NCBI GenBank assembly: GCA_963760165.1
Contig: CAVXBO010000005.1
Coordinates: 11,459-75,458 of the forward strand
Source: an uncultured Acidobacteriota bacterium
GTDB lineage: Bacteria > Acidobacteriota > Terriglobia > Acidiferrales > UBA7541
Direction: 5' to 3'
DNA length: 64,000 nt
Positions 1 to 64,000 of this stretch are shown piece by piece. Both the position numbers and the translations under genes were made by a program. Numbering within the stretch: position 1 is the first letter of the stretch; every line of letters starts with the position of its first letter. A model generated the notes under the pieces. The model was not told the DNA's origin. It ran no database searches and saw only the letters and a list, made by a program, of their open reading frames with translations.

Positions 1-188
1 ATTTTGCCAGCGACGGACTTCTTCGCAGCGGCGCCGACGACCGGATTGAACAGGAGATTGCGCAAATCGGCGGAGGCGGCAAAGGCCTGGACGAAGTCAG
101 CCAACTCCTGGCGGATTTTGTCCGCGTCTTTGTGCTCGAAGGCCACGTCAGCGAGGGCGGCGGCGTAGCGTTGCGCGATGGCGCTCAA
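1..188 (-). CDS. atpH: F0F1 ATP synthase subunit delta (OSCP), N-terminal part; gene runs off the left edge
   Basis: Hand translation from TTG at 188-186 gives LSAIAQRYAAALADVAFEHKDADKIRQELADFVQAF, an IAxRYAxAL-type delta-subunit opening. The start overlaps the atpF stop (TTGA). It follows the b'/b genes. Confidence 0.6.
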   Translation of the reverse strand, partial: MSAIAQRYAAALADVAFEHKDADKIRQELADFVQAFAASADLRNLLFNPVVGAAAKKSVAGK

Positions 189-781
189 TTCGATGCTCCT
201 TGGAGCGCCGCGACGAAGCCGCGGAACAGATTCGATTCGGCCTGGGAGTTGACTTGGTCGAGAAGGAGAGCCTCGGCGCGCTCAATTGCCAGGCGGGCGG
301 CGATGGTTTTGAGTTCGGCCTGCGCGGCGCGTTCGGCGGCGCGAATCTCCAGTTGCCCAGCTTGGTCGATGCGCTTGGCTTCTTCTTGCGCGAGGGCGCG
401 AATGCGTTGCGCTTCTGCGGCGCTTTCCTGCTTAGCGCGCGTCCGCAGGTCGGCGACTTCGCGGTCGAGCGAGGCCATTTTTTGTTCCGCGGCGCGTTCC
501 TGGCGTTCGGCTTCTTCGCGTGCGCGCGCGCTTTCGGCGATGGCATCAGCAATCGCTTTCTGGCGGCTGCGGAAGTATGCGGGAACTTTCTTGTACCTAG
601 TGAAAAACCAAACCACCGCAGCGACAAAAATCAGGAAATTAATCCAGCGATAAATCCAGCCGGTGGTCGTGTCGGCTTGTTCTTGAGGATTTGTTGCTGC
701 GAGAACAGGCGTGGCAAAAATAGCGAGCGCAAAAGCGATCGCGCAGGCGCTGCGCAGCCAGCGGGAAACGCGAGGAATCAC
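185..781 (-). CDS. atpF: F0F1 ATP synthase subunit b
   Basis: 198 aa with one N-terminal TM helix followed by a long Ala/Glu/Arg-rich coiled coil. 4-nt overlap with the upstream b' gene. Confidence 0.85.
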   Translation of the reverse strand: MIPRVSRWLRSACAIAFALAIFATPVLAATNPQEQADTTTGWIYRWINFLIFVAAVVWFFTRYKKVPAYFRSRQKAIADAIAESARAREEAERQERAAEQKMASLDREVADLRTRAKQESAAEAQRIRALAQEEAKRIDQAGQLEIRAAERAAQAELKTIAARLAIERAEALLLDQVNSQAESNLFRGFVAALQGASN

Positions 782-1242
782 CGCGAGCCTCCGAGCGGCG
801 CTGCGGGGCGCTCTAGAATTCTCTGCGCAATACGGCCGGCGAGCGCGGCCGTTTCGTTTTCGAGCTGCGCGCGGACGGCGGCGAATTCGCGGCTGATGCG
901 CTCTTTCTGAACGCCCACGGCATCCTGCGCGGTGCTGCGCGCATCGCGAAGGACTTTCGCGCGTTCATCAAGGACGGCCTGGCGAGCGGTTTCCTCTTCG
1001 GCAAAAACGCCGGCGCGGGCCTTGCGCAGTGCGTCTTCGTAGGAATGGACCTTGTCTTTCGCAGCTGCTTGAACGGCTTCCGCTTCGGCGCGCGCTTTGG
1101 TGATGCGAGCGTTGCGCTCGGCTAAGGTGCGCTCCAAAGGCTTGAAGAAATTGGCGCGCAAGAACCAGTAAAACAAGAGGAAAAGAATAATCGTGGGAAC
1201 GGACTTGAGGAACAACCAGCCGAGCTGTTGCAAGATCTGCAT
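778..1242 (-). CDS. atpF2: F0F1 ATP synthase subunit b' (second b-type stalk subunit)
   Basis: Same TM plus coiled-coil architecture. ATG at 1242 (MQILQQLGWLFLK) is preferred over the TTG at 1314 given in the ORF track. Confidence 0.75.
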   Translation of the reverse strand: MQILQQLGWLFLKSVPTIILFLLFYWFLRANFFKPLERTLAERNARITKARAEAEAVQAAAKDKVHSYEDALRKARAGVFAEEETARQAVLDERAKVLRDARSTAQDAVGVQKERISREFAAVRAQLENETAALAGRIAQRILERPAAPLGGSR

Positions 1243-1414
1243 CGCACACTTATCGCGACTGCCGAATGTCCTCCGTGGATTTTCTTGCTGCTCGGCGGTT
1301 CGTCGCCGCCACAAGGCACTTCTTCACGCACCAGAAAGCCAGCAATTATCGCATCCCTTTTTTGCGCCGTCAACCGGCGTCAGAGTGACGAAAACGTGCT
1401 TGCAACATACCTCG

Positions 1415-2593
1415 CTACGAGAGCGGGGTGCCACGCGCAAAGACGTTCGCGATCTTCAATTCAGGGGTTAGGAGGATAAGGTCGGCGTCGGCGGCTGGGG
1501 CCAAGACGCCCTTGCGCGCCTCCATTCCGACGCGACGAGCCGGATTATAAGTGGCCATGCGAATGGCTTCGATGAGCGGCACGCCGAGGCGCACCATGTG
1601 TTGCACGGCGCGATCGAGAGTGAGTGTGCTGCCCGCGAGTTTCCCTTCGCGATTGCGGCATACGCCGTCTGAAACGGTCACATCGAAAGTGCCGAGGCGA
1701 TAGGAGCCGTCGCGCATGCCCGTCGCGGCGGTGCCGTCGCTGACCAACAAGACTAAATCCGTGCCCTTTGCCGCCAATAAGAGGCGAATCGCCGGGTCGT
1801 CGACATGGACGCCGTCGGCGATGATTTCGGCGGTGACGGAAGGGTCGGTGAGCACGGCTCCGAGGACGCCGGTTTCACGATGCGAGAAGGGCCGCATGGC
1901 ATTGAAGACGTGCACGGCGTGCCGCGCGCCGCGGAAAATCGCCATGCGGGCTTGCTCGTACGTAGCGTCCGTGTGGCCGAGCGCGACGACCAGGCCTTTC
2001 GCATAGCCGCGCTCGACGAGTTCCAATGCGCCGGGAATTTCGGGCGCGAGAGTCAGAATCTTCGCAGTACCTGCGGCAGCTTCCAGATAACGATCAAGAA
2101 GAGTGACGGAGGGATTGGCGATCGCTCCTGCCGGATGGACTCCGCGCCGCGCGGGGCTGATGAAAGGGCCTTCCAGATGAATGCCGACAATTTCCGCGGT
2201 GACATCCGCAGAGCGATTGGCTGGACTGAGGATGTAACGCGAGATGCCTTCGAGGCAGCGGCGGGTTTCGTCGGGCGGCGCCGTCACCGTGGTGGCGACA
2301 ATGGAAGTGGTGCCGTGGCGCGCCACCGTGCTGGCAATCGTCGTGAGAGTTTCTTCGGTGGAGGACATCACATCGTGGCCGCCCGCGCCGTGCACGTGCA
2401 CGTCGACGAATCCCGGCACAATGGTGGCATCCCGCGCAGAAATTTCCTTGGCGCCGGCCGGCGCCACAATTCCCGCTCGCGGTCCAATCGCGGAAATGCG
2501 GCCATCTTCGAAGACAACGGCGACGTCGGTAATTTCCTGGAGCGGCGTGAACGCGCGCGCGGCGTGGATGATGGTAGAGCTCATCGCGGACAA
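1415..2593 (-). CDS. nagA: N-acetylglucosamine-6-phosphate deacetylase
   Basis: 392 aa with amidohydrolase motifs DVHVHGAGGHD, HLEGPF, GHTDA and VFNAM. Confidence 0.85.
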   Translation of the reverse strand: MSAMSSTIIHAARAFTPLQEITDVAVVFEDGRISAIGPRAGIVAPAGAKEISARDATIVPGFVDVHVHGAGGHDVMSSTEETLTTIASTVARHGTTSIVATTVTAPPDETRRCLEGISRYILSPANRSADVTAEIVGIHLEGPFISPARRGVHPAGAIANPSVTLLDRYLEAAAGTAKILTLAPEIPGALELVERGYAKGLVVALGHTDATYEQARMAIFRGARHAVHVFNAMRPFSHRETGVLGAVLTDPSVTAEIIADGVHVDDPAIRLLLAAKGTDLVLLVSDGTAATGMRDGSYRLGTFDVTVSDGVCRNREGKLAGSTLTLDRAVQHMVRLGVPLIEAIRMATYNPARRVGMEARKGVLAPAADADLILLTPELKIANVFARGTPLS

Positions 2594-2698
2594 TCCTACT
2601 TGAAGGCCATGCGACCGCGCCGAAAATCGTGATACGTGGTTGCAAGAACGGCACGCTCAGTTACAATTGATGGACTCTCAAGCGACCGGAGGCCGGAA

Positions 2699-2869
2699 AT
2701 GGCAAATGAGAAGCGGTTCATGGCGTGGAAGCGCCACCACCGCAAACGGAAATCAGCGAAGGCCAAGATGAAGCTCTACGAGCAAGGGAAGTTGCCGCAC
2801 GACAAACTGCCCGCGTTGGCCAAGGTGTTCCTGCGACGCAAGATGCGTTCTCTGTCGAAAGCAGAATAA
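2699..2869 (+). CDS. small highly basic hypothetical protein (56 aa)
   Basis: ATG at 2699 is preceded by GGAGG 7 nt upstream. Lys/Arg-rich sequence with no recognisable family. Confidence 0.4.
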   Translation: MANEKRFMAWKRHHRKRKSAKAKMKLYEQGKLPHDKLPALAKVFLRRKMRSLSKAE

Positions 2870-2889
2870 ATCCTCAAGACGCAAAAAAA

Positions 2890-2914
2890 GGGAGGCGCCC
2901 TCAGAACGCCTCCC
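2890..2914 (-). terminator. Rho-independent terminator for the 2962-3825 gene
   Basis: Perfect 8-bp stem GGGAGGCG/CGCCTCCC with a 9-nt loop. The A7 run at 2883-2889 becomes a T7 tail on the minus strand. Confidence 0.55.
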
Positions 2915-2961
2915 TCCCGCCTCGTCCCGTTTGGGACTCTAGCGTGCTTGCTAGCGCGGTT

Positions 2962-3825
2962 TTACTGGCCTGAGCCAGAGCCGGTAGCCGTCTGTGCCGG
3001 GGCCGCTTCCTTCGGCACGCTCAGGTAACCGCTTACCTTGTTTTTCCCGACCTGGTTGACAACCATCTCGAGAGGAACCTGGTACTCGTGAGTGTAGAAG
3101 TAGATCGGCTCGTCGACGGAACGGTTGTTCTTCTCAAAACGCTTGTCGTCGATAAGCAGATAGACAGTGAACTGTTGCTTTTTCGGATTTGTTCCACGCA
3201 GCTCGACGGTCAGGTCGCCCACGCGCTTGCGCTCGCCCTTCTTGTCCACGGTGAACTCGTAAATGTTGCGCTCGCCCATGCGGCGCAGCGTCTCGATTTC
3301 GTCGTGATTGCGCGCGATCAAATTGCCGAACTGGTCGCGGGCCATTTGCAGATTCTGTTTGGTCGAGTCGAGGTCAGTCTTGACGCCATTGACGTCGCCG
3401 CTCACCTTATTGAGGTCATCGGCGCTGGCCTTGGTCGCGAGTTGCGTGTTCATCTGGCTTTCGGTCTGTTGCACGGCGGCGAATTCCTTCGCGTCGTCTG
3501 CCTTGATGGCCTTGGCCTGACTGCGGGCCCGTGCCAATTCGCCTTGGGTCAGTTTAAGGCGATCCGTTATCACGTTCAGTTCGCCTTGGACTTGGGCACT
3601 CGTCTCTTCGCTCTGCTGCAACCTTTGCTCAAGCACGCTCTGCGCCTGTTTGGCCGTTTGAACCTGGGAGGCGAGGGACGTTTCGTTGTTCTTGGACGTG
3701 CGCTCAGCGCTCCAGCCAATTCCCAGGGCTACCAAAGAAACTACCGCAATCAAAACCACCACAATTCCTACCCAACGGGGAGTGGCCGCGTCGGGCGGCA
3801 CTTGATTTCGCTCTTCGAAAGTCAT
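2962..3825 (-). CDS. membrane-anchored coiled-coil protein, unknown function
   Basis: Start taken at MTFEERN (3825). One TM helix (WVGIVVVLIAVVSLVALGIGW) followed by a Gln/Ala/Lys-rich coiled coil. Confidence 0.6.
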   Translation of the reverse strand: MTFEERNQVPPDAATPRWVGIVVVLIAVVSLVALGIGWSAERTSKNNETSLASQVQTAKQAQSVLEQRLQQSEETSAQVQGELNVITDRLKLTQGELARARSQAKAIKADDAKEFAAVQQTESQMNTQLATKASADDLNKVSGDVNGVKTDLDSTKQNLQMARDQFGNLIARNHDEIETLRRMGERNIYEFTVDKKGERKRVGDLTVELRGTNPKKQQFTVYLLIDDKRFEKNNRSVDEPIYFYTHEYQVPLEMVVNQVGKNKVSGYLSVPKEAAPAQTATGSGSGQ

Positions 3826-4056
3826 TTTCGTGTCTCTCCTTGAACCTGAATTCCCCCTGCGAAGTACCCTAGGGAGCACGGCCAATGCCAATCTTCGACT
3901 TCGGGAATTCTCGGGCTAAGTGGATGATTAGTCAATCGGTTACAGCACCCTGCCCGTTCGTACAGGTTTTGCCGGTGCGGACCTACCCTGAAATCTTTAC
4001 CTGTACACTGTTGTTTCTGCTCTAAGAGCGCAAACCCGCGTTTTTTTGGGAAGCTC

Positions 4057-4914
4057 TCAGCGGGTGATTTGCATGTTCTTCAGCACCTCAATGCGGTCGT
4101 CAAGTGGCGGATGGGTGCTGAACAAACTGGCCAGCATTTGGCGCGCTTGCAGGGGAGCAACGATGCATAACGCAGAAGTCGAAGGTGAGATGTCCATGGG
4201 GATTTTCTTGTTGTAGTCCTCGAGTTTCTGGAGGGCGCTGATCAGGCCATAGGGATGCCCGACCATCTTTACGCCGGAAGCGTCGGCTTGATATTCGCGC
4301 TGACGGGAAATGCCCAGCTGCAACAGAAGGGCTGCAATCGGCGCCAAAATCAGCATCAAGATCGCGGTGATGGCATTGCCTTCGCCTTCTCCATCGCGGG
4401 AGCCACCGTAGCCGCCAAATATCATTCCCCATCGGCCCATCTGTGCGGCCCAGGTAATGGCTCCGGCCAGCGTGGCAGCTATGGAGGACGTCAGGATGTC
4501 GTAATTGCGAACGTGGGAGAGTTCATGCGCAATCACGCCTTCGAGTTCGTCGTCGTTCATGATCTGCATCAGGCCAGCGGTAACGCATACGGCAGCATGA
4601 TGCGGATTGCGGCCCGTGGCGAAGGCGTTGGGAGCAGGTTGTTGACTAACGTAAAGCCTGGGCATGGGCAGGCCGGCTTTCCCCGCGAGGCGCTCCATAA
4701 CGGCGTACAGGCGCGGCGCTTGTTCGCGCGTGACGGGCTGGGCATGACTCGAACGCAAAGCAATCTTGTCGGAGAAAAAGTACGCGACGGCATTCATGAC
4801 GACGGCGATGATGAGGCACAGGGTCATGCCTCGCGGACCGGCGATGGCCCGGCCGCCGAGAACCAGCAGGAGCGTAAGAGCAGTAAGTAACAACGTCGTC
4901 CGGATCGTTTTCAT
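4057..4914 (-). CDS. htpX: zinc metalloprotease HtpX (M48)
   Basis: 285 aa, multi-TM, HELSH zinc motif, downstream of clpB. Confidence 0.9.
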   Translation of the reverse strand: MKTIRTTLLLTALTLLLVLGGRAIAGPRGMTLCLIIAVVMNAVAYFFSDKIALRSSHAQPVTREQAPRLYAVMERLAGKAGLPMPRLYVSQQPAPNAFATGRNPHHAAVCVTAGLMQIMNDDELEGVIAHELSHVRNYDILTSSIAATLAGAITWAAQMGRWGMIFGGYGGSRDGEGEGNAITAILMLILAPIAALLLQLGISRQREYQADASGVKMVGHPYGLISALQKLEDYNKKIPMDISPSTSALCIVAPLQARQMLASLFSTHPPLDDRIEVLKNMQITR

Positions 4915-4971
4915 TTTTTCCCCGTGAGCCCAGATACAAATAGTTTAGAGTGATGGCTTTCGCGCGTCAAA

Positions 4972-7593
4972 TCAGCCGCGCCGCACGGCGTTCGTTTTTG
5001 GTTTCTGCCGCTCGAAGCGCATCTCGCCCGTTTTCGGATCGGCGTCAACAAATACTTCGTCGCCTGGCAGAATTTTACTGTCCAGAATATCGATTGCGAG
5101 CGGATCCTGCACCAGGCGCTGAATCGCGCGACGCAAAGGGCGGGCGCCATAGGCGGCGTCATACCCTTCGCGAAGCAGCAATTCGCGCGCTGCGGGCGAT
5201 AGACGCAAAGAAACGTGCTTACTCTCGAGCAGCTTGGACACTTGGGCAAGCTGCAAATCGACGATGTGGTCGAGCTGCTCTTTGCCCAACGGCAGGAAGA
5301 TAACAATATCGTCGACGCGGTTGAGGAATTCCGGCCGGAAAATGTGGCGCAGAGCGTCCATGGCCTCGGCGCGCGCACGCTTAGGATCTTTCACGGCGAG
5401 TTCGAAAATAGCCGTTGAGCCCGCATTCGAGGTCATCACGATGACGGTATTGCGAAAATCGACGGTGCGGCCCTTGCCGTCGGTGAGCCTTCCGTCTTCC
5501 AGAATCTGCAGCAAGACGTTGAAGACGTCCGGGTGGGCCTTTTCGATCTCGTCCAACAGCACGACAGAATAGGGATGCCGCCGGACTTGCTCGGTGAGCT
5601 GGCCGCCCTCTTCATAGCCGACATATCCCGGAGGCGCGCCTAGCATCCGCGCGACAGAATGCTTCTCCATGTACTCGGACATGTCCAGGCGAATCATGGC
5701 GCGCTCATCGTCGAACAGGAATTCTGCGAGCGCACGAGCGAGCTCCGTCTTGCCGACGCCCGTGGGACCCATGAAAAGGAAAGACCCGATGGGCCGACGC
5801 GGATCGGACAAGCCGGAGCGGCTGCGCCGCACGGCATTGGCTACGCTGCTGAGCGCATCATCCTGTCCCACGACGCGTTGCCGCAGGCGCTCTTCCATGT
5901 GCACAAGCTTCTGCACTTCGCCTTCGAGCAGCCGGCCCACAGGAATGCCAGTCCATTTGCTGACAATGCGAGCGATGTCTTCCTCGCCGACTTCCTCCTT
6001 GAGCATGGCGCGGCCTTTTTGAAGCTGCGCCAGCGCTTCCTGCGCTTTCTGCAAATCGCGTTCGGCGGCGGAGAGTTTTCCATAGCGAATTTCGGCCACT
6101 TTCGCCAGCTCGCCGGCGCGCTCCATGCGCTGCTCTTCGGTTTTGAGCCGATCGATTTCGCCTTTGATTTTGCGAATGCGCGCGATGGCGTCCTTCTCGA
6201 CCTGCCATTGTGCCTTCAAGGCGCTTGATTTCTCGCGCAAGGAAGAAAGTTCTTTTTCGATCTCGCGCAAACGTTCGCGCGAATGCGCGTCGGACTCCTT
6301 GGAGAGTGCCTGGCGCTCGATTTCGAGCTGCAAAACGCGGCGCTCGACTTCATCGATTTCCGCGGGCATGGAATCCAGTTCCATGCGCAAACCGGCTGCA
6401 GCTTCGTCGATGAGGTCAATGGCTTTATCCGGCAAGAAACGGTCGGAAATATAGCGATGCGAGAGCATGGCGGCAGCAACGATGGCTGCGTCCTGGATGC
6501 GCACGCCATGATGGACTTCGTAACGCTCTTTCAGTCCGCGCAGAATGGCGATGGCGTCTTCCACGGATGGCTCGGGGACCATCACGGGTTGGAAGCGGCG
6601 TTCGAGCGCCGGATCCTTTTCGATGTACTTGCGGTATTCGTTAAGGGTGGTAGCGCCGATGGTGCGAAGTTCTCCGCGAGCGAGCGCCGGCTTAAGCATG
6701 TTTGAGGCGTCCATTGAGCCTTCCGCGGCGCCAGCGCCAACAACGGTGTGAAGTTCGTCGATAAACAGGATAATTTTGCCTTCGGATTCGGTGACTTCTT
6801 TCAGCACGGCCTTCAGGCGATCTTCAAACTCACCGCGGTATTTCGCGCCGGCAACCAGCGACGCCAAGTCGAGCGCAACCACTCTTTTCGGCTTCAGGAC
6901 GTCAGGCACGTCGCCAGCGACGATGCGCTGCGCGAGCCCTTCGACAATTGCGGTTTTGCCGACGCCTGGCTCGCCGATGAGCACCGGATTGTTCTTGGTG
7001 CGCCGCGCGAGAATCTGCATGACACGGCGAATTTCTTCATCGCGGCCGATGACCGGGTCGAGCTTTCCCCTGCGCGCCAGTTCCGTCAGGTCGCGGGAGT
7101 ACTGTTCCAGAGCACGATAAGTTGTTTCGGGATTTTGGCTAGTTACGCGATGGCTCCCGCGCACACTGAGGAGCGCCTGGAGGATTGCGTCGCGGCTGGC
7201 CCCGTTTCGTGCGAGTAGTGCGCCAGCGGGATCGCGGTGGAGGTTCGCGATGGCCAGGAGGATATGTTCGGTAGAGACATATTCATCCTTGAAATGCGCG
7301 GCTTCGTCGAAGGCGTTGGACAGAACCTCATTCGAGGCGGGACTGAGGAATTGCTGCGCGGCTCCAGAAACTTTCGGCAAACGGTCAATCTCGCGGCGAA
7401 CCTCACCGTCAACCTTCTCGGGAGAGATCCCCAGTTTGGCAAGCAGGGGTGCGACCAGGCCATCGCCCTGGGCCAGAAGAGCGGCCAATAGGTGCACCGG
7501 CTCAACTTGCTGCTGGTTGGCCCGCGCAGCCACTTCCTGGGCTGCCTGCAGCGCCTCCTGAGCCTTTACGGTGAGTTTGTCGTAGCGCAGCAT
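4972..7593 (-). CDS. clpB: ATP-dependent chaperone ClpB
   Basis: 873 aa with two AAA+ modules ([16 protein letters not shown]) and a long middle coiled coil. Confidence 0.97.
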
Positions 7594-7636
7594 GCCATTT
7601 CCTTAAATTCCATTGTAGGCCTGGCCGAGGCGGAAA

Positions 7637-7660
7637 AGGGGCCGAAATTCCGCGGCCCCT
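7637..7660 (-). terminator. hairpin between hsp20 and clpB (terminator or attenuator)
   Basis: Stem AGGGGCCG/CGGCCCCT followed on the minus strand by TTTCC. Lies 16 nt downstream of the hsp20 stop. Confidence 0.45.
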
Positions 7661-7675
7661 CTGCCAAAGCTCAGG

Positions 7676-8131
7676 TTAGTTCTTTGCGTTTGTGATGTTG
7701 ATCTTCACCTGCTTCGGCTTCGATTCGGCGCGCTTCGGCAAGGTGACGGTCAGCACTCCATCCGTGTACTCGGCCTTGATTGCCTGGGTGTCCACGGTAT
7801 TGGGCAGCGAAAAGCTGCGGCTGAACGATCCATAGGAGCGCTCCACGCGAAGGTAATTCTCTTCCTTTACGTTCTGCTCGAATTTGCGCTCGCCGCGAAT
7901 CGTCAGCATGTTGTTCTCGACTCGGAGATCGATATCTTTCTCCGAGACTGCTGGCAAATCGGCCTTGATCACGAGCTCATTCTCGGTCTCGTAGACGTCC
8001 ACAGATGGCGCCCAGGCGGTCAAAGTCGAATGGTCTCCGCTAGGGGAGAAATTGCCCTCAAAAAGCCTTTTTACCTGCTCCTGCAAGGTAGAAACGTTGT
8101 GAAAAGGATCCCAACGGGTAATGCTGTTCAT
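7676..8131 (-). CDS. Hsp20/alpha-crystallin small heat-shock protein
   Basis: 151 aa with an alpha-crystallin domain (VDVYETENELVIKADLPAV, GVLTVTLPK). AGGAGG Shine-Dalgarno 7 nt upstream. Confidence 0.9.
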   Translation of the reverse strand: MNSITRWDPFHNVSTLQEQVKRLFEGNFSPSGDHSTLTAWAPSVDVYETENELVIKADLPAVSEKDIDLRVENNMLTIRGERKFEQNVKEENYLRVERSYGSFSRSFSLPNTVDTQAIKAEYTDGVLTVTLPKRAESKPKQVKINITNAKN

Positions 8132-8169
8132 TGTTCAGCCTCCTAGAATCAGTAATATACTTCATCACG

Positions 8170-8198
8170 CTTATATAATATGAGCGTAGTTATGTCAA
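8170..8198 (-). promoter_or_regulatory. sigma70-like promoter for hsp20 (TTGACA-17-TATAAG)
   Basis: On the minus strand, -35 TTGACA is at 8198-8193 and -10 TATAAG at 8175-8170, with a 17-nt spacer. Confidence 0.45.
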
Positions 8199-8245
8199 GT
8201 TATTTCGCGATCTTGCCCGTCATGTGGCGACTTGGGGCATTTGCC

Positions 8246-9409
8246 CTATATTACTCTTATAATGAAGCACTTAAGGTAGTGTGTTTCGGGCATGGTCAGG
8301 AGGATCGGGTGGTCCCGCGCTTGAGTGCGTCGTTCCACGACCTGGACGGAGCGGCGGGCGTCATTTGCGGCTTCCGCGATGATGCCGAGGAACAGCGGCT
8401 CCGGTATGTGATAGGAGCAAGAACAGGTGACCAGAATGCCTCCCGGCTTCAGGATCTTCAGAGCGCGCAAATTGATTTCTTTGTAGCCGCGGACGGCAGC
8501 GGGCACGCTGTCGCGGTTCTTGGCAAATGCCGGCGGGTCCAGAATGACCATGTCGAATTTATGTCCGGAAGTATCATGCGCTTTGAGCGCATCGAAAGAG
8601 TTCGCTTCGGTGAAGGTCACGTTCGTGATGTTGTTCAATTGCTGATTTTCCCGCGCAATGGTGATTGCGGCGCCGGAGAGATCGGTCGCCTCAACGTGCG
8701 CAGCCTGCGCCGCGATGGTTAGCGCGAACCCCCCGTGATAGGTGAAGCAATCGAGGACTTCTCCGGAGGCGTATTGAGCGGCGGCGCGGTGATTTTCGCG
8801 CTGGTCCAGAAAGCCACCAGTCTTCTGGCCCGTATGCAAATCGTGGATGAACCGGACGCTATTTTGCGTCGCGATTATCTTGTCAGGGACTTCGCCATAC
8901 AGAACGGAATTGCGGCGCTCGAGGCCTTCGAGCTCACGCACCCGAGGATCGTTTCGCTCGAGAATGCCGCGTGGTGAGAACATCTCGACGAGAAGGGAGA
9001 CGATTTCTTCTTTGCGGGATTCCGTGCCCTGACTGAGCGTTTGCAGGACCAGCCAGTCGGCATAACGATCCACGATGAGCGACGGAAGTAGGTCGGATTC
9101 GCCGTAGATGAGCCGGTAGGCCTCTGTGTCGGTAACAATGCGCTTGCGGCATTCGGCCGCGGCGCGGATGCGGGAGCGCAAAAAGTCAGTGTCGATGGGC
9201 ACGTCTTCGCGCGTGAGGAGACGAAGGGTAATCTGTGAGCGACTGCTGAAGAATGCGCGTCCTACGAAGTTATCATGCTCATCGGTGACGCGAACGGCAT
9301 CGCCGCTCTGGGCTTCCGCGCTGCGAATGTCGCTGCGATATACCCACAAATGGCCGGAGCGAATTCGATCCGCCCCTCGCTGGCTGATTTTGACCTTCCC
9401 TTCAGCCAT
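8246..9409 (-). CDS. rlmI: class I SAM-dependent 23S rRNA (cytosine-C5) methyltransferase, RlmI-like
   Basis: 387 aa with an N-terminal PUA-like region and a SAM-MTase core (VLDCFTYHGGF, ILDPPAFAK). Confidence 0.8.
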   Translation of the reverse strand: MAEGKVKISQRGADRIRSGHLWVYRSDIRSAEAQSGDAVRVTDEHDNFVGRAFFSSRSQITLRLLTREDVPIDTDFLRSRIRAAAECRKRIVTDTEAYRLIYGESDLLPSLIVDRYADWLVLQTLSQGTESRKEEIVSLLVEMFSPRGILERNDPRVRELEGLERRNSVLYGEVPDKIIATQNSVRFIHDLHTGQKTGGFLDQRENHRAAAQYASGEVLDCFTYHGGFALTIAAQAAHVEATDLSGAAITIARENQQLNNITNVTFTEANSFDALKAHDTSGHKFDMVILDPPAFAKNRDSVPAAVRGYKEINLRALKILKPGGILVTCSCSYHIPEPLFLGIIAEAANDARRSVQVVERRTQARDHPILLTMPETHYLKCFIIRVI

Positions 9410-9587
9410 AGTTAGTCCTCAAGAGAAGCATCAGGCCAGAAGCTTCGCTACAATAGGGCCGTCGCGGCTGCGCAAGGCGGCCATCTGGCGATAAGGCACG
9501 CGGCCGGTTGAATTTGGATGTTGTCATAGCATAATTTTCGCCGAAGCGCCATCCTGCCAGGCCCGCACGCGGCAGAAAGCCTGGAAT

Positions 9588-10697
9588 TTGAACGTCAGCG
9601 AATTCGATTACGAATTGCCAGCCGAGCGCATCGCGCAGTGGCCTCTCGAGGACCGCGACGGTTCCCGCATGCTCGTGATGGGGCGCGCGACAGGCTCGCT
9701 GGAAGATCGGATGTTTAGAGAATTTGAGGAGCTTCTGCGGGGCGACGAGCTGATCATTGTGAACAATGCGCGCGTGCTTCCGGCGCGCCTTTGGGGCCGC
9801 CGCAAAGGGCTCAACGCCCAGCCTGTGGGCAAGAATAGTCCCGTTCACCACGAAAATCTCACGTCGCCGATCGAAGTGCTGCTCCTGCGAGTGGTGGGCG
9901 CGGACGAATGGGAGGCGTTGGTTCGCCCAGGGCGCAAGATTTCCGTGAACGAGACGATTGTTTTCGGAAGCGGAGAGCTGGAAGCGAGGGTAGTCGGCCG
10001 CGACAGCTACGGCCAGCGAAGGCTCAAGTTTTCAGGGGAAGGGGACTTGATCAAGTCCATCGAGCGGCTGGGCCACATTCCGCTGCCTCCCTACATCAAG
10101 CGCGACGACGAACCCCTGGACCGGGAGCGCTATCAAACGGTTTTTGCGCGGCAGGGAACTGCCGTTGCCGCTCCGACTGCGGGATTGCACTTCACGCCGG
10201 CGATCCTTTCGCGTTTGGCTGAGCGGGGCATAGAGATTCGTGAAATCACCCTCGACGTAGGCCTGGGCACGTTTGAGCCGATTCGCACGGAACAGCTCGA
10301 GGACCACCGCATCCATCAGGAGTCCTATGAGATTCTCGAGGCCACGGCTGCGGCGGTCGCCCGCGCTCGCAAGGAACAGCGAACGATCCTCGCGGTTGGT
10401 ACGACCGTGGTCCGAGCTCTTGAGGACGCGGCCGAGAAACTTGTGGCGCGCGGAAGCAGCGGCTGTCACGATGGGCCCGTTGCGCCGGGGCAATTTGAAG
10501 CCGGAATTTTCCTTTTCCCCGGGAAGCCATTTCGCGTTGTAACTCAGTTGCTGACAAACTTTCATTTGCCCCGCTCGAGCCTGCTGGCACTGGTGGCGGC
10601 ATTTGCGGGACGAGAAAATGTGCTCCGAGCGCACCGGCACGCCGTCGAAGCGAACTATCGCTTCTACAGCTACGGCGATTGCATGTGGATTCGCTGA
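9588..10697 (+). CDS. queA: S-adenosylmethionine:tRNA ribosyltransferase-isomerase
   Basis: N-terminus FDYELPAERIAQWPLEDRDGSRMLV and HIPLPPYI motif. TTG start. Confidence 0.93.
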   Translation: MNVSEFDYELPAERIAQWPLEDRDGSRMLVMGRATGSLEDRMFREFEELLRGDELIIVNNARVLPARLWGRRKGLNAQPVGKNSPVHHENLTSPIEVLLLRVVGADEWEALVRPGRKISVNETIVFGSGELEARVVGRDSYGQRRLKFSGEGDLIKSIERLGHIPLPPYIKRDDEPLDRERYQTVFARQGTAVAAPTAGLHFTPAILSRLAERGIEIREITLDVGLGTFEPIRTEQLEDHRIHQESYEILEATAAAVARARKEQRTILAVGTTVVRALEDAAEKLVARGSSGCHDGPVAPGQFEAGIFLFPGKPFRVVTQLLTNFHLPRSSLLALVAAFAGRENVLRAHRHAVEANYRFYSYGDCMWIR

Positions 10698-10792
10698 TGC
10701 CAACTTCGTGGCACAGGTGTCTAACGTTTCCAGACCGTGCAAGGCGGCAGGCCATCGTCTATAATCTGGGCCATTACTGAGGAGCGCGCTTC

Positions 10793-11539
10793 GTGCGGTT
10801 TCTGATTCTCAGCGACATTCACGCGAACTTGACGGCGCTACAGACGTCGCTCGCGGAATCAGAAGGGAAGTGGGACAAGGTTGTTTGCCTCGGAGACGTG
10901 GTCGGCTACGGACCGGATCCGAACGAAGTGATTGACCGCGTGCGAGCCCTGGGCGCAGTAACGATTCGTGGAAACCACGACAAAGTGGGCAGCGGGCTCG
11001 AGAGCGCGGAGGATTTCAATCCCGTGGCTCGTGCCGCCGCCATGTGGACGCGCGAGCAGCTTCGTCCGGAAAACCGCGAGTATCTGGAAACCTTGCCGCT
11101 CGGTCCACTCTCGGTAGACGGATTTTCGCTGGTTCACGGCGCACTCCGCGATGAAGACGAATATGTGATCGCACCTGCGCAAGCGCTCGAGTCGCTGCTG
11201 GAAGCGCCATCGCAAGTGACATTTTTTGGTCATACCCACCTGCAAGGCGGCTTTTCTCTTGGACCCGATAACGCCATATCGGCGCTGCGTTTGCGCCCTG
11301 CCAATGGTGAAAAATTCACCAAGCTGGAAATCAAGAAGGGCACGAATTACCTGTTGAATCCAGGGTCGGTCGGCCAGCCGCGCGACGGCGATCCGCGAGC
11401 GGCATTTGCCATTGCGGATGTCGTTCACGGCGAAGTGCAATTCTGGCGCGTTGCCTACGAAGTAGAATCGGTACAAGAGCGCATGGAGAAGGCCGGCCTG
11501 CCGGAGTCGCTGATTCTGCGGCTTTCGTTCGGGCGTTAG
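10793..11539 (+). CDS. metallophosphoesterase family protein
   Basis: Motifs LILSDIHAN, CLGDVVGYGP, GNHD and GHTH. Confidence 0.8.
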   Translation: MRFLILSDIHANLTALQTSLAESEGKWDKVVCLGDVVGYGPDPNEVIDRVRALGAVTIRGNHDKVGSGLESAEDFNPVARAAAMWTREQLRPENREYLETLPLGPLSVDGFSLVHGALRDEDEYVIAPAQALESLLEAPSQVTFFGHTHLQGGFSLGPDNAISALRLRPANGEKFTKLEIKKGTNYLLNPGSVGQPRDGDPRAAFAIADVVHGEVQFWRVAYEVESVQERMEKAGLPESLILRLSFGR

Positions 11540-11558
11540 CGGCGACGTACGGTTCCAC

Positions 11559-12068
11559 TTGTCGGGCATCGTTGTGTGGCATCAGGAGAACAGCTTGGAG
11601 CGCGATGATCGAAGCCGGATGGGCGGTCCCTTCCTCGTGGGCGCTGTTGTCGTGGTTCTCGTTTTTGGCGCCTTCTATCTGGCGATGCGATTTTCGGGAG
11701 GCTCGACATCGGCGGTTCAGAAGCCGCTTCCGTTTGGAGCTGCGGAGCAGGCCTACGTCGCGGAAATCGCCTTTGACAATTTGGGCCTGTCCGCTTTCGA
11801 GAACATGCTGCATCAAAAGGTGACCTACTTGAATGGGGATATCTCCAACAAAGGCGCACGCACGATTCGCGCTGCCGAGGTCACCGTGGAATTCTACGAC
11901 CAAGACAACAAAGTGGCGTTGCGAGATACGCGCCGGATTATTGGAAACAACACCCAGCCGCTCCAAAGCGGCGAGTCGCGTGATTTTCAGATCGGGTTCG
12001 AGGCGATACCGGACCGTTGGAACCACAAGTTCCCGGCGATTCGCATAACGGGCCTCGATCTCGAATAG
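11559..12068 (+). CDS. hypothetical membrane-anchored protein
   Basis: One TM helix (FLVGAVVVVLVFGAFYLAM). The start may instead be the internal Met at 11619. Same-strand neighbour of the genes on either side. Confidence 0.5.
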   Translation: MSGIVVWHQENSLERDDRSRMGGPFLVGAVVVVLVFGAFYLAMRFSGGSTSAVQKPLPFGAAEQAYVAEIAFDNLGLSAFENMLHQKVTYLNGDISNKGARTIRAAEVTVEFYDQDNKVALRDTRRIIGNNTQPLQSGESRDFQIGFEAIPDRWNHKFPAIRITGLDLE

Positions 12069-12102
12069 AGTTTGCCGGCAGTTTGGGTTTCTCCGGCCTT
12101 CC

Positions 12103-13590
12103 ATGGATCAGTGGAAAAATCTGGAGCAGGCTCTTGGGCAGCTCGTCTCAACCGGGGCTGTCGAGGTCCACGAAGACGGTGAGTGGCTAGCTTCCCTTGC
12201 CGGTTTCCGCAGCGAAATTCGAACCCAGGGAAAGCAAACTCTCATTCACCTGTGGTCTCCCGAAACCAGTTTTGTCCGCAGAATTTTGCGAATCTCCGCT
12301 TGCGAGTCCAATCGCATTCAGCTCGAAGTGCAGAAGTTCGGTCTTGCAAAATCGGCGCGCCTGGAGTTTCTGGGTGCCGCGCGTCCCCGGACAGCGGCAC
12401 GCATTGGGCGGGAGCAGTTCAAGGCGCGATTTGGGCGCATGCTCGCCGAGCAGTTTCCGGATGGACAGGTCGAATCTCTGACCGCGGCCGCGGATTTGAA
12501 GCGTTCTTTTTCCGCGTTGTACACGCGGGGAGTGATGAGCGAAGGCCGTTCCTCGTGGGCGGTGATGGCTGCGGCGCCGTCGGAAAATTCCGTCGCATTC
12601 GATGGAATTCTGAGCTTCGGGCTATTGTGGCTCGATTGGGCGCGGCAACATGCGGATCGTCGCGCAGTGGAAGGCCTGCGGCTGTTCCTCCCGGAAGGCC
12701 AAACGCGGGTGACGATGGAGCGCTCTCGCGTGTTGAGCTCCACGGGGGGTCTGGAAGTCTACGAGTTTGGCGAACGTGACTCGCGGGTTCGGCGCGTGGA
12801 AGCCTCCGGTCGTGGGAACCTGGAAAGCTCACTCGCGCCCCGTCGCGACGCGGAGCTTGCTCTTGCCGCCGCGAGTGACACCATCAATCGTGTTCGAGCA
12901 TTGCTACCGCAGGATGCCGGCGTTATCGAAGTTTCCGTGCCCTCCGGGACCCGCGAGGTCTGCTTCCGTTTTCGGGGCCTCGAGTTCGCGCGGCGGAGCG
13001 AAGGCCAAATGTATTGTGGGCTGGGCGATGAGCGCAAACCTGTTCGTGGCCCAGAGTCCACCGAGCTCGCGCACCTGCTCGCAAGACTCGCGCAGAGACG
13101 GAGCTGCTTCAGTCCCGAAACAAACGACCCGCTTTACCGCGCAGCGCCGGAACGTTGGCTCGAGACGATGGTGCGCTCCGATCCAACGAGGTTGGACGCT
13201 CGCCTGGACGCAGGGCGCCTTTACTCGCAGGTGCCCGCCCTGGCGGCTGGCGAGCGCGGCATCATCGACCTCCTCGGCGTTACGCGCGACGGCCGGTTGG
13301 TGGTCATCGAGCTGAAGGCTTCAGAAGACTTGCAGCTGCCGTTGCAGGCTGTCGATTATTGGTTGCGGGTTCGCCGGCACTTGGTGGAAGGCGATTTCCA
13401 GCGCTACGGCTATTTCCAAGGCGTCGAACTCAAGGCTGATCCGCCGCTGATCTGGCTGGTGGCGCCGAGTTTGCGTTTTCACGCGGCAAACGAAGTGCAG
13501 TTGCGCTATCTCTCAGCAGACCTGAAATTTAGCAGGATCGGATTGAACGAGAACTGGCGTCGTGGTCTGCGGGTTGTTTTCAGACAATAA
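12103..13590 (+). CDS. hypothetical protein with C-terminal PD-(D/E)XK (NucS/Cas4-like) nuclease motif
   Basis: 495 aa. The C-terminus contains GIIDLLGVTRDGRLVVIELKASED (D...E-x-K). The N-terminal ~370 aa are unrecognised. Confidence 0.6.
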   Translation: MDQWKNLEQALGQLVSTGAVEVHEDGEWLASLAGFRSEIRTQGKQTLIHLWSPETSFVRRILRISACESNRIQLEVQKFGLAKSARLEFLGAARPRTAARIGREQFKARFGRMLAEQFPDGQVESLTAAADLKRSFSALYTRGVMSEGRSSWAVMAAAPSENSVAFDGILSFGLLWLDWARQHADRRAVEGLRLFLPEGQTRVTMERSRVLSSTGGLEVYEFGERDSRVRRVEASGRGNLESSLAPRRDAELALAAASDTINRVRALLPQDAGVIEVSVPSGTREVCFRFRGLEFARRSEGQMYCGLGDERKPVRGPESTELAHLLARLAQRRSCFSPETNDPLYRAAPERWLETMVRSDPTRLDARLDAGRLYSQVPALAAGERGIIDLLGVTRDGRLVVIELKASEDLQLPLQAVDYWLRVRRHLVEGDFQRYGYFQGVELKADPPLIWLVAPSLRFHAANEVQLRYLSADLKFSRIGLNENWRRGLRVVFRQ

Positions 13591-13754
13591 ACGAGCACGC
13601 GACTGCAAAAGAAGAAGGGAAGCAGCTTAGGTTTCCCTATGCCACTTCCCGGGGTGTGTCCTAGATGTGATTATTTAAATAGATGCCATATTTGGGCAAA
13701 GGTTGCAATGAAAGAAATCATGTACGCGGGGACAGAAAAGGCCCGACTGCCTCG

Positions 13755-14264
13755 TCAGTAAAAGAGGTACTTCCGCCACTTCTCGTCTTTGTGGCCAATC
13801 AGGCGCATAAGCTGCCGTGAAGTGTGAAGAGTAAATGGCCGGGGTCTTCGCGCCAGCTGCAGCCCTGCTTCTTCCGGCGTACGATCGCCCTTACGGTTGT
13901 TGCATTCATAGCAGCAAGCCACGAGGTTCTCCCAAGATGACCGGCCACCGCGCGAACGGGGCAGAACGTGATCGAGCGTAAGCTCTGAAGTGGAAAACGT
14001 GCGTCCGCAAAACTGACAGATATTGCGATCCCGCAGGAGGATGTTCTTCCGCGAAAGGGCGCGGCTTTGCTGTGGAATGTGGCGATAGCTTAGCAGGCGG
14101 ATCACCGAGGGCACAGGGACGGCTTTGCTCGTCGAATGGACCTGCGACGTTTGGGTCTCTTCTGCCTGAGCAACGCCCTTGAGCATGAGTACTAGGGCCC
14201 GCCGAACCGCGGTGACGTTGATCGGTTCAAAGGTGGCATTGAGCACTAGAACGGGCGCCTGCAT
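13755..14264 (-). CDS. HNH endonuclease
   Basis: CQFCG...[13 protein letters not shown]...[16 protein letters not shown]. Start taken at [17 protein letters not shown]. Confidence 0.8.
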
Positions 14265-14423
14265 CAACGACGGACGTCGTGGCGCGCACTCTAGCGTGGC
14301 CCCCGTTTCGTTTGCAGGATGATTCCCCGCGATGGAAATCTTCGGCCGGGGCCGCAGAACATTCGATTTGTGACGGCTGTCCATATTGAGATCGAATCCA
14401 GTTACCGATGCTGGTTGTGAACC

Positions 14424-15254
14424 CTAGCCGTTCTCTCCTTTAGATGCGGATGGCGCCCGGAGGGTCTTAGCCTTTTGGGTAAGGCTGCCTGAGTCCGGGC
14501 CGGCCTGCGAAATGGCCCGTGCAACCGTCAGACCTATCACGCTCTTGGCGCCCGCTTTCTTTAAGGCACGGGCGCACGCGTCAAGAGTTGCGCCAGTCGT
14601 AAATACATCATCTATCAGCAACACGCGGAGGTTGTCAACCCGCGCTCCTTTTCGAATTTCGTAAGCGCCATGTACGGTCAGCCAGCGCTCGCGGCGCGAC
14701 AGGAGGAGGCGCGCGGGCCGAGGTTTGGTGCGCACCAGGAGGTACGGTCCAAGGGGGAGACGCAGCCGGTGGGCGAGCGGCCTGGCGATCAGCTCCGCTT
14801 GGTTGTAGCCGCGCTCGCGCTGGCGCACCGGGTGAAGAGGAACCGGCACCACCACGTCGACGGGACCCAGCGCCGCATCCGCCTGAATTACCTGGTGCAA
14901 TCGCTTAGCGAACCACTGGCCCAAGCGCGTCAGTTTTTCATACTTGAGCAAGCCAATAGCGCGCACCATCTGGTCGGTGTAAGCGCCGAAGCTCCGCGCA
15001 CACTCGAACGCGTACACTTCGCGCCTGCACGCAAAGCATTTGGGTGCCTTGGCGTCGAGAGCGACCTCGGAAACGAATGGCCGTCCGCAGCACACGCACA
15101 AAGGCCCGCGCAGCGGTTGGAGAGATGTGAAGCATGCTCCACAAATGGGAAGCATGCTGGCATTCGTGAGCACAGCGCCGCAGATCCGGCACGGCGCTGG
15201 GAACAGCACCGAGGCCAGTGCGTCGGCGGCTCCGCGAAACAGAGAGAGAGTCAT
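14424..15254 (-). CDS. comF: ComF family protein (phosphoribosyltransferase domain)
   Basis: N-terminal Cys clusters (CRICG, CGAC) and a C-terminal PRTase motif LLIDDVFTTGAT. Confidence 0.8.
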   Translation of the reverse strand: MTLSLFRGAADALASVLFPAPCRICGAVLTNASMLPICGACFTSLQPLRGPLCVCCGRPFVSEVALDAKAPKCFACRREVYAFECARSFGAYTDQMVRAIGLLKYEKLTRLGQWFAKRLHQVIQADAALGPVDVVVPVPLHPVRQRERGYNQAELIARPLAHRLRLPLGPYLLVRTKPRPARLLLSRRERWLTVHGAYEIRKGARVDNLRVLLIDDVFTTGATLDACARALKKAGAKSVIGLTVARAISQAGPDSGSLTQKAKTLRAPSASKGENG

Positions 15255-15388
15255 TTACCGAACAGGGACGGCCAATAACCTATACTATTTTGTGTGCAGG
15301 GGAAAGATTGTGTGTAGACAACGCCGGACATCAGGGCCGAGGCGCCGGCAGAGTTATCGCGGGAGATTTCGCGGAGCGGAGACGGCTA

Positions 15389-15748
15389 CTACAGAAGTCC
15401 TTGTTCCTGCTTTTCCTGGCAGCTGATGCAGTAGCGGGTCCAGGGCACAGCTTCGAGGCGCTTCTGTTGCAATTCCTGCTGGCACTGGATGCACAACCCG
15501 AAGGTGCCTTCGCGAATGCGTTCGAGGGCTTCGTCAACCAGTTGCAACAAAGCGCGATCGTTATGCGTCTGCCCAAAGAGGAATTCCTTGGTGTAGGAGT
15601 TCGCGGCTTTGTCCGCGAGGTCTACCGTAGGATCCTCGTCCGCTTCGCGGCCCTCCTGACCAGTGCGCACGATGGCCTTCACCAACTCCTCGCGGCGGGT
15701 CTGCAGCTTCTTCTTGTAGTACTCCAACCTCTTCTTGTCCACGATCAT
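15389..15748 (-). CDS. dksA: DksA/TraR family C4-type zinc-finger protein
   Basis: CIQCQQE...YCISC zinc finger after a coiled-coil region. Start taken at MIVDKKRLEYY. Confidence 0.8.
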   Translation of the reverse strand: MIVDKKRLEYYKKKLQTRREELVKAIVRTGQEGREADEDPTVDLADKAANSYTKEFLFGQTHNDRALLQLVDEALERIREGTFGLCIQCQQELQQKRLEAVPWTRYCISCQEKQEQGLL

Positions 15749-15874
15749 GGTCCTCGGAAGGCCCTTCGCCCTCCACAAAATCGAACGATTGTAGCGGCGC
15801 GTTTTGCGATTGTCAATTCACGGGACGCAGCGCGCCTCGCAAGCGTCCATTAGATGTAGGTCGTTTCCGAAAAG

Positions 15875-16837
15875 TTACCTGCCGCTTTTGTTCAAGGAGC
15901 GAGCGGGATAAGAGAAGTGGACCACCACAAACAGCAAGCCGATAACGACGAAAGCCGCCACACTTGCTTCCGGTCCAACCGACCCGCCGGTTAGCCACCG
16001 CGGCCCGTGTAACGAGGAATTCAGCAAATGCCCGGGCGCGGGTAGGCCGCTGTCGGGGACGCCGTAAATGAAAGTCTCGCCATAATCCCATGCGGCGTGC
16101 AAGCCGACGGCGAACCATATGCTGCCGGTTCGGCGCAGCGTGAAGCAGAAAAAGAACGCGATCAGCGCCGCGCACAGCGCGCCGGGCAATGCCTCCCCCA
16201 CATTGTTCAAGTGCCCGGCGCCGAAGAGAATCGATAGCAGAATCGCAGCGGGCCAAAATCCCATGCCCGTGGCAAGAGTGAACTGGCTGTACCCGCGAAA
16301 GACAAATTCCTCGAAGAAGCCGGTCAGCAGAAACGCAATTCCCCACATCACCGCATAGTGAGCCATCGCGTGGCCGGACAGCGCCAATTTCCCAAAGCTG
16401 AATCCGTGAAGCGCTGCGATCAGCATCAACGTGACCGTGATTGCCACGAATCCCCAGACGACCCCCTGCCAGAAAAGCCGCCCGAACGCCTGGCGCACTG
16501 GGAGGCCGTATTGCCCCATGGGCCGCTTCTCAATCCGCGACAGGATGGCCGCAGCAATAAACATCGAAATGACGAAGATAGCTTCTTGCGCAAGGACACT
16601 CGACGCGGTAAAAATCGAAGCCTCGGAATGCAAGTTCAGGAGCCCTACGGCAACGCTGGCAAGCACCAGCGGAGTTGCGCACCCAATCAGAATCGCGAGG
16701 AAAATCAGCCACCGCCAACCGGCACGGATTCCCTGCGGACCCGCGAAGACCCGCACAATTCGGTCCTCGATACTCTCGATTTTCTCAGGCGGCGGTTGTT
16801 GAACGGGGGCCGGATTGTCGTTTGGCGACAGACTCAT
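15875..16837 (-). CDS. CPBP family intramembrane glutamic endopeptidase
   Basis: Multi-TM with FFEEFVFRGY and later GAGH/H motifs. Confidence 0.8.
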   Translation of the reverse strand: MSLSPNDNPAPVQQPPPEKIESIEDRIVRVFAGPQGIRAGWRWLIFLAILIGCATPLVLASVAVGLLNLHSEASIFTASSVLAQEAIFVISMFIAAAILSRIEKRPMGQYGLPVRQAFGRLFWQGVVWGFVAITVTLMLIAALHGFSFGKLALSGHAMAHYAVMWGIAFLLTGFFEEFVFRGYSQFTLATGMGFWPAAILLSILFGAGHLNNVGEALPGALCAALIAFFFCFTLRRTGSIWFAVGLHAAWDYGETFIYGVPDSGLPAPGHLLNSSLHGPRWLTGGSVGPEASVAAFVVIGLLFVVVHFSYPARSLNKSGR

Positions 16838-16970
16838 TGGTCACAACCCTTTTTCATTTTGAAACGCTTGCCTTCCGTTTTGGAGAATTCGCTTCGGTTA
16901 AGTGCCCGCAACCGCGCATCATACGCGAATTAGAACGCGGCCAAAGATTTTTCGCAATTCGTTTGCGAGG

Positions 16971-16999
16971 TTGCGACGCCTTGCCGCGGCTGATAGAAT
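16971..16999 (+). promoter_or_regulatory. candidate sigma70-like promoter of the lpdA operon (TTGCGA-17-TAGAAT)
   Basis: Hexamers at 16971-16976 and 16994-16999, about 95 nt upstream of lpdA. Confidence 0.35.
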
Positions 17000-17093
17000 C
17001 GGAAATTTGCGCGACGCGGAATGAGAGCGCTGTGCGCGAACCTTCCGCATTCCCTGTGGGAGACCGGGTGGGGCGCCTGGTGAGGAGAGCAAG

Positions 17094-18491
17094 TTGGCCA
17101 AATACGATCTTGCGATTATTGGAAGCGGGCCGGGCGGGTATGTGGCGGCCATCCGCGCCGGACAATGGGGCCTAAAGACCGTTGTCGTTGAGAAGGATCC
17201 CTTCCTGGGCGGGACCTGCCTGCACGTGGGCTGCATTCCCACCAAGGTGCTGCTCCATCACGCCGACCTTTACGAGGACTTCAAGCGAGCCGCCGAGTTC
17301 GGCTTCGAAGTCAAAGACGTCAAAGTGAACTGGCCCGCCATGATCGAGCGCAAGACGAAAATCGTGAACAAACACGCGAAAGGAATCGAATTTCTTTTCA
17401 AGAAAAACAAAGTTGAGTCCATGCAAGGCTGGGGCCGCATCACCGGTCCGGGGAAAGTCTCCGTCGAACAGAATGGCAAGAAGACCGAGATCGAAGCGGC
17501 CAACATCATACTCGCATCGGGCTCCAGCGCGCGGTCGCTGCCCGGAGTGGAAATCGACAACAAAAGCATTTTCGATAACTGCGGCGTGCTGGCGCTGCCG
17601 GCAATACCGAAGTCGCTGATCATCGTTGGGGCGGGCGCGGTAGGCGTCGAATTCGCTTCGATTTACAAAACGTTTGGCACCGACGTCACTATTCTCGAAA
17701 AGCTGCCTCGCATGGTGCCGCTGGAGGACGAAGAAATCTCCGCCGAGCTTGCCAAAGCGTTTCGGAAACGCGGGATTCGTTTCGAGCTCGAAGCCGGAGT
17801 GGAATCGGTGAAGAAGGACGCCAAGGGCGTCAGCGTTACGTTCAAGGATAAAGCGGGTAAGGCGCAAACGATCTCGGCGGAGGGAGTTCTGATTGCCGTC
17901 GGGCGCAAACCGAAGACCGAGAACGTCGGACTCGAGAAGACCACGGCCAAGGTGGAGCGCGGGTTTGTCCACACTTCGGCGTATATGGAGACGGCCGAGC
18001 CGCACTTTTATGCCATCGGCGACATTGTGGCCGGACAGCCACAGCTTGCGCATGCCGCGTCCATGCAGGGAATCATCGCGGTCGGACGCATCGCCGGAAA
18101 GCCCGTGCAACCGTTTGACCGCAATCGCTGCCCGAATTGTACCTTCTGCGAGCCGCAGATTGGCTCGGTGGGATTGACGGAGAAGCAAGCGCGCGACGCC
18201 GGTCACAAGGTGAAAACGGGCAAGTTTCCATTCGCCGCCAATAGCAAGTCGTCGATCCTCGGGCGTCACGAAGGATTCATCAAAGTGGTGGCCGATGAGA
18301 AGTACAATGAAATACTGGGAGTGCACTCAATCGGCTCGCTTTCGACGGAGATCATTGCCGAAGCGACTACCGCGCTTCAGCTGGAGGGCGCCATCGACGA
18401 CATGATGGCGATGATTCATGCCCATCCGACGGTCTGGGAAGCGATGGGCGATGCATTCAACTCCGTGATGGGCCTGACGATCAACGCGTAG
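17094..18491 (+). CDS. lpdA: dihydrolipoyl dehydrogenase (E3)
   Basis: GSGPGGY, the redox-active GTCLHVGCIPTK and a C-terminal HAHPT motif. Confidence 0.93.
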   Translation: MAKYDLAIIGSGPGGYVAAIRAGQWGLKTVVVEKDPFLGGTCLHVGCIPTKVLLHHADLYEDFKRAAEFGFEVKDVKVNWPAMIERKTKIVNKHAKGIEFLFKKNKVESMQGWGRITGPGKVSVEQNGKKTEIEAANIILASGSSARSLPGVEIDNKSIFDNCGVLALPAIPKSLIIVGAGAVGVEFASIYKTFGTDVTILEKLPRMVPLEDEEISAELAKAFRKRGIRFELEAGVESVKKDAKGVSVTFKDKAGKAQTISAEGVLIAVGRKPKTENVGLEKTTAKVERGFVHTSAYMETAEPHFYAIGDIVAGQPQLAHAASMQGIIAVGRIAGKPVQPFDRNRCPNCTFCEPQIGSVGLTEKQARDAGHKVKTGKFPFAANSKSSILGRHEGFIKVVADEKYNEILGVHSIGSLSTEIIAEATTALQLEGAIDDMMAMIHAHPTVWEAMGDAFNSVMGLTINA

Positions 18492-18496
18492 CGCAG

Positions 18497-19264
18497 ATGG
18501 AGCCTTTGCCAATCACCGATAACATTTGCTGGGTTGTCGATGCCGGTTTGATGGCTTACCAGCCGGCTTTTGAGCTGCAACGCCGCTTGGTGGCCGCGCG
18601 CAAGGCCGGCGCTGCGCCGGACGTGTTGCTTCTCTGCGAGCACACGCACGTGATCACGCTGGGGCGCAACGGCCATCCAGAGCATCTGCTGGCATCGCAG
18701 CATTTGCTTTCTCAGATGAACGTCGAATTCCATTCGACCGATCGCGGCGGGGACATCACCTATCACGGGCCCGGACAAATTGTTGGCTATCCGATCTTGA
18801 ATCTCGCGGCCATTCGCCGCGACGTTGCTTGGTACGTGCGGCAATTGGAAGAAATAATGATTCGCGCCACGGCGGAGTTCGGAATTGAAGCGGGCCGCAA
18901 AACGGGTATGACCGGTGTCTGGGTTGAGCGCCCGGCTCATGGAGCCGAGGCGGCGGAAAAGCTCGCCGCCATCGGCGTGCACCTTAGCCGCTGGGTGACT
19001 TCGCATGGGTTCGCGTACAACGTCTCAACCGATTTGCGCTACTTCGATTTGATTGTTCCGTGCGGGATTCAAGGTAAACGCGCCACATCGCTGGAGCTCT
19101 TGCTGGGGCGAACGGTTCATCGCGCGGAAGTGCTTCCACGTATCGTGCGGCACTTCGCTGATGTTCTTGGCCGTGAGATGCGGACCGTTTCGCGCGACTC
19201 GCTCGAAGAAACTTTGCCTGATCAGGAACAAGCACAGGAGGTTCCCCTTCATGCAGCGGTCTGA
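18497..19264 (+). CDS. lipB: lipoyl(octanoyl) transferase
   Basis: RGGDITYHGPGQIVGYPI and KLAAIGV motifs. Confidence 0.9.
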   Translation: MEPLPITDNICWVVDAGLMAYQPAFELQRRLVAARKAGAAPDVLLLCEHTHVITLGRNGHPEHLLASQHLLSQMNVEFHSTDRGGDITYHGPGQIVGYPILNLAAIRRDVAWYVRQLEEIMIRATAEFGIEAGRKTGMTGVWVERPAHGAEAAEKLAAIGVHLSRWVTSHGFAYNVSTDLRYFDLIVPCGIQGKRATSLELLLGRTVHRAEVLPRIVRHFADVLGREMRTVSRDSLEETLPDQEQAQEVPLHAAV

Positions 19265-19348
19265 TCAGCAGCGCGCGACAGCGAGAAGGCGGCAGCTTCG
19301 CGCAACGATTTGCCGTAGAATGGTGGCATCTCGCGCAAGGGGCAACAG

Positions 19349-20659
19349 ATGAGCGATCCGCTCACCAGGGATCAGCACCTCGAACTCTATTACTACATGA
19401 AGTTGAACCGCATGCTCGATGAGCAACTCGTGCGGTTGTTCCGCCAGAACGTCGTCGTGGGCGGGCTGTATTCGAATCTCGGGCAGGAGGCCACGTCTGT
19501 CGGCACAGCGTACGCCCTCGAAAAGCGCGACTGGATCGCGCCGATGATTCGCAATGTGGGTGGGTTGCTCGTCAAAGGTTTCAAACCTCGCGACATTCTC
19601 ATGCAATACATGGCGCGTCGCGATTCTCCGACCATGGGCAAGGACGGCACCAGCCATTTTGGTGATTTGAAGGTTCGCCATGTGGTTTCGCCGATTTCCA
19701 TGCTCGGCGATCTGGTGCCGGTGATGGCCGGCGTGGCCATTGCAGGCCGCTATCTGGGTCAGAACATTGTGACGATGACTTGGGTGGGCGACGGAGCGAC
19801 GTCGACGGGAGCTTTTCACGAAGGCTTGAACTTCGCCGCGACGCAGCGTGCGCCCCTGGTGCTGGTGGTCGAAAACAATCAGTGGGCGTATTCGACGCCG
19901 GTGGCAAAGCAGGTGCCGATTCACGATCTGGCGGATCGCGCCAAAGCGTACGGCATCGCCAGTTCCATCGTGGACGGCAATGATGTCACGGCTGTGTACC
20001 AGACCGCGAAAGAAGCCGTCGACCGCTGCCGCGCGGGCAATGGCCCCGTGCTCATCGAGGCGAAAACGATGCGTATGCAGGGCCATGCGCAGCACGATCC
20101 TGCCGAATATGTGCCTAAGGAAATGTTCAAGTATTGGGAAGCGCGCGATCCCATCGTGCGTTATGAAAAATATCTCACGGAAAACAATATCTGGGATGCC
20201 AAGGCCAAAGCGGCTCTCGACGCGCGCATCGAGAAGGAATTGAAAGAAGAGCTGGAATTTGCGGAGAAATCTCCGCTGCCTCCGCCGGAGCTCGCGGAGC
20301 AGGGCGTCTACTGCGACGGATGCCACACCGTCGAAGCCGAGTGGAAACGCTCGAAGAAGGAAGTGACCCCGCCGCAATCCAGCGTAAAACCGGAGTGGGA
20401 AGTCACCGATTTCGGCGGCTTCGATTTGGCGTCAACGATTTCGAAGAAGGCCGCCGCTGCTGCTGGCAATGGCGGAAAGTCCGCAACCTCCACGCCGCCA
20501 CCGGCGGGAAAATCGATGCGCAACTCGCCCGAGCCCAAATCCAATGGGCAAAAAGCAAGCGTGCAAAAGCCAAATGGACGTCCTGAAAGATCAGGAATCG
20601 CGGAGGGTGAGAGAATCCCCTTCGGCCGCGGCCCTAAGGGCAAGACGGGGAGGAAGTAA
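19349..20659 (+). CDS. 2-oxoacid (pyruvate/branched-chain) dehydrogenase E1 alpha subunit with a ~115-aa low-complexity C-terminal tail
   Basis: TPP motif GDGATSTGAFHEGLNFAA...VVENNQWA. Lys/Pro/Gly/Ser-rich tail. 1-nt overlap (TAATG) with E1 beta. Confidence 0.9.
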   Translation: MSDPLTRDQHLELYYYMKLNRMLDEQLVRLFRQNVVVGGLYSNLGQEATSVGTAYALEKRDWIAPMIRNVGGLLVKGFKPRDILMQYMARRDSPTMGKDGTSHFGDLKVRHVVSPISMLGDLVPVMAGVAIAGRYLGQNIVTMTWVGDGATSTGAFHEGLNFAATQRAPLVLVVENNQWAYSTPVAKQVPIHDLADRAKAYGIASSIVDGNDVTAVYQTAKEAVDRCRAGNGPVLIEAKTMRMQGHAQHDPAEYVPKEMFKYWEARDPIVRYEKYLTENNIWDAKAKAALDARIEKELKEELEFAEKSPLPPPELAEQGVYCDGCHTVEAEWKRSKKEVTPPQSSVKPEWEVTDFGGFDLASTISKKAAAAAGNGGKSATSTPPPAGKSMRNSPEPKSNGQKASVQKPNGRPERSGIAEGERIPFGRGPKGKTGRK

Positions 20660-21633
20660 TGGCGCCGGTCACGATGCTGGAAGCGATTCGCCAGGCGATT
20701 TTCGAGGAGATGGAGCGCGATCCTTCGGTGGTTGCCATCGGCGAAGACATCGGTGTTTACGGCGGGGCCTTCAAAGTCACCGCCGGACTGCTCGAGCGCT
20801 TCGGCTGGGAGCGCGTGATCGACACGCCCATCAGCGAGACCGCGATTATCGGTGCCGCCGTGGGCATGAGCTACCAGGGTTTGCGGCCGATTGCCGAGCT
20901 GCAGTTCATCGATTTCATCGCCTGCTGTTTCAACCAAATCACCAACTTTGTGGCCAAGTCGCATTATCGCTGGGGCGCGCCCGTGCCGATGGTGATGCGT
21001 GGGCCCTCCGGCGGAGGGGTGCACGGCGGCCCGTTCCATTCCGCGAACCCCGAAATGTATTTCGTGCACACGCCCGGATTGAAAGTGATTTATCCCTCGA
21101 CAGCGTATGATGCCAAAGGCCTTCTGAAGTCCGCGATACGCGACAATAATCCGGTGCTCTTCCTCGAGCACAAATTTCTGTATCGCCGCATCAAGGAAGA
21201 GCTACCCAGCGACGATTACACCGTGCCCATCGGAAAAGCCATCGTTCGCCGCGAAGGCCGCGACCTGACCATCGTGACCTACGCGGCCATGATGCACACG
21301 TCGCTCGAGGCCGCCGAGGAATTGGCGAAAGAGGGCATTGAAGCGGAAGTGGTCGACCTGCGCACCCTGCTGCCCTTGGACAAAGAGACCATTTTGCAGT
21401 CGGTGAAAAAGACGAATAAGTTGCTGATTGTCCACGAAGACACGCGTACCGGTGGGATTGCTGGAGAAATTGCCGCGGTTGCCTGCGAAAACGCGTTCGA
21501 GGATTTGGACGGCCCAATTCTGCGCGTGACCGCGAAGGATTCGCCGGTGCCGTTTTCGCCGCCGCTTGAGGAACGCTTTTTGCCGAATAAAAACGACATT
21601 CTTGCAACAGCGCGCGAACTGGCAGCGTATTGA
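20659..21633 (+). CDS. 2-oxoacid dehydrogenase E1 beta subunit
   Basis: 324 aa, transketolase-like pyrimidine-binding and C-terminal domains (DTPISE, VVDLRTL). Confidence 0.93.
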   Translation: MAPVTMLEAIRQAIFEEMERDPSVVAIGEDIGVYGGAFKVTAGLLERFGWERVIDTPISETAIIGAAVGMSYQGLRPIAELQFIDFIACCFNQITNFVAKSHYRWGAPVPMVMRGPSGGGVHGGPFHSANPEMYFVHTPGLKVIYPSTAYDAKGLLKSAIRDNNPVLFLEHKFLYRRIKEELPSDDYTVPIGKAIVRREGRDLTIVTYAAMMHTSLEAAEELAKEGIEAEVVDLRTLLPLDKETILQSVKKTNKLLIVHEDTRTGGIAGEIAAVACENAFEDLDGPILRVTAKDSPVPFSPPLEERFLPNKNDILATARELAAY

Positions 21634-21651
21634 ACTCCCAAGGAGAGAGCA

Positions 21652-23103
21652 ATGGCGACTGACATCATCATGCCCCAGATGGGCGAAAGCATTTTCGAAG
21701 GCACCATCACCAAGTGGCTCAAGAAGCCGGGCGAGAAGGTGGAACGCGACGAGCCGCTCTTCGAGATTTCGACGGACAAGGTTGACGCGGAGATTCCTTC
21801 TCCCGCGGCAGGCGTGCTGAGGGAGATCAAGGTTTCCGAGGGACAGACGGTTCCCATTCAGACTGTTGTCGGCGTGATTGACGGGGCTGGCGGCGCCGCG
21901 GCATCCGCATCAGCGCCCGTGCCGGCGAAACCGGAACCACGGCAACAGGAAGCGCGTCAGCGCGAAGACGAAAAACCGGCGCCCGCATCCGCTCCGAGCA
22001 AAGCGGAGGCCGCCAAGGCCGACGCCCCAAAGGCCGCCGCTGCTCAGCCGCCGGCCCCAGCGCCGCAGTCTGCGCCCCAACCTGCGTCACGACCCGTTGC
22101 CGCAGCTGGCGCGGCTGCTCCGCCGCAGCGTCCGGGAGCGGAAAAAGTGCGCAGCTCTCCGCTGGTGCGGCGCCTGGCCAAGGAAAACAATGTCGATTTG
22201 ACGCAGGTCCCCGGCACTGGGGCCGGCGGCAGAGTAAGCAAGAAGGACATTTTGTCCGCGATGGAAGGCGGTGGCGCAGCCAGCCAGCAAGCGCCGACGC
22301 CATCGTATGCGCCTCCGGCCCAGCGTCCGGCTCCTCCGCCTCCAACGTCTGCCGGAGGCCAGGCGCATGCCGTTCTAGAGACAGCGGTGCCGCGCGAGCG
22401 CATGTATTTCGGAAATTACAGCGTCGAGCCCATGAGCGTCATGCGGCAGAGGATTGCCGAGCACATGGTCATGTCCAAGCGCGTGTCCCCGCACGTCTAT
22501 TCCATCGACGAGGCCGACGTCACCGGGCTGGTCAAGCTGCGCAATCAGAAAAAGGAGGAATTCGAGCGCACCACCGGTTCGAAGCTGACCTTCATGCCCT
22601 TCTTCATTCGCGCCGCGGTGGAGGGTTTGCGCGCTTTTCCCACGGTGAATTCCTCCGTGGACGGCACGAACATTGTGCTGCATCGCGAATGCAACATCGG
22701 CATCGCCGTAGCGCTCGATTGGGGCCTGATTGTCCCGGTGGTGAAAAACGCCGAGGAGAAGAATTTCCTTGGACTGCAGCGCGCCATCAACGATTTGGCG
22801 GAGCGCGCTCGTTCGAAGCGTCTCAAGCCTGAAGAAGTCCAGGAGGGCACTTTCTCGATCACCAATCCCGGCGTGTTCGGCGGTTTGATGGGCTTGCCGG
22901 TGATCAACCAGCCCAACGTCGCGATTCTGGGCCTTGGCACCATTGAGAAAAGGCCTGTGGTCGTCGATGACGCGATCGCCATCCGCTCGATGGTCTATCT
23001 CACGCTGAGCTACGACCATCGCGTGGTGGATGGCGCCATCGCGCACCAGTTCATGGGCAAGGTCAAACACTTCCTCGAGAACTGGACCGAAAGCGTCCTT
23101 TAG
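21652..23103 (+). CDS. dihydrolipoamide acyltransferase (E2)
   Basis: Lipoyl domain (EISTDKVDAEIPSP), Ala/Pro linkers, subunit-binding domain (SPLVRRLAKENNVDL) and catalytic DHRVVDG. Confidence 0.93.
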   Translation: MATDIIMPQMGESIFEGTITKWLKKPGEKVERDEPLFEISTDKVDAEIPSPAAGVLREIKVSEGQTVPIQTVVGVIDGAGGAAASASAPVPAKPEPRQQEARQREDEKPAPASAPSKAEAAKADAPKAAAAQPPAPAPQSAPQPASRPVAAAGAAAPPQRPGAEKVRSSPLVRRLAKENNVDLTQVPGTGAGGRVSKKDILSAMEGGGAASQQAPTPSYAPPAQRPAPPPPTSAGGQAHAVLETAVPRERMYFGNYSVEPMSVMRQRIAEHMVMSKRVSPHVYSIDEADVTGLVKLRNQKKEEFERTTGSKLTFMPFFIRAAVEGLRAFPTVNSSVDGTNIVLHRECNIGIAVALDWGLIVPVVKNAEEKNFLGLQRAINDLAERARSKRLKPEEVQEGTFSITNPGVFGGLMGLPVINQPNVAILGLGTIEKRPVVVDDAIAIRSMVYLTLSYDHRVVDGAIAHQFMGKVKHFLENWTESVL

Positions 23104-23126
23104 AGTTCCCCAGCCAGTCTCTCCAG

Positions 23127-23152
23127 CGGGGCGGGATCGCTCTCCCGCCCCG
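23127..23152. terminator. hairpin terminator between convergent E2 and DUF3037 genes
   Basis: Perfect 10-bp stem CGGGGCGGGA/TCCCGCCCCG with a 6-nt loop, followed by TTCCTATTT on the plus strand. Confidence 0.55.
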
Positions 23153-23180
23153 TTCCTATTTCAGGTGGTTGGCGGGAAGC

Positions 23181-23990
23181 CTATTGCAGGCGCAGGCGCA
23201 AGCGCTCGGCGAACATCTCCACTTGCGGCAGCGGAACGATGCTGATCTTCTGCTCATCGAACAGGCGCACTACGAACTGGTGCCTGGGATTCTCCCGCTC
23301 AGGCGCGACCTCGGTGATGGCCGCGAACTCCGAATTGGCGTGGCGTGCGCGAATGCATTCCGCGGTGTAGGCCAGCACTTTGGCCTGCGCCGGGTCTCGT
23401 GCCAGCGACAGCGCTTGCACATATCCGCGCGTGCCGTTGTAGCGGTAGCCGTAGTCGATGCGCAGGGGGTCGCCGGGCTGCGTGAATTGTTCCGCCCGCA
23501 CGCTTTTTTCCATTTTCGCGAGGATGCGATGCCTGCGGAAAACGTCACTCAGTTTCATGCGAATCCATGCGCGGGTATTTTCCAATATCGTGGCGCCCCG
23601 ACCCGTGCGCGCCGGCACGGCCACGTGGTTGTGATAGAGCCGCTCCAGTTCCGCGTCAAAGTCTTCGCTCATCACCGCCTTGCGAGGGCTGAGTTGCAGA
23701 GTATTGGAGAGTGTCTGTTCCATTTTTTCGATCCACGCGGCGCTTGCGCCCGTGGAGGCAAGTTCTGCTTGGAATGAGGCGGGAAGAGCGCGCAGAAGCG
23801 CGTCGTCGGCGTTCGGATGCAGCCTGCGAACGCGCAGGATTTCCGCATCGTCCTCGATGAGCCGCGCGCGGGCCACTTGTTTCTGCGGATCCTCGAGGAG
23901 AATCCCAACGTTCACCCATTCGTCGCGGATCAGATTCGGTGTGTAGCGCAAAACGCGATAGGTCAGCGTGCTGCGATTCGATTCATTCAT
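23181..23990 (-). CDS. DUF3037-like protein
   Basis: 269 aa. The N-terminus YRVLRYTPNLIRDEWVNVGILLEDP matches my recollection of the DUF3037 signature. Its start lies 3 nt after the upstream kinase stop. Confidence 0.65.
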   Translation of the reverse strand: MNESNRSTLTYRVLRYTPNLIRDEWVNVGILLEDPQKQVARARLIEDDAEILRVRRLHPNADDALLRALPASFQAELASTGASAAWIEKMEQTLSNTLQLSPRKAVMSEDFDAELERLYHNHVAVPARTGRGATILENTRAWIRMKLSDVFRRHRILAKMEKSVRAEQFTQPGDPLRIDYGYRYNGTRGYVQALSLARDPAQAKVLAYTAECIRARHANSEFAAITEVAPERENPRHQFVVRLFDEQKISIVPLPQVEMFAERLRLRLQ

Positions 23991-23993
23991 GTT

Positions 23994-24791
23994 TCACGTC
24001 CAGTGGGGAAAGGGCATACGCGAAGAGTTCTTCGCGCTCAGAACCAGCTCCCGTACGAGCTTGCGCCTGCGAAGCAGCTGCTCCAGCAAGCGATAGAGGG
24101 CGTCCTGGTCGAAATTGTACCATTCGGGAGGAATCTCCCGCGCAACCTCATCCAGCACGCTTTCATCCATCCGCTTTTCCACGCGCTCGATCCAAGGCTC
24201 GAATACTTCCCAGCCGCGCACTGTTTCGTAGACCTGCGAGCGGGCGTAAATTCCGCGCAGCGGAGCGTCGGGGAAATTCCATTCCGCAGCATTGAAGCAA
24301 AAGCCGTGATCGATCATCACCGCGCGATAGCGCTCCGAATCCCGCGCGCGCAAGAAGATCGCTTGCCTGCCGTTGGTGTTGCAGGTCCATTTGTCGAAGA
24401 CGAAAATACCGCAAAAGTCCGCCAGATTCTCGACCTGGCGCAATTGCTCGTCCGGCAGAAAGTCGTATACCGCGGTTGTTGCCGGGTGGCCGGGGTATTG
24501 CGAGCCGAATTCCAGACCCGCCGCGCATGGCACTCTGCCGCGGCCAAGCTGCACCACCAAATCCTCGGTCAACGCCACCATGTCCGGGCGCACCTCGACG
24601 ACCGCCGCGCCCGCCACCGACACCCCGATTCTTGCCGCCAATCGTGTGCCCAGCAATTCGTTCGCCAGAATCCGCGTCCCCTGCGGATTGTTCTGGAATT
24701 TGACGATATAGAAGTTTTCGTCTTCGCAGCGCATCAAATGGGACTGCGCGCCACCGCGCATTCGTCGGATGTGTTCGATAGCCAGCGGCAT
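23994..24791 (-). CDS. HipA-like (HipA_C-type) kinase-fold protein without HipA N-terminal domains
   Basis: 265 aa with an N-lobe-like YIVKF...NELLG, FVFDKWTCNTNGRQ at the catalytic-loop position and MIDHGFCF at the metal-binding position. Confidence 0.65.
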   Translation of the reverse strand: MPLAIEHIRRMRGGAQSHLMRCEDENFYIVKFQNNPQGTRILANELLGTRLAARIGVSVAGAAVVEVRPDMVALTEDLVVQLGRGRVPCAAGLEFGSQYPGHPATTAVYDFLPDEQLRQVENLADFCGIFVFDKWTCNTNGRQAIFLRARDSERYRAVMIDHGFCFNAAEWNFPDAPLRGIYARSQVYETVRGWEVFEPWIERVEKRMDESVLDEVAREIPPEWYNFDQDALYRLLEQLLRRRKLVRELVLSAKNSSRMPFPHWT

Positions 24792-24937
24792 CGCGCCGTT
24801 ATGCTAGCCAGCGTTCCGGCGCGCGGCAAGAAAAACATTTTCAATTTGGGAACGAGTACTGAGTCGATAAGGCGCTGAAAATTCCGAAGAGCCGAATTGT
24901 TTCAAGATGGCACACGCGCTTCAATGCCTTTTGCGCA

Positions 24938-26815
24938 TCACACTTTCAATCCGATCCAACGCATCAGGTCCAAAGCGTTGCTCTTCGGGACCACCCCGTC
25001 GCGCAATTTGTAATCAAAACTCATCTCCCCGTTCACAATCTGATCCTCGAAGTGAACGTTACGAACGTTTCCGTCGAGCGTTGCCTGGATCCGCGTAAGC
25101 GCCAGATCGTGAGTCGTTACCATGCCCACGGCGTCCCGGGCGAGCAGCGCGTGCAGCAGGGCTTCTGAGCCAATCTGCCGGTCGTGCGAATTCGTTCCCT
25201 CGAGCAATTCGTCAAACAGGAAAAGGAGCGGACCATCCTTTTCCGAAAGGGCCGCCACTTGGCGGATGCGCAGAATCTCCGTATAGAAATTTGAGCGGCC
25301 CTCCTGCAGCGAATCCGTGCTGCGGATTCGCGTGCCCAGCGCCATCCGGCACAACCGCAACGACTTCGCGCGCACCGGAGCCCCGGCCATCGCCAACACC
25401 GTGTTGACCCCCACCGTCCGCAATAATGTGCTCTTCCCGGACATGTTCGAACCACTCACCAACAGCACTCGTGTTCCGTCGCCAAGGTGCACGGAGTTTC
25501 GCACGCATTTCGCGGCGGGAATCAAGGGATGTCCGAGCTGCTCGCCGGCAAAAAAAGCGCGCCCTTCCCCGGACTTCGTGAATTCCGGAAAACAATCGTC
25601 CGGATGCTCGTAAGCGTATGCCGAAAGCGAAAGCAGCGCTTCGAACTCGGCCACCGCGTCGATGCAAAATTGCGCTTTGGGTCCCTCCCGCTTCCTCCAG
25701 GAATCGGCAGCGAAGCCAAGCTGAATTGTGTACAGCAAAGGCAGTTCGATGATCTTCATCAGCAGGCTGTCCCGCGCATCAATCCAATTCACCAGGTGCG
25801 CCAGCTTTTCCATGGTGCGCGAAGCGGGTCGCGGCCCGGCTCGCAGTTCGCGCTGGAAACGGCACAGCTTCTCCGAGGCAAATTCCCCGGTTTCGATCTG
25901 CCTCAGTATTTTCGAAAAAATAAGCAGCCCATCTTCGTTGCAGCCAATCCCGGCAATGGCCGCTTCCGCACGCTTGCGCAACCAGGCATAGACGCCGATG
26001 TTGATGATCAGCACGGCGAAAAACGGCCAGTACTTTGACCATCCGCTTGCGACCCATACGACTGTGGCGGCAATTTGCAGGAGCGCCAGCGCCACGGCGG
26101 TGGCTCGTAGGGCAGGACTTGCCAGCTTGGGAGGCGTCTCGGCCCACGAAACCAGCGCTCGAGCGTCGACTGTTCCTACCAGACCAGCGCCAAGGAGAAA
26201 CGTATTTTCCCGGAGATCCAGTTTTTCGCCAAGCTCGCTCACGATGCTCTGCCTCTCGCGAATCTCCGCCACGGACGCCGGCGACAGCAGCCAATTGGCG
26301 AGGCATTGCTCGCCCATCGGCGTTTTCGCCGACGATAAGAGCTCGAACAGGCCGCCGCGTCCAAAAATGTCCAAGTCATCCGCGTAGATGTGGCCTGCAT
26401 CGCGGAACCGCTCTCCGCATGCCCCGCTTCCGCTCCAGCGACCCTCGATCCTTGCCAAGCCGCGTTCGTAAAACGCCGCCGCGTGTTCCGCGCGGGTACG
26501 CGCGCGAATGGTGAGCTCGTGCCACACGGCGAACGCAATGTATGTGGCGACCGGAACCAGAAGCCAGTAGGGCGACACTCGATGACGGAAAAGCGCATAC
26601 CATGCCAGCGCCAGTCCCGTCACAATCACCAGCAATTTGCAATTGCCAATGCGGATGTGCACGCGTTCCCGCCCGGCGCGCACTTGCATTCGAGAGCTCC
26701 GTCGTGCTGCATATTCTATCGATGGCGCTTTCAATTCGTTCTTTTGCTCCTGCGCAGGCAACGTGCCGCGACCGCGGGTTTCAGCCAAACCGCACCAGTC
26801 TACATCGAGTAACAC
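24938..26815 (-). CDS. MutS-related ABC-type ATPase (MutS domain V only) with a membrane-spanning N-terminal half
   Basis: Walker A GSNMSGKSTLLRTVG and Walker B LFLFDELLEGTN. Several hydrophobic helices in the N-terminal half. No mismatch-binding domain seen. Exact start uncertain. Confidence 0.8.
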   Translation of the reverse strand: MLLDVDWCGLAETRGRGTLPAQEQKNELKAPSIEYAARRSSRMQVRAGRERVHIRIGNCKLLVIVTGLALAWYALFRHRVSPYWLLVPVATYIAFAVWHELTIRARTRAEHAAAFYERGLARIEGRWSGSGACGERFRDAGHIYADDLDIFGRGGLFELLSSAKTPMGEQCLANWLLSPASVAEIRERQSIVSELGEKLDLRENTFLLGAGLVGTVDARALVSWAETPPKLASPALRATAVALALLQIAATVVWVASGWSKYWPFFAVLIINIGVYAWLRKRAEAAIAGIGCNEDGLLIFSKILRQIETGEFASEKLCRFQRELRAGPRPASRTMEKLAHLVNWIDARDSLLMKIIELPLLYTIQLGFAADSWRKREGPKAQFCIDAVAEFEALLSLSAYAYEHPDDCFPEFTKSGEGRAFFAGEQLGHPLIPAAKCVRNSVHLGDGTRVLLVSGSNMSGKSTLLRTVGVNTVLAMAGAPVRAKSLRLCRMALGTRIRSTDSLQEGRSNFYTEILRIRQVAALSEKDGPLLFLFDELLEGTNSHDRQIGSEALLHALLARDAVGMVTTHDLALTRIQATLDGNVRNVHFEDQIVNGEMSFDYKLRDGVVPKSNALDLMRWIGLKV

Positions 26816-27278
26816 TTTTTCAAACGTGCAGTGAACAAGACCTGCTGCGTATTTACAAGTTTAGCCAGCAGTGTGTCCTCCTCAATTTCTGCCGGAAAAT
26901 GCCTGCCATTCGTACCACCACCCCAACCTTGATCGAGAGGTGCCTTGGAATGCAACTTGCCGTGCCGAGAGCTGACAACCGTGTTGAGCCGGAAAGGGCG
27001 TTCGAGCAGTGGCTGATCGCGGCCCTTGAGCATGGGCGTGCGCAATTGGCAGCGCGCAGGGTTGCCCCTCCGCCGATAGCCGCGGTTCAAGTCGACCGGT
27101 CGGCAGTGACCTTCAGTAACGGAGACCAATTCCGATAGGAACAGCTTGTCTGGCCGTACGCTTTCCGAAAACGAACCCGTCGTGAGCTGGCCGCTGTTGT
27201 AACTTGACCTGAAGTGTTTCTATCGACGCCCTGCCTGCTCCACAAACGTGCAAGTCGCATCTCAGTAGCCGGTGTACG

Positions 27279-27402
27279 CCCCCAAATTCCGTTGAAGCTG
27301 GCTAAAGAGCGCTCTGTCGCAAAATGGAGTCATAAGCTACAATGTTTCACGAACCCCGATCACGGAGAGGTGGCCGAGAGGCTGAAGGCGGCGGTTTGCT
27401 AA
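27279..27402 (+). repeat. left copy of a 124-bp direct repeat (tRNA-Ser upstream region plus the 5' 39 nt of the tRNA)
   Basis: Identical to 31323-31446 except one mismatch (G at 27326 versus C at 31370). The offset is 4044 bp. Confidence 0.92.
27364..27402 (+). pseudogene. tRNA-Ser(GCU) 5' fragment ending in the anticodon loop
   Basis: GGAGAGGTGGCCGAGAGGCTGAAGGCGGCGGTTTGCTAA, then it diverges from the intact gene at 31408. Confidence 0.9.
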
Positions 27403-27665
27403 CGCTAAATCGCTACTTCTCTAACTGAAACAGAATTCAACTAAATCCCTTTGCCAGCCGTTAGATACAGCGACTTTCGTTTTTCTGGATTTTCCTGATT
27501 TTTACCTGTTTTACGCGGTTTACTGTGACAATTTCGTGACAGTTGGCTCATTTCGGCCCCTCGCGCACTTGACTGTCACACGCTCAAGCGGCGATATACC
27601 GATCAGGATTTGGCAATGAGTTTCCCAGTGTTACAGGGGAGAGGCACAAACCTGCAACTGAGTCT

Positions 27666-27882
27666 TCAATGCACCATAGACTTCCACAACCTACTCTTAA
27701 GGAAGTGAATGAGGACGGCAATACAAAAGCCAGCCGCCATTACCAAGCACGACCACAATAGGAAGAAATAGAGCTCAAAAGGGAAGTTGTCGACTGAGAA
27801 GGGGGAATGTCCTTCGTACCACATCACAATTGCGTCGGCGGTTACGGGAAGAGGCACACAAGCAGCTACGGATGCCAGGAAT
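27666..27882 (-). pseudogene. 3' part of a multi-TM gene split by the IS element (putative RHS immunity gene)
   Basis: Removing the IS and one GTTC copy joins 29134 to 27882 in frame (...AMLKR-TFLASVAACVPLPVTADAIVMWYEG...), giving a 165-aa ORF. Confidence 0.8.
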
Positions 27883-27905
27883 GTTCTGTAGTGCTCCCCG
27901 CTAAT

Positions 27906-28781
27906 TTAGACAGTCAGGGCCTCGTTTTTTAGTACACCTGCAAAAGCCAAGAAGGCCTCGTGCGGGGTGCGATTGCGGACTCCGCGATGAGGCCGGTCGT
28001 GATTGTACTCCTCGATCCAACGAGCGATCGAGGCACGCGCTTCTTCCAAGCTGCGATATTCCGCCGTCCAGACTTCCTCTTCCTTCAGACTGCGATGGAA
28101 CCGTTCGATGTAGCTGTTGCCCTCCGGGTGATGATACGCCGTCCGCCGGTGGGTGATGCCGAGCCGCCCGAGCGTCTCCAAGAAGCGCGAAGAAGTGAAC
28201 TGCGTGCCGTTGTCCGTCGTGAGCGTCAGATTCGCCTCGCGGCTGCCCTCGGGCAGCCGTCCGAGTACGGCCTGCTCCACCGCAGCGAGCGCGTCTTCGG
28301 TCCGGCAGCGCTGCGAAAGATTCCAACCCACGATCTCCCGCGTGCAGCAGTCGATCACGCACACCAGGTACGCCCAACCCACCGCCGGCCCCGCCCAGAT
28401 CTTGGTCATGTCGGACTGCCAGATCTGATTCGGCCAGGCGGCTTCCACACGGCCCCACTCTTTCTTCCGTCGCGCACGCAAACGCCGCGAGCGTACCAGC
28501 AACCCACGTTCGCGCATCACCCGTAACACCCGCTTGTGATTCACCGGAAGGTTTTCTTTTCTCCGCAGCCACCAAGCGACGCGGCGATATCCGTACGCGG
28601 GTTTTTCCCCGCAGGCCACGACGATCTGCTCGTCATAGCGTCGGTCGGCCCGACTGCCTCGCGGCCGCTTCCGGTAGTACAGACTCGACCGGCTGATGGC
28701 CAACGTCGCCGCCACCAGCGTGGCCGTGTAGCCTTGCGTCACCATCTCTCGTGCCTGGGAGTGAGCCGCACCACAGCTCAC
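27906..28781 (-). CDS. IS3-family transposase OrfB (DDE/rve integrase core)
   Basis: 291 aa with IWQSDMT, TDNGTQFTS and YNHDRPH motifs. Confidence 0.9.
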   Translation of the reverse strand: MSCGAAHSQAREMVTQGYTATLVAATLAISRSSLYYRKRPRGSRADRRYDEQIVVACGEKPAYGYRRVAWWLRRKENLPVNHKRVLRVMRERGLLVRSRRLRARRKKEWGRVEAAWPNQIWQSDMTKIWAGPAVGWAYLVCVIDCCTREIVGWNLSQRCRTEDALAAVEQAVLGRLPEGSREANLTLTTDNGTQFTSSRFLETLGRLGITHRRTAYHHPEGNSYIERFHRSLKEEEVWTAEYRSLEEARASIARWIEEYNHDRPHRGVRNRTPHEAFLAFAGVLKNEALTV

Positions 28782-29065
28782 TCCCCCACGACGTTTTTTA
28801 GGATTTCGATCTCCAGCGATTTTCGCCCCAGCGTTCGTTCCAACTGCCGGATGCGATGGTCCTTCTCGGTTTCCGCCGCGGCAGCGCTTCTCCCCCCAAG
28901 CGCTGCCTTCGCTCCCTGCTCCGCTTCATCCTTCCAGCGATAGAACAGATTCGGAGCGATCCCGTGACGCCGACACGTCTCCGAGACGTTCCCGCTCTTG
29001 ATGCCTTCCTGCACGATCTGCCACTTTTCTTCCGGGGATCGATCTACGCGTGGTTTCCTGCCCAT
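28778..29065 (-). CDS. IS3-family transposase OrfA (HTH)
   Basis: 95 aa: PRVDRSPEEKWQIVQEG...ETCRRHGIAPNLFYRWK plus a leucine-zipper-like C-terminus. Confidence 0.9.
   Translation of the reverse strand: MGRKPRVDRSPEEKWQIVQEGIKSGNVSETCRRHGIAPNLFYRWKDEAEQGAKAALGGRSAAAAETEKDHRIRQLERTLGRKSLEIEILKNVVGE
28793..28799 (-). promoter_or_regulatory. -1 programmed ribosomal frameshift heptamer A-AAA-AAC (OrfAB fusion)
   Basis: In orfA frame the sequence is CTA AAA AAC. A -1 slip reads ...ILKKRRGGVSCGAAHS, which continues in the orfB frame. Confidence 0.55.
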
Positions 29066-29133
29066 GTTGCCTCCTGTTTGGAGGCCCCGATTCTACCTAA
29101 CTGAGGTGTCCAGTTTTAGCGGGGAGCACTACA

Positions 29134-29414
29134 GTTCTCTTCAACATCGCTTTATAACCGAAGTTTTCGCCCAGCAGAACTCCCAACACGACCACCACGA
29201 TAGCAACGGGCGTAAGCTCCAGAACTAGCCGAAATGATTCGACCGATACAATTCCGTCGCCTAGCGATGCACAAATGATCGCAAATGGGACTCCTCCGAA
29301 AATGAGCCCGAAAAAGATAGGCCCACTTATAGGATGGCCGAAAAATAGCCGAGTCTTTCGTAACAGTTCGCCTAGGGTACTCAATTCATGAATCCCCTTT
29401 CCTATCTCACCCAA
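29134..29414 (-). pseudogene. 5' part of the IS-split multi-TM gene (putative RHS immunity gene)
   Basis: TTG start 3 nt after the RHS stop. Hydrophobic helices are present. The ORF-track C-terminus (TVVLPAKTGHLS) is read from the IS inverted repeat. Confidence 0.8.
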
Positions 29415-29417
29415 AAT

Positions 29418-31283
29418 TCAGGGGCAAGGGTGTTCGGGATCGTGGGCTGAACACGCCCCCCACTGGGCATTCGCGCCGGTCTCCTGTTTCGTGAATTTCA
29501 GTATTTCGTTGATTTGGGCCTTAGTTAAGCCTTTCTGTTCGCCTAGCTCCGTTACCTCTTCAGCGAAATTATCCAATATATTTTTCGTTGCCTGCGTGGC
29601 AACCTTGATTTCCTCGGGGCTCGCAGCGGCCTCGATTAGCGGATGCTCTGATGCCGATTCAAACTGATGTCGGACAATATCTTGCGCAGTATGAGATGCT
29701 TGGCCCAAGTCCACCAGCGCATCCTTGGCGTCACCTGCGACGGCTGCTTGTGCGGCGTCCAAAGTCTTGGTAAAGATGAAGTCGGTTGCCTGCTCCTTGG
29801 CTTCTTCCACGGTTTGGCCGTTGGCCGTTTCTCCATGCTGAGGGTTCTCTGCGGTTGACCAGACATGGTTTAGGTACGGCACTCCACCTGCCCAATTACG
29901 CCAGTTGTCCATGGCAGAATTAGCCTTCGCGGCAACACTGCTCGCCGCTTGGCTGTATCCAGCTGCGAGCATTGCATTCATCTGGATTCTCTCATGATCA
30001 CGGTCGAGGAAGTGCCCGCTTTGATCCCTGTACGTCACAGGATTGTTTAGGGAATAGGCATATTTGTTCCAACTCTGAGGATCAGCCAAAAACTGCTCAA
30101 GCACAAGTTGTGAGCGGGTCGGTTGCAGGGAATCTGGTGACATGAATCGTCCAATGGTAGACGAATTGTAGCGCGCGCCGAAGTCGTCGAGGCCGGATTC
30201 GGAGTCGCGTAGCTTGCCGATGAACTTGTAGATCGGACTGGTGCTGTTCACAAAAGCGTTTTCGCGGCCGAAGGGATAGAAGTCCGCGTCGTAACTCAGC
30301 GAAGCGGTGCTTCCTCCGGAGGCAATTTCCTCCACCTTCCGCGAACTCCCAAGTTGATCGGCGAAGTACCCGAAAATAATTCCAGAGGAATCCGTCGAAA
30401 GCAGCCGCGCAATGCGCTGCCCGCCGAAAAATACGTAGTCGTTCTCCACGGCTCCGGTCAGGCCGGTCTCCTCCAGCGGGTCGCTCGACGTGCCATACCA
30501 ATACAGCGTGCCATTACTCTTCTCGACGCGATTGCCGTCGCCGTCGTACGTGTAATTCACCCCTGCCGAGCTAGTGGTTATCTGGTTTTTCGCATTATAC
30601 GTGTACGTGGCTCCGCCCGTGCCCGGTATCGTCGTCAGGTTCCCTGCTGCATCGTAGGTGTATCCGCTGATCTGATTCGCCGCGGTCACGCTGACCCTCA
30701 GATTATCCGGCTGAGCGCACGAAGAATATCCCGAGGGCGATGTAATTGTGAGCAAATTGTCCCATGCGTCGATGCCGTACTGCTCACCCCAGCAGTTCGT
30801 TCCGCTGGTGTTCACACTGCCTCCGATGGAAATCCGATTCAACTGGTCGTACGTGAACGTCTGTGACCACACCGAGCCGCAATTCCCGCTGGCAATCCGT
30901 GCCAAATCATCGTGGCTGTAGGTGCACGTCTGCGTGTTTGTGCTGTTAAACGCATCCGTGATGGCGAGTTTTCCCAGCGTGCCATTTGCATTCCAAGTCA
31001 AAGCGCCGGTCACCGATTTGCCATTCACGTTAAACTGATACTGCGTAATGCGAAACGTGTTAGGGTCGAAAGTGAAAGCGTCGCTATCGGACGAACCCAA
31101 AGTCAGCGCCGTCACTTCACTGGCTGGGTTGTAGCTCGTGCTGGTGACGGGATTCTGACCACTTCCGGCGGAAACTGTGCTCACACGCCCTTCGCCATCT
31201 ACTCCGTTCGTGATTCCAGGCAGGTTGCCTAGATTGTTCGTCTCCAAGTCTGGAACTCCGTTGGCCCAGTAGCTTTGCGTCAC
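29418..31283 (-). CDS. RHS/YD-repeat protein, 5'-truncated orphan module with a C-terminal domain of unknown function
   Basis: YD repeats (YTYDAAGNLTT, YTYDGDGNRVEK) and RHS core end (FYPFGRE...FGARYNSSTIGRFMSPD...NKYAYSLNNPVTYRDQSGH). The open frame runs upstream across the repeat boundary at 31322 without a credible start. Confidence 0.85.
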   Translation of the reverse strand: MTQSYWANGVPDLETNNLGNLPGITNGVDGEGRVSTVSAGSGQNPVTSTSYNPASEVTALTLGSSDSDAFTFDPNTFRITQYQFNVNGKSVTGALTWNANGTLGKLAITDAFNSTNTQTCTYSHDDLARIASGNCGSVWSQTFTYDQLNRISIGGSVNTSGTNCWGEQYGIDAWDNLLTITSPSGYSSCAQPDNLRVSVTAANQISGYTYDAAGNLTTIPGTGGATYTYNAKNQITTSSAGVNYTYDGDGNRVEKSNGTLYWYGTSSDPLEETGLTGAVENDYVFFGGQRIARLLSTDSSGIIFGYFADQLGSSRKVEEIASGGSTASLSYDADFYPFGRENAFVNSTSPIYKFIGKLRDSESGLDDFGARYNSSTIGRFMSPDSLQPTRSQLVLEQFLADPQSWNKYAYSLNNPVTYRDQSGHFLDRDHERIQMNAMLAAGYSQAASSVAAKANSAMDNWRNWAGGVPYLNHVWSTAENPQHGETANGQTVEEAKEQATDFIFTKTLDAAQAAVAGDAKDALVDLGQASHTAQDIVRHQFESASEHPLIEAAASPEEIKVATQATKNILDNFAEEVTELGEQKGLTKAQINEILKFTKQETGANAQWGACSAHDPEHPCP

Positions 31284-31407
31284 CCAAAAGTATCCACCCG
31301 AATGCGGAGTGGACTCGTAGCCCCCCCAAATTCCGTTGAAGCTGGCTAAAGAGCGCTCTGTCGCAAAATCGAGTCATAAGCTACAATGTTTCACGAACCC
31401 CGATCAC

Positions 31408-31502
<95 letters not shown>

Positions 31503-31658
31503 GCTCAAAACCCCGATAAAAAACGCTTGGTGTGAATGCGTTCGATCACATGAACAAATCCTTTCGACGCCAATTGATTCCGTTGACCGGGCCACCGATC
31601 CAAGTGATTTCGTCCAATATTCCAATATCTGGATACGACTCGAGCCACAGATTTCCTT

Positions 31659-31898
31659 CAGCGGATCAAACAACACACGCTTGCCCTGATGGACCTTCAT
31701 GCGGGCGAGAGCGCGGCCGATATGGGATGCGGTATGGGTGAAGACGTGCGTGCTTTGGCGGTCAGGGTCGGCCCACTCGGATGCGATTGCGCCTTCCTGC
31801 TCCAGCTTCAACAGCACCGGATATAGCGTCCCTTGATTCACGGCAAGCACATCTCCGCTGATCTGTTCTATCTCCTTTTGGAAAGCAACAGGTAAATT
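31659..31898 (-). pseudogene. PadR-family regulator remnant lacking its N-terminal helix
   Basis: EIEQISGDVLAVNQGTLYPVLLKLEQEGAIASEW matches the PadR wing/recognition region. Similarity starts 8 nt from the neighbouring gene's stop. The containing ORF runs antisense through the tRNA. Confidence 0.45.
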
Positions 31899-31905
31899 GT
31901 CGGGC

Positions 31906-33330
31906 CTAAGAGATGTCGCGCAATGCCGCCCGCGCGGCCAGGTGCCCGCAGATTCCATGCACTCCGCCGCCCGGAAAAGTGGACGCCGAGCAAAAGTATA
32001 GGCCCTTGGCAGGCGTGCGATAGCCTCGCCACGTCGGCCGGAAATAGAATTGGCTTAAATCGGAAGACCCGCCGGTAATATCGCCACCAATCAGGTTTGG
32101 ATTCCGCGCTTCCAGCTGCGACGTCACCATAATGCTTCTCTTCAGGATTCTCTTGCGGAACCCCGGCGCAAATCTCTCGATTTGCGTCTCAATCCTTTCG
32201 GACATATCTACATCGGATCCGTTTGGCACATGGCAGTATGCCCACGCGATATGTTTTCCTGCGGGCGCCCGCGTTTCGTCAAACAGCGTCGGCTGCGCCA
32301 GCAGCACAAACGGCTTTTCGCAGATCTCCCGCCTCCACGGAGCGCGCTCGGACGCCTCGATTTCCTCCAGCGTCCCTCCCACATGCACCGTCCCAGCGCG
32401 CTTGCACGCTTCCGCCTTCCACGGGATCGGGCCATCGAGCGCCCAGTCCATTTTGCAAACGCCAGGGCCGTAGAGAAAACGCTCCAGCTTGCTGCGGAAT
32501 CCCGAAGGCAATCGCGCTCCTGCCATGCGCAGAAGCTGCTGCGGCGTCACGTCGCAAAGAATCATACGCGATGTGGGAAGCTCATCCAGCGACTCGACCA
32601 TTTTTCCGGTCACGATTTCTCCGCCCAGCGAGCGAAGATAAGAAGCAAGCGCATCGGTGATTTTTCGCGAACCTCCTCGTGGGAATGGCCAGCCCACTCG
32701 ATGCGCTGTAGCGGCAAAGACCAGTCCAAACGCCGCGCTGGGTATGTCCTCGAGCGGCAGAATGGAATGCGCCGCGTTTCCCGCAAACATCGCGCGCGCG
32801 CGCGGCCCGCGAAACTTTGCCCGCGCGAACCCCGACGCCGAGCGCATCGCCAGCAGGCCAAAGCGAGCCGCGGAAAAGGGGCGTTTGGGAATCATGGAGT
32901 AGCCGAGCAAAAGCGGTTCGAGCTTTGGCCAACCATTAACGATCGGCCTCATAAGCCTGCGATAACGCTTTCCGTCCTCACCTAGATCCGCAGCAGTCAC
33001 TTCCACCGAGCGGTCCACGATGACGGCGGTGCCATCATCGAGCGGATGCGCCAGCGGAATCGCAGGATGGACCCATTCCAGTCCGTGCTCCGCCAGCGGC
33101 AGCATGCGAAAGAACGGAGACATCACTCCCATGGGATGCACCGCGGAACACACATCGTGGAAAAATCCAGGCAGCGTCAGCTCTTCGGTTCGCGTCCCGC
33201 CGCCGATCGTGTCCCGTCCTTCAACGACCAGAACAGAGCGCCCCGATTGCGCGACGGTAACTGCAGCCGCGAGCCCATTCGGCCCTGAGCCAACGACTAC
33301 GGCATCATATTGACCTTGCAACGCTTTCAT
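31906..33330 (-). CDS. FAD-dependent oxidoreductase (phytoene desaturase/amine oxidase superfamily)
   Basis: YDAVVVGSGPNGLAAA...VVEGRDTIGGG dinucleotide-binding motif. Confidence 0.85.
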   Translation of the reverse strand: MKALQGQYDAVVVGSGPNGLAAAVTVAQSGRSVLVVEGRDTIGGGTRTEELTLPGFFHDVCSAVHPMGVMSPFFRMLPLAEHGLEWVHPAIPLAHPLDDGTAVIVDRSVEVTAADLGEDGKRYRRLMRPIVNGWPKLEPLLLGYSMIPKRPFSAARFGLLAMRSASGFARAKFRGPRARAMFAGNAAHSILPLEDIPSAAFGLVFAATAHRVGWPFPRGGSRKITDALASYLRSLGGEIVTGKMVESLDELPTSRMILCDVTPQQLLRMAGARLPSGFRSKLERFLYGPGVCKMDWALDGPIPWKAEACKRAGTVHVGGTLEEIEASERAPWRREICEKPFVLLAQPTLFDETRAPAGKHIAWAYCHVPNGSDVDMSERIETQIERFAPGFRKRILKRSIMVTSQLEARNPNLIGGDITGGSSDLSQFYFRPTWRGYRTPAKGLYFCSASTFPGGGVHGICGHLAARAALRDIS

Positions 33331-33711
33331 CGAAGCTCAGTTCTGCCCACGCAGCAGATTCTCATCGAAAGGGGCGTTCTGCGAGCATCACGCCGCCTTG
33401 AGCGACTGCAACCTTAACCTAAATCAATCTTCGTTTCTCGATTTTTGTGCGACACGCTTTACTTCTTCCTGCTGCTCCGAAGAAAGTCGCTGTGACGCCT
33501 GAACTTTCGAAGCAGCGCTTTGTGTCTTGCCGTCTATGCAAACTGAAACAAATGATTCACGATGCTCCGCATCATGCCCTCGCGGGCGTACCCGGCAACG
33601 CTACGGACCGCCCAATCAGTTTGATCGGTTCAGTTCGAGTGCGTGTTCTTAGGCGCGTTGTGGTATCTTGTACTGCGATTCGGCAATCACTGCTAGCCAG
33701 AGAGGGCAATA

Positions 33712-34302
33712 ATGAAACGTTTGCTGCCACTGCTATTCGTCGCCATGTGCCTTTCAGCGGCAACTTCTGGGAGCTCCACGGCCTCATCCGTTGCGAAGAA
33801 GCCTTTGCCGCAGGCCCAATCACAAAAAGCTCAGACCGTTGCTTCCGTCGCGGAGATGGAAATCAGCATCGTCGAGCAGGATTTTGTTTCTGCCGCTGAG
33901 GCCATGCCGGAGGACAAATATGACTTCGCTCCCACCAACGGCAACTTCAAAGGTGTGCGCACTTTCGCCGAAGAAGTGAAGCATGCCGCCGCCGCGAATT
34001 ACCGCATTTGGTCAGCCGCTCTGCAGCAAAAGCCGCCGATGGATCTCTCCGCCTCCAATGGCCCCGCTTCCATCACAACCAAGGCGCAGATCGTGGAATT
34101 CCTGAAGAATTCGTTTGCCCTCGGCCATCTTGCCGCCAAATCACTCACCACTGCGAACATGCTCGATCAGTTGCCCTTCGGCAACGGAAAAGCAGCCCGC
34201 TTGTTTCTGGTCACCTATCCTGTGGGGCACGCGTTTGATCACTACGGGCAAATGGTCGAATATCTGCGCATGAACGGGATTGTTCCTCCCGCGAGCCAAT
34301 AG
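33712..34302 (+). CDS. DinB-family protein with signal peptide
   Basis: Signal peptide MKRLLPLLFVAMCLSAA. H...H and HYGQMVEYLRMNG motifs of the DinB fold. Confidence 0.75.
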   Translation: MKRLLPLLFVAMCLSAATSGSSTASSVAKKPLPQAQSQKAQTVASVAEMEISIVEQDFVSAAEAMPEDKYDFAPTNGNFKGVRTFAEEVKHAAAANYRIWSAALQQKPPMDLSASNGPASITTKAQIVEFLKNSFALGHLAAKSLTTANMLDQLPFGNGKAARLFLVTYPVGHAFDHYGQMVEYLRMNGIVPPASQ

Positions 34303-34358
34303 CGAATAAGCGGCGCTTGATGAAGTCCCTGCTTCGTGCGGAGGCGCGGGAGCATTTC

Positions 34359-35279
34359 TTATTTGTTGGAATCGTACGAGCCGACTACCTGCATAAACCG
34401 TTCTACTTCCAGAATATCCTTGCCCGTGAAGCGAATGGTCGCGCCGTCTTCGCGCGTCACGTAAGGCAGAAACGCCAGTATTTCCGCGTTGATCATGTTC
34501 TTAAAAGTGATTTCAATCGTCACCGGATCGCTCACCACGTACGGATGGAATGAACCTAGGCGCGCCAGCGCTTTTTCCGTGCCATCTTTGATCATGCTTT
34601 GTGCCGTTTGCGGTGAAACGCTTTCGGCCGATTCGTAACCGAGCGCGCGCTTCACCACCACGCCCTCGATGCTCGGATCAATCGTCTTGTGCACTTCATC
34701 GATAGCCTTGTCGTCTCCGGACACCAGCACCACTGGCACGCCAAATTTCCCTGCGATCGCCGCGCACAACATCGCTTCGCTGGCATGTTTTCCATTCAGC
34801 CGCACATCGAAATACCGCGCGGAAGAGAGCGTATGAGCCCGCACCGCTTGCGGAGTGTTGATCGACGCGTGGAAGCCAATCAGGATGGCGGCGTCAAATC
34901 CTTGATCGACGCCTTCCATCATGCCCAGCGGGCGTGGACCGGAACGGACCAGACGTGCCTTGGGATTGAGTTCGTCCGGCAGAATCGAGAGCTCTTCGCC
35001 GTGCGAGTCCGCCACGGTGATTTTGTCCGCGCCCTCGGCCAGCGCTCCCTCGATCGCCGCGTTCACTTCAGCGGTCAGCAGTTTTCGGAACAGCGGATAA
35101 TCCATGCCGGAGGGCAGGAGCTGCTCTGCGTCAACGGCCCCGGCAACTCCTTCCATGTCCGCCGAAATGAACACTCGCAAGCCTTTGTGTTCCTGGCCGA
35201 AACCGGCGGTAGAAACCAGCAAACTAACGAGCGCAATCGCCCATTTCGAAATCGCTCCCGTCACCGATCGCCCCTGCAA
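34359..35279 (-). CDS. M55 family D-aminopeptidase (DppA-like)
   Basis: VFISADMEGVAG motif. Confidence 0.85.
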   Translation of the reverse strand: MQGRSVTGAISKWAIALVSLLVSTAGFGQEHKGLRVFISADMEGVAGAVDAEQLLPSGMDYPLFRKLLTAEVNAAIEGALAEGADKITVADSHGEELSILPDELNPKARLVRSGPRPLGMMEGVDQGFDAAILIGFHASINTPQAVRAHTLSSARYFDVRLNGKHASEAMLCAAIAGKFGVPVVLVSGDDKAIDEVHKTIDPSIEGVVVKRALGYESAESVSPQTAQSMIKDGTEKALARLGSFHPYVVSDPVTIEITFKNMINAEILAFLPYVTREDGATIRFTGKDILEVERFMQVVGSYDSNK

Positions 35280-35281
35280 TT

Positions 35282-36148
35282 CTAATTGTCAGCGAACCAG
35301 CGGAAGCCCGTTCGCTGCTCCTTTTCCGCTTCCCGCAAAATAGCCAGCGTCCGGCTGCGCCGGTAATTCGAGCATGCCACCAGCAGCGCGTTCAGCAGCG
35401 CCATCGCTGCAACGTAAGAACCCGCAAAAAGCGGACCCTCCGTTGGCGTCACGAAATATTCACTGGCATAACGCGCTACCGGAGAAATCGAACTGTCGGT
35501 GATGCCCACGGTGTATGCCCCTCGGCTGCGCGCTTGACGCAGCCCGTCAACGGTTTGCCGCAGGCCCCTGCGGAAGCTGATCCCGATCACCACGTCCTTC
35601 CGCGTCATCTGCCGCAGCCGGTGCGAAATTTCACCGGCGCTCGAAACAGCGATAGCGTTCACCCCGATAACCGTCAGGTTGTACTCCAGGAAGCGCGCCA
35701 GGCTTTCCGCCATGTCTCCGCCCAGGATCAAAACGTGATCCGCCATGTACAGCCGCTTCACCAGCGCCAACAAACGTTTCATATCGATGCTGTGGCTCAA
35801 TCCGCGGATATTTGCCATGTCCTGATTCAGCGATTCCTCGATGCGCCCCTCGAGGCCTGAATTGCCGCTGCTGCTTTCCAGCACGCCGAAGGGCGTTGCC
35901 TGTGCGACCGATAATTCGTGAAGATAACGCCGGAAATCGTGAAACGTGGGAAATCCCATCTCCCGCGAAATTCGCAACAGCGTGGCCGGCGCGCTATCCA
36001 ATTCCTTCGCCAGATCTCGCAGGCTGTGCAGCACATACTGGCGAGGATGCTCCAGCAATGGCCGTATCACTTCCTGTCGCTTTGCGGAAAGTGCGCGAAC
36101 CAGGCCCGGAAACCCTGAGCCCTCTTTTGCTTTCTTATTTTTGTCCAT
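35282..36148 (-). CDS. MurR/RpiR family transcriptional regulator (HTH plus SIS)
   Basis: HTH_6-like N-terminus and a SIS domain. 2-nt gap to the peptidase gene. The start may instead be at 36181. Confidence 0.85.
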   Translation of the reverse strand: MDKNKKAKEGSGFPGLVRALSAKRQEVIRPLLEHPRQYVLHSLRDLAKELDSAPATLLRISREMGFPTFHDFRRYLHELSVAQATPFGVLESSSGNSGLEGRIEESLNQDMANIRGLSHSIDMKRLLALVKRLYMADHVLILGGDMAESLARFLEYNLTVIGVNAIAVSSAGEISHRLRQMTRKDVVIGISFRRGLRQTVDGLRQARSRGAYTVGITDSSISPVARYASEYFVTPTEGPLFAGSYVAAMALLNALLVACSNYRRSRTLAILREAEKEQRTGFRWFADN

Positions 36149-36402
36149 TGGCCGAAGTGTCCTCGTTTTCAGCGGGCCCATTCTACTAGCGGTTACGTAT
36201 CTAATAACAATTATCTGCTTCAGGCAAGCAGCGCAGCGCTCGGCGGGATACCCGCACCACGAATTGAGAGCTGAACCAATTGTTTCGTGTAGCGGACCCT
36301 ACGGACGCGGCCCTCGCACGCGCATGCGTGCTTGGCACCGACGGGTCCCGGGACGCAGCAGGTCCGCGCTTTCAGTCCAAACTCCATAAATAATTCTCTG
36401 GA

Positions 36403-36432
36403 TTGCGAGCTTGCGTCATAATCTCTTATAAT
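36403..36432 (+). promoter_or_regulatory. candidate sigma70-like promoter of greA (TTGCGA-18-TATAAT)
   Basis: Hexamers at 36403-36408 and 36427-36432, implying a leader of about 95 nt. Confidence 0.4.
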
Positions 36433-36528
36433 CTAGGGGTAAACTACGCCTTTGGGGGTTCGCGAATAAAGACCACACTAGGCCGGAAGAAACGCCGCTC
36501 TCGCGGATACCGTTCTAGCAAGCGAAAA

Positions 36529-37011
36529 ATGACCGACGTCAGCGAAAAACTCAAGAAGAAACTTCAGGACGAAATCGCTCAGCTCGAACATGAGTTTCAC
36601 GACGAGTTGCCGAAAGAGCTGATGAAAGCTCGCGCCCACGGCGACTTGTCCGAAAACGCCGAGTACAAATACGCGAAGGAACGCCAATCCTTCGTCTCGG
36701 CGCGGCTCAGCCAATTGCACCAGCGCATGGCGGAAATCTCCATGGTCAATATGAACAACCTCCCGCGCGACCGCGCCGCCTATGGCTCCACCGTGCGCCT
36801 CCTCGACATTAACAAATCGCAGGAGACCGAATACAAACTTGTAACGGCTGAAGAAGCCGACGTATCCAAGGGTATGATTTCCACTTCTTCGCCCATCGGC
36901 CGTGCTCTTCTTGGGAAAAAAGTAGGCGATGAAGTGAAGGTCCAGACCCCGGCGGGCACCAAGGAATTTGAAGTCACTCGGCTGGTGACCATTTACGATG
37001 AAGTTTTGTGA
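36529..37011 (+). CDS. greA: transcription elongation factor GreA
   Basis: 160 aa from MTDVSEKLKKKLQDE. Motifs GDLSENAEYKYAKE and SPIGRALLGKKVGDEV. Confidence 0.9.
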   Translation: MTDVSEKLKKKLQDEIAQLEHEFHDELPKELMKARAHGDLSENAEYKYAKERQSFVSARLSQLHQRMAEISMVNMNNLPRDRAAYGSTVRLLDINKSQETEYKLVTAEEADVSKGMISTSSPIGRALLGKKVGDEVKVQTPAGTKEFEVTRLVTIYDEVL

Positions 37012-37067
37012 TGAGGTTTCGTGATGAAGCTTCGCGATGAAGCTTAGCGGCGTCTCGGTGGTTCCGT

Positions 37068-37808
37068 ATGCGTATTGAAGTTCTTGCTCGGCCGTTTCGC
37101 TGGCTCCTTGAGCGATCCGTCGCCGGCCTCGCTCGCGCCCGTGTTCCCGCGAGCTTCTTGACCCTCGCCAGTTTTTCCGTTTGCATTCTCGCGGGCATTC
37201 TTTTCGGTACAGGACGCTTTTTCTACGCTGGCCTGGTCATGATTCCCGCCGCAGCCTGCGATCTGCTCGCGCGCCCGCTCGCCCATCGTCAGCCTCGCGT
37301 GGATTTCTTCGGCGCCTTTCTTAAGTCCGTTCTCCATCGTTACGCGGACTTGGCTATCTTCATGGGCCTGCTTGTCTATTATTCCACCGTCAATCGCTTT
37401 CTTTACGCGCTCCTCACCGGTTTCGTGATGGCCGGCGCCGTAATGGTCAGCTACTCTCAGGCGCGCGCCGAGTCCCTCATCGAGCGCTGCCGCGTTGGTT
37501 TTTGGGAACGTCCCGAGCGCTTGGGTCTGATAATTCTGGGAGCTGTCCTGAACCGCCTGCCCATCGCGCTCGTCATTCTCGCCATCGGAACCAACTTCAC
37601 TGTGATCCATCGCATTTACCACACTTGGAAAGAGACCGAAGGAAACCGTCGCGTAGTCGAGCAGGCGGTTGTCGCTGGTCCGCCGTTCAGCGAAACGCAA
37701 TCTCCCGTCGCGGCGCGCTCGGAGTTTCGCGGTGAGCCGCCCTCCGATCAGCATCCGGACGCGCCCGTGCGCGATCTGCTCGCTCGCGCTGCCAAGCGGG
37801 GAGCCTGA
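37068..37808 (+). CDS. CDP-alcohol phosphatidyltransferase-like membrane protein (signature degenerate)
   Basis: Topology and N-terminal region resemble the family, but the DG(x2)AR...G(x3)D(x3)D positions read CDLLAR...GAFLKSVLH. Confidence 0.45.
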   Translation: MRIEVLARPFRWLLERSVAGLARARVPASFLTLASFSVCILAGILFGTGRFFYAGLVMIPAAACDLLARPLAHRQPRVDFFGAFLKSVLHRYADLAIFMGLLVYYSTVNRFLYALLTGFVMAGAVMVSYSQARAESLIERCRVGFWERPERLGLIILGAVLNRLPIALVILAIGTNFTVIHRIYHTWKETEGNRRVVEQAVVAGPPFSETQSPVAARSEFRGEPPSDQHPDAPVRDLLARAAKRGA

Positions 37809-37848
37809 GTTTGCCGCGCGTTTCCCTCGCCGCGCCCGCCATTCTGAC

Positions 37849-38751
37849 GTGAATTCGCAGAACTTTTCGCTCATCGTTCATGGCGGCGCTTGGGACATCC
37901 CTGACGCAGCCGTCCCTGATTGTCGTTCCGGCATTCGGCGTGCGCTCGAAGCTGGCCGCGAAGTCCTAGCGAAAGGCGGTGCAGCGCTCAACGCCGTGGA
38001 AGCCGCCGTGATCGTCCTTGAGGACGACATCACCTTCGACGCGGGAATTGGCGCGCACCTCAATCGCGATGGCCGCGTGCAACTGGACGCCATCATCATG
38101 GACGGCACAACTCTTAAGGCCGGCGCGGTCGCTGCCGTCGAGCGCGTCAAGAATCCTGTTCGTCTTGCCCGCAAGCTTCTGGAATCCAGCGAGCACATGA
38201 TGCTCGCCGGCGCTGGCGCCGAATTGTTCGCGCAGGAAAACGGCATTTCCCTGTGCGATCCCTCCGACCTAATCATCGAACGCGAACGCACCGCCTGGCA
38301 GCGCTGTCGCGAAGGAAATCACGAGTCCGCATTTCACTTTGGGCACAAGCACGGCACCGTCGGCGCCGTCGCGCGCGATTCCCACGGTCAAATCGCCGCA
38401 GCCACTTCTACCGGAGGCACCTGCTGCAAATTTCCCGGGCGCATTGGCGACTCGCCCTTGATTGGTTGCGGATGTTACGCGGACGCGGAGGCGGGCGGCG
38501 TTTCCTGCACTGGCCACGGCGAGGCCATCATGAAAATCGTCATGGCAAAAGCCGCCGCGGACTTGCTCCGCGGCGGTGCTGCTTCCAGCGCTGTTGCCAA
38601 CGAATGTGTCCGCCTGCTTGCTCGCCGCACGCAGAGTACCGGCGGCTTGATTCTTCTCGACCGCGAAGGCCGCCCCGCCGCTTCGTTCAACACTCCTCGT
38701 ATGGCTTACGGTTACATCGAACCGGACGGCTCATTTCTTGTTTGTCCCTAA
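37849..38751 (+). CDS. iaaA: isoaspartyl peptidase/L-asparaginase (Ntn hydrolase)
   Basis: LIVHGGAW and the autoprocessing site HGTVGAVA. GTG at 37849 is preferred over the long ORF-track start, which overlaps the previous gene. Confidence 0.85.
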   Translation: MNSQNFSLIVHGGAWDIPDAAVPDCRSGIRRALEAGREVLAKGGAALNAVEAAVIVLEDDITFDAGIGAHLNRDGRVQLDAIIMDGTTLKAGAVAAVERVKNPVRLARKLLESSEHMMLAGAGAELFAQENGISLCDPSDLIIERERTAWQRCREGNHESAFHFGHKHGTVGAVARDSHGQIAAATSTGGTCCKFPGRIGDSPLIGCGCYADAEAGGVSCTGHGEAIMKIVMAKAAADLLRGGAASSAVANECVRLLARRTQSTGGLILLDREGRPAASFNTPRMAYGYIEPDGSFLVCP

Positions 38752-38849
38752 GTCTCAACTCATTTTTCGTCGCCGCGCCAGAAAAAAAACGCCGGACCGA
38801 AGGAGGGTGATCGGCCCGGCGCAAACGAACAACCCTTTGCAAATTTTTT

Positions 38850-39596
38850 CTAACTTCGAACTGACGCGACTACTCCTGCCCACCGTCGGCGCATCCCGAA
38901 ACCCACCGCGAGCAGCCCCGTCACAAAAAGAGCAAGTGTGCCTGGTTCAGGCGTCCCCGCAGTCGCTCCGACCAGCGTGACGTTGCTTCCGCACGGCGGC
39001 GTCACGCCCGGACTTGCGCCACACGGCGAAACCAGAACCAGAAACTCGTCCTGCGCATTCAGATCGAACGTTGCCGAGTCAACATCCGGAAAGCTGCCGT
39101 CGTTCCCGAAAAATACTTTCGTGTTCGTGAGCGCAAAAGGAGTGCCTGCCGTAAACGGATTGGATCCGTAACCGAGCACTGCGAACGCCTCGCCAGGTTC
39201 CACGCTGCCGAACGTCAGCGTCATCGAGGTTGCGCCCAGCTTAAACAGATCGCTCACGTCCAGCCCCATGACGTAATCGGCGTTAGGGCCGTCCCATCCA
39301 ATTTCGTGGTCTTCCTCGCCCGCTAGTCCCAAGCCGAGTTCGAAGCTGCTATCATCCTTCTGATAAAGATCGCTCAGGCTGCAACTGGAAAGCGTATCGG
39401 TGCTGGATGGTGTGGCTGCTGAGCACTCGTAACCGTATGCCGTAATCGTCCCGCCGTTCGACGCGTAGCCCTGCGACGTACTCAGCGCCGTATCCGGACC
39501 GACAAACCCGAAATTGAAACTCACGCTGCCCGCAAATGCCGAACTGGCAGCGAAAGCCGATAAGCCCAGTACCAGTATTGCAATTCTGGTCTTCAT
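38850..39596 (-). CDS. PEP-CTERM sorting-domain secreted protein
   Basis: Signal peptide plus a C-terminal TPEPGTLALFVTGLLAVGFGMRRR. Confidence 0.8.
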   Translation of the reverse strand: MKTRIAILVLGLSAFAASSAFAGSVSFNFGFVGPDTALSTSQGYASNGGTITAYGYECSAATPSSTDTLSSCSLSDLYQKDDSSFELGLGLAGEEDHEIGWDGPNADYVMGLDVSDLFKLGATSMTLTFGSVEPGEAFAVLGYGSNPFTAGTPFALTNTKVFFGNDGSFPDVDSATFDLNAQDEFLVLVSPCGASPGVTPPCGSNVTLVGATAGTPEPGTLALFVTGLLAVGFGMRRRWAGVVASVRS

Positions 39597-39814
39597 TTAT
39601 CCCCCAATGATCCCTGCCTTCACCTGCGAAGAGTATTGCAGCACTTTCGCTGCCAATTTTCCACACAGCGAGCAAGCAATTTGCAGCACTTAGGTCCAGC
39701 TTGGCCGTGGAGTGTGCAAACAATTTCACTCCAAGTTTGACAATTTGCGGAAGGTTTACCATAACTACCATCGTAATTTCCCCACCCCGCGCGCGTTGTG
39801 GTACAAGGAGCCGC

Positions 39815-40612
39815 ATGAACGAACCCGCCACTCCGGCGTCCGACGACAAACTGACCATTATCTCCATGGCCGCTCTGGCCGCAGTGCTGCAGGACGTTCT
39901 CCACGAGGGCCTCGGTCATGGCGTGACCGCCTGGCTCAGCGGAGCGCATCGCATCACGATGAGTACCGTCGCGATGCAGAGCGACATCTCGACGCGGCTG
40001 ATCTCCGCGAATGGCACCGTGGTCAACCTCATCTTCGCAGCGATTTTCTGGCTCCTGTTGCTGAAGCCGCGGCGCTACCGCCCCGCGCTGCGCTACTTCC
40101 TCGTCTTGATCATGGCCGGCAATCTGCTCAGCGCCACCGGCTACTTTTTCTTTTCCGGCGTTGGTAACTTTGGTGACTGGGCCCAGGTGATTGCTGGTCT
40201 GCAACCGCACTGGATTTGGCGGCTCGGACTGATCATTGTCGGTGCGGTTACTTATTACGCGTCCATGCTGCTCATCGCCTGCAAGCTGAGGCCTTTTCAT
40301 AGCAAAGACGGCAATCCGCGAAGGATGCGCGGGTTGTGTTGGATCCCTTACTTCACGGAAGGAGTTCTCGCTGGGCTCGCAGGCTTGCTGAATCCTATCG
40401 GGCTTTTTTACGTGGCAGCTTCGGCGCTTGCATCGACGCTGGGCGGAAATGCTGGCTTGCTGAGTCTGCCAAGCATGTTGCGGCGCCGATTTGCTCGTGA
40501 AGGGGACGAAGTGGGCCCGATCTCCAGAAGCGTTACGTGGATCGGCGCGGGGGCGGTTGCAAGTGCGTTCTTCATTTTCGTTCTCGGCCGCGGCATCACC
40601 TGGACACGCTAA
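39815..40612 (+). CDS. polytopic membrane protein with HExxH (M50B-like putative metalloprotease)
   Basis: LHEGLGHGVTAWLSG near the N-terminus and multiple TM helices. Confidence 0.5.
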   Translation: MNEPATPASDDKLTIISMAALAAVLQDVLHEGLGHGVTAWLSGAHRITMSTVAMQSDISTRLISANGTVVNLIFAAIFWLLLLKPRRYRPALRYFLVLIMAGNLLSATGYFFFSGVGNFGDWAQVIAGLQPHWIWRLGLIIVGAVTYYASMLLIACKLRPFHSKDGNPRRMRGLCWIPYFTEGVLAGLAGLLNPIGLFYVAASALASTLGGNAGLLSLPSMLRRRFAREGDEVGPISRSVTWIGAGAVASAFFIFVLGRGITWTR

Positions 40613-40844
40613 ACGCCTGCCTCCTGGTTGATGGCGCATCGTCCGTGTGCTAGGATGCGGAGTTTCCGCAGGGAGCGAGGCGATTTGCCGATGCGCCTCA
40701 ACACGTTTCAGCCGTCCTTTTTCTCTCGGCCTCGCGGTCGCCGCTACAAAACTGCAATCATCATCGCCGGTAATTCCGTTTTTCTCTCCTTCCAGGGCCG
40801 CTTTTTCGGTGTTTCGCCGTTCAAAGATACTCACGAGGTGAAAA

Positions 40845-42989
40845 ATGAAAACCTATAACACGGAGCAAATTCGAAACGTGGGCATTGTAGGCCACGGCGA
40901 CACGGGGAAGACGCAGCTCGTGTCGTCGTTGTTGTTCACTGCGGGGATGACCCAGCGCCTCGGCAAAGTGACCGACGGCTCGACGGTCACCGACTGGGAC
41001 GAAGAAGAAATCGCGCGCAAGATTTCCATCCAGACCGGCATGGCCTATGCCGAGTGGCAAGCCGCGGGCGCCGCCGACAAAACGAAAATCAATTTTCTGG
41101 ACACGCCCGGCTACTCGACGTTCATCAATGACACCAAAGCGTCGCTGATCGCCGCCGACGCGGCGCTGATTCTGGTGGACGCTTTCGCGGGCTGCCAGGT
41201 GGTCACCGAAAAAGTTTGGGACTTCGCCACGGAATACGAGCTGCCGCGCGGCTTTGTCATCAACTGGATGGATCGCGAGCTGGCCAGCTTCGAACGCGCG
41301 CTGGACTCCATCCAGCAGGTTTTTGGGCGCGGCGCCGTTCCGGTGCAGTTGCCCATCGGCTCGGAGAAAAATTTCAAGGGCGTGGTGGACTTGGTGGCAA
41401 TGAAAGCGCTGATGTACACGCCCGACGGCGACGGCAAAGCAAAAGTGGAAGAAATTCCCGCGGATTTGGCGGAGGCGGCGAAAGCCGCGCATGAGGCGCT
41501 GGTCGAGATGGTTGCGGAAGGCGACGACGAGCTGATGCAGGAGTTTTTCGACAAAGGGACTTTGCCGGTCGACGACTTGAAAAAAGGTTTGCACGGCGCC
41601 GTTCTCGAAAAGCGGATTTTCCCGGTGCTGCTCAGCTCGGCGCTGCGCAATATCGGCAGCGACGCGATTCTGGACTTCATCGTCGAGGAATTTCCTTCTC
41701 CCGCGGGGCGCGGAAAGGCGGCCGCGTACAAGGAGCCTCTGCGCAAGGGCGAAAGCGTCGAGCGGACCATCGGCGACAAAGAGCCGCTCTCGCTTTTCGT
41801 TTTCAAAACCATCGCCGATTCCTTTGCGGGGCGCATCAGCTTCTTCAAAGTGATGAGCGGCGTAGTTCGAAACGACGCCAACATTGCGAATTTCAATCGC
41901 GGTGCAATCGAGCGCTTCCAGCATTTGGAAGTCCGCCAGGGCAAAACCGCGAGCGCCATTCCTGAACTTCACGCCGGCGACATCGGCACCATCGCAAAAC
42001 TGAAAGACACCACCACCGGCGACACGCTGGGCGACAAAGCCGGGACGATTTTTTATCCCGCCGCGCGCCTTCCGGAGCCTTCCATCACGTTTGCCATCGA
42101 GCCCAAGACGCGCGCCGATGAAGATCGCATCGGCGTCGCGATTCACAAAATTCTGGAAGAAGATCCCGCGCTGCGTTTTACACGCGATCCGCAAACGAAG
42201 GAATTTTTGCTTTCCGGCGCCGGGCAGCAGCACGTGGAAGTGGTGGTCGCAAAGTTGCGCAAGCGCTACCACGTGGAGCTGACGCTGCATCCGCCGAAGG
42301 TCCCGTACCGCGAAACGATTCGCGGCAAAGCTGACGCGGAAGGCAAGCACAAGAAACAGACCGGCGGCCACGGCCAGTTCGGACTGTGCCGCATCAAGAT
42401 GGAGCCGCTGCCGCGCGGCAGCGGATTCGAATTTGTGGACGATGTTTTCGGCGGCGCGATTCCCAAGAACTGGATCCCGTCGGTCGAAAGGGGAATTCAC
42501 GACGCGGCGGAGCGCGGATACCTCGCCGGTTTTCCGGTGGTGGATTTCCGCGCCAGCCTCTACGACGGCAAATATCACGACGTGGATTCGTCTGACATCG
42601 CGTTCAAGATCGCCGGAGCGCTGGCGTTCAAGGAGGGGATGAAGCAGGCCAAGCCCGCTCTGCTCGAGCCGATCATGAAAGTGGAAGTGTACGCGCCGGA
42701 CCAGTATTCGGGCGACATCATGGGGAACATCAGCTCGCGGCGCGGGCGCATCAGCGGAAGCGAAGCGCGCGGGCACAACGTAATCGTGCGCGCGCAAGTG
42801 CCGCTGGCGGAGATGCTCAGCTACGCCAATGATTTGACGTCCATGACCCAGGGGCGCGCGGGTTATTCGATGGAATTTTCGCACTACGATTTTGTGCCCG
42901 CGGAGCAGGCGGAGAAGATCATCGCCGCGCACAAGCCCCACGCCGCCGCCGAGGACGAGGAATCTGCGTCGGCGGCCAACGGCCACTGA
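40845..42989 (+). CDS. elongation factor G paralog
   Basis: 714 aa with GTPase motifs GHGDTGKT, DTPG and NWMD, plus EF-G domains II-V. Confidence 0.9.
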   Translation: MKTYNTEQIRNVGIVGHGDTGKTQLVSSLLFTAGMTQRLGKVTDGSTVTDWDEEEIARKISIQTGMAYAEWQAAGAADKTKINFLDTPGYSTFINDTKASLIAADAALILVDAFAGCQVVTEKVWDFATEYELPRGFVINWMDRELASFERALDSIQQVFGRGAVPVQLPIGSEKNFKGVVDLVAMKALMYTPDGDGKAKVEEIPADLAEAAKAAHEALVEMVAEGDDELMQEFFDKGTLPVDDLKKGLHGAVLEKRIFPVLLSSALRNIGSDAILDFIVEEFPSPAGRGKAAAYKEPLRKGESVERTIGDKEPLSLFVFKTIADSFAGRISFFKVMSGVVRNDANIANFNRGAIERFQHLEVRQGKTASAIPELHAGDIGTIAKLKDTTTGDTLGDKAGTIFYPAARLPEPSITFAIEPKTRADEDRIGVAIHKILEEDPALRFTRDPQTKEFLLSGAGQQHVEVVVAKLRKRYHVELTLHPPKVPYRETIRGKADAEGKHKKQTGGHGQFGLCRIKMEPLPRGSGFEFVDDVFGGAIPKNWIPSVERGIHDAAERGYLAGFPVVDFRASLYDGKYHDVDSSDIAFKIAGALAFKEGMKQAKPALLEPIMKVEVYAPDQYSGDIMGNISSRRGRISGSEARGHNVIVRAQVPLAEMLSYANDLTSMTQGRAGYSMEFSHYDFVPAEQAEKIIAAHKPHAAAEDEESASAANGH

Positions 42990-43021
42990 GGCAGTCCCAA
43001 CGCGGAATATCCTGACCAGAA

Positions 43022-43413
43022 ATGGCGAACGGTTTCCATGGCCCTGAACGCGAATGGAACGAGATGGAAGCTCCTTTCCTCGAGATAGATCGGGAAATCG
43101 CGATGTTCGCGAGAGCGCAAGGGATGAAACTCTCCAAGAACTACCACAATTGGCCTGAGCGCTCGTTGCGGGGTCAAGCAACGGCATGGACGGATTGATT
43201 CAAATCTATCTTAGTGACGAAAAGGTTCCTCGATACTGCCTGTGGATTTGTGCCTACCAGGACCGAAATGGAGCGAGACTTTGGAAGCAGGCATTTATGA
43301 AGAAAGATGCGCCTTGGAGCAGCGTTAGAGAGGGCCTAACAGAATCGTTGTCAAACTGCTTTGAGATTGTGAATTCGTGGAAACCCGGCGACCTTGTGCC
43401 TGTGATGTTGTAG
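43022..43413 (+). pseudogene. hypothetical gene interrupted by a frameshift in a G4 run
   Basis: ORF MANGFHGPEREW...WPERSLRG (43022-43198) and ORF 43186-43413 join as ...RSLRGSSNGMDGLIQIYL if one G is added at 43170-43173. Confidence 0.4.
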
Positions 43414-43486
43414 GGGCATGCTTGCTGCACCAGCGAGCACGCCGCCGCGGGCGACTCCCCAAGTCGCAACCCTGTGTTGCTCTTTT

Positions 43487-43545
43487 GGAGTGCGGCGGTC
43501 CGCTTCGCGGATTCCGGCGGAAGCCGGAACTCGACGCCGCCTTGC
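43487..43545 (+). repeat. REP-like palindromic element, left flank of the RAYT gene
   Basis: GGAGTGCGGCGGTCCGCTTCGCGGATTCCGGCGGAAGCCGGAACTCGACGCCGCCTTGC is a near-identical inverted copy of 44156-44213. Confidence 0.7.
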
Positions 43546-43579
43546 CATACTCCAAAACAACGCCGACCCGTCGGCTCGC

Positions 43580-44134
43580 TCACTGAATCTCTTTTGGACT
43601 CACGACAAAGTCGTCCTCAATCCGAATGCCTTCCGTTCTCATTCGCATCACTGTTTCATAAAACGATCTTTTCGCATTCCTCTGAAACCAACCCGCCGAA
43701 CACCATTGGTATTGCTCTGCCTTCCGAACCAATCCATGCTTCACCGCGTTTGAATGGACATAGTTCAACCGCGCAAGGTATGACCTCTGATAACTGATGC
43801 GTGACTCCCAATACTGAAACCACACCTTCCTCTTCGCCGCATCGTCCTCGTTGTTGATTTCCTTCGCCGTGACCCCATGCAGATGACCAACGAACTTCGC
43901 CAGCGTCGCCACTCTCTTTGGAGAAGTCGCAATGAAATGGTAGTGATTCGGAAATACTGCCCACGCTTCAAGTTTCCATCCGTAGCGGATGGCCAGTTCC
44001 AATAACGCCTCGCACAAGTAAGTTAGGCGTTTCTGCGAATAGAAGAACGGTTGCTTCTGATACGTGTTCGCCGTCACGATGTAGGCCCCCGCTGCGTTCA
44101 GGCGATGCGTAGGACTGTGAGGCCAATTCGGCAT
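43580..44134 (-). CDS. REP-associated tyrosine transposase (RAYT; IS200/IS605 Y1 family)
   Basis: HUH motif NHYHF and catalytic Tyr region LNYVHSNAVKHGLV. No IS ends or TnpB seen. Confidence 0.85.
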   Translation of the reverse strand: MPNWPHSPTHRLNAAGAYIVTANTYQKQPFFYSQKRLTYLCEALLELAIRYGWKLEAWAVFPNHYHFIATSPKRVATLAKFVGHLHGVTAKEINNEDDAAKRKVWFQYWESRISYQRSYLARLNYVHSNAVKHGLVRKAEQYQWCSAGWFQRNAKRSFYETVMRMRTEGIRIEDDFVVSPKEIQ

Positions 44135-44155
44135 GGGGCGGAGTTTACGTTCCTG

Positions 44156-44213
44156 CTCTGCAAAAGCAAAGCGGCGTCGAGCTCCGGCTTCGCCGGAGTC
44201 CGCGAGGCGGACC
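44156..44213 (-). repeat. REP-like palindromic element, right flank of the RAYT gene (inverted orientation)
   Basis: Its reverse complement aligns with 43487-45 (43487-43545) with a few mismatches/indels. Central hairpin CTCCGGC-TTC-GCCGGAG. Confidence 0.7.
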
Positions 44214-44424
44214 GCCGCACTCCATAAAATCTATTCGTCTTCTCTAACTCCTTTATTTCCGTTTTTTATTTTTGTGCTCGCCTCATTTTTCCCCTTGCAA
44301 TTTAGTTGCCTTTGTGGTAACGTACCGCCAAGAGTATCGGCTTCAGCGCGGGTCAGGACGCCTGAAGCTGCCAACCTGACGGGCGCGGCGCAAGTCCAAG
44401 CGAACACAATAAAAGGAGACTCAC

Positions 44425-45216
44425 ATGACACCCAGCTTCGGCATGCCTCCGCTCGCTCAGCTTCGAAAGGGAACCCCCGAGGCCATCGTCGCCGAACAAC
44501 TCGCGGCTTACCGAGCCCTGCGCGAGGAACTCGCAGCCCCCATCAGCCACCACGACCAAAATTCCAACGCAACTCAAACCGCAAAGGAGAAACAAATGCC
44601 TGCTCGCCCTAGTGGACCTGCCCGCTCGACCGCCGCAACTCGCGCAAAAGCCGCCCTGCGCGCCTCCAAACTTGCTCGCCGTGGTGAGCCTGTCCGCCCA
44701 GTTGGCACTGCCGCCAAGCCCCCCGTCCCATCCGAATCCAGCTTCGAACATCACCGCCGCAAATGCTTGGTCTGCAATCACCCCGAGCGCGAGGCTATCG
44801 AGGAGCTTTTCATCAACTGGCACAGCCCGCGCGCCATCCACAGCGAATTTGGCATTTATCCTCGCCTCGACTGGTCTTCCATCTACCGTCACGCTCGCGC
44901 CGCCGGCCTCTACGCCAAGCGCCGCAAAAATCTTCGCGCCGTCTTCGATCTCGTTCTCGAACAGGCCGCTGATGTTGCGCCCACCGCTCACGGCATCGTC
45001 GCCGTCGTCCGTGGCTATTCCTGCCTTACCGACACTCATAAGTGGGTCGAGCCCGAAAAGCGCGTCCGCATCACCAACCATGTCTATCGCCACGATTTAC
45101 CCGCCGCGGCGGATGTGCCTGCTTGCCCTGAAGAAGGAAGAGCTGCTTCGAACACATCCACGGGCCTTTCTAATCGCAACACCACGGAATTAGAATCGCC
45201 GCCAAGTCACACATAA
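44425..45216 (+). CDS. hypothetical protein (possible zinc-binding/DNA-binding, CLVCNHPEREAIEE)
   Basis: 263-aa ORF with no recognisable family. Confidence 0.5.
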   Translation: MTPSFGMPPLAQLRKGTPEAIVAEQLAAYRALREELAAPISHHDQNSNATQTAKEKQMPARPSGPARSTAATRAKAALRASKLARRGEPVRPVGTAAKPPVPSESSFEHHRRKCLVCNHPEREAIEELFINWHSPRAIHSEFGIYPRLDWSSIYRHARAAGLYAKRRKNLRAVFDLVLEQAADVAPTAHGIVAVVRGYSCLTDTHKWVEPEKRVRITNHVYRHDLPAAADVPACPEEGRAASNTSTGLSNRNTTELESPPSHT

Positions 45217-45420
45217 CAAACGCCAATGGAATTCCTAATCGCCACATTTTGCACCGCGTTTCGGGGCGGACAGAAAAGGAGGAAGGGCTAGAGCTAAGAA
45301 CATCGCAAGACAAATTGGCCGGTCAGCTGCCCAAACGTCTTCTCGCGGCGCTTCCGAGTTTCGGCTGTTCTCTGAGATGATAGCCGCGAAATCGGGTCGG
45401 CATTCACGCGCGAGCAAGAG

Positions 45421-46625
45421 GTGATTCAAATGGCGAAGGCGAAAGCGAAGCGGGCGAACCAAGTGAGCAAGTGGGGAGACGCGACGACGGCGATACATCG
45501 CGGGGAACCGCACCACGGGCGCGGCGGGCCGGTGGCGCCGGAGATTGTGCGCAGCTCGACGTTCACGTTTTCGTCGACGGCGGAGATGAAGCGCTGGGCG
45601 GAGGGGAAAAGCTCGGCGTACATCTACACGCGGTATGGCAATCCGACGCTCGCGATTGCAGAGGAGAAAATCGCGGCGCTGGAAGGAGCGGAGGCGGCAG
45701 TCGTGGCGGCGTCGGGGATGGCGGCGATTTCGAGCGCGCTGCTGGCGGTGTTGAGCGCGGGCGACGAAGTGATTTCGACGGCGCAGCTTTACGGCGGGAC
45801 GTACCGGCTGATGCGCGACGTGTTTCCGCGGATGGGGATTCGCGTGCGGCACGTGGAGGCGGATCTGGCGGGCGTCGAAGAGCTGGTGACCACGCAGACG
45901 CGGTGCCTGTACGTGGAGACGCCGACCAATCCGTCGCTGCGGCTGGTGGATTTGCGGCGGGCCATCGAGCTGGCGCGGGAGTTCAAGTTGGTGAGCATTG
46001 TGGACAATACGTTCGGGAGCCCGGTGCTGCAAAAGCCGATTGCGCTGGGATTCGACATGGTGGCGCATAGCGCGACGAAGTATCTGGGCGGGCATTCGGA
46101 TTTGATTGGCGGGGCGGTGGCGGGTTCGCGGGAGTGGATTGGGCGCGTGCGCGAGAACATTATTTACTTGGGCGGGTGCATGGACCCGGAGGGCGCGTTT
46201 CTGCTGATTCGCGGGATGAAGACGCTCGGGCGTGCGCGTCGAACGGCAGTGCCAGACGGCGATGGCGGTGGCGAGGTTTTTGGAGGCGCATCGCAAGGTG
46301 GCGCGAGTGCATTATCCGGGGCTGGCTTCGCATCCGGATCATCGGCTGGCGCGGCGGCAGATGTCCGGTTTTGGCGCGATGCTGTCGTTCGACGTGAAGG
46401 GCGGGATCGCGGCGGCGCGAAGGTTTTGCGACCGCGTGCAGATATTTCTCGCTGGCGGCGAGCCTCGGCGGGGTGGAGTCGCTGGTGGTGCTGCCGATTT
46501 ATACTTCGCACTACCGGATGTCGCGGGAAGAACTGGAGCGCGCGGGAGTTGGGCCGGGGACGGTGCGGGTGTCGATAGGGCTGGAGGACGCCGCGGATTT
46601 GATCGAGGATTTAGGCAGGCGCTGA
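45421..46625 (+). pseudogene. Cys/Met-metabolism PLP-dependent enzyme (cystathionine gamma-synthase/beta-lyase family) with two +1 frameshifts
   Basis: Frame 1 reads to ...GMKTLG, frame 2 reads VRVERQCQTAMAVARFLEAH...RVQIF, and frame 3 reads SLAASLGGVESLVVLPIYTSH...VRVSIGLED. HSATKYLGGHSD carries the PLP lysine. The shifts are at GGG 46228-46230 and TTT 46445-46447. Confidence 0.8.
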
Positions 46626-46669
46626 GCTAGGTTAAGGGAGGATATATTCAATGGCAAAGAGCGGGTGTC

Positions 46670-46960
46670 ATGATCCGAAGCTGCCCTAGCTGCGGTGCGA
46701 GCCTTGCCGGTCGGCTGAAGTGGTATCAGAGCCCTTTCCGCTGTCCGCAGTGCTCGGCGTACCTGCGCATTCCTTGGTGGTACCGCCAAACCGCTTTTGT
46801 TGTTTGCGGTTCTGTCATCGGGATTGCGATCGCGCTGCCCTTGCACTTTATAAGACGGTCGATTCCAGAAGCATTGCTCGTTGCCATAATGGTGATAGGT
46901 GGAATGAGTGGTCCTTGGGTTGCGTGGAAGCTTTTCGCCACCCCCGTTAGACGTGCTTGA
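46670..46960 (+). CDS. zinc-ribbon membrane protein, hypothetical
   Basis: CPSCG...CPQC followed by two TM helices. Confidence 0.5.
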   Translation: MIRSCPSCGASLAGRLKWYQSPFRCPQCSAYLRIPWWYRQTAFVVCGSVIGIAIALPLHFIRRSIPEALLVAIMVIGGMSGPWVAWKLFATPVRRA

Positions 46961-46969
46961 GAACAATGT

Positions 46970-47263
46970 TCAGGCGGCGTTTTTTGCGGCGGATTCGAGC
47001 AGCTCATGGATCAAGGTTTGGTAAGGCTTGTCCTGCCGTGCGGCGAGGCGGCGAAGTTGCGCGAGCAATCGCGGGTGAACGCGGATGGCGATAAGTTGTT
47101 TGGCTTGGCCAGTTTTGGGGCGACCGACGCGCCGCGCGCGGCTTAGTTCTTCCGTGGTCGATTCCGGAATGTCCGAGAAATCAATCCGGCTATCGGGAGT
47201 ATGCTTGGCGCTCTTTGCGGCTTGCTTGGCGCGCGCTGATGATGCGGATCGTTTCCTTGCCAT
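46970..47263 (-). CDS. brnA: BrnA-type antitoxin (RHH/CopG-like)
   Basis: AGGAGG 7 nt upstream of the ATG at 47263. IDFSDIPE...LIAIRVHPRLLAQLRRLAARQDKPYQTLIHELL. Confidence 0.75.
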   Translation of the reverse strand: MARKRSASSARAKQAAKSAKHTPDSRIDFSDIPESTTEELSRARRVGRPKTGQAKQLIAIRVHPRLLAQLRRLAARQDKPYQTLIHELLESAAKNAA

Positions 47264-47471
47264 CGGCAGACCTCCTAATGGTGTAGACCGCCGGAAGTAT
47301 GCGGCCGCTCGCTGAGATGCCCAATCTCTTCGAACGATGCTCTGCGTGGGAATGGCCAGTGTCTTCCCAGTCCAAGCCGTCCAAGTCAGCAAATACGGTG
47401 GCAGCCTCCTCGAACGTCACGCCAAGCTTCGCGAGATTACGCGTTGCCTTGGCGGCATCCCAGGAGAACAC
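47190..47471 (-). CDS. brnT: BrnT-family ribonuclease toxin (DUF497)
   Basis: FSWDAAKATRNLAKLGVTFEEAATVF...IRIISARQASRKERQAY. Confidence 0.8.
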   Translation of the reverse strand: MFSWDAAKATRNLAKLGVTFEEAATVFADLDGLDWEDTGHSHAEHRSKRLGISASGRILPAVYTIRRSADGKETIRIISARQASRKERQAYSR

Positions 47472-47617
47472 TTAATGTATATACACTAATTATTCCTGTC
47501 ATTCAACTGTTCTGGCAACTGATCTGGCTTGGCGCAGACACACAGCTGGCTGGCTCCCGAGTGGAGGAGCGATAGTACTCGGTTTCTCGGTTCTGGCACG
47601 CCTGGACGGATGGCCGG

Positions 47618-47646
47618 TTGACCGGGCCTTCCCAGCCTCCTACAAT
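47618..47646 (+). promoter_or_regulatory. candidate sigma70-like promoter (TTGACC-17-TACAAT) for the transglycosylase gene
   Basis: Hexamers at 47618-47623 and 47641-47646. Confidence 0.4.
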
Positions 47647-47738
47647 TTTTGGTAGGATGCGGGCAAATCTCTGCCCGATGAGCGGGCAAACGTTTGCCGA
47701 GCCCGGTCGTCATACGTAAAGGCGCCCTGGAGGGCGAA

Positions 47739-49745
47739 TTGAGTAGACGAAAAGGGATTGCGCTGGTAGCGACGGCGCTGGCGGTGTCTTTGGCCTGGTT
47801 TTCGGGCTGCCAGGAGACTGCCAAGAACAGCGTCCAAGTGCATCCGCCGGCTGCGACCCCTCAGCAGACACCTAAGCCAACAGTCACCGCCAGCGTAGGC
47901 GCGCTGCCATTTCCGCAAAATCCGCCTGACTGGAGCGTTCTCGCGCCGAGTCCACGTCTCTGGGTCGATGTGCTTATCGATGAAGTGCAGGCAAATTTCG
48001 ATGCCGCAAATCACGCCTACGAGGCCGGGCAGCTTGACGTAGCTCGCAAGGACTTCCATGCGGCGCTCAACCGGCTGATGAAGAGCAATCTGGAGCCGAC
48101 GGGCGACGCAAGGCTGCAGGACCTCTTCAACCGCATCGTGGACACGATGCAGACCGATGAAATGGCGACGGAGGAGAAGGACGAGGCGACCGCCGAGGCC
48201 AATGAAGACGCGGCAGACGCCGCAGATGCCGCAGGCAACGCCGGCGCGACCGCAACCTCGGACAATTCCGACGACAGCAGCGTGCAAGCCCCACCTGAAC
48301 CTACAGCGCCAATCGAAGAAATCGCCAATATGGAGAATCTGCCGGCAAGCGATCCGCGACTGGCAGCAACGGCGGAAAAAGAGCTGATTACGGTTCCACA
48401 TGACCTGCCGCTGACGCTCAATGCGTCGGTGCTGCAGTATTTGAGCTTCTTTGCATCGCCGCGCGGGCGGGAAATCGTTGAGACGGGGCTGCAGCGCGCT
48501 GGACGTTATCGCCCGATGATTGAATCCACGCTGAAAAAGGAAGGGCTGCCGCTGGATTTGATTTACCTGGCGCAGGCCGAGTCGGCGTTCAAACCGCGTG
48601 CGGTTTCAAGCAAAGGGGCGCGGGGAATTTGGCAGTTCATGCCGTACAGCGGCGAGGAATATGGCTTGCACCGGACGTATTGGGTGGACCAGCGGGACGA
48701 TCCGGAAGCCGCGACGGAAGCCGCCGCGGAAACGTTGCGCGATTTGTACCAGACGTTTGGCGATTGGTACCTGGCGATGGCGGCGTACAATTCCGGGCCG
48801 ATGAACGTGACGCGTGCGGTCGAGCGCACGGGCTATGCGGATTTCTGGGAATTGCAGCAGCGTAACGCGCTGCCGGAGCAAACGAAAAACTACGTGCCGA
48901 TCATCTTGGCGCTTGCGATGGTGGCCAAGGACCCGGGGCTCTACGGCATCCACGTGGAGGCCGATCCAGGGCCGGAATTCGATTCCGTGAGCCTGGAGCA
49001 TTCGATCAGCTTGCGGCTGGTGACGGATGCGACGGGCGCGAGCCTGGACGACTTGCAGGCTCTCAATCCGGAGCTGGTGCGGGGAGTGACACCTCCCAAC
49101 TTCGTGCTGCGGGTGCCAAAGGGCACAAGCGATAAGTTGAAGACGGAGATTGCGGGCATTCCGGCGGAGAAGCTGACGTCGTGGAGACTGGCGACGTTCT
49201 CGACGGGCGAAACGCTGGGCGAAGTGGCGCGGCAGTATCATGTGACGCTTGCGTCGCTGGAAAACGTGAATGTGATCGACCCGCACGACCCGCCAGCGGA
49301 CGGGACCGTGCTGATGGTTCCGGCAGCGCCGCCTCGCGTGCGGCTGGTTTATTATCGCGTGCATCGAGCGGATACGCTGGAGAGCATCGCTTCGCAGTAC
49401 AGCGTGAGCGTGAGTGAATTGCAGCGCTGGAATCGTCTGCGCAGTTCGAGAGCGCCGACGGGACGCACGCTGCGCATTTATGAGAATAGCTATCCGGGCG
49501 AAACAGTGACGGCGTCGCGCACGGTGACAGCAGCACCGCGGCGCTCGACGGAACATGCGCAGGCGGCTACGGAGACGGCCCCGCATCAAACGGTTGAACA
49601 CAAGGTGGTTTCCGGGGAGACGCTGTGGTCCATTGCGCGGGAGTACGGGACTACCGTCGAAGCGCTCAAGCAGGCGAATCCCTTCCTTGCCAGCCGGGGT
49701 TTGGAAGTGGGTGACCAGCTCAGCATCTCTCCTCGAAAGAATTAA
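47739..49745 (+). CDS. mltD: MltD-like lytic transglycosylase lipoprotein with three LysM domains
   Basis: TTG at 47739 with GGAGGG 6 nt upstream and lipobox LAWFSGC. SLT motif AQAESAFKPRAVSSKGARGIWQFMP. Three LysM repeats. The ORF-track start is 47694. Confidence 0.88.
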   Translation: MSRRKGIALVATALAVSLAWFSGCQETAKNSVQVHPPAATPQQTPKPTVTASVGALPFPQNPPDWSVLAPSPRLWVDVLIDEVQANFDAANHAYEAGQLDVARKDFHAALNRLMKSNLEPTGDARLQDLFNRIVDTMQTDEMATEEKDEATAEANEDAADAADAAGNAGATATSDNSDDSSVQAPPEPTAPIEEIANMENLPASDPRLAATAEKELITVPHDLPLTLNASVLQYLSFFASPRGREIVETGLQRAGRYRPMIESTLKKEGLPLDLIYLAQAESAFKPRAVSSKGARGIWQFMPYSGEEYGLHRTYWVDQRDDPEAATEAAAETLRDLYQTFGDWYLAMAAYNSGPMNVTRAVERTGYADFWELQQRNALPEQTKNYVPIILALAMVAKDPGLYGIHVEADPGPEFDSVSLEHSISLRLVTDATGASLDDLQALNPELVRGVTPPNFVLRVPKGTSDKLKTEIAGIPAEKLTSWRLATFSTGETLGEVARQYHVTLASLENVNVIDPHDPPADGTVLMVPAAPPRVRLVYYRVHRADTLESIASQYSVSVSELQRWNRLRSSRAPTGRTLRIYENSYPGETVTASRTVTAAPRRSTEHAQAATETAPHQTVEHKVVSGETLWSIAREYGTTVEALKQANPFLASRGLEVGDQLSISPRKN

Positions 49746-49912
49746 ATAGCTTTACAATCAAACACATACGAAGGATATGTAATGCCATAGGAACGGCATG
49801 ATTTCCTGTTCCGAGTGTCCTGACTTTGCGCCTTGACAAACTTCCAGGAGTGCGATTACAAAGAACGAAGTGGGTAATTGCCGCTGAGCCCCAGAGCCCA
49901 CGGAGGAAAAAC

Positions 49913-50278
49913 ATGTTCAAAGCGAAGTTTCACGAGAACGAAGAAGACAACGAGCTCCCGGGCTTTGAGGAAGAAGAGGAACAAGCGGAGCCCGGCGGCG
50001 ATGAGCATGAGGAAGTCGCCGAAGAAGAAGTAGTTGAGATCGAGTCCGGCGAGGACGAAGAAGAGGTTGAGCCGGAACATTCGCCGGGGCGTAGCATGAC
50101 GCCGAAGCCGGCGCGGGCGGGAAGTGCGCGGAAATCAGCGGCGAAGAGCAAGGCGAAGAAGCGGCCGAAGGCTAAGGCGAAGAAGCGCAAGAAGGCCGCG
50201 CCGCGAAAGAAGGCAAAGGCGAAGTCGAGGCCAAAGGCGAAAGCCAAGGGGCGCGCCAAGAAAGGGCGCCGCAGGTAG
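49913..50278 (+). CDS. bipartite acidic/basic low-complexity protein (histone H1-like Lys/Ala/Pro C-terminal tail)
   Basis: 121 aa from MFKAKF. Glu/Asp-rich N-terminal half, then AKSKAKKRPKAKAKKRKKAAPRKKAKAK... Confidence 0.55.
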   Translation: MFKAKFHENEEDNELPGFEEEEEQAEPGGDEHEEVAEEEVVEIESGEDEEEVEPEHSPGRSMTPKPARAGSARKSAAKSKAKKRPKAKAKKRKKAAPRKKAKAKSRPKAKAKGRAKKGRRR

Positions 50279-50306
50279 CAACCGCCATTTATTTATAAGT
50301 TCTGAA

Positions 50307-50360
50307 AGCGCCGCGAGATTGCGCCGATGGTTGGCAGCTCGCGACGCTTTTGTGTTGTTG
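50307..50360 (+). terminator. possible Rho-independent terminator
   Basis: Stem AGCGCCGCGAG/CTCGCGACGCT with a long loop, followed by TTTTGTGTTGTTG. Confidence 0.4.
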
Positions 50361-50416
50361 TGGGCCGGGAAGCACGTTAAGGAGTAGGATTCTTAGGTCT
50401 GAAATCGGTACTAACT

Positions 50417-51016
50417 ATGATCCTAGTGGCTGTATTGTATTTTTTCCTTGGGGTGCTTCCGTGGCTAATGTCCCCTACGAATGGACAGAAACCGCCTGAT
50501 GCTTCAAATTTTTCCATCCTTGGCGTGACAATCGACCAAGACAATTTGGCAACTTTGCAGAAGAAACTGGGGCCGGTGAAGAAATGTCACATAACTGAGC
50601 ATGGCGACATTGCTGGATACACAGATTCGAAAGAGAATGTGGTCTTCGAATTTGGCGAAATTGGCGGGGGTGAGGTAACCGGATTTTATCTCAGTTCACA
50701 TCGCCAAGCGACGGGCTGTCCACTATCACCTTTGCCGTCCAGGATCGTTGAACTGACCACGAAAGCCGGCGTTCATCTGGGAATGACTCAGCAAGAATTT
50801 GTTCATGTAATAGGATCTGCCCCGAGCCGTAGGACAGGTGATCAGTGGAAATATGATTGGACACTAGAGGCCAAGTATACGGAGGAAGAAAAGAGGAAAG
50901 CTGCAGCGGCAGGATATTCCTTATCTGACACATATTTGATTGGCATCACGATTGACGCAAGGTTCTCAGAAGGTATTCTTCAATATCTTTCCATCGCTAA
51001 AGTTGAATCGACCTAG
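50417..51016 (+). CDS. hypothetical protein with N-terminal TM/signal anchor; visibly lower G+C
   Basis: 199-aa ORF with no recognised family. Confidence 0.5.
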   Translation: MILVAVLYFFLGVLPWLMSPTNGQKPPDASNFSILGVTIDQDNLATLQKKLGPVKKCHITEHGDIAGYTDSKENVVFEFGEIGGGEVTGFYLSSHRQATGCPLSPLPSRIVELTTKAGVHLGMTQQEFVHVIGSAPSRRTGDQWKYDWTLEAKYTEEEKRKAAAAGYSLSDTYLIGITIDARFSEGILQYLSIAKVEST

Positions 51017-51105
51017 CGGACTTCGAAGTACAGCCTACTGCCAGCTTACTTGCTCATGGGACGGAATGGTGCGGGTTAGCGCGGGGAGAAAGAATTCTTG
51101 ACGGC

Positions 51106-51648
51106 TCATTTCAGGGGCGGGTCTTGCGGCGTGGCGGGGCGATTGTCGCGCGTGGCGCGAATCACTGCGGATTGATCCGTATAAAAACTCAGGTAACCGT
51201 AATTGCGAGGGACGGCGACGAGAGCGAAGGCATGAGGGTTGCCGGCGGCGTCGGGTTGGGTTGGCGTGTATCGAATGGAATAGCCACCGGCCATGGCGGT
51301 CTGTCCAGCTTCGCGCGCGGGTTCGCCGAGCGCTTCGAGGGACGTCGGGAAGGCTCCGGCGCCGTTTTCATACGTTTCCAGCTGATGCTGGAGGGCGCGG
51401 ACGGATGCGAGGGCGGAACGCTCCGCGGCCGGACGCGGATTTTCGAAACGCAGCGGAAGCGCAAACCAGATGATGGCCCAGATGCCGGCGACGGCGCACA
51501 GAACGGCAATGATGAGTTTCGGCGAACTGCGTTTTTTTTGCGGCTGCTGCGGCAAATCGGAATCGGGCTCGTCTTGGTTGGCCCCGCAATAGGGGCAGAT
51601 CGCGCTGGCAGAATTAATCGGACGCTGGCAATGGGGGCAGAGATACAT
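51106..51648 (-). CDS. zinc-ribbon, single-TM protein with pilin-like periplasmic region
   Basis: CPHCQ...CPYCG, TM helix LIIAVLCAVAGIWAIIWFAL, 9-nt gap to the upstream gene. Confidence 0.6.
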   Translation of the reverse strand: MYLCPHCQRPINSASAICPYCGANQDEPDSDLPQQPQKKRSSPKLIIAVLCAVAGIWAIIWFALPLRFENPRPAAERSALASVRALQHQLETYENGAGAFPTSLEALGEPAREAGQTAMAGGYSIRYTPTQPDAAGNPHAFALVAVPRNYGYLSFYTDQSAVIRATRDNRPATPQDPPLK

Positions 51649-51657
51649 GCAGATGGC

Positions 51658-52338
51658 TTAGGGCGTCGCGGCGTGGCCGGAAATCACAAGGGCGATCGTC
51701 ATCGGGGAAGTGCCGATCGCAGCGGTGAAGTAAAGGGTCCATAGGTCTTCGCTGGTGTCTTGCTTGGTGCCGGGAAGCAACGTTGGGGCGCCGTCGGTGG
51801 GCACAAGGCTCCAGACGGATGGATGGCCGGACGTCGTCGCCTTGCGGCTCAGCACGTACATGTCTTTGTCAGCGAGATTCGCGGCTGAGGTGTCCTGATC
51901 CGGCGGCGTTAGCAGGAGGAAGTCGCGATAATCGGAAACGCCTTGATGGTTGCCGTCGACGGGCTGCAGGCCATAGCGCAGGATATAGGTGCCGGGCTTG
52001 ACGGGCTGATTGCGGAAATCCTTCACGGCGCCGTCAAAGTGAATTGCGCCGACGATTTCTCCGTCGATGAGCTGGCCATAGGAGACGCCCAAAGCGGTGC
52101 TTGCCTGCGCAGCGGCGGGAATGGCCGCGCGCATCCAGATTTCGCAGTACGGGCCGCTGGGTCCGGTGACAGAAAGGGACACGGCGCCGAGGATGCCGCG
52201 CACGGGCGCGGAGACTTCCGCGGGCACCGGCACGGCGCTTACCGCTGCTTTGTAATCCTGGGCGGATGCGGGACCTGCGAGCGATAGTGCGGCCGCGAGA
52301 GCGACTGCAACGAAATAGAGTGCAGACCGACGGATCAT
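51658..52338 (-). CDS. secreted hypothetical protein
   Basis: Signal peptide ending AGPASAQ. 226 aa. Confidence 0.55.
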   Translation of the reverse strand: MIRRSALYFVAVALAAALSLAGPASAQDYKAAVSAVPVPAEVSAPVRGILGAVSLSVTGPSGPYCEIWMRAAIPAAAQASTALGVSYGQLIDGEIVGAIHFDGAVKDFRNQPVKPGTYILRYGLQPVDGNHQGVSDYRDFLLLTPPDQDTSAANLADKDMYVLSRKATTSGHPSVWSLVPTDGAPTLLPGTKQDTSEDLWTLYFTAAIGTSPMTIALVISGHAATP

Positions 52339-52429
52339 TGCGATTCTCCTGTACGAAAAATCAGCGTGCCTATTATGGGATGATTATCCGGTGCGGGCGG
52401 TTTCGAGGCAATGCGAATCGGTGCGAGTT

Positions 52430-52954
52430 TTACTTGCAGTCGAATGCAGCCTTCTCTTCGAACTCTTCCACCTCCTGCAGGGACGATGACTTTAGGAAGT
52501 ACAGGTATTCCTTGTTTTGCCACATGACTGTGAACGATCCGTGCCCGTCCCTGGAAAAATCTAGCAGCACTCGCTCGCCAGACGCCGTGCCTTCACGTCC
52601 TATGGCGGGTCCGCGCTCTAGGATATGCGTCGCGGAATGGACCACGGCCTCGAAGTTCTTGCGCGCAATGTCTGCGGAACTAAATTGAGCGTGTTCCACG
52701 GAAATGGTACCGCCGTCGGGGGCTGTGTACCGTGTGCCTCCCCAGCGGCCTCGGTCCTCTAACATTTCCGATTCTGGCAGGCGTTGTGAGCCAGGCGCGT
52801 CAAAATACCCGTCCCCGGTTACCGTCGGCCTGTAGGTTCTTTTCTGGCAGGGCACACTGCTAAGCGACTTCCTCGATTTCTTCTCTTGCCCGGCCGCGCA
52901 AGTGCACAAAAAGATCAGAAATGCAGCACCGGCGCGGGCGGCGATGGCTGGCAC
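52430..52954 (-). CDS. hypothetical secreted protein or lipoprotein
   Basis: Hydrophobic N-terminus FLIFLCTCAAG. 174 aa. Confidence 0.5.
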   Translation of the reverse strand: MPAIAARAGAAFLIFLCTCAAGQEKKSRKSLSSVPCQKRTYRPTVTGDGYFDAPGSQRLPESEMLEDRGRWGGTRYTAPDGGTISVEHAQFSSADIARKNFEAVVHSATHILERGPAIGREGTASGERVLLDFSRDGHGSFTVMWQNKEYLYFLKSSSLQEVEEFEEKAAFDCK

Positions 52955-53057
52955 CGAGTTACTCTAGCATTTTTCGTCCGAGTCGGTGTGGCGCAAAGAA
53001 AAAGCCCGCCGGGAATGGCGGGCTCTTGGTTCATGCGATTCTCAGCGCGAAAAGAGC

Positions 53058-53091
53058 GGGCGGCGTAAAGCCGCCCCTACGAAACACGAAC
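53058..53091. repeat. REP-like hairpin (GGCGGCGTAAAGCCGCC family)
   Basis: GGGCGGCGTAAAGCCGCCCCTACGAAACACGAAC shares its core with 59044-59072 and 59160-59191. Sits just 3' of a minus-strand gene. Confidence 0.5.
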
Positions 53092-53113
53092 GGCTAGCAA
53101 TCATTCCGCGAAC

Positions 53114-53782
53114 TTATTCCGCGAAATGGCCGACGAAGGAGCTGCGGCGATTCGCGTCATCCCAAGTGACGCCGAGGGAATTTCCCTGGTAGCTGCTATC
53201 GAGCGCGACGACCGGCATCGAGTGCGTCAGATGAGCGGACAGCGGCGGATAGTAGGTTTGCTCATTGTGGCAAATCATGTCGCCCATGTTGATGGCGCGA
53301 GTCGAGAGTTTTACAACGTTGCCGACGGCGAGGGTTTCCCATCCCATGCGGGCGGGGTCAGCGGCAAAAGAAATCGGCGCGAGGTTCGTGGCTACGACAT
53401 GATTGAGAAGGCCGGCGGATTGCGCTTGCGCGAAAGAGATCAGCGCGGCTTGCTGCGCGCCATTGGCGCGGGCATCCACGAAGAAAACAGCGCTGGCCGG
53501 GAGCGGGTCCGCGTAAGGATCGCCGAAAGTGGCGCTGGCCCGAACGACCGCGACGACGCCGAGGCCGGAGAGCGGGACGCCGTTCCACTGGCCGTCACTG
53601 ACTTGCCAGGCAAGCACGGCATTTTGGCCGGTGAGCCCGACTTCAGAATTCGCGAAGCACGGGCCGGTGTAAACGTCGGCATTGCGAAATTCCATATAAT
53701 TTCCCGAAATGTGATTTGCTTGGGCCATTGCGGGAATGGCCATCAGAAGTGCAGCAGCTAAGAGCGCGAGTTTCGCTTTCAT
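53114..53782 (-). CDS. secreted hypothetical protein
   Basis: Signal peptide MKAKLALLAAALLMAIPAMAQA. 222 aa. Confidence 0.6.
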   Translation of the reverse strand: MKAKLALLAAALLMAIPAMAQANHISGNYMEFRNADVYTGPCFANSEVGLTGQNAVLAWQVSDGQWNGVPLSGLGVVAVVRASATFGDPYADPLPASAVFFVDARANGAQQAALISFAQAQSAGLLNHVVATNLAPISFAADPARMGWETLAVGNVVKLSTRAINMGDMICHNEQTYYPPLSAHLTHSMPVVALDSSYQGNSLGVTWDDANRRSSFVGHFAE

Positions 53783-54098
53783 TGTGGACCTCCCAACTCA
53801 GTATAGTTTCTCACTATGGAATGTTTGCTGCAACTGCAAGAGTAACCAGTATACACGATTGCGCGGCGCAGGGCCGTGCACTTACCTGACTGTTCACTTT
53901 TGAAACAGGGAAAACGCTGTTTGATGATTCAGTATGGGTGTGCCGCTTACCTGCAAAGCGGTGCATTTCGACGAATCGGAGTCTCGAGTAAACGAGTAAT
54001 TGCAGCAATCGATTTGGCAAAGAAACTGCTCTTGCTGAAGAACGTCCGGCCGCGGAAGGCGCGGTCTGAACCTATTAGCGGTGAGGGGGTTGAAGCGA

Positions 54099-54509
54099 AT
54101 GCGTAAAATTCCAATGCTTGTCGTGTTCTTTGGGGTCGTGGCTTTGGCGGCTGGGCCGGCCGCTCGCGCTGGCTCTGTGAGCGGCGATGATGCGCAGCTC
54201 ATTGCTCAAGGCGCAGATTTTGGTCAGTTCAGCCGGGTCAATGAGTTTATTGAGTTCAATCAGTTCAGCCAGTTCAGTCAATTCAATCAGTTCAATCCCT
54301 CGAGCATGCAGAGCTTTTATACGGGCGATGCTGGCCGCATGCGGTTCGGCCCGCGGGTGTTCGGGAGAGAAGATTTTGGCGTTCCGCCGAAGACAGTCGT
54401 GGAGTCCTCTGTGCTGCCGACGCCCGAACCGGCATCTCTTTTGCTCCTCGGGACAGGCTTTCTGGGTCTCGGTGTGCTGGGGCGGTGTCTTAAGCTGGAT
54501 CTCAGTTAA
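54099..54509 (+). CDS. PEP-CTERM sorting-domain protein with internal x-F-x tripeptide repeats
   Basis: Signal peptide plus a C-terminal PTPEPASLLLLGTGFLGLGVLGR. Confidence 0.75.
   Translation: MRKIPMLVVFFGVVALAAGPAARAGSVSGDDAQLIAQGADFGQFSRVNEFIEFNQFSQFSQFNQFNPSSMQSFYTGDAGRMRFGPRVFGREDFGVPPKTVVESSVLPTPEPASLLLLGTGFLGLGVLGRCLKLDLS
54225..54296 (+). repeat. in-frame tandem repeat, 8 units of 9 bp (consensus CAGTTCAAT)
   Basis: The units are CAGTTCAGC, CGGGTCAAT, GAGTTTATT, GAGTTCAAT, CAGTTCAGC, CAGTTCAGT, CAATTCAAT, CAGTTCAAT. Confidence 0.7.
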
Positions 54510-54636
54510 TTTCGCTTTGCGCTCGAATATGGCGTGCTGATGGGCCGTGCTGGTTTCTGATACCAGTGCGGCCCATTGTTTTTCAGGGAAGCACTCCTTG
54601 GCTGATACAAAACAGATTCTGCATCAGCAAACCAGC

Positions 54637-57055
54637 CTATTCGTTGCGCAAGGCGATCATGGGGTCCACGTCCATCGCGCGACGAGCGGGGAAGTAGCAG
54701 GCGGCGAAGGCGACGGCGGCGAGGAGAAGTGCAACGGCGGAGTAGGTGAGCGGGTCGGCGGGACTGACGCCGAAGAGCATTGACGATAGAAGGCGCGTAA
54801 GCGCGAGGGCTCCGGCGATGCCGAGGGCGAGGCCGACGAAAATAATGGCCATGCCGCGGCCGAGGACCAGCGCGAGAATGTTTCGCGGCTGCGCGCCGAG
54901 GGCCATGCGCACGCCGATTTCCCGCGTACGCTGCTTCACCCAGTAGGAAATGCTTCCGTAAATCCCCACAGCGGCGAGCAAAAGAGCGATGAAGGCAAAG
55001 CCGCCGAGAAGCCAGGCGTCGAATTTGCGCTGGGATTCGTGGGTGGAAAGGATTTCGCTGGCGGCCTCAAAGTGATCGACGAAGGAATTTTTGTCAATCG
55101 CTGCGACTTGAGCCTTGATGGCAGCGAGCAGAGTTTTTGCGTCGCCAGAGGCGCGCACGACGATGTCGTCGGCGTAATAACCGGAAGAGGGCTCGTAGAT
55201 CATCGCTCCAGGAGATTTTTCCAGGCCTTCCTGACGAACATCGCCTACAACGCCGACGACGGTCTGCCAGGGCTGGGGAAAATTCGGATCACCAAACTTG
55301 AAGCGCTTGCCAATGGGATCTTCGTTGGGCCAATAAAGGCGCGCCATGGTTTCGTTGATGATGACGACGGGCAGAGCGTTTTTCGGCGTGTCGGAGTCAG
55401 TGAAGACGCGTCCGCGCAAAAGAGGAATGCCCATGGCGCGGAAAAAATCAGGCGTGGCGTCTCCGGCGGTCGCGGCGATGGTGCGGCCTTCGAGGACGAA
55501 GGAGCCTTTGAACATTTCGTCGGGGAAAAGGACGTTGGACGTGGAGCCGACGGCGGTGACTTCGGGAAGAGCGCGGAGGCGATTCATGATTTCGATGTAA
55601 CGGGTGTTCGCGTCGGCATTGGTGCCCTTTGTGGGCGGAGAGTAAATGCGCAGGCTGTAGACGTCGTCGGCGTCGAAGCCGGGGTTCACGGAAAAAATCT
55701 GCCACAGACTGCGGATTAAAAGGCCCGAGCCGGCAAGGAGTACGAAGGCGAGCGAAACTTCGGCGACGATAAGGATTTTGCGAATGAATTGCGCGCCGGG
55801 AGAAGCGGCGCCGGATGTTTCTTTGAGTGCGCGATTCAAATCGAGGCGCGAAGCGGAAAATGCGGGAAGAACGGCACAGATGAACGCGGTGAATGCGGTG
55901 ACAGCGACTGTGTAGAGCAGCACTCGGGAGATCGAGGATGCTGCCGCCGAGGCGGGCGATGTCGGGGTTGAATTTGGCGACGAGAGCCACGGTCCAGAAC
56001 GCTAGAAAGAATCCCGCCACGGCGCCTGTTCCAGAGAGCAGCAAACTCTCTGCAAGGAATTGACGGATGATGCGGCCGCGCGTCGCGCCGAGCGAAAAGC
56101 GCACTGCGATTTCTTTTTGGCGACCTGCGGCGCGGGCCATCATCAAGTTGGCCGCGTTCAGGCAGGCAATCAGCAACACGCCGAAGATTGCGGCCCAGAG
56201 AACGAGCAGCCCCTGGCGCACCTGTTGCGAAAGCTGCTCGCGCAGGGGCACGATGCGGATGCCGATGCCGTTATCGTCCTTGGGATAGGAGCCGGCGAGG
56301 CGCGCGGCGATGGTGTCCATTTCGGTTTGCGCCTGTGACCAAGTGACGCCGGAGTTCAGTCTGCCGATGACGCCCATGTTGGGATACTGGCGCATATCGA
56401 ATTTTCCGAGGGAATAAGCGGACTGGACTTCGCGGGGCTTCCACAATTGCGTGGCTGGGGGAAAGGCGAAGCCGCGTGGCATGACGCCGATGATTGTGTC
56501 GCCTTCGTTGTCGCTAAACCCCAGCCGCCGCCCGAGCGCATGCGGATCGCCGGCGAAGCGCGACTTCCATAGCGCGTAGCTGATGATTACAACGCTCGTC
56601 TTACCGCGCAAGGAATCGTCGGCTGAGAAGGCGCGGCCAAGAATCGGATTCACGCCCAGCACGGAAAAGAAATTCGTCGAGACCAGCGCCCCGGGGACGC
56701 GTTCCGGCCCATTCGCGCCGCTCAGCATTTCCTGCGTGCCGTTGCCATTGAGAATTTCGCTGACGAACATGACGAAAGCCATGTCCTGGAAGCTGCGGGA
56801 TTGGGCGCGCCAGTCCGCATAGTTCGGATACGAGACGGCGCCTTCGCTTTCGCCCGTGCGCTGATTGTTCTGCCAGAGGAAGGCGAGGCGCTCGGCGTGC
56901 GGATAGGGGAGCGCGCGAAAGAAGGCGGCGTTGGCGAGGCCAAAGATGGCGGTGTTCGCACCGATGCCGATGGCGAGCACGGCAATGATCAGCGAGGAGT
57001 AACCGGGATTTCGCGTTGCCGCCTGCCAAGCCGAACGCAGATCGCGCCAGAGCAT
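54637..57055 (-). pseudogene. ADOP/MacB-like FtsX-family ABC permease (duplicated FtsX domains) with one frameshift
   Basis: The N-terminal ORF (MLWRDLRSAWQA...VAKFNPDIARLGGSILDL) and C-terminal ORF (VLLYTVAVTAF...PADPLTYSAVALLL) join if one C of the CCC run (GGG at 55926-55928) is removed. Confidence 0.85.
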
Positions 57056-57396
57056 TGAGCACCTCACTTACGTTGATGCCATCAGGCTCGCACAGGAGGA
57101 ATTTTCACGCGAGGGAAATTTGAGGGCGTTCGCGAAATAGTCAAGGAAGAAAGCATGGGCAGAACGGTTGATGAGTCGGGGAAAAGTGCAGGGAAGAAAC
57201 CCCACGCTCCAAACCGAGCATGGGGCACCCGCAAATGCTTACCTTAGCGGTGAAGTGGCGATGATACGATAAGGAGCGGTCTTCGACCGGGCAATCGCGG
57301 GAAGGGGGCGCGGGCCACCCGCCAACAAGCCGCAACCCCGCCACAGACGCAACTGCCGCCCCCACGGCAGAAGCAACCTCAATGAGGAGAACGGCC

Positions 57397-57708
57397 ATGT
57401 ACAGATCGAAGCTTCTAGGACGGATACTACTTGGCCTAGTTCTTGGCGCAACGAGTGTCGGTTTAATCAGCTTCTGTGCAACTAAACTTCCTTATAGTCA
57501 TGCCCGCGACGAAATCACAGATGCACTATCTGTACCTGCAGCACTCATCGCACAGACTATTTACCCGGAGGGTGTGCATACCGGGAAGGGCGCTCCACTC
57601 TGGGGGATCGTATTCCTGTGCTCCGGTGTTTTGTTTTATGCCGTTGTGTGGCTCGTCGTTCTTTCCGTAATGACACGCATGAGACGTCCTGGCGGGTGGC
57701 GCACGTAG
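57397..57708 (+). CDS. small membrane protein, hypothetical
   Basis: GAGGAG 8 nt upstream of the ATG. Two or three hydrophobic helices. Confidence 0.45.
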   Translation: MYRSKLLGRILLGLVLGATSVGLISFCATKLPYSHARDEITDALSVPAALIAQTIYPEGVHTGKGAPLWGIVFLCSGVLFYAVVWLVVLSVMTRMRRPGGWRT

Positions 57709-57814
57709 CCGCGTGAGTTAAACGATCGAAGGGCTCGCATGCACGTCCGCACACGACGCCCGTGAAGGCTAGACCGAACCGAGGGTGCCGCACGCTTTTG
57801 CCTTTTGAAGCGTG

Positions 57815-58366
57815 CGGGTTCTTGCCGCGCGGTTCCCATTGCGGGTTTGGCGGGCACAAGCCCGACTCTCCGCGCCAGTAAAACCGGTAGCTGCTCCAGG
57901 GCCAGTCCTTGGGCGTTTGCGCTACTTTTCTCTTCACGGGATTGAAATGCATGTAATTCAATTTCTCATTCCGCTTGCGCGCGCTCTAGACGTTGAAGTC
58001 GTAAAACCGCCGTTGCCAGAAGTGGGCATAGCGTTTGAGGGCAGAGTCGGCCCAGAGTTCGAACTGCCCGGCAGCTGCCTTTCTTCTGTTCCTGCGCAGC
58101 GCTCGCGATACGCGTTGCTTCAAGGCCTTCATCACGTCGGACGGATTTCCCACGTTTGGTTCGCTGATCAGCAAATGGATGTGCTCGGGCATGACGACAT
58201 AGCCGAGCAAGGCAAAGTCGTAGCGGTCGCGCACGTGAGCCAGGATTAGGAGAAAGACGTCGCGGGCGCGCGGCGTGGAGAGCAGAGGCTTTCGACGGTA
58301 ACAACTGCAGGTGATGAAGTGGAGGTGTCCCAGGCCGTAACGGCGTTCCAGACGATGCTTGTTCAA
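57815..58366 (-). pseudogene. second RAYT/IS200-like Y1 transposase with an in-frame TAG
   Basis: HUH motif PEHIHLL. ...FWQRRFYDFNV-TAG(57986-57988)-SARKRNEKLNYMHFNPVKRKV...DWPWSSYRFY is all in one frame, and TAG sits where TGG (Trp) would be expected. Confidence 0.75.
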
Positions 58367-58652
58367 AATTCAACCTCCACACTCTTTGCAAAACCGGCAA
58401 AGAATGTGGCACCCACTGTTTTCCTCTGTGCCTTGGCGAGAAAACGAGTGTGGTATTATGCGCCCAGACGCTCCCTCGGGAGGCTGTTTCCTGGATGACA
58501 AACAAGCAACACCCATCTGACAATTCCAGGCCGGCAATGACCTTCACGGTTAGGTAACCGGATGGTATCATCTCGCCGATGATTCAGCGTAAACGACGGA
58601 AGGCTGGGCCACCCGCCACAACGGTTAATTACCCATTGTGTGTGCGCTTTCC

Positions 58653-58883
58653 TTAGGCGGTTTGGCAGCAGGGGCGGCCGGGGCGGCAGGTGTCGAAGCC
58701 GACGAGCTTGCCGTCGGGGCCAACAGGCGATTGCGTGCGCGAGCACCAGAAAGGCCCGGCATTGCGGCCGTCGGAAGCGTCTTCGTCCTGTTGGTAGAAG
58801 AGTTTTTTCGAGCGCACGGAACGGCAGATTTCGCCGGTGGAGATGAGGACGTTGAGGCTTGGTCCAGTAGAAGATTTCAGCAT
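58653..58883 (-). CDS. small Cys-containing hypothetical protein (76 aa)
   Basis: GGAAGGAG 8 nt upstream of the ATG. No family recognised. Confidence 0.45.
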   Translation of the reverse strand: MLKSSTGPSLNVLISTGEICRSVRSKKLFYQQDEDASDGRNAGPFWCSRTQSPVGPDGKLVGFDTCRPGRPCCQTA

Positions 58884-58912
58884 GGCGTTAACTCCTTCCC
58901 GCGAAAAACGAA

Positions 58913-59191
58913 ACTGCAGATTCCTCGTCGGATGGGCAGGCAGGCTCGGAATGACAATGTTTCGCCATTACCGAGATACCGTTGTTGCACCGACGGCATC
59001 GATGCGATAACTCCGATCGCGACCTACAAAAGCTAAAGACTGGCAGCGTAAAGCCGCCGCTACAAAAACGAACACGAACGACAAATTCAAATGCCGCAGA
59101 ACTTCTGAAACGCGAAGCTCTGCGCTACAAATTCAGATTCCTCGCGAGAGCTAAAGACTGGCGGCGTAAAGCCGCCGCTACAAAAGCGAAC
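58913..59191. repeat. cluster of REP/BIME-like modules 3' of the molybdoenzyme operon
   Basis: CAGATTCCTCG occurs at 58917 and 59134. GCTAAAGACTGGC(A/G)GCGTAAAGCCGCCGCTACAAAA(A/G)CGAAC occurs at 59031-59072 and 59150-59191. Confidence 0.6.
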
Positions 59192-59195
59192 CATG

Positions 59196-60203
59196 CTACT
59201 CAGCCATGGCCGCGGCCGAACGTTCGCGGACGGCGGCGAACAGGGCGCGCTTGACGGAAACGCGCACGAGCTGGACTTTGTAGCCGTTGCGGCTGAGCGG
59301 CGTGGCGCCTTGCGCGGCAGCGTCGCCGGCCTTCGCGGCGGTTTCTTCGTTGATGGTTTTGCCTTCGAGCCATTTGGCCGCATCGTCGGCAGGCCAGGGC
59401 TTGGGCGCAACATGGCCGAGGACAATGCGGGCGCTCTGGACGGTATTTCCGTTCATTTTTAGCGCGACAGCGGCAGCGGCGAGAGGCCAGTCCATGCCTT
59501 CTTTCTGGCGGACTTCATAGGTGGCACTGCGCATGCCACGCGATGCCGCGGGGACGATGATTTCGGTGACGATTTCGTTGGGAGCGAGCGCGTGTTCGCG
59601 CTGGTCAGGCTTTTGCGGAATGACGAAGAAGTCCGCAACGGAAACGTCGCGGCCGCCGCTCGCACCTTCGATGTGAAGTTGCGCGCCGAGGGCGACGAGC
59701 GCCGGTGCAAGACTGGAAGGGCTGACGAATTTTGCCGGGCCAGAATTTCCGAAGATGGCGTGATAGCGATTGTCGCCTTGCGCGACCAGTGATTTTCCAT
59801 CTTTGTCCAGCGCGAGAAAGCCAAAGCCGTTGCGGTAATACCAGCAGCGCGGGCGCTGGCAGAGTTCACCGGCGACCGTGCCCATGTTGCGGAGTTGCGG
59901 GCTACGAATGCCGTCCGCGGCGTCGGTGATGGCGGGGAAACCCTTGCGAACATCGGATGCCAAGAGCAACTGGTCGATGGTGACCGCGGCGCCGATTCGC
60001 AATGCTCCATTGTCGTTCCGAACAGCATGGAGTTCTCCGACCTTCTTGATGCTGACGAGGCGCTTGGTTTCCTCGATATCGTCTTTGAGCAAGGAGATCA
60101 AATCGGTGCCGCCAGCGAAGACCGAAGCGTCTTCCCAATCAGAGCCAAGGAGAGCGATTGCTTCCTTCAGGCTTGAGGGGCTTGCGTACTCGAATGCGTC
60201 CAT
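59196..60203 (-). CDS. xanthine dehydrogenase family FAD-binding subunit (CoxM/PaoB-like)
   Basis: FEYASPSSLKEAIALL...AGGTDL FAD-binding motif. 1-nt overlap with the upstream gene. Confidence 0.9.
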   Translation of the reverse strand: MDAFEYASPSSLKEAIALLGSDWEDASVFAGGTDLISLLKDDIEETKRLVSIKKVGELHAVRNDNGALRIGAAVTIDQLLLASDVRKGFPAITDAADGIRSPQLRNMGTVAGELCQRPRCWYYRNGFGFLALDKDGKSLVAQGDNRYHAIFGNSGPAKFVSPSSLAPALVALGAQLHIEGASGGRDVSVADFFVIPQKPDQREHALAPNEIVTEIIVPAASRGMRSATYEVRQKEGMDWPLAAAAVALKMNGNTVQSARIVLGHVAPKPWPADDAAKWLEGKTINEETAAKAGDAAAQGATPLSRNGYKVQLVRVSVKRALFAAVRERSAAAMAE

Positions 60204-62344
60204 TAGGCCACGCCTCCTTTGCCGAGGGCTGTGAGAACGCGGTCAGGCGTCAGCGGCAGCTCCGGCACGCGCACGCCGATGGCGTTGGCGACGGCGTTGG
60301 AAATGGCGGCGCCGGGTGAAATCACCGGTGGCTCGCCGAGTCCAATGGTGCCGCGCTCGTCGTAGCCGGGCCCGGTCATCATGTGGACGGCGATTTCGCC
60401 AATGTCGCCGATGCCTGCAAGTTTGTAAAACTCCATGTTGGGATTGAGGCAGCGGCCGGTGGGCTGGTCCATGATTTTTTCCTCGAAGAGCGCGTAGCAG
60501 ACGCCCATGATGCAGGCGCCGTAGACCTGGCTTTCCGCGGTTTTGAGGTCAATGATGAGGCCGCAGTCCTGGACGGCAACGTGTTTGACCATGCGGACCA
60601 CGCCGGTCTCGACGTCGACCTCGACCTCGCTCATGTGCACGCCGCCGACGCCGCTGGACATCAAGTCGTTCGATGTCTTGCCCGTGCCGCTGATCGAGGA
60701 TGCTCCGAGCTTGGCGCAGGCTTGCTTCCACGGGATCGATTTCGAGGGATCACCTTTTACCTGAATTTTTCCGTTCCAGGCTTCGAGTTGATCGACGGGA
60801 GCACCGAGCGACGGCGCGACCTTGGCGAGAAGCTCGTTCAATGCGTTGGTGGCGGCGCGGCGCGTCGACGTGCTGACGCCGCTGACGGTGGTGGAGCCGC
60901 CGGATGCGCCCGCCGGAGGATACTTGTTGTCGCCGAGGTTGACTTTCACGGCTTCGAGCGGAAGGCCGAGAGTTTCCGCGGTGACGATGTTGATGACGGT
61001 GCGCGTGCCGGTGCCGAGGTCCTGGCTGCCGATGTTGGTTTCAACGGAACCGTCAGGGTGAATCACCACTTGGCAATTGCTCTGATTTCCGCGGCCGCCC
61101 CAGGTATGCAGAGAGAGTCCGAGTCCGCGTTTTAGCGGTCCCGAGCCGCCCTGTGCGCGGGGATGCCATTTGCTCTTCCAGTCGATCAACTGCGAAGCGA
61201 TGGCAAATTCTTCGCGGTACGTTTTTGCGCGTTCGCCCGCCAAGTCGATGTTCTTGAGCACGAAGTCGACCGGGTCCATGTTCAGTTTGGCGGCGAGATC
61301 TTCCATGGCGCTATTGGAGATCAGGGCCATTTGCGGATGATTCGGAGCGCGCCAGGAGCGCGCCGGGCCGATATTGGTGAGAACCGCCGTGTATTTGGAG
61401 CGCACGTTGGGAGGCTCCAAGATATACGGAAGCTTGGGAGAACCCTCGGCTTGGGTGCCACCAGTGCCCCAGGCGTCGGAATCCCAGGCGACCAGGGTGC
61501 CGTCACGCTTTGCGCCGACCTTGACATGCGCGTGCATGGAGGGCCGGCAACCGGCGACCATTAATTCATGATCGCGCTCGAGCATCATCTTGACAGGGCG
61601 GCCGGTTTTCTTGGAAAGCTGCGCGCAGGCGATGCCCCAAGTGTCCGCGGCGAATTTGCTGCCGAATCCGCCGCCCATGTATTGAGTGATGATGTTGACA
61701 TTATTCGCGGGAATTTTGATTCCCTGCTCGCCGAGACCTTCAACGAACTCGCCCGTAAGGTCGGTGACAGCCTGCGTGGAGGCCCAGACGGTTAAGTTGT
61801 CGCCATTCCATTCGGTGACTTGTCCGTGCGTCTCGAGGCAGCAGTGGGTAATCACCGGGATGCCGTAATTTCCTTCGCTGACCACGTCTGCCTGCTGAAA
61901 TCCTTGGTCAGGATTTCCGTTGACGCGGTTTTCGAGCTGCTTGGAATACTGAGCGCCTGCGTGTTGTGGGTTGGTGTCGGAGACAAGGTAAGGCAGTTGC
62001 TGGTAATCGATCTTGATGGCGTCGGCGGCGGCTTCCGCGCGTTCTTCGGAGTCTGCGGCGACGGCAACGATTTCCTGTCCTGCCCAGAAAATCTCTTGAC
62101 CCTCGGGCATGATGGTGACGACGGCCTTCACGCCCGGCATTTTTTCGGCGGCGCTGGTGTCGATTTTGGTGACCTTGGCGTGAGCGTAAGGGCAGGTGGC
62201 CATTTTGCCCCAGAGCATTCCTGGGCGATTCATGTCGTAAGAATATTTCGCGCGGCCGGCGGATTTTTGCGGGCCGTCAATTCGCTTGATGCGCTTGCCG
62301 ATAAGCGCGCGATGGTCTGCTGGAGGCCAGTGATAGTCAGCCAT
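60203..62344 (-). CDS. xanthine dehydrogenase family molybdopterin-binding subunit (CoxL/PaoC-like)
   Basis: 713 aa with aldehyde oxidase/xanthine dehydrogenase a/b-hammerhead and Moco domains (GGGFG). Confidence 0.93.
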   Translation of the reverse strand: MADYHWPPADHRALIGKRIKRIDGPQKSAGRAKYSYDMNRPGMLWGKMATCPYAHAKVTKIDTSAAEKMPGVKAVVTIMPEGQEIFWAGQEIVAVAADSEERAEAAADAIKIDYQQLPYLVSDTNPQHAGAQYSKQLENRVNGNPDQGFQQADVVSEGNYGIPVITHCCLETHGQVTEWNGDNLTVWASTQAVTDLTGEFVEGLGEQGIKIPANNVNIITQYMGGGFGSKFAADTWGIACAQLSKKTGRPVKMMLERDHELMVAGCRPSMHAHVKVGAKRDGTLVAWDSDAWGTGGTQAEGSPKLPYILEPPNVRSKYTAVLTNIGPARSWRAPNHPQMALISNSAMEDLAAKLNMDPVDFVLKNIDLAGERAKTYREEFAIASQLIDWKSKWHPRAQGGSGPLKRGLGLSLHTWGGRGNQSNCQVVIHPDGSVETNIGSQDLGTGTRTVINIVTAETLGLPLEAVKVNLGDNKYPPAGASGGSTTVSGVSTSTRRAATNALNELLAKVAPSLGAPVDQLEAWNGKIQVKGDPSKSIPWKQACAKLGASSISGTGKTSNDLMSSGVGGVHMSEVEVDVETGVVRMVKHVAVQDCGLIIDLKTAESQVYGACIMGVCYALFEEKIMDQPTGRCLNPNMEFYKLAGIGDIGEIAVHMMTGPGYDERGTIGLGEPPVISPGAAISNAVANAIGVRVPELPLTPDRVLTALGKGGVA

Positions 62345-63066
62345 TAGGCTCGCGCTCCTTTCGCTTTGATGGTGGTAGCTGCTTCGAGGACGGCGTCCTT
62401 AATTCCCATATAGGTGCCGCAGCGGCAGAGGTTGCCGCCGAGCGATTTTTCAAGGCCTTCGCGCGTGGGATGCGGCTCGTGGTCAAGGTATGCGGTGCAA
62501 GCCATGACGAAGCCGGGAGTGCAGAAGCCGCACTGCTGCGCGTCGTTGTTCCAGAAAGCTTCCGACATGGGATGGAGTCCCTCGGCGGGTTCGAGGCCTT
62601 CGATGGTGGTGATGTCGTGCCCTTGGGCGTCGATGGCAAGGGTGGTGCAAGAATAGACGGCGCGTCCGTCGATGTGCACGGTGCAAGCGCCGCAAGTGGC
62701 GCGGTCACAAACTTTTTTTGAGCCGGTAAGGTCCAGATGATTACGCAAGGCGTCGAGGAGGGTGACGCGAGGCTCAAGGTTCAGCGTGCGCGTCTGGCCA
62801 TTGATCTTGAGCGTGATGGGTCCTTCGCCCGGTCCAATCACGCCGCCGTTGCCGCCCATTCCGGCGGTTTGCGGCCGTGGCGCGGCCTGGAGCACGCGAT
62901 CCGCGAGCAGCGCGCCAGCGGATGCGGCGACGCTAGCGATTCCAGCGCCCTTGATGAAGCGGCGCCGCGAGAGATCCGGCAAGTTCTCATTTTGCGCGTC
63001 TTTGGCGTGCGAACGATCCGGCTTTTCCTCGCCGGTTGGACGCGGCTTATCGTCATTCGACGTCAT
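62344..63066 (-). CDS. (2Fe-2S)-binding small subunit with twin-arginine signal (CoxS/PaoA-like)
   Basis: SRRRFIKGAGIASVAA TAT motif. CDRATCGACTV and CGFCTPG clusters. Confidence 0.9.
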   Translation of the reverse strand: MTSNDDKPRPTGEEKPDRSHAKDAQNENLPDLSRRRFIKGAGIASVAASAGALLADRVLQAAPRPQTAGMGGNGGVIGPGEGPITLKINGQTRTLNLEPRVTLLDALRNHLDLTGSKKVCDRATCGACTVHIDGRAVYSCTTLAIDAQGHDITTIEGLEPAEGLHPMSEAFWNNDAQQCGFCTPGFVMACTAYLDHEPHPTREGLEKSLGGNLCRCGTYMGIKDAVLEAATTIKAKGARA

Positions 63067-63380
63067 GAATGCACCCCCTACGGATTACGGAGTCGGAATT
63101 ACAAGTGAACGGGAGGAACTGCGATGCGGGCCGATTTCGACGAGCCTTACGAATCACCTTGGCTCCCTCAGAACGCCGCCGGTATGATAGTTTCAGCGGA
63201 ACGGTAAAGTCAAAGTCTTAGATAGCGCATAGGGGAGACCGTTTTGAGTGAGGCGTGGAGTGGAGGAGGAAGGGCTGTTACGCGCTCAGGTTTTTGCTGT
63301 ATTGCTTGGCTGACGCGGGCCGGTAAAGAATTACTAGGTTAGCTGAAATATTTTGCAGCTGGGGGAAAACTGTGGCGACA

Positions 63381-64000
63381 ATGCGAGTGGGAACGTCCGA
63401 GATGAGCCAGACTCCGGTTACCGAGTGGTTTGAACAGAAGTCTTGCGCCCACGTCGTTCAATTCTATACCGATGACGCGGTTCTTGTGGACGCGTCGGCG
63501 CGCTTTGTCGGAGCCGCGCTCGGAGCCGGCGACGCAGCCGTGGTTATCGCCACGCCCGCGCACCGCGACGGAATCGCAGAACGTTTGAAGGCTGCCGGGA
63601 TCGACACAGTTCAAGCGAGGCACCAGAGCCGGTACGTGGTGTTCGACGCAGGAGAAACGCTGGCGAAGTTCATGGTGAAGGGACTGCCGGATACAAAGCT
63701 TTTCGAAGAGGTCATAGGACCGGCGATTGATCAAGCGCGAGCCGCTACATTGCGCTCCGAAGAGGCGCGGGTCATTGCATTTGGAGAAATGGTGGCGATT
63801 TTGTGGGCTGAAGGCAACCACAGAGCTGCCATCCAGCTGGAGAAATTGTGGAACAACCTCGCTGAGACACACGCATTTTCGTTGCGTTGCGCCTATCCGA
63901 TGCCACGCTTTGACCGTGGAGAACACTCGGAACCGTTCCTGCAAATCTGCGCGGAGCATGAAGGAGTGATCCCGACGGAGGCCTATACGGATTTGACCGA
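63381..64000 (+). CDS. MEDS-domain protein, N-terminal part (runs off the right edge)
   Basis: Hand translation: MRVGTSEMSQTPVTEWFEQKSCAHVVQFYTDDAVLVDASARFVGAALGAGDAAVVIAT...FGEMVAILWAEGNHRAAIQLEKLWNNL. Not in the ORF track because no stop lies in the window. An in-frame GTG at 63372 is an alternative start. Confidence 0.7.
   Translation, partial: MRVGTSEMSQTPVTEWFEQKSCAHVVQFYTDDAVLVDASARFVGAALGAGDAAVVIATPAHRDGIAERLKAAGIDTVQARHQSRYVVFDAGETLAKFMVKGLPDTKLFEEVIGPAIDQARAATLRSEEARVIAFGEMVAILWAEGNHRAAIQLEKLWNNLAETHAFSLRCAYPMPRFDRGEHSEPFLQICAEHEGVIPTEAYTDLT

Follow-up and report, generated by a model that had tools for sequence, protein, structure and literature searches.

Identification of a two-gene locus

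Does a short HipA-like kinase gene followed closely by a DUF3037 gene, with no HTH antitoxin gene upstream, represent an undescribed system, and is a kinase still functional when its catalytic Asp has been replaced by Asn? These questions are raised by two open reading frames (ORFs) in a 64,000-nt stretch of DNA from an uncultured Acidobacteriota bacterium, which we refer to as the window. The initial annotation had described a 265-aa kinase-fold ORF with a 269-aa ORF starting just 3 nt beyond it, and this arrangement was confirmed, as were all of the motifs quoted from the two proteins (YIVKF, NELLG, FDKWTCNTNGRQ and MIDHGFCF in the kinase, and YRVLRYTPNLIRDEWVNVGILLEDP in the partner). The features of the locus are:

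23994..24791 (-): 265-aa kinase-fold ORF (ORF list and sequence) encoding a HipA_2-family protein (Pfam HipA_2, PDC-M66A, PHROG 3162, AF2/Foldseek)
23181..23990 (-): 269-aa DUF3037 ORF encoding the probable antidote or regulator ('HipD'-like; Pfam DUF3037 8.2e-16, PADLOC PDC-M66B 2.1e-11, PHROG 5137)
23988..23996 (-): junction TGA-aac-ATG, where 3 nt separate the stop codon of the kinase from the start codon of its partner (sequence)

A gap of 3 nt is also the mode among related loci (41/76), and termination–reinitiation coupling at the junction is probable. The order of kinase then DUF3037 was found in 84 of 85 loci (the window locus, four on metagenome contigs and 80 in genomes of GTDB species); it should be noted that the 80 GTDB loci are biased to close relatives, because the genome scan was seeded with the clade alignment A1 (a diverse kinase alignment, A3, proved unsuitable as a seed because of its divergence). 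This pairing, together with the 7486 kinase and 1761 partner homologues recovered from databases, indicates that the ORF pair is not a chance occurrence, and the description of a conserved and apparently translationally coupled two-gene module therefore holds. Purifying selection acts on each of the two genes (dN/dS of 0.04–0.16 for the kinase and 0.05–0.21 for the DUF3037 partner).

No HTH or HipB-like ORF lies upstream of the kinase, in agreement with the earlier claim that a HipB partner is missing; instead there is a 146-nt intergenic region with stops in all three frames, beyond which the next gene is MutS III/V-like. An operon shared with this gene is unlikely, since it is the neighbour in just seven of the 85 loci (six related loci and the window) and the pair has its own promoter block, as follows:

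24801..24842 (-): promoter block conserved in seven close loci
24830-24842 (-): palindrome GAAAATGTTTTTC, part of the promoter block
24824-24829 (-): -35-like TTGCCG, followed by a 17-nt spacer
24801-24806 (-): -10-like TAGCAT, 9 nt before the ATG
23127..23152 (unstranded): 10-bp G+C stem-loop GGGGCGGGAG/CUCCCGCCCC separating the pair from a convergent gene for 2-oxoacid dehydrogenase E2

From this arrangement we propose that the mRNA of the pair is near-leaderless. In 80 of the 85 loci, the ~110 nt preceding the conserved RMRGG motif (at residue ~10) contain the hexamer TAG[CGT]AT, and an upstream TTGAAA(A)TGTTT element recurs in those of the sequences that were inspected. As scans for consensus promoters and terminators across 22900–25100 called nothing (the promoter block fell under the scan threshold), it is conservation that argues for a promoter here. 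The strong hairpin at which both ORFs were said to end is present (-37 kcal/mol for the 81-nt stretch, z = -3.4 vs shuffles), but it is without a U-tract and was not called as an intrinsic terminator, and we consider it a possible bidirectional terminator.

The kinase and the replaced catalytic Asp

The kinase matched Pfam HipA_2 (PF20613; E 1.1e-15, 58 bits against a cut-off of 27), PADLOC PDC-M66A (6.2e-13) and PHROG 3162 (2.6e-19), so the HipA-like assignment stands for HipA_2 but not for HipA_C, which scored 16.3 bits and under the cut-off of 30.5. The NCBIfam search matched neither protein of the pair. The AF2 model (pTM 0.76) was linked by Foldseek to CtkA (3akk; best match, E 1e-5, TM 0.59), Fam20C and HipA; PDB sequence searches with the kinase or its profile returned only noise, and it was the fold search alone that made these connections. 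The nucleotide-binding machinery has been kept, with a G-rich loop (R12-G-G-A-Q16), the ATP Lys K31 in YIVKF and the Mg-binding D161 in MIDHG, and of these G13, G14, Q16, K31 and D161 vary little or not at all across relatives. The catalytic loop reads D133-K-W-T-C-N138-T-N140-G-R142-Q143, in which D133, N138, R142 and Q143 are, like K31 and D161, invariant in our kinase alignments. The residue of interest is:

24372..24374 (-): codon AAC, Asn140 at the catalytic Asp position (BLASTP, MAFFT, and hhalign to HipA)

Asn140 is aligned with D139 of DS-6A by BLASTP and MAFFT, and with D309 of E. coli HipA by hhalign (a HipA D309Q mutant structure is also present in the PDB). The initial annotation had suspected that the catalytic Asp, His, Lys and Asn were all replaced. 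This proved correct for the Asp, but the loss of His, Lys and Asn is a family trait: the H-A-K-N of the HipA loop is lacking throughout HipA_2, and DS-6A, in which D139 is required for defence, lacks it as well.

Asn was found at position 140 in 84 of the 85 related loci, and in a broader set of 151 sequences (the query and 150 representatives of clusters formed at 50% identity) there were 124 with Asp and 21 with Asn. When a D-type representative was used as the search seed, 96 N-type and 22 D-type proteins were recovered from the Terriglobales, and a crude tree of the Acidobacterial subfamily required at least 12 D/N changes, some of them between proteins sharing 79–82% identity. Position 140 is the sole systematic difference between the N-type and D-type kinases, with the other active-site residues kept, and no compensating acidic residue was found in the N-type proteins. 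N-type pairs are also present on prophages and viral contigs, where they share 48–55% identity with the window pair and have the same two-domain partner; these account for 10 of the 12 pairs on IMG/VR viral contigs, and the prophage loci are arranged as terminase–HipA_2–(bAvd-like)–DUF3037–portal with a kinase of either type. We therefore reject the idea that the Asn variant is limited to the syntenic Acidiferrales clade as a one-off domestication.

The replacement of the catalytic Asp by Asn inactivates or strongly slows most kinases, and the earlier suggestion of a pseudokinase has some merit. However, given the repeated D/N swaps, the location of some N-type pairs in prophages or on viral contigs, and the position of an N-type kinase gene directly 3' of a DSPc phosphatase gene in one case, a dead kinase is not established. 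The low dN/dS, the invariant residues and the restriction of differences to position 140 indicate that the gene is functional, and from its sequence we read the Asn140 protein as a kinase that binds ATP and remains functional, with attenuated activity or an altered mechanism, encoded by a gene which has not decayed.

The DUF3037 partner

The second ORF had been recognised as DUF3037-like, and Pfam agrees (PF11236, E 8.2e-16), though for residues 11–123 only. The PDC-M66B match (2.1e-11) extends over residues 8–162 (profile positions 3–165 of 281), and an hhalign comparison with HipD/DS-6B gave a probability of 94% that is likewise confined to residues 9–127. In the AF2 model (pLDDT 85) a disordered linker (residues 127–136) connects two domains:

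23622..23960 (-): DUF3037 domain, residues 11–123 (Pfam; hhalign to HipD/DS-6B; conservation)
23184..23594 (-): C-terminal domain, residues 133–269, of predicted restriction-endonuclease-like (PD-(D/E)xK-type) fold (fold prediction; conservation)

Among 74 orthologues, Y11, R15, Y16, P18, N19, R22, D23, E24, W25, N27 and G29 are near-invariant in the first domain, and T170, G173, D174, D179, Y182, N185, G186, G189, R198 and K204 are conserved in the second. Pfam assigned no family to the C-terminal half. A Foldseek search of the PDB with this domain listed BstEII (5.8e-4), the nuclease domains of Cdn1, Can2 and Card1, and VC1899, all of which are weak matches (TM 0.25–0.35, E 1e-2 to 6e-4), and a search of BFVD returned two full-length viral proteins (4e-11 and 1.7e-9) followed by many 'endonuclease' proteins. 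No canonical (D/E)xK motif is evident in the predicted third strand, and hhalign detected no sequence-level similarity between this domain and the HipD C-terminus. The second domain of DS-6B is DUF1829 by HHpred (probability 0.78) and the C-terminal domain of the window partner cannot be aligned with it by sequence; as hmmscan does not find DUF1829 in the validated HipD either, its absence from the window partner says nothing.

Comparison with known systems

Judged by its sequence, the pair is already catalogued (PDC-M66) and is of an experimentally tested architecture (DS-6, or 'HipAD') that works in E. coli as a toxin–antidote defence against phage, and so the proposal that it is an undescribed system does not survive: the PDC-M66A and PDC-M66B profiles are matched, and both the DS-6/HipAD and Retron-Sda1 pairs have been tested. 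The same profile matches and the DS-6 architecture support the more general suggestion of a toxin–antitoxin or defence-type module. The PADLOC label for the locus would be PDC-M66, which is a bioinformatic candidate class and not a mechanism. The only unusual features of the window copy are the Asn at its catalytic Asp position and its fixation, in many species, at a single site on the chromosome. The name HipAD is said to come from Brenes and Laub in 2025, and the Payne et al. 2024 preprint makes no mention of HipA.

DS-6/HipAD is an E. coli prophage pair (WP_000389051.1 and WP_000210934.1) also represented in Escherichia phage PhiR5_1 (PV340545.1), the GenBank record of which names the pair 'HipA toxin / HipD antitoxin'. 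In both DS-6 and the window the gene for a short (~250–265 aa) HipA_2 kinase precedes a same-strand gene whose ~270-aa product has DUF3037 at its N terminus and then a second domain, the genes being coupled by a 4-nt overlap in DS-6 and separated by a 3-nt gap in the window. The validated PhiR5_1 HipA scores 6e-15 on the PDC-M66A model and the window pair scores similarly; these scores, the DS-6-like order and coupling, and the 26% identity with DS-6A (E 5e-12) and 25% with DS-6B are the basis of our family assignment. The two kinases also share FDKW..N.[D/N] and IDH motifs, but the catalytic loop is N-G-R-Q in the window and D-R-T-L-T-D-K-G-G-N in DS-6A, with Asn140 in place of the D139 needed for defence (a DS-6A D139A mutant loses defence; PMC13092281). 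The two pairs differ further in setting, as a lambdoid phage carries DS-6 as a moron beside cI and the window pair is fixed among housekeeping genes. In the Retron-Sda1 operon, deletion of the DUF3037 gene is toxic and deletion of the kinase gene abolishes defence, and the pair has been proposed to act as a standalone defence against Bas51 in which the kinase is the toxin and DUF3037 the neutraliser (PMC12548924); that pair adjoins a type III retron RT/ncRNA, but there is no retron RT near the window pair.

CtkA of Helicobacter pylori (3AKK), a secreted proinflammatory kinase, is a short HipA-like Ser/Thr kinase which also lacks the HipA N-domain, though it shares only 14–15% identity with the window kinase and is not known to have a DUF3037 partner.

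Genomic context

The window pair is flanked by housekeeping genes, has the same G+C as its surroundings, and shows synteny in all 80 of the GTDB species genomes that were compared, with SLT-LysM upstream in 68 and E2/E1b downstream in 57 of the 85 loci. PADLOC found no matches on the flanks, where there is neither a defence island nor a mobile element, and tblastn gave no matches to phage or plasmid records. Such a housekeeping, syntenic setting is atypical for defence systems. Relatives are encoded in at least 594 stretches of GTDB species-representative genomes.

Proposed mechanism and alternative explanations

We class the pair with a known defence or toxin–antitoxin-type module, of which it is a divergent variant fixed on the chromosome, and we favour, with somewhat better than even confidence, its identification as the Acidobacterial (Candidatus Acidiferrales) orthologue group of PDC-M66/DS-6/HipAD, a functional toxin–antidote pair with an altered kinase. 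What the sequences show for the Acidiferrales pair is its homology and architecture, its conservation under purifying selection and the Asn at the Asp position; the binding of the two proteins to each other and to DNA, the toxicity, and the nature of trigger and target are inferred. By homology, the kinase-fold protein would be a growth-arresting effector, and the DUF3037 protein encoded downstream, with its two domains, would bind it and neutralise it. The restriction-endonuclease-like C-terminal domain of the partner probably contacts DNA, for example the promoter palindrome, in which case it may provide autoregulation (AF3 predictions for DS-6 include both A–B and B–DNA contacts; PMC13092281). 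Both proteins would be produced from one near-leaderless transcript, with the 3-nt junction tying synthesis of the antidote to that of the kinase. On infection by phage, or under some other stress, the kinase would be freed to phosphorylate a putative essential target, leading to abortive infection or growth arrest. What counts against this explanation is the housekeeping, syntenic setting outside any defence island or mobile element, the lack of tblastn matches to phage or plasmid records, the failure of sequence comparison to relate the partner's C-terminal domain to that of HipD, and the fact that the equivalent of D139, essential in DS-6, is Asn in the window.

That same substitution invites an explanation which we think unlikely but worth serious consideration, namely that the protein is a domesticated pseudokinase which has lost phosphotransfer (D140N) and kept ATP binding, and forms with DUF3037 a near-core housekeeping regulator of the Acidiferrales rather than a defence system (nucleotide sensing or growth/dormancy control would be examples of such a role). 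This would fit with Asn in all but one of the 85 loci, the strict synteny with SLT-LysM and E2/E1b, the abundance of relatives in GTDB species representatives, the host-like G+C and lack of plasmid or phage tblastn matches, and the strong purifying selection and conserved promoter. It sits less well with the N-type pairs of prophages and viral contigs, which have the same two-domain partner, with D/N toggles that fit tolerance better than a single loss of function, with the DSPc phosphatase paired with one N-type kinase, which implies real phosphorylation, and with the retention of all remaining active-site residues. A replaced Asp might also suggest that the partner is the effector, a PD-(D/E)xK-like nuclease gated by an ATP-binding, kinase-like signal sensor. 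The matches to BstEII, Can2/Card1/Cdn1 and the viral 'endonuclease' proteins and the conservation of D174, D179 and K204 point this way, but given the weakness of the fold matches, the lack of a canonical motif in the third strand and the opposite polarity of Retron-Sda1, in which it is loss of DUF3037 that is toxic (PMC12548924), we judge it improbable. A canonical HipBA- or HipBST-type persistence toxin–antitoxin is refuted on architecture and we attach almost no weight to it. The window kinase shares with E. coli HipA the kinase superfamily fold, ATP Lys, catalytic-loop position and a G-rich loop (RGGAQS resembles VAGAQEK), but HipA alone has a ~150-aa N-terminal domain (the earlier observation that this is absent was right, at 265 aa vs 440 aa), the D309-G-H-A-K-N314 loop and the upstream HTH antitoxin HipB. 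HipA_C falls under the cut-off, there are no separate HipS or HipB ORFs upstream, and the sole partner is a downstream DUF3037 protein unrelated to HipB.

Significance and the D/N switch

HipA_2/DUF3037 modules (HipAD, PDC-M66) have been validated only in 2025–2026, and these loci represent a very large radiation in soil Acidobacteriota (thousands of metagenome proteins in addition to the GTDB stretches), within which the Asp essential to DS-6 has repeatedly become Asn while the other active-site residues and the partner remain strongly selected. With one lineage fixed at a housekeeping locus and sister lineages found between prophage terminase and portal genes, this provides a natural experiment with which to ask whether classical phosphotransfer underlies the action of the family, and how a mobile toxin–antidote defence becomes a resident chromosomal pair. 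A speculative reading, which we consider unlikely as a whole, is that the Asp is a natural D/N switch of toxin strength or chemistry, and that an N-type copy was captured by the Acidiferrales and the defence pair domesticated to a growth/dormancy regulator. The captured copy would be vertically inherited and near-core, and would have a conserved leaderless promoter of its own together with a palindrome that resembles an operator. For annotation, the window locus is ordinary and PDC-M66/HipAD-like.

A PDC-M66/HipAD-type gene pair

By homology and architecture, the kinase and its partner form a module of the PDC-M66/HipAD type, carried by an Acidobacteriota MAG (Candidatus Acidiferrales). The features of the pair, as read from the ORFs and the sequence, are:

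23994-24791, reverse strand: HipA_2 kinase-fold ORF, 265 aa
Between the kinase stop and partner start, reverse strand: gene junction TGA-aac-ATG
23181-23990, reverse strand: DUF3037 partner ORF, 269 aa
23127-23152: 10-bp G+C stem-loop separating the pair from the convergent E2 gene

The initial annotation had described two ORFs separated by 3 nt and both were recovered, with every motif it quoted. Its DUF3037 assignment held for residues 11–123 of the partner (Pfam, E 8.2e-16), but HipA_C stayed below the cut-off for the kinase protein (Pfam; only 16 bits), which matched HipA_2 instead (PF20613, E 1.1e-15, 58 bits against a cut-off of 27), and no NCBIfam model matched either protein. It was right that a HipB-type partner is missing, as the 146-nt spacer upstream of the kinase has stops in all frames and therefore holds no HipB- or HipS-like gene. 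The stem-loop lies in an 81-nt context with a folding energy of -37 kcal/mol (z = -3.4); it has no U-tract, and a terminator scan made no call there. The G+C content of the pair (60.4%) matches that of the window (58.8%), and dN/dS values are 0.04–0.16 for the kinase and 0.05–0.21 for the partner.

The initial annotation had also proposed an undescribed system, which is not supported. The kinase matches PADLOC PDC-M66A (6.2e-13) and the partner PDC-M66B (2.1e-11), two models of one candidate system, and such pairs have been validated as DS-6, renamed HipAD in the DefensePredictor study (PMC13092281), and tested in the Retron-Sda1 operon (PMC12548924). A strong association links DUF3037 genes with HipA-like kinases, a pair named PDC-M66 in PADLOC; in the Retron-Sda1 operon, deletion of the kinase abolished defence against phage Bas51, deletion of the DUF3037 gene was toxic, and the retron parts were dispensable (PMC12548924). 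In DS-6, a catalytic mutant of the DS-6A kinase (named D139A in the supplement, which gives both DS-6 sequences) lost defence, and AlphaFold3 predicted contacts between DS-6A and DS-6B, with weaker ones between DS-6B and DNA (PMC13092281). The DS-6 proteins are annotated as 'HipA toxin' and 'HipD antitoxin', adjoining cI, in the Escherichia phage PhiR5_1 record, and match the PDC-M66 models with scores resembling those of the window pair. The name HipAD reportedly comes from Brenes & Laub 2025. DS-6A shares 26% identity with the window kinase (E 5e-12) and DS-6B 25% with the partner, in the DUF3037 domain only; 25 plasmids carry relatives of DS-6A, often under the annotation 'HipA family kinase | DUF3037'.

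Conservation of the locus and its upstream block

A GTDB scan returned at least 594 relatives, of which the best 80, all Terriglobia, were combined with four metagenome contigs and the window to give 85 loci. In 84 of these the kinase gene has a DUF3037 gene directly after it. Upstream of the pair, 68/85 loci have an SLT-LysM gene; downstream, 57/85 have the 2-oxoacid dehydrogenase E2/E1b genes in convergent orientation.

Throughout the clade the pair is preceded by a conserved non-coding block (TTCCC..TTGAAA(A)TGTTT(T)C, CTTGCC, 17 nt, TAGCAT, about 9 nt, ATG), with the TAG[CGT]AT motif upstream of the kinase start in 80/85 loci. We infer from this block that the pair is transcribed from a dedicated promoter into a near-leaderless mRNA, with a palindrome resembling an operator. 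The element TTCCC-N3-4-TTGAAA(A)TGTTT(T)C, at 24830-24852 just upstream of the -35-like box and also present in the related loci L001–L086, is kept across genomes in which synonymous sites are saturated, and may serve as an operator or UP element.

Asparagine at the catalytic aspartate position

The loop of the window kinase reads D133-K-W-T-C-N138-T-N140-G-R142-Q143. N140 aligns with D139 of DS-6A (FDKWILNAD139RT) and the Asp of a P. syringae plasmid kinase (BLASTP, MAFFT), as well as with D309 of E. coli HipA (hhalign), so that the Asp whose loss ends DS-6 defence is Asn in the window kinase. Replacement of the catalytic Asp, as first suggested, therefore stands, but the His, Lys and Asn of the E. 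coli HipA D-G-H-A-K-N motif are lacking throughout the HipA_2 family, also in DS-6A where D139 is needed for defence, and this is not a sign of inactivity. What remains new is an Asn variant that is widespread and maintained by selection, and that is fixed in the chromosome here. Kinase homologues are invariant at K31, the G-rich loop, D133, N138, R142, Q143 and D161, and no position other than 140 separates N-type from D-type sequences.

This variant is not private to the window's lineage. Position 140 is D in 124 and N in 21 of 151 kinase sequences (the query and 150 representatives of 50%-identity clusters). Among the 120 closest homologues N is almost universal, and 84 of the 85 related loci also have it. 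With a D-type representative as seed, a search brought back 96 N-type and 22 D-type proteins, the majority of them from Terriglobales. We estimate at least 12 D/N changes (UPGMA/Fitch), and D/N sequence pairs occur at 79–82% overall identity. We note that the sole D-type kinase among the best 80 of at least 594 GTDB loci (L082, 2307-6846; 59% identity) has no DUF3037 neighbour, and that serine resolvase and GGDEF-LuxR genes lie nearby.

Prophage contexts and alternative partners

Relatives at 47–55% identity, N or D, were found in prophage-like loci with the layout terminase, HipA_2, (23S_rRNA_IVP/bAvd-like), DUF3037, portal. Contigs with the pair between terminase and portal genes are:

L092, 6001-8189
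L093
L096, 5001-7093
L091, 6001-7773
L094, 5001-6811

In these Terriglobales contigs several prophage-like elements carry the pair in the same slot, between the terminase large-subunit and portal genes, often with a 23S_rRNA_IVP/bAvd-like four-helix protein between kinase and DUF3037 genes. Ten of the pairs on 12 IMG/VR contigs are N-type, alignments of the IMG/VR partners span the whole window partner, and both families are also PHROGs. The window kinase itself had no tblastn match in phage or plasmid collections.

In Terriglobales one N-type kinase is found at an SLT-LysM locus, directly behind the gene for a DSPc dual-specificity phosphatase (Pfam 3.4e-15) and 17 nt away from it:

L089/L090, 5493-6795: DSPc and N-type HipA_2 kinase, downstream of SLT-LysM; DUF3037 gene absent

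This arrangement is possibly a kinase/phosphatase version of the module in the same chromosomal neighbourhood. A DUF932 protein is another alternative partner: in L095 (5001-6622) a D-type HipA_2 kinase overlaps the downstream DUF932 protein by 4 nt, with an AAA_13/AAA_21 ATPase gene nearby.

Predicted structures and possible function

Fold comparison ranked H. pylori CtkA first for the kinase model (pTM 0.76), with E 1e-5 and TM 0.59, and after it Fam20C, HipA and CotH; PDB sequence searches with the kinase found nothing. In the partner model (pLDDT 85) a disordered linker connects two domains, and two viral proteins matched this model over the full length in the fold search. No Pfam family was found for the C-terminal domain (133-269), which gave weak matches to restriction-endonuclease-type folds (BstEII, Can2/Card1/Cdn1, VC1899 and viral 'endonuclease' proteins). 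DUF1829 was not detected by hmmscan in the validated HipD either, and its absence from the window partner does not discriminate.

The most likely mechanism is the one proposed for the PDC-M66/HipAD family, in which the kinase would act as an effector that the downstream DUF3037 protein restrains, and both coupled translation and probable autoregulation would be consistent with this. We do not assert functional equivalence to PDC-M66/HipAD because of the Asn at the catalytic position. Gene decay is nevertheless disfavoured, and a simple dead-kinase reading weakened, by the recurrent D/N toggling, the N-type copies in prophages, the phosphatase-paired N-type copy and the strong constraint on the remaining active site. 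The endonuclease-like folds make it possible that the partner is a nuclease effector, although this contradicts the published deletion phenotypes, and a domesticated, non-defence role, with which the housekeeping synteny would be compatible, seems to us rather unlikely.

Variable DNA around the pair

The gene directly upstream of the pair (24938-26815, reverse strand) encodes a protein of 625 aa whose only MutS domains are III and V; no mismatch-binding or Smr domain was detected in it, and it had no PADLOC match. PADLOC also found no matches in the window flanks. This MutS-III/V-like neighbour occurs at only 7/85 loci, the window and six of the 84 related loci, all close relatives. A variable patch lies 3 kb upstream of the pair (27906-31500):

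27906-28781: IS3-type transposase (rve, HTH_21)
29418-31283: RHS-repeat protein
31408-31500: tRNA-Ser(GCU)

In the related locus L001 (9708-14761), the pair is separated from the otherwise syntenic TPR/CofD genes by an insertion that comprises a NIPSNAP gene, several small ORFs and a phage-type integrase, indicating that the site beside the pair can take up mobile DNA.
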